From the human T2T-CHM13v2.0 reference genome, Homo sapiens: a stretch of 64,000 nucleotides of DNA. Of this stretch, positions 1 through 64,000 are shown in pieces. Location of the stretch: assembly GCF_009914755.1 (NCBI RefSeq), contig NC_060928.1; one strand, given 5' to 3'. Both the position numbers and the translations under genes were made by a program. The notes beneath the pieces were generated by a model, which did not search any database, was not told the DNA's origin, and worked only from the letters and a program-made list of their open reading frames with translations. Each line of letters begins with the position of its first letter. The stretch's first letter is position 1.

Positions 1-56
1 CCTGCTTTGGCCTCCCAAAGTGCTGGGATTACAGACATGAGACACCACACTTTGCC
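1..56 (-). mobile_element. Alu (5' end, partial)
   Basis: gcctcccaaagtgctgggattacag motif. Confidence 0.85.
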
Positions 57-721
57 TATTTTCTCTTTACTTAGTTTCTTTCTTAAATGGAAAGTCATTG
101 AAGAACTCTATAAGGTTCTAATTTTGATTGCTTTTTCAGTGACTCTGATGAACACATTATTGTAGTATCCGGGCAGTCTAGCTATTTAAATACTAAGTGG
201 TACTGAAATTATGACCATTTTGCAGGTTAGTACTGAAAATTTCAATTTCAGTTTTAAATTCCAAATAAAAAAAGGCACGAAGTCGTTTACAAGAAGCACA
301 TGAAATAAAATGGAAATTAAAAAATCTGAAAGCAGGAATAAGGAAAGAAAAAGCAAATTGGCCAAATCATACTAAAGAGAGAAATAAGATGAGTTATAAA
401 TTCAAATTATATGAGAGGAGAAGGCATATAATACTTATTTTACCTTAAATTCATTGAGTGGCCTTTTTATATTCAGTTTTTCTTGAAAAAATAGTTTTGC
501 TTCTCTCCTCAGACATCTTTGTGAATTGCCCTTCACTTTAGTTAGGTCTTGCCTTAAATGCCAAGACATCAGAGTTCTCTCCCATCACACTAATTAAAAT
601 AGAGCGTCTGTCTCCAGAATCCTACATGGTCTTCCAGCTTCTACCTTTGTTCTTTCCGATCCATTCTCTATGCTGGAGTCAGAGTGCTCTTTTGAAACCC
701 AAGTCAGCCCATGCTGTTCTG

Positions 722-1001
<280 letters not shown>

Positions 1002-1144
1002 CCTGTTCTGCTGTTTAAAACCCTCCAATGGCTTCCAATTTCCATTAGAACAATTTGGACACTCACATGGCCTGTAAAGCCTTTCCTAGTCTGGCCACCA
1101 TCTCACTCCTATCTCTGACTTTTCTTCTTTTACCACTTTCCTGT

Positions 1145-1579
1145 TGTTGTGAGCTGAATTGTGTCTCCCTACCTTCCAAATTCATGTTTTGAGGTCCTAA
1201 CCCCCAATACCTCAGAATGTGACCTTATTTGGAAATAAGGTTGTTGCAGATGTAGTTAGTTAAGATGAGGTCATACTGGAGTAGGATGGGTCCCCTAATC
1301 CATTATGATTGGTATGCTTGTGAAAAGGGGACATTTGGACACAGACACACACTCAGGGAGAATGCCTCATGAAGACTGGAGTGATGCTGCCACAAGCCAA
1401 GGAAATACCAAGCCTAGGAGATGGCCTGGAACGGATCCTTCCCTACGCCTTCAGAGGGAGCATGGCCCTGCAGGCACCTTGATCCTAGACTTCAAGATTC
1501 CAGAACGGTGAGACAAGAAATTTCTGTGAAGCCACTCAGTTTGTGGTACTTTGTTACAGCAACCCTAGTGGACTATTAC
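1145..1579 (+). mobile_element. MLT1B/C MaLR LTR
   Basis: tgttgtgagctgaattgtgtc...cctcagaatgtgaccttatttggaaataag...tttgttacagcaacc. Confidence 0.8.
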
Positions 1580-1786
1580 ACCTCTGTTTGCTCTTTAGCA
1601 TTCTGGACTGTTATGGTTCCTCAAACAGGCCAGATGTAGTTCCTCCTCAGGGCTTCTGCATTGCAAGTTCAGGCTGCCTGGTATCTTTGCACAAGTATTT
1701 GCATGGCCCACTCCCTTACTCCTCTCTGCTCAAATGCCACTTGTTCTAGGGGTCTTCTCTGGGCCCTCTATTAAAAACAGCACCCA

Positions 1787-2305
<519 letters not shown>

Positions 2306-2321
2306 AAAATATGTAAGTAAA

Positions 2322-2602
2322 GGCTAGGCACGGTGGCTCACGCCTGTATCCCAGCACTTTGGGAAGCAGAGGCGGGTGGATCACTTGAGGTCAGGAGTTC
2401 AAGACCAGCCTGACCAACATGGTGAAACCCCCATCTCTCCTAAAAATACACAAATTAGCTGGGCATGGTGGTGGGCACCTGTAATTCCAGCTACTTGGGA
2501 GGCTGAGGCAGGAGAATCACTTCAACCTGAGAGGTGGAGGTTGCAGTGAGTTGAGATCATGCCATTGCACTCCAGCCTGGGTAACAGAGTGAGTCTGTCT
2601 CA

Positions 2603-2665
<63 letters not shown>
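2322..2665 (+). mobile_element. AluS with A-tail followed by (TA)n(CA)n microsatellite
   Basis: Full dimer 2322-2620; microsatellite 2621-2665. Confidence 0.92.
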
Positions 2666-3546
2666 GCACATATATGTGAAAATTTAAATCCTGAAGCTTG
2701 GAACTAGGGTTAACTGTAAAGGCATGCTAACCAATACATTCCTTTTTAAAATGAGATATTCCTAGTTACCACTGGGTCCTAGAGAAAGAGTATGGTTCTG
2801 GACTTCAGAGAACTTAAAATGTTAATAAACACACATCACTAGTGAAAATTATATGACCGGTTGATATTTCACTTTCATTAAGACTTTAGATTCTCTAAAA
2901 TAATTAAACCTACTTTTGATAAAGTTAATATTTCCTACCCACTATTTAATTAGTTGTGTTAGAAAAGAAATTTGAAGATATACTGTGCTCTACACGAATT
3001 ACAGGGAAAGCATCTTATGTGCAGGGGAGGAAATTCCTAGAGTGGACAAATAGTCAAATTTAAATTAAAAGAAAACTATGCCAAGTGACAACTGCTCCAT
3101 TATCGGCCACCTTGAAATTGCCATGTTGAATACCACCAGGACCAGCTACTCCAGCTGCTTGAAGTCATTGTAGACCATGACCAGGGAGACCATGGCTTCC
3201 ACACAGAAGCTAAGCAGACCACGGTAGGAAACCCATGTAATTTTTGTTCAGGCCCACACTGACGGTGACTGCACGGATGTGACTTTCAATGTGATTCCTA
3301 TTGCTTGGTAGTAGCCCCTTTGCCACCGATATTTATATATTTTTACCATCGCCTTTAGGAATCTCTGTTTGTCCAACTGAAAAAGGGATCATGTCACCAG
3401 TTAAGGTGTTAAATGTATTTGTAAATGATAAAAGAGCCATGCTATAGAATATTTTGAAAATAAGGAAAAAAATTACCCAACTGTTACCATTTTGGTAATG
3501 TTTTCTGTGTTCACATAGTTGTAATTAAACTATGGCTATGCTTCTT

Positions 3547-3942
<396 letters not shown>

Positions 3943-4179
3943 TAATGGTGTTTTAGTGGTTGCCTCAAATTCAGTTAAGTGGATGAACCATAATTGACAA
4001 CATTTTCCTATTGTGAGACCTTTAGTCACAACACCTCTGCCCCTGTCCCCAGCTTTCTGCTATTTTAAACTGCAATTACTATCTTCACATTTTTAAAGCA
4101 TCTTCCATAGTTTGCATAATTCTTTACTACAAATGTCTAAAAGTGGGATCCTTGGCAGGGAGGAAAGGGTTAACTGAGC

Positions 4180-4682
4180 GGATCTCGGCCACTTAAACCA
4201 CACACATTACCAATGAATGGGGGTTTTCATGACTGGCCCTTGGCTGGCTCCTTGGAACTGAGCCCTTGAAACATTCTGACTGATAAGAGCATTTTGCCTG
4301 CTGGGAGGTCTTCAGCTATACTGTACTTCATTTAGTTTTTCCATTTAGTTTATCCTAACAATGTGATTTACAGTGAAGACCTGCGTTCCCTCTCTGGCTG
4401 CAGCTTCAGTAACTGAGGTCAGCCATGCAGGCACTGTATGCGTATGTGATGGCCATTAAGAAAAACTCTGGGCCACCAGTCTCAGGTGAGGTGAGGCGTG
4501 GTTGCATGTGTTATCACACATCCTTGCCGGAGGAATTAAGTACATCCTTTGGGACCTCACAGAGACTCTACTGAGACAGGAGACTTGGAAACTTGTGCCT
4601 GGAAGTTTCCTCCAGATTTCGCTCCATGCACAATCACAGGTGAGTCCATTTAGTAAATCGTCAAGCTTGGAGACCCTTGACA
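4180..4682 (+). mobile_element. Old LTR, MER21/MER68/MER77-like
   Basis: ttggctggctcc...gagcccttgaaacattctgactgataagag and ggaaacttgtgcctgg motifs, recalled. Confidence 0.45.
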
Positions 4683-6423
4683 CCCCTGGCTATACTGATT
4701 GGCATCAGTTGCAGATAATGAAAACTACTCTAGCTGATTAAAGCAATAAGTGTTTATTGTCATGTATTCTATGATTTCCAAAATTGTTGAAAATTATTTA
4801 CTAGCACGTATTCTGTGGTTTCCAAAGATGTTGGAATTGCTAAAAAAGTAAATGGAGCTTCCAGGAACCATTTCTAGCACCAGCATTTCACCGCTTCTGC
4901 CAGAATTAGAAAGCCACCAAACTAATAAGCTATTTGCTATAAAAATCATACTGCCTTAGCTAGGATCCATGTCAGCAAAACGCGTGCCTTACATCTTACC
5001 TTGCTGCCCTCTTAACTCACCCCTGAATCCAGGCATCTGAATGACAGCCATATCTGACACTGTAACTGCAGGGGCATCTGCAAATGGAGCATTTTGCATT
5101 TACAGTGCTCAAAGATACAAGCAGGAAATTAGAATTTATGCTGAGTGAGCTAATCCACAGTATCTAACACATTGCATTCAAGGGTATGAATATTTTAACG
5201 TTTCTTGGTAGACACTGCCAAACTGCTTTTCCAGAAGGCTGGAGAAATTCACAATGGCAATAGCAATGAATAACGCTCCATTTTTCCAACACTTTATAGT
5301 TTCCTAATGAGGGAAAGATAATCTCAGCAGACAAAAACAAACACTAAGTCATAAGGCACTGTGTGTGCTCACTCTTTTTCTTGCTGTTTTCTTTGAAGAA
5401 AACAGATTTGTTAAGATTGTGGTGAGGAATAATCCCTTGCTTGAAAGCTGCAACTCTAAGTCGATTTACAAATCAACTATTCTATGATGGTGACTTAAAA
5501 ACAAACAAACAAAACCAAAGCAAGGCACTCATCCGTGCAATGCTGGACTAAGCAATTTTGGTTATTGTTGAAAAGTACTGAATAAAGTATGGGGAAGGCT
5601 TATTTTACTTTTATAAGTCTCTCTAATTTATAATTTTCTGTTCCCACAGTGAAGAGAATTGTCAGGTTCCTCATCTTGGTCCTCCTCCAGGCCCTGCGTC
5701 TCTTCAATCAGTCCTACATAATTACCACTGGTTGCCTTAGAAATAGGGATTTGGGCTTGGGGTCAGCTGCTTTGATCTTTGAGGTTGAGATTTCTGCTTG
5801 AGAATTTTAGCTGTTGAAAGATGTAACATCTCATCCAGACGTGCAGGAAAATAATAACTGTGATGGAGATGTTTATATACACAAGGGATGGCATAAATGA
5901 TAATGACATAAACTTCCTAATTCCGCAAAGATACTTACAACTTTACAATTATTGGGTCATAGGACACTTCGTCAATTTGTTAAACAGAAAATGAATAGAA
6001 AATGAATACAGGGTATTTATGATACACTGTCACAATGAGATCCTATTCTAGATATTACATGTGTATGCAGAGAACATTGCAAAGGAAGCATGCTAAATGC
6101 TTATAGCAGTTATCACCAGGGGTGAGACAGTGAGTGGCTTTTACTTTATTCCTTATACATTCTGGATTGTTTGAAAATTCTAAAATGAGCATATCTTACT
6201 TTAATAAAGATTTTAAAAGGTGAGAAAAAAATAGTTAAAAAATATTTCCTAATACCTTAAAGGGTTGTAGTAGATTTAAATTACATAATTGATAAGAATG
6301 TATTTTTGTAAATTATGTAGTATTATGAAAATACAATGTAGTAAATTTTCCTAAGTCCATGATCTCCCCTCCTTACTTAGAATTAATGGGTCTGATGCCT
6401 TTAGGTATGTTTAGTTTAAGAAT

Positions 6424-6429
6424 TTTATT
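6424..6429 (-). terminator. Candidate AADAT polyadenylation signal AATAAA (distal); a second AATAAA lies at 6880-6885
   Basis: tttatt on + strand ~690 nt after the stop, in AT-rich 3'UTR; actual usage not visible from sequence. Confidence 0.6.
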
Positions 6430-6923
6430 TTAAAGGAATTTCTGTGGCATAACATAAGGTTTATGGTACTTTTACTAAAAGTCACTTATAATGACCAAAT
6501 TATAACAATTTTTGCAATAAGCTCTCATTAAATTTTCCTAAAAGTAGAAAAAGTACACATTATATACCATTTTGCACTTAATTACTTCTTTAAAATCTCA
6601 AAATAATTCAGTGTAAAATGTTAGTTTCAAAGACAATTTATGGGAAATTACAAAGCAACTACAAAGTTCTTCATAATAAATCCAAGATAAAAGTAACTTT
6701 TTACAGGTTGAAAGTTTTTCAAAATGCCTAAGTGGATTATAAATACAGTTTGGCCATCTGATGAATTTAGAGGCACTTTAAAAGGTGTCTAGTTGAACTA
6801 CTACAGATAGGACATTTTTGAGGAAATTTAATCTTTAAGTCTAATACCAGTGTTCATTTCTTCCTGCCAAAACAAGAAATTTATTGGAAAAATCCATGAG
6901 CAGCATGATTAGTTTGATTTCTT

Positions 6924-7098
6924 TCTCTTTTTTTAGAGACAGGGTCTTGTTCTGCCATGCAGGCCAGAGTGCATGCAGGCCAGAGTGCAGTGGTGTGATC
7001 GTAGCTTACTGCAGCCTTGAATTCCTGGGTTCAAGTGATCCTCCCTCCTCTGCCTCCCAAAGTGCTGGGATTATAGGTGTGAGCCACCATGCCCAACC
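6924..7098 (-). mobile_element. Alu monomer (FRAM-like or arm-recombined) in the AADAT 3'UTR, sense to the mRNA
   Basis: Single ~170-bp monomer; TSD tagttt(g/a)atttctt at 6910-6923 / 7099-7112. Confidence 0.88.
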
Positions 7099-7111
7099 TA
7101 GTTTAATTTCT

Positions 7112-36560
<29,449 letters not shown>

Positions 36561-37228
36561 GCATTTTGCCCGCTCAGACCATGGCTATGCTAAATACCCA
36601 TCTTTCGTTAGTGAAACTCTGGGCACTCTCCTGGGAAGCATCCCGGCGACCAAGACGAATTTCAACATCACTTTCTCGAAGATCTCAGCATTTTGGAGTG
36701 ACGATGGAGTTCTGACAAAAATTTTTGAAAAATCACTCTGAGTCTCTTCAATTTTAGTGTCTACCCTCACATTGAATTTCTGACCTTTCGTTAAATAAGA
36801 ATTATGTTGGAAGTGAATATCCGGATCTTTTTGGGTCTAGCACCTTGCCTTTTTTTTTCTTACAAAATAACCCTTCTTACTCCCCACCTCCCTCAACTTT
36901 TCTGCAATTTCTCCTTCCTGAATCACCAAAATGGAATGTACAAGGTTTAATGTGAGCACTTAATGAGGGAAGGGTTTCAGACAACCTCTCTTTGACTTTA
37001 AAAAATTCTTTAATGGTTATTAAAATGAATGAACAGATTCATTCATTCAGCACAAATTTACTGAGTACTTCCTAGATGATTATTGACTCACTGCCAAATG
37101 GCTCTCTTTTAAGTTTACCTAATAGGTTGGTCAAGGAGCCACTGCTTTTATCTAGGTCCTGGCAGCAAAAGGCTGAGATAACCCAGTAAAATCTTTGTGC
37201 TAGCAGCTAAATAACAAAAAGGAAGTAT

Positions 37229-38761
37229 TGAGAGGTGACAGCCTGCTGGCAGCCCTCGCAGCCCTCGCTCACTCTTGGCGCCTCCTCGGCCTCAGCGCTC
37301 ACTCTGACCGCGCTTGAGGGGCCCTTCAGCCCGCCGCTGCACTGTGGGAGCCCCTTCCTGGGATAGCGGAGGCCGGAGCCGGCTCCCTCAGCCTGCGGGG
37401 AGGTGTGGAGGGAGAGGCACGGGCGGGAACCAGGGCTGTGCGGGCGCTTGCGAGCCAGCTAGAGTTCCGGGTGGGCGTGGGCTTGGCGGGCCGGCACTCA
37501 GAGCGGCGGGCCGGCTCCGCCAGACCCGGGTAGTGAGGGGCTTAGCACCCGGGCCAGCAGCTGCGGAGGGTGTGCCCAGTCTCCCAGCAATGCCGGCTCA
37601 CCGGCGCTACCTTCGAATTCTCGCCAGGCCTCAGCTGCCTCCCAGCGGGGCGGGACTCGGACCCGCAGCCAGCCATGCCTGAGCCTCCCCACCACCCACC
37701 CGTGGGCTCCTGCGCTGCCCGAGCCTCCCTGACGAGTGCCGCCCCCTGCTCCACAGCACCCGGTCCCATTTACCGCCCAAGGGCTGAGGAGTGCGGGCTC
37801 ACAGCCCGGGACTGGCAGGCAGCTCCACCTGTGGCCCCAGTGCCGGCTCCACTGGGGGAAGCCAGCTGGGCTCCTGAGTCTAGAGGAGACTTGGAGAACC
37901 TTTATGTCTAGCTAAGGGATTGTGAACACACCAATCAGCACCCTGTGTCTAGCTCAGGGTTTGTGGATGCACCAATGGGCACTCTGTATCTAGCTAATCT
38001 GATGGGGACTTGGAGAATCTTTATGTCTAGCTAAGGGATTGTGAATACACCAATCAGCACTCTGTATCTAACTCATGGTTTGTAAATGCACCAATCAACA
38101 CTCTGTATCTAGCTCAGGGTTTGTAAATACACCAATTAGCACTCTGTATCTAACTAATCTAGTGGGGACTTGGAGAACTTTTGTGTGTAGCTCAGGGATT
38201 GTAAACGCACCAATCAGCACCCTGTCAAAATGGACCAATCAGCTCTGAAAAACAGGCCAATTGGCTCTCTGTAAAATGGACCAATCAGCAGGATGTGGAT
38301 GGGGCCAGATAAGAGAATAAAAGCAGGCTGCCTCAGCCACCAGCGGTAACCCGCTTGGATACTTTTGCAGCGTGTGGTGGTTTTGTTTTCTCGCAGTTTG
38401 CAATAAATCTTGCTGCTGCTGACTCTTTGGGTCCACATTGCTTTTATGAGTTGTAACACTCACCGCGAAGGTGTGCAGTTTCTCTCCTGAGGCCGTGGAG
38501 ACCACGCACCCACAGGGAGGAGTAAACAAATCCAGCCGAGCTGTCTTAAGAGCTGTAACACTCACCGCCAAAGTCTGCAGCTTCACGCCAGCAGCCAGTG
38601 AGACCACGAACCCACCAGAAGGAAGAAACTCCCAACACATCCGAACCTCAGAAGGAACAAACTCTGGACACACTGACTTTAAGAACTGTTAACACACCGC
38701 GAGTGTCTGCGGCTTCGTTCTTGATGTCAGTGAGACCAAAACCCCACCAATTCCAGGCACA
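37229..38761 (+). mobile_element. Solo LTR12C-type (ERV9) LTR
   Basis: TGAGAGGTGACAG...CCAGGCACA termini; 4-bp TSD GTAT (37225-37228 / 38762-38765); GC-rich U3; nine CCAAT boxes 37931-38285; AATAAAA TATA-like box 38316-38322. Confidence 0.93.
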
Positions 38762-39326
38762 GTATCTAGTAAACCTGTTAGAAACCCACGAGGCAAAATG
38801 CTTCTGCGTTCAGAGACTTCAAGTAGTTGAAATCCCATTTGATGGCTTAATAGCTGGGTGTTTTTGGACAAGTTAATTAACCTTTCTCTGTATTGGTTTT
38901 CTCGCAGGCATGTTGACAGGAATAAATGAGATAATCTGTGTTAAACTAATCAGTGCAGTGGTCTGCACGTTGTAAAAACGCTATGAACATTGGCTGTTGT
39001 TAGTAACATGCATTTAAGCAAACCTTAAGGCCTCAGCCTCCAAATGTTTTTGACTAAAGCTATTTGGCAACTTTTAAGGCCTGTTCTCAGTTAATCCATG
39101 CACACAGATCCTTATGTGTTTGAGCTTGTCCATTCTAAAAGTAGTTCCTGAATTTTTATAGAAGTTAACAAGCACTGGAAACATCTAAATAAGGTGTAGA
39201 TCAAGGTAAATTGTAACTTGTAACTAGATATGTTGATGTTCCTGGGGACTTAAGGCTTTTTTTTGATAGGGGAGGACTCTAACTGAGCAAGGTTTCCTTA
39301 GATACTTAGAAGAAAATTTAAACTTT

Positions 39327-39628
39327 GGCCAGGAGGTGTGGTTCACGCCTGTAATCCCAGCACTTTGGGAGGCCAAGGTGGGTGGATCAACTGAGGTCAG
39401 GAGTTGGAGACCAGCCTGACCATCATGGCAAAACCCCATCTCTACTAAAAAATACAAAAATTAGCGGTGTTTGGTGGCAGATGCCTGTAATCTCAGCCAC
39501 TCGGGAGGCTGAGGCATGAGCATTTTTCGAACCCGGGAGGCGGAGGTTGGAGTCAGCTGAAGCCGAGATCACGCCACTGCACTCCAGTGGGGGATTGAGC
39601 TGGGGGATAGAGCGAGACTCTGTCTCAA
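39327..39628 (+). mobile_element. AluS (tail nearly absent)
   Basis: Dimer; ends tctgtctcaa, then the TSD-like aatttaaa. Confidence 0.88.
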
Positions 39629-39764
39629 TTTAAATTTCTTCCATTTGGTAGTAGGAACCTGTTCGGTCAAAGGAATTTGGAGTGCTGGGCCAAGGAAAAG
39701 ACCAAAGGTTTTTGTAAGCACGTTGATGCACCCGTCTGTGATTTGTAGTATTTATTACTCACAG

Positions 39765-40077
39765 GCTATTTATTTTATTTTGAGAGGCAGAGTGTCTAGA
39801 GTCTCACTTTGTTATCCAGGCTTGAATGCAGTGGCGCCAACCATAGCTCACTGCAGCCTCGTCTTCCCGGGCTCAAGCATTTCTCTCACCTCAGCTTCCT
39901 GGGTAGCTGGGACTACAGGTGAACACCACTACACCAGGATAATTTTTTAAAATACCTTGTAGAGACAGGGTCTCCCTATGTTGCCCAGTCTAGTCTTGAA
40001 GTCCTGGCTTCAAGTAGTCCTCCCACTTTGGCCTCCGGAAGTGCTGAGATTACAGGCATGAGCCAGCGCACCTGGCC
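39765..40077 (-). mobile_element. AluJ
   Basis: Antisense dimer; TSD cacaggc. Confidence 0.88.
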
Positions 40078-40882
40078 TCACACAGGCATTTTTAAAAATA
40101 CGTAATTAATTGATTTTTTTACCCCCTTTCCAATCAGTGGTAACACAATTTAAGGAAGCCAAACTGAAGAGCTGTGAGAGCATCAAATCCTAAGGTGCAG
40201 GTTTTCAACCCTTAAACAGTTTGCTGAATTTTCTATTTGGCCTGTCCTGGAGTTGTACTGGTGAGACGGTTGGGGGTGCTGATTGATTGCAAGCTGGCTG
40301 ATGATTCAGGCCAGATGGAGAGGCAGAGAAATGGCCCATCAGGGCAGGCTAATGGAATGCAGGGGCACTGGGGGGTCATGATCAGCAAATGCAAGGCAGA
40401 ATATAGTCACAGTGGTGGGGAAGGGACAAGCAAGGGTTAAGTTGGGAAGAGCTTACCAGACAATAGAAGCTGAAGACTGAAGGTAAATTTGATTGCCAGA
40501 GAAACTAGACTTTGGATTTGTCAGGCACCAACAGCAGAAGGCTTCTCCTGAGGGACTAAGATAAATGAGCAAGGTTCATAGCTCAGTGTTGCCTTTTTAG
40601 AAGCTTGGCTTAGGACTGCCCAAGGACGGAATTAAAGACACCAGATTCTTTCTCCAAACATTTACTGAATTCTTACTCTGTTCTAGGAACTGTAATTGAT
40701 TTAAAAAGATAACTATGACAAGTCACTACTCTTGAAAAGGAACTGTTTGTACATTAAGACATCAACAATTTCAGATAATACAATGTTTGTGGCAGAGGCA
40801 GGTACAAGCTGCTAAGGAAAGCAGAGAGAAGGAAGTCTTTTTCTTCTTCTCCTCTCCCCTCCCCTCCCCTCTCCTTTTCTTT

Positions 40883-41803
40883 TCTTGAGTATCCCTTATC
40901 TGAAATGCTTGGGAACAGAAGTATTTGGGGGTTTTGGATTTCTTTACATTTTGGAATATTTGCATATACATAATAAGATACCTTGGGGATGGAACCCAAT
41001 CCTAAACATGAAATTCTCATTTACATTTCATATACGCCTTATGCACATAGCCTGAAAGTAATTTAATACAATATTTAAAATAATTTTGTGCATGAAACAA
41101 AGTTCATGTACATTGAACCACCCATGTAGGCCCTCTGTGGTTGTTTGGCATCATCATCATTCCTGACTCTGAGTTTATATGCTACTGATAGGCAATCATT
41201 TTCTTATAATTATTCACACATAGTAATTAACAGTAAAATATTTTGTTAATCATTAGTACAGTGAAGAAATAATGTGTTTAGGTCAACTGAGCAGCACAGC
41301 AGCATCAGCACATTACCTGTATCAGCTGTTAAACAGCAGTAACAGCAAACAATGGCAGGAGTTCAGTCTCTAGATATGATGCTGTGTTTTGATTAAGGTT
41401 ATGTAGACCATATTTTATATTTTAGATGAGAAGAAATGTCAGAAGCAGTTGAAGGACCAGAAAGTGGGTCCCGTAGGGATGAGGAGTCAATCTGCTGGAT
41501 GGATTTTAAAAATCTGTCCTCCAGAGTCATCTGCCTCACCTCATTAACAATGGTTTTTGTCTGAGAAGGCACTCTTTGATTTCATAAGCTGACATGGTTT
41601 CTTGTTCTCTTATACATGCATGCTGCTCTAGTGCTTAAAAAAGCCCATCACAGATTTTCACCATGTCAGCTATAGACACTTTTCCTGCTGAGTTAACATT
41701 ATCTTTATCATCCACTTGTGGCATCATTTTGGTGCTCAAAAAGTTTCAGATTTTGGAGCATTTTGGATTTCAAATTTTTGGATTAGAGATGTGCAACTTG
41801 TAC
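40883..41803 (+). mobile_element. Tigger4/Zombi (MER46)-like DNA transposon
   Basis: gagtatcccttatctgaaatgcttggga start; ttttggattagagatgtgcaacttgta end. Confidence 0.75.
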
Positions 41804-42142
41804 AAATAAGATCACATTCACACGTTGTGTGTGTGCACGATTTTTGGGAGACTATTCAGACCACTATAGTCAATGACTAAAGGAGCCTAATATGTAATAG
41901 TCTGAGAGATTAGAGGACAACCAGAAGTTTACAGTGAGAAAGACAGCAAAGGAAGGGAATGTTTTGAGAAAGACCGAAGGGCTCCTAAGAGGATAAACTT
42001 ATATCTTTTATCTTGCAACTCCGGGGTCATAGATTCAATTACCGCTAACTAATACGAGTAACACTCAATTGCTTTAAGACTGTTTTGGGTTCTTATGCTA
42101 GCCCATGTCTCATCAAGGAATAAGCATGAGATTGTGTCTTAG

Positions 42143-42568
42143 TGTCTTAGTTCATTTAGTGTTGCTAAGCAGAACACCCGAGGATGGGTACTTTATAAAG
42201 AAAATAGGTTGATTTGACTCATGATTCTGAAGGCTGGAAAATATAAGAGCATGATACTTGCATCTGATCAGCTTCTGGGGAGGGCCATGTGCTGTGTCAA
42301 GACATGGCAGAGAAGTGGAACACTGAGGGGACATATGCAAAGAGACAAACACTAAAGGCTGGGCTTACTTCATAATGCCTGTTCTTGCAGTAACTTATCC
42401 AGTCCTGTGAGAGTGAAAACTTACTCTCATAAGATGGCATGAATCAATTCATGAGGGATCTGCCTCCATGGTCCAAAGACCTCCTATTAGGCTCCACCTC
42501 CCAATGCTGCTGCACTGGTAATTAAACTTCATGAGTTTTTGTGGTGACAAAATCCAAACCACATCACA
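42143..42568 (-). mobile_element. MST/MLT1A-type MaLR LTR
   Basis: tgtcttagttcattt...ctcatgattctgaaggctgg...ccacctcccaa. Confidence 0.75.
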
Positions 42569-42581
42569 TAGTAACTTGAAA

Positions 42582-42643
42582 AAATTGCTATTCATAAATG
42601 GCATCTACCTCAGAAATAATTCTTTGAGTTAGGTGGACAGCCT
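42582..42643 (+). repeat. Dispersed direct repeat, copy 1 (partner 46423-46484)
   Basis: aaattgctattcataaatggcatctacctcagaaataattctttgagttaggtggacagcct; ~55/63 identical to copy 2 by hand alignment. Confidence 0.85.
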
Positions 42644-43289
42644 TGCCTTATGGCCAATATATCCCTGTTGAGGTTATGTATATTGGAGATCTCAGTCATT
42701 AATTTGGGTGCACTTTGGAGTGCAGAAGAGAAACACAAAAATAACCACTGGATTCTGATAGAGACAGAAATGTACTGAGGTCCGTAGTGTAACCATCATA
42801 ATAGAACGGTCAGTCAAAGCTTGAGGGATGGCAGATATTACTTGTCATGAAATGGGTAGGCAACTCTAGAACTTCATAATTAAATAGAAATAGTATCATC
42901 TTAGAGAACTGTTCAGAATCAACACCCTTGTGTGTTGAGTCTATGGGTATGGTCTTTGGAAAGAGACACAATATATCTTTAGACTGAAGACCATAGGATG
43001 ACTCTGTGGAATGCTGTCCTTGTCATTCAGGATGCTGGCTGCTCAGCTGTTAAATAGCTAATGTTCATTTGGTATAATGCCATTTTTCTGTTACATGCAT
43101 CGTATGTAGGATACTTGTTTATATTATATGTATTTTAAATCTTGTCAGTCTATTCCTCATTTCTTTTAACATCTTTCATATTTTATGACTCTCACTGTGC
43201 TGTGTCCTTGTGGATTTTGTAGTTATATTTTTCAAGTATTCATTTTTAAATTCAATTATTTGTAGTTGTTTGCACATTTTTCTCAGTTG

Positions 43290-43587
<298 letters not shown>

Positions 43588-43939
43588 AAGTTTTAAATGT
43601 CAATGAAAATATTTTTTGTTTCTAGGATTCTGATGAATTCTTTTCCATATTTGTGATTCTTTCACATATTCATCTGCTTTATTTAGATTTTGAAAAGGGG
43701 ATATCATTTTCACCACTAATTCTTTCAGGTCTTAAATATACTTGTTTTTAGGCGTTTCTCATATTGCTTTCTTATTTTCATCTTCATGAGAGTGAATTCC
43801 CATCTGTTGAGCTTCTCTTGGCCCATATTTCATAGTGTCTGCTTTCCCCATGTCTTTGACATTTTGAATGGGTAGTGTTTTCTCTCCTAGTACTCTCTCC
43901 TTTCTTCTGGCAGTATTCATTGCTTCCTCCAAAATTCCA

Positions 43940-45633
43940 AGAGAGGTAGAATCAGCTCTGCTGTAGAGGTTTGTGGCTCTTGTCCACAGGATGTCACAGA
44001 TGGGCTCCCACAGCCTTGGGCAGCTCCACCTATGTGGCTTTGAAGGGTATAGCCCCGCTTCTGGCTGCTTTCACAGGCCGGTGTTGGGTGTCTGTGGCTT
44101 TTTCAGGTGCTGGTGTTGAGTGTCTGCTTTCACAGGCTGGTGTTGAGGGTCTGCGGCTCTTCCAGGTGCACCGTGCAAGTTGTCAGTGGATCTACCATTC
44201 TGGGGTCTGGAGGACAGTGGCCCTCTTCTCACAGCTCCAGTAGGAAGTGCCCCACTGAGGACCCTGTGTGGGGGCTCCTACCCCACATTTCCCTTCCATA
44301 CTGCCCTACTTGAGGTTCTCCATGAGGTCCCCCACCCCCACAGCAAATTTCTGCCTAGACATCCAGGTGTTTCCATACATCCTCTAAAATCTAGGCAGAG
44401 GTTCCCAAACCTCAATTCTTGACTTCTTTCCACCCTCAGACTCAACACCATGTAGAAGCTTCCAAGGCTTGGGGCTTGCACCCTCTGAAGCCATGGCCCG
44501 AGCTGTACTTTGGCTCCTTTTAGCCACAGCTGGAGCTGGGACACAAGGGCATGAAGTCCTTAGGCTGCACACAGCAGGGGGGCCCTGGACCTGGCCCATG
44601 GAACCATTTTTTCCAACTAGGCCTCCAGGCCTGTGATGGGAGGGGCTTTCATGAAGGTCTCTGACATGCCCCGGAGACATTTTCCCCATTGTTTTGGTGA
44701 TTAACATTCAGCTCCTTGTTACTTATGCCAATTTATGCAGAGGCTTGAATTTCTCCCCAGCAAATGGGTTTTTCTTTTCTATCACATGGTTAGCTGCAAA
44801 ATTTCAAAACTTTTATTCTCTGCTTCCACTTGAACACTTTTCCGCTTAGAAATTTCTTCCACCAGATACCCTAAATCATCTCTCTCAAGGTCGAAGTTCC
44901 ACAGATCTCTAGGGCAGGAGCAAAATGCCTCCAGTGTCTGCTAAAGGATAACAAGTGTCACCTTTGCTTCAGTTCCCGACAAGTTCCTCATCCCCATCTG
45001 AAACCACCTCAGCCTGGACTTTATTGTTCATATCACTATCAGCATTTTGGTCAAAACCATTCGACAAGTCTCCAGGAAGTTCCAAACTTTCCTGCATCTT
45101 CCGTCTTCTGAGCCCTCCGAGTCTCTAGGAAGTTCCAAACTTTCCCACATTTTTCTGTCTTCTTCTGAGCCCTCCAAACTGTTCCAACCTCTGCTTGTTA
45201 CCCAGTTCCAAAGTCTGCTTCCATATTTTTGGGTATCTTAATAGAAATACCCCACTCTACCAGTACCAATTTACTGTATTAATCCATTTTCATGCAGCTA
45301 TGAAGACATACATAACACTGGGTAATTTATAAAGAAAAAGAGGTTTAATGGACTGACAGTTCCACATGGCTGAGGCTTCACAATCATGGCAGAAGGGGAA
45401 GGAGGAGCAAAGGCATGTCTTATATGGTGGCAGACAAGAGAATGTGTGCAGGGGAACTGCCCTTTATAAAATTATCAGATCTTGTGAGACGTATTCACTA
45501 TCACAAGAACAGCATGGGAAAAACACGCCCCCATGATTCAATTACCTCCCATGTTGTCCCTCCCATGACATGTGGGGATTATGAGAGCTACAATTCAAGA
45601 TGAGATTTGGATGGGACACAGTGAAACCATATC
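43940..45633 (-). mobile_element. THE1C-like element: 5' LTR (45276-45633) plus truncated internal region
   Basis: LTR ggagcaaaggcatgtctt...tgtgtgcaggggaactgccctttataaa; internal cagtggatctaccattctggggtctggaggac; no second LTR seen. Confidence 0.85.
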
Positions 45634-46008
45634 AGTCCTATTCCCTTGCAGGTGTTGAAATACCAGAAGTCATCCAAAAGATTTTAAATAAAGACAAATA
45701 GTTGGGAAAAAAAAAAGAAGAAGAAGACATAGTAACAGTGCTGTGTTGAGTATGTTGGAGTTGGGGCAAAATAAAACATCCTCGTTCCCTATCTCTTTGT
45801 ATTTAAATGGTTGATATTTATTCGTCTTGGAATTGCTGCTTCAATTTTTACATTTTAAATATTCTATAGAAATTCATTCATTCTGATAACTGAGATTTTG
45901 GTGCCTTTTCTAATTTTGTGCTGGAGGCTCCTTGCCTCCCTAGTCTCATCTGGTCCAGGTTCTTCCTCCCTGTTCACAAGTGACCAATGTCTTTGTTTTC
46001 TTTTCTAG

Positions 46009-46297
46009 GCTTGGAATATTCTCAATGGCTATCAAGGCCACCATGTGGAGCAGTGCTTCCTGGACCTGGTTTCTTCTTGGCATCTGGACCTGGCCCAGTG
46101 CTACAGGATCACCTGCTTCATCTCCTGGAGCTCCTGCTTCAACTGTGCCCAGGAAATGGCTGGGTTCCTGAGGGAGAATAGACACATGAGCTTGCGCATC
46201 TTCACTGCCTGCACCTATGATTACCACCCAGGATATGAGGAGAGGCTGCACATGCTGCAGGGAACTGGGGCCCAAATTTCCATCATGACCTCTATGG
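46009..46297 (+). pseudogene. APOBEC3AP1: Orphan APOBEC3 Z1-type catalytic exon (unprocessed fragment with flanking intron, ~45920-46420)
   Basis: ttttctag|[97 protein letters not shown]|gtaaga. Contains H-x-E-x27-S-C-x2-C and aligns with A3A and the A3G C-terminal domain. The gene symbol is from memory and must be verified. Confidence 0.92.
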
Positions 46298-46422
46298 GTA
46301 AGAATGGAAACTTTGGGTGGGCTGGGGTGTGTTGGGGCAGGGAGAGGAAAGTTACTAGAAAGGCAGGGAGGGTCGGTATCCCTGTGCAAAAAGCCTTGGT
46401 TGGCTGCCTGCAGAGGCTTATG

Positions 46423-46484
46423 AAATTGCTGTTCATAAATGGAATCCATTCAGAAACAATTCTTTGAGTTAGGGTGGACAGCCT
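46423..46484 (+). repeat. Dispersed direct repeat, copy 2, directly after the APOBEC3 intron remnant
   Basis: aaattgctgttcataaatggaatccattcagaaacaattctttgagttagggtggacagcct. Confidence 0.85.
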
Positions 46485-46744
46485 ATACTGAGGCTCAGGC
46501 CCTATAGATGTGTGTTTTCATATCCCAGACACCACTATGTAGTTCCATTCTATTTCTGGTTTCATATAGATTTCTAAATTGTTTTTGAACTCACTTTTGT
46601 CTTTTTATGTTTTAAAAATATTTAATGCCCTATTGTGTTTTGTGTTTGAAGTAAAGGGAGAAAAATAGATCAGCAAGTTTCTGCATAAAATTTGTTGTGG
46701 CAAATTGTTGCTCTTGGTACCTACTTCTACATGTGCATATATAT

Positions 46745-46948
46745 ACAGGCATACCTCATAGATATTGTGAGTTTGGTTCCAGACCATTGTAATAAAGTGA
46801 GTATCTCAGCATAGTGAGTCATGAAAATTTTTTGGTTTCCCAGTACATGTAAAAGCTATGTTTATACTATACTGTCGTTTACTAAGTGTGTACAGCATTG
46901 TGTCTGAAAATCAATATACATACCTTAATTTAAAAATATTTTATTGCT
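46745..46948 (+). mobile_element. Tigger1 5' end (3' part resumes at ~53524-54152)
   Basis: tacaggcatacctc...gatattg...ttggttccagacca TIR. Confidence 0.8.
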
Positions 46949-46949
46949 G

Positions 46950-49900
46950 AGTGGAGAGGTGGAGCAAGATGGCCAAGTGAACCCTCCAGTGATTGTCCCC
47001 TCCTACAGGAACACCAAAGTGAACAACTATGCCCACAAGAAAGCACCTTCATAAGAACTAAAAATCAGAGAAGCAATCACAGTACCTGGTTTTAATGTCA
47101 TGTCAAGGAAAGAGGCACGAAAGAGAGTAGGAAAGACAGTCTTGAATTGCCTACATCACCCCTCCCCTTTCCCTCAGCAGTGGCTGTGTGGCATGGAGAG
47201 AGCATCTGTGTGCTTGCAGGAGGGAGAGTGCAGTGATTGTGGGATCTTGCATTGAAACTCAGTGCTGCTCTGTCACAGCAGAAAGCAACATAGACAGAAT
47301 TCAGCTGCTAAGTGCCCACGGAGGGACCATTTAGACCAGCCCTAGCCAAAGGGGAATTGTCCATGCCAGTGGTCAGAAACTCAGTTCTGTTTAGCCCCAC
47401 TTACCATGAGCTAAAGCACTCTGTAGTCCCAAATAAATTTGAAAGGCAGTCTAGGCCACAAGGACCGCAATTCCTGGGCAAGTTCTGGTGCGGTGTTGGG
47501 CTCAGAGCCACTCACAGGACTTGCAGTGCGTGTGACCCAGTGAGACACCAGCTGGGGTGGCCAAAGGAGTGCTAGTGTCACCCCTCTCCTAACTCCAGAA
47601 AGCACAGCTTGCAGCTCTAGGAGAGACTCCTTTTGGTTGAGGAAAGGAAAGGGAAGAGTAAAGAGGATTTTGTCTGGCAACTGGGATACCAGCCCAGCCA
47701 CAGTAACATAAAACAACAAGCAGATCCCTGAAGTCTCCATTCCAGGCCCTAGCTCCTGGATAACATTTCTAGACCCACCTTGGGCCAGAAAAGAACCTGT
47801 TACCCTGAAGGAAAAAACAAAGTCCTGGAAGAACTCACCACCTGCTGACTAAAGAGCCCGTAGTCCTTGAATAAACATTAGTAGCAGCCAGGCAGTACTC
47901 ATCACAGACCTAGAACAGTGACGGCCATGGGAAAAGACTCTTTTTGAAGAAAGGAGAGGGAGGAGTAAAAAGGACTTTGTCTTGCAAATTGGGTTGCAGC
48001 TCAGCTATAGTAAAATAAGACACCAAGTAGATTCCTAAAGTCCCCAGTTCTAGGCCTTAGTTCCTGGACAATATTTCTAGACCCAGTCTGGGCCAGAATG
48101 GAAGCTGCTATACTGATGTGAAGGACTCAGTCCTGGCAGGATTCACCATCTTCTGAGTAAAGAGCCCCTGGGCCTGAAATAAACATCAGTGGTAGCTAGG
48201 CAGTTATTGCCAGTGGCCTGGTGATGGCCATGTGAAGAGATTCCTTCTGCTTGAGGAAGGAAGAGGAAAGAGTTAAAAGGATTTTGTCTTGCAACTTCAG
48301 TACCAGCTCAGCCACAGTAAAATGAAGCTCCAAGTAGATTCCTGAAGTTCTTCAATCCAGGCCCTAGTTCCTGGACATTTCTAGACCCACCCTGGGCCAG
48401 AGGGGAGCTTACTGTACTGAAGAGACGGACTCAGTCCTGGCAGGATTCACCATCTGCTAACTAAAGAGTCCCTGGGTCTTGAACAAACATCAGCAGTGGC
48501 CAGGCAGTAGTCGTGAAGGGCCTGGGACAGCGGTGGCCATGGGGAGAAACTGTTTCTGCCTGAGGAAAGGAAAAGAAAGAGTAAAAAGGACTTTGTCTTG
48601 CAACCTGGGTACTACCTCAGCTACAGTAAAATGAAGCACCAAGTAGATTTCTAACATTCCTGATTCTAGGCCCTAATTCCTGGACAACATTTCTAGACCC
48701 TCTCCTGTGGCCATCACCATCCCAGGCCCCGGGCAACTACTGCCTGGCTACAACTGATGTTTGTTCAAGGCCCAAGGGCTCTTTAACCAGCAAGTGGTGA
48801 ATCCAGCCAGGACTGGGTCCTTCCCTTTAGATAGCAGGCTCCCTTCTTGTTCCAGGGTAGACAGAGGTGGGAGGATTGTTTGAGCTTTTGAGCCTGGGAG
48901 GCAAAGGTTGCAGTGAGCCAAGATTGCATCACTGCATTCAAGCCTGGGTGACAGAGTGAGACTCTGTTTCAAAAAAAAAAAAAAGAAAAAAGAAAAAAGA
49001 AAAAAAAGAAAAGAAAAAGCAATGAAATGTTTAAAAAATGAAAATTAAATTAAAAAAAGGAAAATGAAGGAAAAGGATGTTAATGAGCAATCAGAGATCA
49101 TCTGAAGCTACAAAACTCACTGGTAATAGACAAATACAGAATATTATAATACCGTATTGTAGTGTGTTAACTACTCATATCTTGAGTAGAAAGGCTAAAA
49201 GACAAATCTATCGAAAATAACTACAACAACTTTTTAAGACATAGACAAAATAATGATATATAAATAGAAAAAACAAAGTTAAAAAGCAGGGTGGAAGATG
49301 AAGTTAAAGTATAGAGGTTTTATTAGTTTTTTCTTTGCTTGTGGTTTGTTTTTTCAATCAGTTAAGTTGTTATCAGTTTAAAATAATGGGTTATAGAATG
49401 TCATTAAGCATAATGGTTACTTCAAATAAGCAACCTACAACAGACACACAAAAAATGAAAGGCAAGAAATTAAAACATACCACCAGAGAATATCAATTTC
49501 ACAAAAAAGGAAGGCAAGAAAGAGAGAAGGAAGACAGGAAGAAGGGAAGGAAGGAAGGAAGGAAAGAATGAAGGAAGAAGAAAGAGAAGGCCACAGAATA
49601 AGCAGAAAACAAATAACAAAATGGTAGTAAGTTCTGATTTGTTAATGATAACATTGATAAAGTTGAAGGTAAATGGACTAAACTCTCCAATCAAAAGACA
49701 AAGAGAGGCTGAATGGATGAAAAAAAGTAGGACCCAATAATGATCTGTTGCCTACAAGAAACACACTTCACCTATAAAGACACGCATTGACTGAAAATAA
49801 AGGGATGGAAAAAGATATTCCATGCTAATGGAAACCATGGAAACCAAAAAGAGAGCAAGAGTAGCAATACTTATATTAGATAAAATATATTTCAAGACAA

Positions 49901-51990
49901 AACTTTAGAACGAGACAAAGAAAGTCATCATATAATGATAAACGGACCAAATCAGAAAGAGGATATAATAGTTGTAAATAGATATATGTATCCAGCTGTG
50001 GAGCACCCAGATACATAAAGCAAATATTATTAGAGCTAAGAAGAGAGAGATAGACCCCAACACAATAATAGCTAAATACTTCAATACCCCACTTTCAACA
50101 TTGGGTAGATAATCCAGACAGAAAATCAACAAAGGAACAACCGACTTAATCTGTACTATAGACCAAATGGACTTAATAAATATTTAGAGAACATCGTATC
50201 CAGACACTACAGAATATACACTGTTCTCCTCAGCACGTGGATCATTCTCAAGAATAGAGCATATGTTAGGCCACAAAACAAGTTTTTCAAGAAATTCAAA
50301 AAAATTGCAATCATATCAAATATCTTCTCTGACCACAGTGGGATAAAACTAGAAATTAATAACAAGAGAAATGTTGGAAACTATACAAACCCATGAAATT
50401 ACACAATATTCTCCTGAATGACCCCTGAATCAATGAAAAAATTAAGAAGGAAATTAAAAAATTTCTTGAAACAAGTGAAAATGGAAAAACAACATACAAA
50501 AACCTATGGGATACAATAAAAGCCATACTAAGAGGGAAATTTATAGCAAAAAGTGCCTACATCAAGAGTAGAAAAACTTCAAATAATCTAACAATGCATC
50601 TTAAAGAACTAGAAAAGCAAGAGCAAACCAAACCCCAAATTAGTAGAAGAAAAGAAATAATGAGTATCAGAGTATAAATAAATAACACTTAAATAAAAAG
50701 TGCCAAAGATCAACAAAATAAAAAGTTGTTTTTTTGACAAAACAAAAAAATTAACAAACCTTTAGCCAGACTATGAAAAAAAGACACAAATAAATAAAAT
50801 CAGAGATGACATATTACAATTGATACTGCAGAAATTCAAAGGACTTTAAGCAACTTATATGCCAATAAATTGGAAAACCAGAAGTAATGGATAAATTCCT
50901 AGACACATAAAAGCTACAAGATTGAATCATGAAGAAATTAAAAACCTGAATAGACCAATAACAAGTAATGAGATCAAAGCTGTAATTGTCTCCCAGCAAA
51001 GAAAACCCTGAGATCCAATGACTTCACTGCTGAAATCGACCAAACACTTGAAGAAGAGCTAGTACAAATCCTATCCAGCTATTCTGAAAAATAGAGGAGG
51101 TGGGAATACTTTCAAACTCATTCTATATGGCCAGTATTGCCCTGATACCAAAAGCAGACAAAAACACGTAAAAAAAAGAAAACAATGAGCCTATATTTTT
51201 GATGAACATCAATGCAAAAATCCTCAAAAATACTTGTAAACCAAATTCATCAGTGAATTAGAAAGATCATTTATCATGACCAAGCAGAGTTTACCTCAGG
51301 GGTACAAGGTTGGTTCAACATACACAAATCAATCAATGTGATACATCCTATCAACAGAATGAAGGACAAAAACCTTATAATCATTTCAATTGATGCTGAA
51401 AAAGCATTTGATAAAATTCAACATCCCATTCATGATTAAAAAAACCCTCAAAAACTGGGGATAGAAAGAACATACCTCAACACAATAAAAGCCAAATATG
51501 ACAGACCTGCAGTTAGCATTATACTGAACAGCAAAAAACTAAAAGTTTTTCCTCTGAGATCTGGAACATGATAAGGATGCCCACTTTTACCACTGTTATT
51601 CAACATCGTACTGGAAATCCTAGCTACAGCAATCGGTCAAGAGAAATAAATAAAGGCCATCCAAATTAGAAAGAAAAAAGTCAAATTATTCTTGTTTTCA
51701 GATGGTATGATCTTATATTTGGAGAATCCTAAAGATGCCACCAAAAAACTATTAGAACTAACAAACAAATTCAGTAAAGTTGCAGGATACAAAATCAACA
51801 TACAAAAATCAGTAGCATTTCTACATGCCAACAGTGAACAATCTGAAAAAGAAATCAAGAAAGTAATCCTACTTATAATAGTTACAAATAAAATAAAATG
51901 CTTAGGAATAAACTTATCCAAAGAAGTGAAAGATCTCTACATAGAAAACTGTAAAACATTGATGCAAGAAATTTAAGAGAACAAATGAAA
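46950..51990 (+). mobile_element. Old L1 (L1PB/L1MA-type): tandem 5'UTR units, ORF1 deleted, degraded ORF2 (EN+RT), 3'-truncated
   Basis: gagcaagatggcc start; ~305-bp repeated 5'UTR units; RT motif LFSDGMILYLENPK at 51692. Confidence 0.88.
48861..49020 (+). mobile_element. Alu right-arm fragment
   Basis: ggttgcagtgagccaagattgcatcactgc plus A-rich tail. Confidence 0.85.
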
Positions 51991-52006
51991 GAAGGAAAAG
52001 AGGAGC

Positions 52007-52405
52007 TGTATTAGTCTGTTCTCGCACTGCTATAAGGACATACGTGAACCTGGGTAATTTATAAAGAAAAGAGGTTTAATCAGCTCATGGTTCTGCCAGC
52101 TCTCCAGGCTTCTGCTTATGGGGAGGCCTCAGGAAACTTACAACCATGGCAGAAGTTGAAGAGGAAGCTGGCACATCCACCATGGCTGGAGTAGGAGAAA
52201 GAGAGACAGGCGGGCAGGTGCTACACACTTTTAAACAAGCAGATCTCTGGAGACGTCTTATCACCAGACAGCACTAGGGGGATGGTTCTAAACCATTAGA
52301 AACTGCCCACATGACCCAATCACCTCCAAGCAGGCCCCTCCTCCAACACTGGGGATTAAAATTTGTCATGAGATGTGGGTGGGGACAGAAATCAAAACTG
52401 TATCA
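52007..52405 (-). mobile_element. MSTA-like MaLR LTR
   Basis: tgtattagtctgttctcgcactgctataa...aaactgtatca. Confidence 0.85.
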
Positions 52406-53523
52406 GAAGGCTAAATGGCAAATAATTATTCTTGTTATGCTTTGTGCAAACAACCAGGCCACGTATATTAAGACTGAAGCTTATTTCACAAACAAATCAG
52501 TCCTATCATGATTTGTTTTTAATAAAAATGAGGATTGGAGAGAGAAAAATTATGTTTCAAGAATTACAGTACACCTGTATTTAGATTCTAGTCTCATCAG
52601 TTATTTTTGAGTTTTGTCAGCAATTTAGACTAACCCTTCTTATTCCTGTGAAACAATCAGTGATCTCTGGCTGCAGCTCAGAAGAAAAGATGGATGGGTA
52701 GTGTAAAAATCTGGATCAATATTCTAATTCTGGGCATGTATTATAATCAGCTAGCAACTCCATGCACCCAAGTCTTAGCAGGTGTGACTATACCCACCAG
52801 CTACCTAGGTGTGTTGGTAGCCCTAGGATTTTTTGGAGCTGTTATCTTCCTCTTTTTTTTCTTTTTAACCATTCTTCTAAATCTGATAACTTGATTTGTC
52901 CCCTTTTACCTTCAGGTCATCAAGCTCCAGATGATCCTCAGTGAAGGATACTGACCTCTCAAATATTCAAGAGTTACCCTTCTATAGCGGGCCTCTAGAC
53001 TGCCCATCAATGGGACACAACAGAGGCAAAATCTTGCCCCTGTCTCCCTTAGGCCTGGCTGGATACTGCTTTTTTACAACCCATAGAGCCAACCCTGCCC
53101 TGACAGCTAGTAGGAGGCCAAGACCCACAGAACCACCACCACCGCCCCTCTGTCTGCAGGAAGCAGTTACAGAAGACTGACCTTCATCCATTTTCCCCAA
53201 AGAATTGGAGTCTTGGACTCCAGAGGGGGAAATGTTACAGCAGGTAGCTAGTTAAACATGAGCAGGGCAGGACAGGGCTCCCAACCCCCACCAGGAATGT
53301 CAGGCGACATCAAGTGATCTCTCAAGTCACCCACTCTGCCCTCTTCCAAGTGTACTTTACTTCCTTTCATTCCTGCTCTAAAGCTTTTAAGTAAACTTTC
53401 ACTCCTGCTCTAAAACTTGCCTCGGTCTCTCCTTCTGCCTTATGCCTCCGTGGTCTAATTATTTCTTCTGAGGAGGCAAGAACTGAGGTTGCTGCAGGCC
53501 ATATGGATTCACTGCTGGTAACA
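52406..53523 (+). mobile_element. ERV1 (MER4-group) internal 3' end, PPT and shortened MER50-like LTR (53232-53523)
   Basis: PPT agagggggaaa, then TGTTACAGCAGGTAGC...ATGAGCAGGGCAGGA...GGTAACA. Confidence 0.7.
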
Positions 53524-54152
53524 TGTTGACTGGAGTAGCACTTTTAATTTTCCTCCAGAACTTTTCTTTTGTATTTACAATTGGGCTAATTGTCTGATGC
53601 AAGAGTTTTAGCTTTTAGCCTCTGCCAGCCTTTGACATGCCCTCCTCACTAAGCTGAATCATTTCTAGCTTTTGATTTCAAGTGAGAGACATGACTCTTC
53701 TTTGCACTTGAACATTTAGAGGCTATTGTAGGGTTCATAATTGGCCCAATTTCAATATTGTTGCATCTCAGGGAATAGGGAGGCCTGAGGAGAGGAAGAG
53801 AGATGTGGGAAATGGCTGGAGGGTGTAGTAGTCAGAACACACATACTGTCTATGTATTAAATTTGGTGTCTTATATGGGTGTAAATCTTGTTGCCCCCAA
53901 ACAATTACAGTAGTAAAATCAAATATCGCTTATCACAGATCACCATAAAAGAAATAACAGTAATGTAAACATTTGAAATATTGTAGGATTACCCAAAATG
54001 TGACACAGAGACACAAAATGAGAACATGCTCTTGGAAAAATGGCTCCGATAGACTTGCTTGATACAGGGTTGCCACAAATTTTTAATTTGTGCAAATCAT
54101 AGTATCTGTGAAATTTAATAAGCTAAACACAGTAAAATAAGATGAACCTTTA
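53524..54152 (+). mobile_element. Tigger1 3' part
   Basis: gacatgccctcctcactaagct...ggaaaaatggctccgatagacttgcttgatacagggttgccacaaa. Confidence 0.78.
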
Positions 54153-54944
54153 TTGTGCATAAATAGATAATTATTTGGGGGTAATTCTTCACATATGTAA
54201 TGAATATTTTTGTAGAAAATGTACACATGACCCAATCATTTCTAAGGAAGATAAAGAGTTTTAGGTAAGGCTAATATGGAAAACAGACTAACCTGAATCT
54301 ACCAGATAGAGGAACTGCTGCTAATAAATTAAATAAAATAATTTTTATAAATTCAAGAGCCTTGAAAACACTAATTGGTCCACTAAAATGTTACAGATTT
54401 TAAAATAAATCTTGGGCAATATGTCAACAAACAGGTAGACTATATGACAATTCATTTGTCAAATCTAGTATCAAATAAAGGAAATGAAAATTGAAATTGA
54501 GAATATTTTATGTTAGAACACGTTAAGAAAGGATCTAGTAAAGCAAGGATTAGATTGGAGTTATGATTTTGAAAATCTCTTTGTCTCTGAAACAGCCCAG
54601 GCAGGCTCGCTGATGTCATCTTTTTGGGCGAATAATTATTATATAGTTAGAAAGCTCAGGGTCTGATGGTTAACCCACTGCATATCTCTACCCAAAGAAT
54701 GGGGGCTTGCCCATAGGGTTGGCGCTCCTGAAGCATGGGTCAGGAAAGCAAAGATCTTTTTCAAGGATATCTGGGGGTAGTGTTGGAACGACAAGGCCTT
54801 CAGCCTAGAAAAGGGCTTCCTCTGTAAGTGTGGCCATCAGTGACAAAGAAAATACAAAATCAATGATATAACCAACGAGAACAAGCCAAAAAGAGGCTTG
54901 TATCAATAATAATAAAATTTAAATACTCTATGCAAAAGGTTTTA

Positions 54945-55252
54945 ATTTTTATTTATTTTTGAGACAGGGTCTTGCTCTGTCACCCAGGCTGAAGTGCAGT
55001 GGTGTGATCACTGCTCACTGCAGCCTTGATTTCCCAGGCACCAGGGATCCTCCCACTCAGTGCTCCTGACCCCCCAGGTAGCTGGGACCACAGGTGCGTG
55101 CCACCTGCCTGGCTAATTTTTGTATTTTTGGTAGAGACAGAGTTTCATTATGTTTCACAGGCTAGTCTTGAATTCCTGAACTCAAGCAATCCACCTGCCT
55201 CAGCCTCTCAAAGTGCTAGAATTGTAGGCGTGAGTCACCGCCGCATCCAGCC
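54945..55252 (-). mobile_element. AluJ
   Basis: Antisense dimer. Confidence 0.88.
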
Positions 55253-56492
55253 AATTTTTATAAGGCATGAAGTTTAACTATTATTATTAGTAATAGTAGA
55301 AGAGAATGCTGTATGTTGATTTAGGAGTGTTTTGGCTAAAATCTGAATTAACAATTTAAGGTACCTTTGTTTTACAAGATATTAGACTTAGTCATATGGG
55401 TTCACAGCATTCCACTGAAGTTTCAGATTGTGCTCTGAGAAACAGCCTGCTTAGCAAACTTGGGGAAAAAAATTGCTAAGACCTGGAATAAGATATTAAA
55501 ATAACAGAATATTTTAATAATATCTGGGAGAAGGGAAACAGACATGAATGTTGTGAATTTTATTATTATAACATTTAAAAAATGCAGGATGATCTATTTG
55601 TATTTTTTTCAAGTCTCCTCAGTGAGTATGTATACTCGTAGAGGTAATAGTAGAAATTGTAACTGACGATGCAACCATGGCATTAATCCATTCGAACATC
55701 TTGCATCCAGACAATGGGATTTGTTGAACAATAGGGAAATATTCTCACTTGACAGGTTTTAGGATTTTGTTGTGGCTGTTGTTGTTTTTGGATATGTGGG
55801 TGTTGGCAGGAATAGCTTCGTTAACACATTACATTGATTTCCAGAGTTGACTTGGTGGACCTGGCTGGCAGGGTATTTGGGTGTTTCTTTCCTTTCTATT
55901 GCTCCTTGCTGGTTGCTATGGCAGCTGTATTCCTGTGAAGAGAGAATGCCTGCCTAGTGTCTGTCTGTTCTTGTTTCAATCAGAAAAGCATGTGGAGCCT
56001 TTCCAAGGCAGGCTGGATCTTACCTATGATGTATCGGTAGTGCATGAACATGCCATGGTCAGCACTGTCCACCTTGCAGTGTGCCTCTGGGACGTGTCCT
56101 GAGATGGATGAGGTTTTCAGTTTGCACTTTTTGAGATTCCGTGGTCTGCTTTTTAGAAACCCATACAGTATTACAGCCATTGCTTACAGAAGCTGTCCAC
56201 TTTAAATAGCGTGGGTTTGAAAATTGAGACCAGAGCTGCTTAAAAGACTCCAGAGTATAACTGAGATAATTTGTTGCACATGGATGGGTAAAATAGGAAA
56301 GAGTAGGAGGAAGGGAGGGAGATGATTGCATAAGGAGACAGAAAAGAAGTCTGTGTAGGGCAGTGACTCAGAAAAATGACTTACCAGGGCAAAGGACTCA
56401 TGTATAATAATTGATCTCCAATTCATCTGCTTCTGTGAGGTTTACTACAGATGTCCGTTCTGGTTTTAATTCACCACTTCCTACCATTACCC

Positions 56493-57147
56493 TGTGAAAG
56501 AAAAATAAAAATCGTGAGACTCTAGATTCACTATGCCAAAGGGGAAAAATTAAGCTTGAAAACTGAGTCATGCCAAAACAACAACAACAACAACAACAAA
56601 ACTGCCTTTCCTTTTGTTCCTAAACCAATAGCTACAGGGTAGAAGGTCACGTATCTCTGCAGGTGACCTCTCTCATGCTGACAATGTAAATCAACAGCTT
56701 ATCTTCACAGGCATGGGACAAGAGGAGACTAGAAATCATCCCCTCACCGAACCTGAGACAAATCCCTATTTGACTTTTCTCTGTACTCACTATGTTTATC
56801 TTTTGTAAAGTGCAGGTTTACTAAGCGTGAGACGCTAAGCATGAGACAAATACATAATTTATTGTTCCCTCTACCACCTCCTTTTCATGTACAACATGTG
56901 GATTCATTGAGCTCTAATCAAAGCCTCACAAGATGTGACCATACCTTCCTCCCTCTTTTTTTCTTTTCCCTCCTGCCTGTTTTTTCCCCTTTAAGTGTTG
57001 AAACTCTCAAAATCCTCTTTGGAAAAAGTATGGACCACAGATCTTACTGTGGTTTGTGTCTCTTTTTCCTGTGTGCATCCTCAATCTTGGCAAAATAAAC
57101 CTCTAAATTAATTGAGACTCATCTCAGCCATTCTCTTTGGTTTTACA
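56493..57147 (+). mobile_element. MER39-like LTR
   Basis: tgtgaaagaaaaataaaa...cactatgccaaagggg...ggttttaca. Confidence 0.65.
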
Positions 57148-59794
57148 ATGCTGTGCAGGTTTATCACAGTATCTACAACATTGCTTATAAGCATCTCTCT
57201 TTCCAATAGTTGGTAAACTACTTGAGGGTAGAAACTCTTTGAAGGAAATTAAAATATTTTACCCCAAAATATATTCCTTTGACATGTTTAAAAATGGCTG
57301 CCACTTGGCCATGCTGTCAGAAATAGCACTGCACAGCTGTCTTAAGTGGGGAGAATTTGCATCTGTAGAGAATCCCCATGAAAGTAACCTTGCCTCCCTC
57401 CCTTTCCTATGCCTTTCCCTGGATCCAGGAGTGACTGACAGTCTGACACCTTTTAAAGCCTGAAAAGAAACATTTACCATCTGTTCCCTCTGAGGGAGGC
57501 TTCGTCCACATAACAAGGCCATCTTTGCTAGCCAAGCTTCTTTCTTTCCTTCTGTCTTAACCTGTCTTGCCACTAACCCTGATTCACCTGTTTCTGGCTG
57601 TGCTCTGAGTCTGTGTTTCTTACTGTGGCCTCAGGATGGTATATAAGTTTCCGTAACTCTCTGGGAATTTGGGTCTTCACACCGAAGGCTCCCTTATATA
57701 TACATTAAATACATTTGTATGCCTTTTCTCTTATTAATCAATCTGCCTCCTGTCAGTGATTTTAGTGATCATTTAGGGGGCGAAGAGCGTATCGTCCCCT
57801 ACAGAACAGGATGATCATCAGAGTTGCTCTTCTCTTCTAGAGGCTACAGGGAAGAGAAACAAGAGACTGATCTGCTGGCAAAGGGATAAAAATTTCCTAC
57901 CAACTAGGCTACTGGCCTGTCTTTCTCTGTGTACCCCAGTGAGCAGATGGTAAAAATCCCAGTCTCATCTGCAAGGTTTTGATTAACAGGAAAAAGGAAT
58001 TTGACTAGTCTTGCATTGTAGTGTCCTGGTGTACTTTCAGTACTTTGTGGTATGAATACTCATATTGTGTGACCCCTTTTCTCTCAGAAATAGCCTTTTC
58101 TGTTGCCATTTTCCTTTGTCTTTCTGTGTTGTTCTGTCATAAAGAGGGGTAGCATTGGATAGAACATGGGCCTAGAACCCCTTTATGCCTGCTGTTCAAG
58201 CTGACCCTGCATACTGGTCAGTTTTTACAGTTCTGGATAGACCAGCATGTGTTCACACAAACTTTTCTGTGAGTCCCTGATACAAAAATCAGATGAGGTT
58301 TCCCTCTCATCTTGTTTTATGTCCTTAAGAACTTGACTTTATGGCTACATGGGGGTACTCTCTCTTAGTCTCTACCATCTGGGAATGTCTTTTTAAAAAT
58401 TTAACCTTTTCATCAATTGTTTAGAATAGAGGGCATGAATTTTTTGGTTCACATTAGATGGACAGTCTGAAAAGACTGGGAATCTGATAAACATAATATT
58501 TTAAGCAAGACACTTTTTATACTGAATGTGTCACACTCTCAGGGAAATTTTGTCTACAAGACCCATCTCTATGGAGCTTTTGTGATCTTTTGTCTATCTT
58601 AACTCTATTTTTCAGAGTGGATTTTTGGGAGTCATGAGGATGTCTCCTTCATGCCCTCTCCAGGAATGTAAAACCTGAAAAATTACCACTTGGGCTTTAA
58701 AGAGGCTTTTGAATTTAGTTGCTATTGGAATAAAGTACACCATTGAAAATTCTAATTGCCAATGGCCAGAAGATAAATTAAAAGAAAGATTTTTGAGACC
58801 TGTTATTCTAAACCATTGATGAAAAGGTTAAATTTTTAAAAAGACATGTAATAGTGTTATGGCTAGCCTTAAGAAATTTTTTTGAGAAAAATTTGCCATA
58901 GTTAAGTCATAGCCTTAGTTTAGGCTTATTGATTTCACCTAGGAAGTTACCTTTGGTAAAGAAGTTCAAAAATCAGAAATATCAGCTGTTTGTCCTGACT
59001 AAAATCTGATAATAAGAGATTTGAAAGAATTTTTAAAGAGTTCTGTAGTCAAAAGTCAACTTAATTAAAACAGGTATTTAGGCTACATGTGTATCTATAT
59101 TGTTTTAAAGCCTCTGTTCTCTCTCTGTATAAACTTCTCAGTGAATTCTGTCTGTTCCACCATTTACTTCTTCCTATCTTCCTCCCACTTTCTATCCTGT
59201 ATGCCACACGAGGGACCTAAAAATACAAAAGGAATTTCTAACTGCCCAGGATCCCCTGGGAAAAATGGAAAATGTACCAGACTCCTGTGTCTGGAAGGAA
59301 ACTCTGATTTTCTTCATGAAATCCCAAGAGTTGTAAACGGACAGATTCCACTCAGATCTAAAAGCTTTTCTCTCTTTTGTATTGCATTCCCTAATCTTTT
59401 TGGCTTTTGGGGAATTGAAAATTACTTTGCATTATGAAAAAATTTTTGACATTGGTGTTTGTAATAGATATACTTTCTGAGATGGCTAATGGTAGTTGCT
59501 TAGAGCAAACAGTTATTACTACAGGGGATACTCTGTGTGTTTAAGATAAGAAAGGACATGGTTTAAACACTTAGACAAATGTCTTCATGACAAAATGTGC
59601 TCTAAAAATATTATGTGACCTGGCCCTGTGGTATTTTTCTCTTTTTGGGGATTCAGAATTCAGTGTGGGCTCTGCTCTGGGCTCAGTGGTCCAGTTAAAA
59701 GATAGTAAATTAAAAAACACCTATCTAAATAAAATTGGTCTGACAAAATACTATGATAGAGTTCTATGATTTTGTGCTGTCCTGACATCCATTT

Positions 59795-60097
59795 TATTAT
59801 TTAATTTTATTTTTTGAGACAGGGTCTTGCTCTGTTGCCCAGGCTGGAGTGCAGTGGCATGATCTTGCCTTCCTCCAACCTCTGCCTCCTGTGCTCAAGT
59901 GATTCTTGTGCCTCAGACACCGAGTAGCTGGGATTACAGGTGCTCACCACCATGCCTGGCTAATTTTTGTATTTATAGTAGAGACAGGATTTCTCCATGT
60001 TGGCTAGGCTGCTCTTGAACTCCTGACCTCAAGTGATCTGCCCACCTTGGCCTCCCAAAGTGCTGTGATTACAGGTATGAGCCACTGTGCCTGACCG
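59795..60097 (-). mobile_element. AluS
   Basis: Antisense dimer; TSD gacatccatttt. Confidence 0.9.
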
Positions 60098-60313
60098 ACA
60101 TCCATTTTAAAACTTCCTCTAACACACTCAAACTCTCTCTCTCTGATTTGAGATGTAAATTTGCTATCTTGTTTTCTCCAAAACTCAGTGAGGGCATTAG
60201 TCATGGCCATGATAAATAAATTTTAACATTTTCACAATTTAATCCAACTGTCTTTTTAGACTAGTGAGTGTATCTATCTTATGGCTAAAATTTTAAAATC
60301 AAACTATAAAGTC

Positions 60314-60701
60314 CTGGATAAAGAAAATGTGGTACATATACACCATGGAATGCTATGTAGCCAAAAAAGGATCATGTCCTTTGCAGGGACATGGATGGAG
60401 CTGGAAGACATTATCCTCAGCAAACTAATGCAGGAACAGAAAACCAAATACTGCATGTTCTCACTTATAAATGGGAGCTGAACAATGAGAACACATGGAC
60501 ACAGGGAGGGGAATGATGCACACTGGGGCCTATGGGGAAGTGGTTGTGGGAGGGAGAGCATCAGGAAAAACAGCTAATGCATTTTGGGCTTAATACTTAG
60601 GTGATGAGTCTATTGCTGCAGCAAACCACCATGGCACACGTTTACCTATGTAACAAATCTGCACTTCCTGCACATGTACCCTGGAACTTAAAGTAAAATA
60701 A
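60314..60701 (+). mobile_element. 5'-truncated L1PA 3' end
   Basis: ggataaagaaaatgtggtacatatacaccatgg...; TSD aaactataaagtc (60301-60313 / 60702-60714). Confidence 0.9.
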
Positions 60702-62506
60702 AAACTATAAAGTCTTTATGTTACTATAATCTTTATGTGTACATGGGTATATGTCTGTCTGTATACTGTCTGCATGGGTTTTAAATTGACTTACTCATAA
60801 ATAAAGTAGATAATCCTAAATGCTTTTCAAGTTCATATGATTTTAGTAATTTTTGGTAAATAAAGATAGTTTTAAAATTATCGGTAAAATAAAATAGAAG
60901 CATGTTCAGAATTTAGACATTTGACCTGAATTAGTCACTGTCTCTGATGTTTTAAGATGCAAAACTTTGCTCCTGATACTTGCTTAACTTGTCTGTAACT
61001 TACGTGCTTAGATTTGTGCCTTTAGGATATGAAGCCTAGCTCCAGGCATCGTTCTTTGCTCTGGGTTATGTACCTGGTACATAATTAAAATTGCTTACTT
61101 ACTAGGTTTTTTCACTAAAATAAGAGTTACTGAGAATTAACATTACAATTAATACATGTAATGAACGTTACTAGATATATACAAAGTGTGTAAGAAAAGT
61201 AAGATGTATTTTTGGCAAAAAAAGTTAAAAGAAGGCATGAGAATGTTTTTTTTTTTTTAATAAGGGGAAGGAATTTTGTCTAGTTTAAGGGTTTTTAAGG
61301 ATTCTTTTAAGTTATAAATAGAACAAAATGGAAGGTGTTTAAGCAAGTTGGGGAAAGTTTGAGAAAAGATTGATCTTGTAAAAGGAATTCTGTATGTGAA
61401 CGAGTTTGCTAAAATTTGAAGGGGATTATTTAGTTTTTCTATAAATTAAGCATTAAAATAAAAAGCACAGTGATGGAGAGCCAGTATCTGGGCTGCTGTG
61501 TCTGAATAACAGAGTTTTCTTGGAGTCTTGATCTATCTGCTTTTTGACAGGAAATTATAAAAGGTTATAGAAGGCTTATGACAACCTTATATTATGGCCA
61601 AGTTCATTAAAGTTAGATTTGTTCATTTGGTTTTATTAAAATTAGATTTAGTGCTAATAATACACTACACAAAGGTAAAAATTGGTTTTCTCTTGAACAA
61701 AATTTTTGTTTAATATTAAGAGATAGTAAAAGATTTCTGTTTACCTTTTGAGTAAATTGCAAAAGAGCGAGAGACAGATTTAGTTGGCCTCATGCTGTGT
61801 CTATTAGGTCTTATTGTTTGGGAAGTAAGTCTCCATTCTCAAAGAGTAAAGGTTTTTGCTTTTTGAAAATTTTAAGTTATTATTTTGGGTAAATGATTGA
61901 TTTATTTTACAATGACTCATGATTCTATTTTGTGATATAGTGTTCTAAACCTTCAATATTTGACAACTATTCCAAAATCAAATTCTAGATTCAAACTTTT
62001 GACCTCAAACTAACTTTATAGAAGTCTAAGAGAGAGAGATTTAGCTTAATTAATATGTTAAAATCATACAGGAAACATTGTCAAAAATAAAACTGTGTTC
62101 AACTTTTTTTGGTTTATATTTATGTAAATGTGTTATTAGTATGTGTTCCAAAATTGTGAGATTTCTGTAATTCTGATACATATTAGTATACGTTATCAGT
62201 AGTAATTATAATTATTATGTTAAATTGTTATATACCACAGAAATAACCAAATTTCTTTGTCAATTGTGTCTTTGACCATGACTGCTCTAAGACTTTTGTT
62301 ATCTAAAATTATTTTACTGTGATCTTTTTAAAAAGACAGCTTAATTATAAACTAATTATAGTTAAAGGATTCTTACAGATGCTCTTGAATGCAGGTTTCT
62401 GATAACTTTAGAAATTTGCCATTGGAATAGAGAAAAAAGCATCTAGGACTCATGATGTGTTCATGAGGCTTGCTGGCCCAATACTGAGCAGAACAGGGGC
62501 AAACCG

Positions 62507-62619
62507 TGAAACTGCCTTTGCAAAAATTATAACTGAAGAAATTGTGACAGTGAAAGAGATCAGACCTAACAGACTCTATCTTGCTTCTAACCTCTAAGCT
62601 GTTCTTGTTCATTCCTGAG
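62507..62619 (+). mobile_element. LTR8-like 5' part, interrupted by HERV-H
   Basis: TGAAACTGCCTTTGCAAAAATTATAACTGA start, recalled as the LTR8 5' end. Confidence 0.7.
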
Positions 62620-63030
62620 TGTCAGGCCTCTGAGCCCAAGCTAAGCCATCATGTCTCCTGTGACCTGCACGTACACATCCAGGTGGCTGGTTCCTGCCTT
62701 AACTGATGGCATTCCACCACAAAAGAAGTGAAAATGGCCTGTTCCTGCCTTAACTGATGACATTGTCTTGTGAAATTCCTTCTCCTGGCTCATCCTGACT
62801 CAAAAGCTCCCCTACTGAGCACCTTGTGACCACTACTCTGCTTGCCAGAGAATGACCCCCCTTTGACTATAATTTTCCTTTATCTACCCAAATCTTATAA
62901 AACGGCCCCACCCCTATCTCCCTTCGCTGACTCTCTTTTCGGACTCAGCCCGCCTGCACCCAGGTGATTAAAAGCTTTATTGCTCACACAAAGCCTATTT
63001 GGTGGTCTCTTCACACGGACGTGCATGAAA
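62620..63030 (+). mobile_element. HERV-H 5' LTR (LTR7)
   Basis: TGTCAGGCCTCTGAGCCCAAGCTAAGCC start, TATAAAA 62896-62902, ends ...GCATGAAA. Confidence 0.93.
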
Positions 63031-64000
63031 TTTGGTGCCATGACTCGGATGGGGGACCTCCCTTGGGAGATCAATCCCCCGTCCTCCTACTCTTTGTTCT
63101 GTGAGAAAGATCCACCTATGATCTCAGGTCCTCAGACCAACCAGCCCAAGAAACATCTCACCAATTTCAAATCCGGTAAGTGGCCTCTTTTTACTCTCTT
63201 CTCCAACCTCCCTCACTATCCCTCAACCTCTTTCTCCTTTCAATCTTGGTGCCACACTTCAATCTCTCCCTTCTCTTAATTTCAATTCCTTTCATTTTCT
63301 GGTAGAGACAAAGGAGACACGTTTTATCCATGGACACAAAACTCCGGCACCGGTCACGGACTAGGGAAGGCAGCCTTCCCTTGGTGTTTAATCATTGCAG
63401 GGATGCCTCTCTGATTATTCACCCAGGTTTCAGAGGTGTCAGACCACGCAGGGACGCCTGCCTTGGTCCTTCACCCTTAGCAGCAAGCCCTGCTTTTCTG
63501 GGGGAGGGGCAAGTACCCCAACCTCATATCTCTGCACCCCGATCCCTTATTTCCGCGCTCTGACCTCTTATATCTCTGTGCCCGATCCCTTATTTCCGCG
63601 CTCTGACCTCTTATATCTCTGTGCCCCGATCCCTTATTTCCACGCTTTGACCTCTTATATCTCTGTGCCCTGATCCCTTATTTCCGCGCCCCAACCTCTT
63701 ATATCTCTGCACCCCAATCCCTTATTTCCGTGCCCCAACCTCTTATATCTCTGTACCCCAATCCCTTATTTCCACACCCCGACCTTGTATTTCTGTGCCC
63801 CAAACCCTTCTCTGCTTTTCTGGAGGGTAAGAACCCCTGAACCCCTTCCCTCCGTGTCTCTACTCTCTCTTTTCTCTGGGCTTGCCTCCTTCACTATGGG
63901 CAACTTTCCACCCTCCATTTCTCCTTCTTCTCCCTTAGCCTGTGTTCCTAAGAACTTAAAACCTCTTCAACTCTCACCTGACCTAAAACCTAAGCATCTT
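63031..64000 (+). mobile_element. HERV-H internal leader (continues beyond the window)
   Basis: tRNA-His PBS TGGTGCCaTGACTCGGAT at 63033-63050; donor CCG|GTAAGT at 63176; ~6 copies of a ~43-bp tandem unit at 63520-63800. Confidence 0.92.

What the first reader, a model, noticed from the sequence alone, without database searches (positions are those of the whole stretch)
45920..46420. Orphan, intron-flanked APOBEC3 Z1 catalytic exon with an open frame and intact splice sites, ~10 kb upstream of AADAT
Seen: a 289-nt exon (46009-46297) bounded by a pyrimidine-tract ttttctag acceptor (phase 0) and a G|gtaaga donor (phase 1). It has 96 codons with no stop or frameshift. It keeps H-V-E, FISWS and C-F-N-C, i.e. 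all three Zn ligands plus the catalytic Glu. Known: canonical APOBEC3 genes form a single cluster on chr22, and dispersed copies are normally intronless retrocopies. The exon boundaries and the flanking intron text (gtaagaatggaa...gccttggt.ggctgcctgcaga; tggtccagg..ccctgttcac) match my recollection of the A3A/A3G Z1 exon. Inference: this is a DNA-level or pre-mRNA-derived transfer of a ~500-bp genomic piece. I found neither the preceding (TYLCYEV) nor the following (F..CW..FV) exon in the window. Several substitutions look like CpG decay (HAE>HVE, R>H before it, RIY>CTY) and PC>SC is lost, which favours a pseudogene. It may already be annotated as APOBEC3AP1.
Basis: partly seen in the sequence, partly recalled or inferred. 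Interest (0 to 1): 0.85.

Follow-up and report, generated by a model that had tools for sequence, protein, structure and literature searches.

The report
Dead single-exon APOBEC3 pseudogene fragment
A 681-base piece of an old APOBEC3 antiviral gene (one exon with bits of both neighbouring introns) was pasted into chromosome 4 in an ancestor of apes and Old World monkeys; it is an already annotated, apparently dead relic.

Summary
Window 46009-46297 is an open 96-codon copy of the APOBEC3 Z1 catalytic exon with AG|G and G|GTAAGA splice sites. Homology to the chr22 genes runs into both introns. The A3-derived piece is 45737-46417, 681 bp: 272 nt of upstream intron, the exon, and 120 nt of downstream intron. 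It is the only A3-like piece in the 64 kb.

A second, uninterrupted copy of the flanks lies at 42566-42643. It shows a clean insertion with no target-site duplication, poly(A) or microhomology. That fits capture of a DNA or pre-mRNA-derived patch at a chromosome break, not LINE-1 retrocopying.

The piece looks neutral. Its changes fall 16/14/12 over codon positions, pN/pS is 0.82 (p=0.57), and its branch length equals that of the chr12 retro-pseudogene A3I. An open frame is expected by chance in 22-55% of simulations. The Pro of PCxxC and the Arg and Ile of the Z1 RIY motif are lost.

RefSeq annotates it as APOBEC3AP1. Ito et al. 2020 list copies in gorilla and two Old World monkeys. It is ordinary and already known.

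The parts
45737..46008 (+). 272 nt derived from the intron upstream of an APOBEC3 Z1 catalytic exon, including the polypyrimidine tract and AG acceptor
   Evidence: blastn homology to the chr22 A3A-like and A3B-like loci starts at 45737. MAFFT alignment A1. 75-76% identity to A3A/B over 256 aligned nt. 45878-45929 is 86% identical to the A3G intron.
46009..46297 (+). Copy of the Z1 catalytic exon: 289 nt, 96 open codons plus 1 nt. It has H-V-E and C-x2-C. Pro>Ser in PCxxC, and RIY>CTY.
   Evidence: Placed in the Z1 clade with 100/99 support. 78.5% identical to A3A, 73.6% to A3G-CTD and 80% to the chr12 A3I Z1 exon. RefSeq pseudogene APOBEC3AP1 46009..46295 (hub table).
46298..46417 (+). 120 nt derived from the downstream intron, beginning with the GTAAGA donor
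   Evidence: Homology to A3G runs to 46417 and to A3A/B to 46347 and beyond, across an A3A/B-specific deletion. K2P distances are 0.28-0.29 to A3A/B and A3G.
45727..45736 (.). Left target flank: a 10-mer that abuts the insert
   Evidence: The identical 10-mer lies at 42566-42575, directly next to the counterpart of the right flank.
46418..46484 (.). Right target flank, resuming directly after the insert
   Evidence: 89% identical to 42582-42643. These are the only two copies in the genome.
42566..42643 (.). Paralogous uninterrupted ('empty') copy of the target site, 3.1 kb upstream
   Evidence: Here the 10-mer and the right-flank sequence are contiguous, which fixes the insert's ends.

Best explanation
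This is a non-functional, unprocessed pseudogene fragment, APOBEC3AP1.

Origin. In an ancestor of catarrhine primates, a 681-bp stretch of an APOBEC3 Z1-type gene was inserted into a chromosome break on what is now chr4. The stretch held the end of one intron, the catalytic exon and the start of the next intron. It was either a DNA fragment or a cDNA patch made from unspliced pre-mRNA, and it was sealed in by end joining. This is the kind of event described as a class 2 templated sequence insertion.

Source. The source was a Z1 exon of the A3A/A3B lineage, with weak support. The copy was taken before that lineage gained its 6-nt insertion and a 23-nt intron deletion.

Fate. Since insertion the piece has drifted neutrally. 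Its open frame and splice sites are inherited and have survived by chance. It cannot make a deaminase, because it encodes only 96 residues of a domain that is about 190-200 residues long in the solved A3A and A3B/A3G C-terminal-domain chains. It has also lost the Pro of PCxxC and the Arg and Ile of RIY.

What is shown: homology, boundaries, absence of LINE-1 hallmarks, neutral pattern, and listed copies in gorilla and two Old World monkeys. What is inferred: the break-repair mechanism, DNA versus RNA template, the source paralogue and the date.
For: 1. Intron, exon and intron are all homologous to chr22 Z1 exons: 45737-46347 at 76.7% to A3A/B and 45993-46417 at 74.9% to A3G.

2. It is the only non-Alu interval of the window that matches the A3A and A3G gene regions or the chr12 copy.

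3. The paralogous empty site at 42566-42643 has the 10-mer and the right flank adjacent. In the filled site they are separated by exactly 45737-46417. There is no duplicated target bases, no A-tail after 46417 and no microhomology. The flank has 2 copies genome-wide.

4. Class 2 templated insertions are described as lacking TSD, poly(A) signal and poly(A) tract, and as using intronic templates among others (PMC5110952, passages read).

5. Neutrality. 42 chr4-lineage changes fall 16/14/12 on codon positions (chi-square p=0.75). 32 are non-synonymous and 10 synonymous, giving pN/pS 0.82 (binomial p=0.57). The end branch is 0.11, equal to that of the intronless chr12 pseudogene (0.11); the live genes have 0.18-0.19.

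6. P(no stop) after 25-42 random substitutions is 0.22-0.55.

7. Listed copies. Gorilla chr4:180679154-180679436 differs at 2 of 283 positions by my eye. Chlorocebus differs at about 15 of 274 by my eye, about 5.5%. I recall roughly 6-7% as the neutral ape to Old World monkey divergence; that figure comes from no call.

8. Source. 11 informative sites group chr4 with A3A, against 6 for chr4 with chr12 and 5 for chr4 with A3G.
Against: No orthologous pre-insertion site from another species was examined. The boundaries rest on a paralogous copy in the same window, and that local duplication is itself unexplained.

The A3 piece sits 10 nt inside the second copy, next to an A-rich/(GAA)n tract (45706-45726). 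A single complex rearrangement therefore cannot be excluded.

DNA and RNA templates cannot be told apart from sequence.

By my reading of alignment A1, about 4-5 chr4-lineage indels lie in 392 nt of intron. The absence of any frameshift in the 289-nt exon is therefore somewhat lucky, roughly 0.1 by my estimate. Together with no stop, that gives a few percent, after post-hoc selection of an open exon.

No expression data could be consulted.

Placement inside the Z1 clade is a polytomy (supports 58/70 and 48/45).
Confidence: 0.75

Rival explanations
1. One complex replicative rearrangement made everything at once. Template switching of the MMBIR/FoSTeS type created both the local duplication (42566-42643 versus 45727-45736 plus 46418-46484) and the chr22-derived insert in a single DNA-level event.
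For: The A3 piece lies inside the second copy of a duplication that occurs only twice in the genome. The two flank copies differ by about 11%. The divergence of the A3 piece is of the same order.
Against: The template would have had to return to exactly the next nucleotide after 681 nt. There is no microhomology at either junction. Two successive events explain the same picture.
Confidence: 0.1
2. It is the last remnant of a larger segmental duplication of an A3 gene onto chr4. The rest was later deleted.
For: Unprocessed pseudogenes commonly arise by segmental duplication. The divergence is old enough for decay.
Against: Both ends of the A3 homology coincide to the base with a site that is contiguous in the paralogous copy. 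No other A3-like stretch was found in 64 kb.
Confidence: 0.06
3. LINE-1-mediated insertion of an unspliced, cryptically polyadenylated pre-mRNA fragment (class 1 templated insertion), or a 3' transduction.
For: An AATAAA and an A-rich/(GAA)n run lie at 45689-45726, just left of the piece. LINE-1 was active at the time, as shown by the chr12 A3I retrocopy.
Against: The A-run is on the 5' side of the sense-strand insert, where a tail cannot be. The 3' end at 46417 joins the flank directly. There is no target-site duplication. The 3 kb to the left has no parent elsewhere in the genome.
Confidence: 0.04
4. The exon is in use. Selection keeps it open and spliceable as part of a chr4 transcript, for example one running divergently from the AADAT promoter. 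It would yield a truncated deaminase-like peptide or a regulatory RNA.
For: Acceptor, donor and 96 codons are intact in human. By my eye they are also open in the Chlorocebus, Cercocebus and gorilla sequences. The joint chance of no stop and no frameshift is only a few percent by my estimate.
Against: Codon-position and pN/pS patterns are neutral. The branch length equals that of a known dead retrocopy. Key residues are lost. No transcript is annotated there (hub table). 96 residues are only about half of the domain seen in the solved structures.
Confidence: 0.04

Closest known systems
Catalytic (Z1) exon of human APOBEC3A / APOBEC3B C-terminal domain on chr22 (own-genome C22:39431567-39432122 and C22:39461541-39462096)
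   Same: Same exon with the same AG|G and G|GT boundaries. 78.5% nucleotide and about 58% protein identity. 272 nt of continuous upstream-intron homology. The HxE and two Cys ligands are present.
   Different: The chr4 copy lacks the 6-nt insertion between the two Cys and keeps a 23-nt intron block that A3A/B have lost. It stands alone without the other exons. It has Pro>Ser and RIY>CTY. It lies outside the chr22 cluster.
A3I, the ancient intronless A3G-like retrocopy on chr12 (Yang et al. 2020, PMC7263822; section 5 read)
   Same: A dispersed, dead APOBEC3 copy. It is the closest relative of the chr4 exon by identity (80%). It has the same end-branch length of 0.11 and the same parallel Arg>Cys CpG decay.
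   Different: A3I is a processed two-domain copy: seven exon blocks abut without introns, and it carries a TAA stop in this exon. The chr4 piece is one exon with intron flanks. Yang et al. write that they found 'exactly one' shared region outside the A3 locus, so the chr4 piece is not in their account.
Class 2 templated sequence insertions: DNA or cDNA patches captured at double-strand breaks (Onozawa and Aplan 2016, PMC5110952; passages read)
   Same: A short piece copied from a distant transcribed region. No target-site duplication, no poly(A) signal or tail. The donor locus remains intact.
   Different: Those are described as recent human polymorphisms, often with microhomology or added bases at the junctions. 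This one is fixed, is listed in gorilla and two Old World monkeys as well as human, and shows neither microhomology nor filler.

Membership tests
APOBEC3 Z1 deaminase domain (as a sequence relative) | Groups with Z1 exons rather than with Z2, Z3 or AID | tested here: met
   The ML tree of 14 human Z-domain exons puts it in the Z1 clade with 100/99 support. The best PDB matches are A3G-CTD, A3A and A3B-CTD.
APOBEC3 Z1 deaminase domain (as a working enzyme) | Zinc motif H-x-E ... P-C-x2-4-C | tested here: not met
   H-V-E and C-F-N-C are present, but the Pro is Ser (CCC>TCC at 46132).
APOBEC3 Z1 deaminase domain (as a working enzyme) | Z1-specific R-I-Y motif after the zinc ligands. The definition of this motif is recalled from the A3 nomenclature literature, not read here. 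| tested here: not met
   It reads C-T-Y (CGC>TGC at 46210, ATC>ACC at 46214).
APOBEC3 Z1 deaminase domain (as a working enzyme) | A complete domain of about 190-200 residues, encoded by several exons | tested here: not met
   Only 96 codons are present. No other A3-like stretch was found in the 64 kb. The solved A3A and CTD chains are 185-207 residues long.
Processed pseudogene / LINE-1 retrocopy | Intronless, with a 3' poly(A) tail and a target-site duplication | tested here: not met
   Intron sequence lies on both sides. There is no A-tail after 46417 and no TSD relative to the paralogous empty site.
Unprocessed (duplicated) pseudogene fragment | Keeps intron sequence and exon boundaries of the parent, is partial, and evolves neutrally | tested here: met
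Class 2 templated sequence insertion (break-repair patch) | No TSD, no poly(A), donor retained, junctions made by end joining | tested here: inconclusive
   The first three features are met against a paralogous empty site, and the donor-type loci are intact on chr22. An orthologous pre-insertion site was not available, and the junctions show no microhomology or filler either way.

The most novel reading that the evidence does not exclude
The exon is not dead. It has stayed open and spliceable in the catarrhine copies I read because it is spliced into a chr4 transcript, for instance one running divergently from the AADAT promoter 5.5 kb away. That would give a truncated APOBEC-like peptide or a regulatory RNA. 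A milder and likelier version, about 0.3, is that it is a neutral fossil of a Z1 paralogue whose chr22 descendant was since overwritten, so it preserves ancestral exon and intron states.
Probability: 0.04. Interest if true: 0.6.

Novelty: already known. Interest (0 to 1): 0.18.

Why it matters
It matters little for function. It is a small, datable molecular fossil.

- It shows that an antiviral gene fragment moved between chromosomes by a route other than LINE-1 retrocopying. Retrocopying is the only route discussed for dispersed A3 copies in the two surveys I read (PMC7263822, PMC6955324).
- It preserves an early Z1 exon and about 390 nt of its introns in a neutrally evolving state. Those states predate the 6-nt insertion, the 23-nt intron deletion and the A3A/A3B homogenisation seen on chr22. 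That could help to polarise changes in the fast-evolving live genes.
- For annotation: the label 'Intact' in Ito et al.'s Dataset S3 should not be read as functional. The chr12 row, whose listed sequence carries an in-frame TAA, has the same label.

Tried and rejected

- 'APOBEC3AP1' in the paper library: 0 papers. Searches on A3 pseudogenes and chromosomes 4 and 12 and on A3I/Catarrhini gave nothing on this locus. PMC9706992 mentions no chr4 copy.

- Idea that the AATAAA and A-rich run at 45689-45726 is the tail of a 3-kb retro-insert (42644-45726) flanked by a very long TSD. Rejected as unsupported: 42650-43285 and 45636-45740 have no other copy in the genome. 43625-44125 matches only a high-copy repeat. 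The A-rich tract may instead correspond to the A-rich end of the repeat in the first copy.

- Helitron-like or DNA-transposon capture. Considered and dropped: no terminal inverted repeats or TSD are seen.

- A3G upstream intron. MAFFT misaligned it because of two Alu insertions (41% 'identity'). It was redone piecewise.

- Part 24 of Dataset S3 was read by mistake (rows 592-617) and holds no primate rows. By eye, the elephant Z1 row shares with chr4 the run that encodes V-S-S-W-H-L-D. That hints that chr4 keeps ancestral states.

- I did not see human row 584 itself. I saw only its label 'outside canonical region' in Dataset S4.

- No structure or complex prediction was run, because none would change the reading.

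Full report
**What is there.** Window 46009-46297 (+ strand) is a 289-nt stretch. It is bounded by a strong acceptor (16 of 19 pyrimidines, then AG|G) and a G|GTAAGA donor. It reads as 96 codons without a stop.

- The translation matches the APOBEC Pfam families at E 4.5e-28 to 2.4e-24.
- Among solved structures it matches best the Z1-type domains A3G-CTD, A3A and A3B-CTD.
- In a maximum-likelihood tree of 14 human Z-domain exons it falls in the Z1 clade with 100/99 support.
- H-V-E and the two Cys are present.
- By parsimony against the other human Z1 exons, the Pro of PCxxC has become Ser and the RIY motif has become CTY.

**It is unprocessed.** A DNA search of the window's own genome finds three chr22 loci: A3A-like, A3B-CTD-like and A3G-CTD-like. 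Their similarity runs well outside the exon. It also finds a chr12 locus whose similarity stops at the exon ends.

- Sensitive blastn and MAFFT put the ends of the homology at 45737 and 46417. That is 272 nt of upstream intron, the exon, and 120 nt of downstream intron, 681 bp in all.
- In A3G the upstream intron is interrupted by two Alu elements, but the pieces between them still align at 86% and 91%.
- Blastn and tblastx of the whole window against the A3A gene region, the A3G gene region and the chr12 copy give only Alu-type intervals besides 45737-46417. No neighbouring A3 exon is present.
- The chr12 locus is seven A3G-like exon blocks abutting without introns. This is the A3I retrocopy of Yang et al. 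2020 (PMC7263822, section 5 read).

**How it got there.** The 62 nt that follow the insert (46423-46484) are 89% identical to window 42582-42643. Genome-wide these are the only two copies.

- In the upstream copy this sequence is directly preceded by a 10-mer (42566-42575). The same 10-mer directly precedes the A3 piece at 45727-45736.
- The upstream copy therefore acts as a paralogous empty site. Removing 45737-46417 restores its arrangement.
- There is no target-site duplication, no A-tail after 46417, no microhomology and no filler.
- An A-rich/(GAA)n run with an AATAAA lies to the left of the piece, on the wrong side to be a tail. The 3 kb between the two flank copies has no parent elsewhere in the genome.
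- These features exclude a LINE-1-mediated retrocopy. They fit capture of a patch at a double-strand break, sealed by end joining. This is the class 2 templated insertion described by Onozawa and Aplan, for which intronic templates and an RNA origin are reported (PMC5110952, passages read).

Whether the template was DNA or unspliced pre-mRNA cannot be told from the sequence. The local duplication itself is unexplained, and a single complex event remains possible.

**Source and age.**
- In the downstream intron the three lineages are equidistant: K2P is 0.28-0.29 for chr4 to A3A/B, 0.29 for chr4 to A3G, and 0.27-0.28 for A3A/B to A3G.
- In the tree the Z1 clade is an unresolved fan. The end branches are 0.11 (chr4), 0.11 (chr12 A3I), 0.19 (A3G) and 0.18 (A3A/B).
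- Informative sites weakly favour chr4 with A3A/B: 11, against 6 and 5 for the alternatives. This agrees with the gene symbol.
- The chr4 copy lacks the 6-nt insertion of A3A/B and keeps a 23-nt intron block that they lost. It was therefore copied before those changes.
- The branch length equals that of A3I, which Yang et al. date to the simian ancestor about 43 million years ago. That suggests a similar order of age.

Evidence from Ito et al. 2020 (PMC6955324):
- Dataset S4 labels Homo_sapiens|A3Z1|5 'outside canonical region'. I did not see that row's coordinates.
- Dataset S3 lists gorilla chr4:180679154-180679436, which differs at 2 of 283 positions by my eye. It also lists Cercocebus and Chlorocebus copies; Chlorocebus differs at about 15 of 274 by my eye.
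- A 24-mer from the exon occurs in 16 rows of Dataset S3. I saw three of those rows. The study holds 18 catarrhine genomes.
- The 26 marmoset rows (106-131) contain the A3I orthologue on chr9 but nothing like the chr4 piece.

So the insert is at least as old as the ape to Old World monkey ancestor. I recall that split as roughly 25-30 million years ago. The insert may postdate the split from New World monkeys, or it may have been lost in marmoset. That marmoset chr3 is the syntenic chromosome is also recalled, not tested.

**Is it alive?**
- The 42 changes assigned to the chr4 lineage fall 16/14/12 on codon positions (p=0.75). 32 are non-synonymous and 10 synonymous, with 229 non-synonymous and 59 synonymous sites, giving pN/pS 0.82 (p=0.57).
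- In simulations with 25-42 random substitutions and CpG bias, the frame stayed free of stops in 22-55% of runs.
- The lack of a frameshift is somewhat lucky. By my reading of alignment A1, about 4-5 chr4-lineage indels lie in 392 nt of intron, two of them multiples of three. That gives roughly a 0.1 chance of none in the exon. The chr12 copy also has no frameshift in this exon, only a 3-nt deletion and a TAA.
- The human versus Chlorocebus differences are about two non-synonymous to one synonymous by my eye. That is too few to test.
- A 96-residue piece lacks about half of the deaminase domain seen in the solved structures.
- No transcript is annotated here (hub table).

I conclude that it is a neutral relic. 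Expression was not testable with these tools.

**Novelty.** The locus is annotated in RefSeq as APOBEC3AP1 and catalogued in the supplementary datasets of Ito et al. 2020.

- It is not discussed in the parts of PMC6955324 that I read. I read only the passages returned for six search terms, not the whole text, and its SI Appendix PDF could not be read.
- Yang et al. report 'exactly one' extra-locus region.
- 'APOBEC3AP1' occurs in no paper of the searched library.

New here, in a small way, are the exact boundaries, the paralogous empty site, the non-LINE-1 mode of insertion and the neutrality tests.

Noticed in passing
window 42566-42643 versus 45727-45736 plus 46418-46484: A short local duplication whose right part has only these two copies in the whole genome (89% identical). 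The copies lie 3.1 kb apart and have no detectable parent elsewhere. The A3 piece sits 10 nt inside the second copy. How the duplication arose is unexplained.
   Followed up: partly
window 44121-45638: A roughly 1.5-kb interspersed element with an LTR-like 364-bp end (45275-45638). All 40 scored genomic copies are 75-86% identical. It looks like a MaLR-type ERV-L element on the minus strand; that label is recalled from its termini, as no repeat library was available. The stretch ending near 42573-42576 is the end of another, older repeat family.
   Followed up: partly
window 47622-48713: A tandem array of a 307-bp unit, 3.5 copies, 76% matches. A partial inverted copy follows at 48708-48858.
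   Followed up: partly
L064 (G000:C12:108249172-108250444): In the chr12 A3I retrocopy the exon blocks differ strongly in identity to human A3G: 94.7% for the 114-nt block after the Z1 catalytic exon, but 78% for the catalytic exon itself and 74-84% for the others. This suggests very uneven evolution or gene conversion in A3G.
   Followed up: no
L002 versus L003 (G000:C22:39431567-39432122 and C22:39461541-39462096): A3A and the A3B C-terminal-domain exon with its flanking introns are 99% identical (3 differences in 349 intron nt, 1 in 289 exon nt). The older A3B-type Z1 sequence is therefore not preserved in this genome.
   Followed up: no
PMC6955324 Dataset S3, rows 569 and 128: The label 'Intact' is given to the chr12 (A3I) Z1 rows of human and marmoset, although the listed sequences carry an in-frame TAA. 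The label is not evidence of an open reading frame.
   Followed up: partly

What the first reader, a model, noticed from the sequence alone, without database searches (positions are those of the whole stretch)
46009..46297. The APOBEC3 exon looks like a fossil of the ancestral Z1 domain (mosaic of A3G-CTD and A3A traits)
Seen versus recalled proteins: A3G-CTD-like traits are CFLD..W.LDL.Q.YR.TCF, the short C-x2-C without the A3A/A3B 'WG' insertion, CAQEMA, SL.IFTA, and a 289-nt exon length. A3A/A3B-like traits are DLV, FISWS, FL.EN.H, loop 7 YDYHP (A3A YDYDP, TC preference; A3G YDDQ, CC preference), Y.E.L.ML and GAQ.SIMT. Inference: the copy left the cluster before A3A/A3B-CTD and A3G-CTD diverged, or came from a Z1 paralogue since lost. 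It could therefore polarise the evolution of target specificity.
Basis: partly seen in the sequence, partly recalled or inferred. Interest (0 to 1): 0.7.

Follow-up and report, generated by a model that had tools for sequence, protein, structure and literature searches.

The report
Old stray APOBEC3 exon near AADAT
This is a single leftover exon of an antiviral APOBEC3 gene, copied with bits of its introns to chromosome 4 before monkeys and apes split, and it has drifted slowly enough to still look like the ancestral form of the gene.

Summary
Window 46009-46297 (+) is an open, 289-nt copy of the zinc-binding exon of an APOBEC3 Z1 domain (RefSeq APOBEC3AP1).

It is not a processed retrocopy. 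Homology to chr22 A3A, A3B and A3G runs into both flanking introns (about 45737-46417), the splice sites are kept, and no other A3 exon lies in the 64 kb.

It is already catalogued. Dataset S3 of Ito et al. 2020 lists it in human and in 20 further simian species, including three New World monkeys. It therefore predates the catarrhine/platyrrhine split. Its rate and substitution pattern look neutral.

The "mosaic" is mostly retained ancestral states. New World monkey A3A lacks the WG insertion. New World monkey A3G and galago Z1 carry YDYHPG.

ML trees place the copy, with the chr12 A3I retrocopy, at the base of the simian Z1 radiation, below the A3A/A3G split. Support is weak:
- AU tests reject only placement with A3G-CTD apart from A3I, or within catarrhine A3G.
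- Stem-A3G, stem-A3A and pre-primate origins are not rejected.

The object is known and interest is modest. One oddity remains: all 22 listed copies are free of stops and indels.

The parts
45737..46008 (+). Intron-derived upstream flank of the copied fragment, ending in the polypyrimidine tract and AG acceptor. Weak A-rich similarity may extend to about 45686.
   Evidence: blastn to chr22 A3A and A3B-CTD loci: 76.7% over 622 columns, window 45737-46347. Lenient scoring reaches 45686. Alignment. A3G matches only 45878-45929 and from 45993.
46009..46297 (+). Zinc-coordinating exon of an APOBEC3 Z1 domain (annotated APOBEC3AP1). It has 96 open codons, with HVE and SC-x2-C motifs and loop 7 YDYHP.
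   Evidence: Identity of the exon: 63% aa / 80% nt to chr12 A3I-Z1, 59% aa to A3A/A3B-CTD, 57% aa to A3G-CTD.
46298..46417 (+). Intron-derived downstream flank, beginning with the GTAAGA donor. Homology ends sharply after ...CTGCAGAGGC.
   Evidence: blastn to A3G-CTD locus 45993-46417 at 75%. The four-way alignment shows an 18-bp stretch shared with A3G and absent from A3A/A3B. No further homology on either side.
46423..46484 (+). About 62 bp that duplicate window 42582-42643 at 89% identity, starting 5 bp after the end of the A3 fragment. Possibly a second piece of the same insertion event (inference).
   Evidence: Own-genome DNA search found this as the only further match. Alignment.
42582..42643 (+). 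The other copy of the 62-bp local duplicate.
36312..36425 (+). Stretch matching the first 38 residues of an unnamed primate gene model (P0154) that splices into the A3 exon. It lies on the strand opposite to AADAT, in its promoter region.
   Evidence: tblastn of P0154 on the window: 84% over 38 aa. A second piece maps to 39852-39938 (72% over 29 aa, Alu-like) and then the A3 exon. AADAT exon positions come from the hub's gene table.
46652..46668 (+). Possible short terminal exon. After an AG at 46650-46651, and with the last G of the A3 exon, it reads V-K-G-E-K-stop, which is the C-terminus of P0154.
   Evidence: My own reading of the sequence against P0154. No tool aligned it.

Best explanation
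This is a dead, non-processed fragment of an APOBEC3 Z1 gene. About 680 bp of genomic DNA were copied from the chr22 A3 cluster into unique DNA 5.5 kb upstream of AADAT. The copied piece holds the zinc-coordinating exon, about 270 bp of the intron before it and about 120 bp of the intron after it.

The copying probably happened as filler DNA in a break repair or a template-switch event (inferred). It happened before catarrhines and platyrrhines split.

The fragment cannot make a deaminase, because only one of the domain's exons is present. It has since drifted at about the neutral rate.

It left the rapidly evolving, gene-converting cluster early, and its own branch is short. It therefore still shows ancestral Z1 states, which is why it looks like a mosaic of A3A and A3G.

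Its lineage most likely separated at or just below the A3A/A3G split on the simian stem, close to the parent of the chr12 A3I retrocopy. The exact branch point is not resolved.

Its splice sites survive, and gene models in other primates use it as an exon of a transcript that starts divergently at the AADAT promoter. I read that as incidental exonisation.
For: **Copy by DNA, not by spliced RNA**
- Intron homology lies on both sides of the exon, and the AG and GT splice sites are kept.
- Only this exon occurs in the 64 kb.
- There is no homology beyond 45686/45737 and 46417.
- The flanks are unique in the genome.

**Age**
- Dataset S3 of Ito et al. 2020 holds 22 rows of this exon type. They come from 18 catarrhine species (19 rows) plus Aotus, Cebus and Saimiri.
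- The rows sit on chr4 in apes and chr5 in macaque, baboon and Nasalis.
- Protein models exist from siamang (P0007, 95% identity) and an unnamed record (P0154, 91%).

**Neutral drift** (counts read by eye from the printed rows)
- Human vs macaque: 15 of 274 nt differ. Human vs Saimiri: 25 of 283.
- About 62 non-synonymous against about 30 synonymous events on the tree. The neutral expectation is a ratio of 2.5-2.7.

**Ancestral look**
- New World monkey A3A lacks WG. Aotus A3G-like and Otolemur Z1 carry YDYHPG(Y/H)EE.
- The copy keeps a 63-bp intron stretch missing in A3G and an 18-bp stretch missing in A3A/B.
- Three-lineage branch lengths over 473 shared columns are chr4 48.5, A3A 56.5 and A3G 74.5 differences.

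**Placement**
- In the ML tree of 102 rows, the chr4 trio scores 100/99. With A3I it scores 80/88. It sits inside a simian Z1 clade (85/86) that is otherwise an open polytomy of New World monkey A3A, catarrhine A3A/B and A3G-CTD.
- In the JTT+I+G4 tree of 67 rows, chr4+A3I lies below the A3A/A3G split.
- The next best tree has chr4 alone as basal (delta lnL 3.5, p-AU 0.63).
Against: **Placement is weak**
- It rests on 96 columns. AU does not reject a clade of chr4+A3I+A3G (delta lnL 11.4, p 0.20), chr4 with all A3A/B (15.2, p 0.23), chr4 with catarrhine A3A/B (11.5, p 0.16) or chr4 outside all primate Z1 (12.0, p 0.23).
- The constrained searches were heuristic and gave different scores on repeat runs.
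- Quartet sites in the human exons favour (chr4,A3A)|(A3I,A3G) 11: 6: 5, which disagrees with the chr4+A3I pairing of the protein trees.

**Neutrality has an awkward side**
- None of the 22 listed copies has a stop or an indel.
- Under neutral mutation about 4.2% of changes make a stop, giving P about 0.02 for none in about 92 events.
- The intron flanks carry about 7 indels against A3A.

**Gaps in the orthology and distribution evidence**
- Orthology in other species rests on sequence and chromosome names. I did not see their flanking DNA.
- None of the 26 Callithrix rows is of this type.

**Mechanism**
- The repair or template-switch mechanism is inferred only from the lack of a poly-A tail, the sharp right end and a 62-bp local duplicate beside it.
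Confidence: 0.6

Rival explanations
1. The fragment comes from the A3G side after the A3A/A3G split. Its source would be the same early A3G-like (Z2-Z1) gene that gave the chr12 A3I retrocopy. The two would then be independent fossils of one parent that no longer exists in that form.
For: - The protein trees pair the chr4 trio with A3I-Z1 (80/88; same pairing).
- A3I-Z1 is the closest human sequence (63% aa, 80% nt).
- Both carry Gln after the catalytic Glu (HVEQ / HAEQ), where every other Z1 exon segment printed or taken from the genome has a different residue there, mostly Leu.
- The downstream intron is nearer to A3G (20 differences against 21 on 96 columns) and shares the 18-bp stretch and several bases with it.
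- Yang et al. 2020 (section 5 and passages read) derive A3I from an A3G-like gene in the simian ancestor and suggest its parent may be extinct.
- A clade chr4+A3I+A3G is not rejected (p-AU 0.20-0.24).
Against: - That clade costs 11.4 lnL units.
- The copy lacks the A3G/A3I signature I-S-F-W-K-L and the GF(L/P)EG start. It has V-S-S-W-H-L and NGYQG instead, as strepsirrhine-type Z1 does.
- Quartet sites put A3I with A3G and leave chr4 on the other side (11: 6: 5).
- With branches this long, about two identical parallel changes are expected by chance (my estimate). Pseudogenes can also attract each other in trees.
- The shared intron features may be ancestral.
Confidence: 0.25
2. The fragment comes from the A3A/A3B-CTD side after the split from A3G, before the catarrhine WG insertion arose.
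For: - The smallest nucleotide distance among the human cluster genes is to A3A/B. The p-distances in the exon are 0.215 to A3A against 0.263 to A3G. Summed over 473 shared columns, 105 sites differ from A3A and 123 from A3G.
- Quartet sites give 11 for (chr4,A3A)|(A3I,A3G).
- 272 bp of upstream intron align with A3A/B.
- New World monkey A3A scores among the best protein matches (135 bits).
- The placement is not rejected by AU (p 0.23 with all A3A/B).
Against: - It costs 15.2 lnL units, and no tree found it freely.
- The long upstream alignment is explained by an Alu-associated loss in A3G, not by a shared derived state.
- The short distance is expected if A3G simply evolved faster. Its branch is the longest, 74.5 against 56.5.
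- In the downstream intron the copy agrees with A3G against A3A/B.
Confidence: 0.15
3. The exon is not just a fossil. It has been kept open and spliceable by selection, as a coding or regulatory exon of a transcript running divergently from the AADAT promoter.
For: - All 22 rows in Dataset S3 have the full length without indel and without in-frame stop (read by eye). P is about 0.02 for no stop in about 92 neutral events.
- The flanking intron pieces collected about 7 indels against A3A.
- The acceptor and donor are still consensus-like.
- NCBI predicts a 105-aa protein with this exon in siamang.
- An unnamed model (P0154) joins it to exons at 36312-36425 and 39852-39938 and to a short last exon.
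Against: - The non-synonymous to synonymous ratio is about 2.1, against a neutral 2.5-2.7. Overall divergence equals what I recall as the usual neutral values between these species.
- Zinc-site and neighbouring residues are lost in some species. Cebus reads S-R-S-S-S-F-S-C.
- One exon of five cannot fold as a deaminase.
- My event count is by eye, and species with broken copies may be missing from the table (none in Callithrix).
- Gene predictions are not evidence of expression.
- No human transcript is annotated here in the hub's table.
Confidence: 0.07
4. An alternative mechanism of origin: the fragment is a retrocopy of a piece of unspliced A3 pre-mRNA, truncated at both ends, rather than a DNA-level copy.
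For: - The fragment is short and holds transcribed sequence only, in one orientation.
- A3 genes gave retrocopies in the same period (A3I; Yang et al. 2020).
- An A-rich run lies at 45707-45729.
Against: - The A-rich run is at the 5' side of the sense strand, not the 3' side, and it aligns loosely with an A-rich stretch of the A3A intron.
- There is no poly-A after 46417.
- No target-site duplication is recognisable.
- The right end abuts a local 62-bp duplicate, which fits patchwork repair better.
Confidence: 0.15

Closest known systems
APOBEC3AP1 (RefSeq/HGNC pseudogene); row 'Homo_sapiens|A3Z1|5, chr4' in Dataset S3 of Ito et al. 2020 (PMC6955324)
   Same: It is the same object. The annotation spans 46009-46295 (hub table), and the dataset row has the same 283 nt.
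   Different: - The name ties it to A3A, which the trees do not support specifically.
- The dataset labels it an 'Intact' A3Z1 domain, although it is a lone exon.
- I found no text about it. 'APOBEC3AP1' gave 0 papers. The main texts of Ito 2020, Yang 2020 and Munk 2012 have no passage on chromosome 4.
- Uriu et al. 2021 is not held.
A3I, the ancient A3G-like retrocopy on chr12 (Yang et al. 2020, eLife, PMC7263822)
   Same: - Both are A3 relics outside the chr22 cluster and are shared by simians.
- Both drift neutrally and are usable as molecular fossils.
- A3I is the nearest human sequence to this exon and its partner in the protein trees.
   Different: - A3I is intronless, holds Z2 and Z1 in about 1,100 bp, and has a stop and a 3-bp deletion in the Z1 exon.
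- The chr4 copy is one exon with intron flanks and an open frame.
- A3I carries the A3G-type ISFWKL motif and the chr4 copy does not.
- Yang et al. wrote that every simian genome has exactly one such extra region, so this copy was not counted.
The zinc-coordinating exon of A3A (exon 3) and of the C-terminal domains of A3B and A3G (exon 6) on chr22. The exon numbers are recalled, not taken from a call.
   Same: Same exon limits, phase and splice sites, same H-x-E ... C-x2-C core, and alignable introns.
   Different: - Identity is 75-78% at nucleotide level and 57-59% at protein level.
- It has neither the catarrhine A3A/B WG insertion nor the catarrhine A3G YDDQ loop.
- It is not part of a gene.
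New World monkey A3G-like CTD and A3A, and strepsirrhine Z1 domains
   Same: These are the highest protein scores outside its own orthologues (Aotus A3G-like 70% identity, 137 bits; Aotus A3A 135; Propithecus 134; Otolemur 132). They share YDY(H/R)P(G/R)YEE, C-x2-C without WG, and GAQVSIMTS.
   Different: Those are parts of complete genes. The copy has its own changes, shared by its orthologues (HVEQ, RI(T/I)[10 protein letters not shown]).

Membership tests
APOBEC3 Z1 domain (sequence family) | H-x-E and PC-x2-C zinc-coordinating motifs in the exon | tested here: met
   The exon has HVE and SC-x2-C, with His, Glu and both Cys present. The Pro of PC is Ser in all orthologues seen.
APOBEC3 Z1 domain (sequence family) | Closer to Z1 than to Z2, Z3 or AID | tested here: met
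   - PDB search: Z1 domains about 1e-28, AID 2e-20, A3H 3e-19, Z2 1e-11.
- Own genome: 57-63% identity to Z1 exons, 49% to AICDA, 33-41% to Z2/Z3.
- The copy falls inside primate Z1 (90/95) in the tree.
APOBEC3 Z1 domain (sequence family) | Ile in the R-I-Y motif after the zinc site (Z1 signature, recalled from the A3 nomenclature papers, not from a call) | tested here: inconclusive
   Human reads A-C-T-Y. Siamang reads A-H-I-Y, and most monkeys C/H-I-Y. Ile is therefore ancestral at the locus, and Arg was lost by changes at a CpG codon.
Functional A3 deaminase gene | All exons of a deaminase domain present in order | tested here: not met
   tblastn of two full-length Z1-containing proteins finds only this exon in 64 kb. 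blastn of 10-kb A3A, A3B and A3G loci finds only this fragment plus Alu and simple repeats.
Processed retrocopy (as A3I and the New World monkey A3G retrocopies) | Exons joined without introns | tested here: not met
   There is a single exon, flanked by intron-homologous DNA with intact splice sites.
Processed retrocopy (as A3I and the New World monkey A3G retrocopies) | 3' poly-A tail and target-site duplication | tested here: not met
   No A-run follows 46417. The only A-rich run is 5' of the fragment. Target-site duplications would be hard to see at this age, and none is evident.
Crown A3A/A3B-CTD lineage of catarrhines | 6-nt (Trp-Gly) insertion between the two zinc Cys; PSLQLD; VRAF | tested here: not met
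   These features are absent. The copy also predates catarrhines. The AU test alone does not reject the grouping (p 0.16).
Crown A3G-CTD lineage | GF(L/P)EG start, (I/L)-x-FWKL, and in catarrhines YDDQ | tested here: not met
   The copy has NGYQG, VSSWHL and YDYHP. AU rejects chr4 with catarrhine A3G (p 0.009) and chr4 with A3G apart from A3I (p 0.012).

The most novel reading that the evidence does not exclude
The lone exon has been held open and spliceable for more than 40 million years. It carries no stop and no indel in 22 of 22 listed simian copies. On this reading it serves as an exon of a transcript that runs divergently from the AADAT promoter, either encoding a truncated APOBEC3-derived peptide or acting in regulation, rather than being a pure fossil.
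Probability: 0.07. Interest if true: 0.6.

Novelty: already known. Interest (0 to 1): 0.33.

Why it matters
A3 genes turn over and convert each other so fast that their ancestral states are hard to infer. A copy parked outside the cluster is an independent witness of an early simian Z1 sequence, alongside A3I.

Here it supports three conclusions:
- The YDYHP type loop 7 and the short C-x2-C are ancestral.
- The catarrhine WG insertion is derived.
- The catarrhine A3G YDDQ loop is derived.

There is also a practical point. The exon is counted as an 'intact A3Z1 domain' in a published census, and it was overlooked in a survey that reported one extra-cluster A3 relic per simian genome.

The gain is modest, because living New World monkeys and strepsirrhines show the same states.

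Tried and rejected
- **treekit AU test on the 102-row tree:** killed by the sandbox. Two script calls gave no answer, though the tree had finished and was read. I went on with a 67-row set and IQ-TREE directly.
- **Constrained searches:** the fast and short searches gave worse or inconsistent likelihoods (for example H1 at -4761.1 against -4755.5). I therefore entered all 14 trees into the AU test and quote the best tree per hypothesis.
- **More of the A3 gene around the exon:** none found.
- **Flanks as interspersed repeats:** the left flank and 46418-46740 are unique. A repeat family starts only near 46740.
- **Retrocopy reading:** rejected for lack of a tail and because of the intron flanks.
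- **Literature:** 'APOBEC3AP1' gave 0 papers. 'A3AP1' hits concern something else, judged from the search listing alone, as the paper was not opened. Uriu et al. 2021 is not held as a PMC article or as a preprint. The SI text of Ito 2020 has no 'chr4'.
- **Nucleotide sequences in Dataset S3:** I did not feed these into any tool. All counts on them are by eye.
- **Strepsirrhine rows of that dataset:** not examined. Tarsius has no A3Z1 row at all, so it says nothing.
Full report
**1. What is in the sequence**

Window 46009-46297 on the + strand is an open stretch of 96 codons. An in-frame TAG in ...ttttctag| precedes it, and |gtaagaatgg follows it.

The translation (P0001) matches solved structures in this order (56 distinct sequences at E<=1e-3):

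| Target | E-value | Bits |
|---|---|---|
| A3B-CTD | 3.9e-29 | 104.2 |
| A3A | 4.3e-29 | 104.1 |
| A3G-CTD | 2.5e-28 | 101.7 |
| AID | 2e-20 | |
| A3H | 3e-19 | |
| Z2 domains | about 1e-11 | |

Ten AID/APOBEC Pfam families match.

I aligned the exon with the human A3A, A3B-CTD and A3G-CTD exons taken from the same genome.

**2. Anatomy and origin**

The window's genome is held. A 701-nt query around the exon finds six places:
- itself
- three on chr22 (76, 76 and 75% identity)
- one on chr12 (80%)
- a 62-bp local match

The chr22 hits are the A3A, A3B-CTD and A3G-CTD exons. I assigned these names from their order along chr22 and from their translations.

Homology runs into the introns:
- To A3A/A3B it covers window 45737-46347, at 76.7% over 622 columns.
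- To A3G it covers 45993-46417 plus 45878-45929.
- Lenient scoring stretches the A3A match to 45686-46414.

Nothing else of an A3 gene lies within the 64 kb (tblastn with two full-length proteins; blastn with 10-kb loci). The DNA immediately outside the fragment is unique in the genome.

The fragment is therefore about 680 bp of genomic DNA: exon, about 270 bp of upstream intron and about 120 bp of downstream intron. It is not a processed retrocopy. There is no A-run after its 3' end. The only A-rich run lies 5' of it and aligns loosely with an A-rich part of the A3A intron.

Five bases after the right end begins a 62-bp stretch (46423-46484) whose only other copy in the genome search lies 3.8 kb upstream (42582-42643, 89% identity). 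I take this as a hint, no more, that the insertion was a patchwork of templated pieces made during break repair or template switching.

**3. The chr12 copy**

The chr12 match is intronless. It has a Z2-type exon match about 470 bp upstream of the Z1 match on the same strand. Its Z1 exon has an in-frame TAA and a 3-bp deletion.

This fits A3I, the A3G-like retrocopy shared by all simians that Yang et al. 2020 describe (abstract, section 5 and passages read). That paper states that each simian genome has exactly one region of A3 similarity outside the cluster, so the chr4 exon was not counted there.

**4. Phyletic distribution**

The protein databases hold two models built on this exon:
- P0007 from Symphalangus syndactylus: 105 aa, 95% identity, named 'APOBEC-3G-like'.
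- P0154, an unnamed record: 166 aa, 91% identity.

Dataset S3 of Ito et al. 2020 lists the human exon as 'Homo_sapiens|A3Z1|5, Intact, chr4'. I searched that table with motifs from the window and found 22 rows of the same type:
- 19 rows from 18 catarrhine species
- Saimiri
- Aotus and Cebus

The motif shared by all has exactly 22 occurrences. The rows sit on 'chr4' in apes and 'chr5' in macaque, baboon and Nasalis. I recall this as the syntenic chromosome, but I did not see the neighbouring genes.

None of the 26 Callithrix rows is of this type. Tarsius has seven rows and no A3Z1 at all. I did not go through the strepsirrhine rows.

The copy is thus older than the catarrhine/platyrrhine split.

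**5. Mode of evolution**

I read the printed rows by eye.
- Human and macaque differ at 15 of 274 sites. Human and Saimiri differ at 25 of 283. I recall these as about the usual neutral divergences.
- I counted about 92 substitution events on the tree of the 22 rows, about 62 non-synonymous and 30 synonymous.
- A mutation model on the human exon gives a neutral ratio of 2.5-2.7 and 4.2% stop-creating changes.

The ratio is compatible with neutrality. Zinc-site residues are lost in Cebus.

One thing sits badly with pure drift. All 22 rows have the full length and no in-frame stop. P is about 0.02 for no stop in 92 events, and the intron flanks show about seven indels against A3A. The count is rough and the table may lack broken copies. 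I keep this as an unexplained minor oddity and as the basis of the novel reading.

**6. Why it looks like a mosaic**

Named relatives from the third protein search (264 hits at E<=1e-20, 120 listed) show that the 'A3G-like' and 'A3A-like' traits are mostly ancestral Z1 states:
- A3A of Aotus, Cebus and Plecturocebus has C-x2-C without WG and ...YDY(R)P(R)YEEGLQMLQNAGAQVSIMTS.
- The Aotus A3G-like CTD and the Otolemur Z1 domains have YDYHPG(Y/H)EE.
- The WG insertion is confined to catarrhine A3A/B and YDDQ to catarrhine A3G.

Some traits are homoplasies:
- By my parsimony reading, 'LDL' arose by CCG>CTG on the ape lineage leading to humans and in some colobines. Gibbon and Colobus have CCG, and siamang has Pro.
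- The Met of CAQEMA in A3G is catarrhine-only, so it is younger than the copy.

The introns tell the same story:
- The copy keeps about 63 bp upstream that A3G lacks, where A3G has an Alu.
- It keeps 18 bp downstream that A3A/B lack.

Over 473 columns shared by the three human lineages the differences are:

| Pair | Differences |
|---|---|
| chr4 vs A3A | 105 |
| chr4 vs A3G | 123 |
| A3A vs A3G | 131 |

This gives branches of 48.5 (chr4), 56.5 (A3A) and 74.5 (A3G). On the 184 intron columns alone the branches are 19, 24 and 28. That is a near-star, with the copy on the shortest branch.

**7. Where it branches**

*Tree of 102 rows.* This used exon-equivalent segments, 96 columns, LG+C20+F+G4.
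- Primate Z1: 90/95.
- A simian clade of 46 rows: 85/86.
- Within the simian clade there is an open polytomy of four groups: chr4 trio + A3I (80/88; the trio itself 100/99), New World monkey A3A (97/89), catarrhine A3A/B (100/99) and A3G-CTD (89/93).

*Tree of 67 rows.* Under JTT+I+G4, chr4+A3I lies below the A3A/A3G split, above strepsirrhines and the unnamed Z1-Z1 protein P0005.

*AU tests.* These used 14 trees and 10,000 RELL replicates.

| Hypothesis | delta lnL | p-AU |
|---|---|---|
| Free tree | 0 | 0.75 |
| A3I forced to A3G, which leaves chr4 alone at the base of simian Z1 | 3.5 | 0.63 |
| chr4+A3I+A3G as a clade | 11.4 | 0.20 |
| chr4 with catarrhine A3A/B | 11.5 | 0.16 |
| chr4 outside all primate Z1 | 12.0 | 0.23 |
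| chr4 with all A3A/B | 15.2 | 0.23 |
| chr4 with A3G but without A3I | 20.0 | 0.012 |
| chr4 with catarrhine A3G | 22.6 | 0.009 |

The two catarrhine-only placements are also excluded by the presence of the copy in New World monkeys.

Quartet sites in the human exons give 11 for (chr4,A3A)|(A3I,A3G), 6 for (chr4,A3I)|(A3A,A3G) and 5 for the third arrangement.

The data cannot exclude an early A3G-side or A3A-side origin.

**8. What it does**

One exon of a five-exon domain cannot give a deaminase fold. This rests on established knowledge of the fold and was not tested here.

The splice sites inherited from the parent are still good. P0154 maps on the + strand to:
- 36312-36425, in the AADAT promoter region on the opposite strand (84% over 38 aa)
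- 39852-39938, Alu-like (72% over 29 aa)
- the A3 exon

Its last residues fit a short exon at 46652 (my reading).

The likeliest reading is incidental exonisation into a promoter-upstream transcript. No human transcript is annotated here in the hub's table, and I could not test expression.

**9. Known or new**

The object is named in RefSeq and listed with its orthologues in a published supplementary table, so it is already known.

I found no text that discusses it:
- 'APOBEC3AP1' gave 0 papers.
- There are no chromosome-4 passages in Yang 2020, Ito 2020 (main text and SI text) or Munk 2012.
- Uriu et al. 2021 could not be read and may bear on this.

The following may be unreported:
- It is a non-processed, intron-flanked fragment.
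- It is a second simian-wide extra-cluster A3 relic beside A3I.
- It is counted as an 'intact' Z1 domain in that census.
- It is open in all listed species.

Interest is modest.

Noticed in passing
G000 chr12:108249459-108250268 (loci L005, L008, L021, L025), outside the window: The nearest human relative of the exon is an intronless Z2-Z1 copy with a TAA and a 3-bp deletion in its Z1 part. It fits the A3I retrocopy of Yang et al. 2020. In Dataset S3 of Ito et al. 2020 this stop-bearing sequence is labelled 'Intact'.
   Followed up: partly
window 36312-36425 (+), 39852-39938 (+), 46652-46668 (+): An unnamed primate gene model (P0154) joins the A3 exon to three other pieces: a first exon on the strand opposite to AADAT in its promoter region, an Alu-derived exon, and a short last exon. 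This suggests a divergent promoter-upstream transcript that picks up the old splice sites.
   Followed up: partly
window 42582-42643 and 46423-46484: A 62-bp pair at 89% identity, the only other genomic match of that stretch. One copy begins 5 bp after the right end of the A3 fragment. It is possibly a second templated piece of the same insertion event. Its divergence would fit an age near the simian stem, but 62 bp is too little to say.
   Followed up: partly
codon 15 of the exon (window 46051-46053) and the same codon of A3I: In the rows of Dataset S3 the chr4 copy has CAG (Gln) in catarrhines and AAG (Lys) in the three New World monkeys. A3I shows CAG in human and AAG in marmoset. The same pair of states appears at two unlinked neutral loci. 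This is either a shared Gln inherited from one parent plus a parallel C>A change, or coincidence.
   Followed up: no
window 46009-46297 and its orthologues in Dataset S3 of PMC6955324: The census of 'intact A3Z1 domains' in simians includes this lone exon, and A3I as well. Human is therefore listed with five A3Z1 rows although only three belong to genes.
   Followed up: partly
window 46195-46197 and 46210-46212 (codons 63 and 68): Two Arg codons of the family (CGC) have decayed in different directions in different primates, as expected for CpG sites. The first is CGC in human, chimpanzee and gorilla, TGC in orangutan, and CAC/CAT in gibbon and Old World monkeys. The second is TGC, CAC or CGT. 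Only one CpG is left in the human exon.
   Followed up: no
L024 about 6385-6679 (A3G intron upstream of the CTD zinc exon, chr22): An Alu sits in the A3G intron where A3A/B and the chr4 copy have about 63 bp of alignable sequence. The loss in A3G therefore seems tied to that insertion.
   Followed up: no
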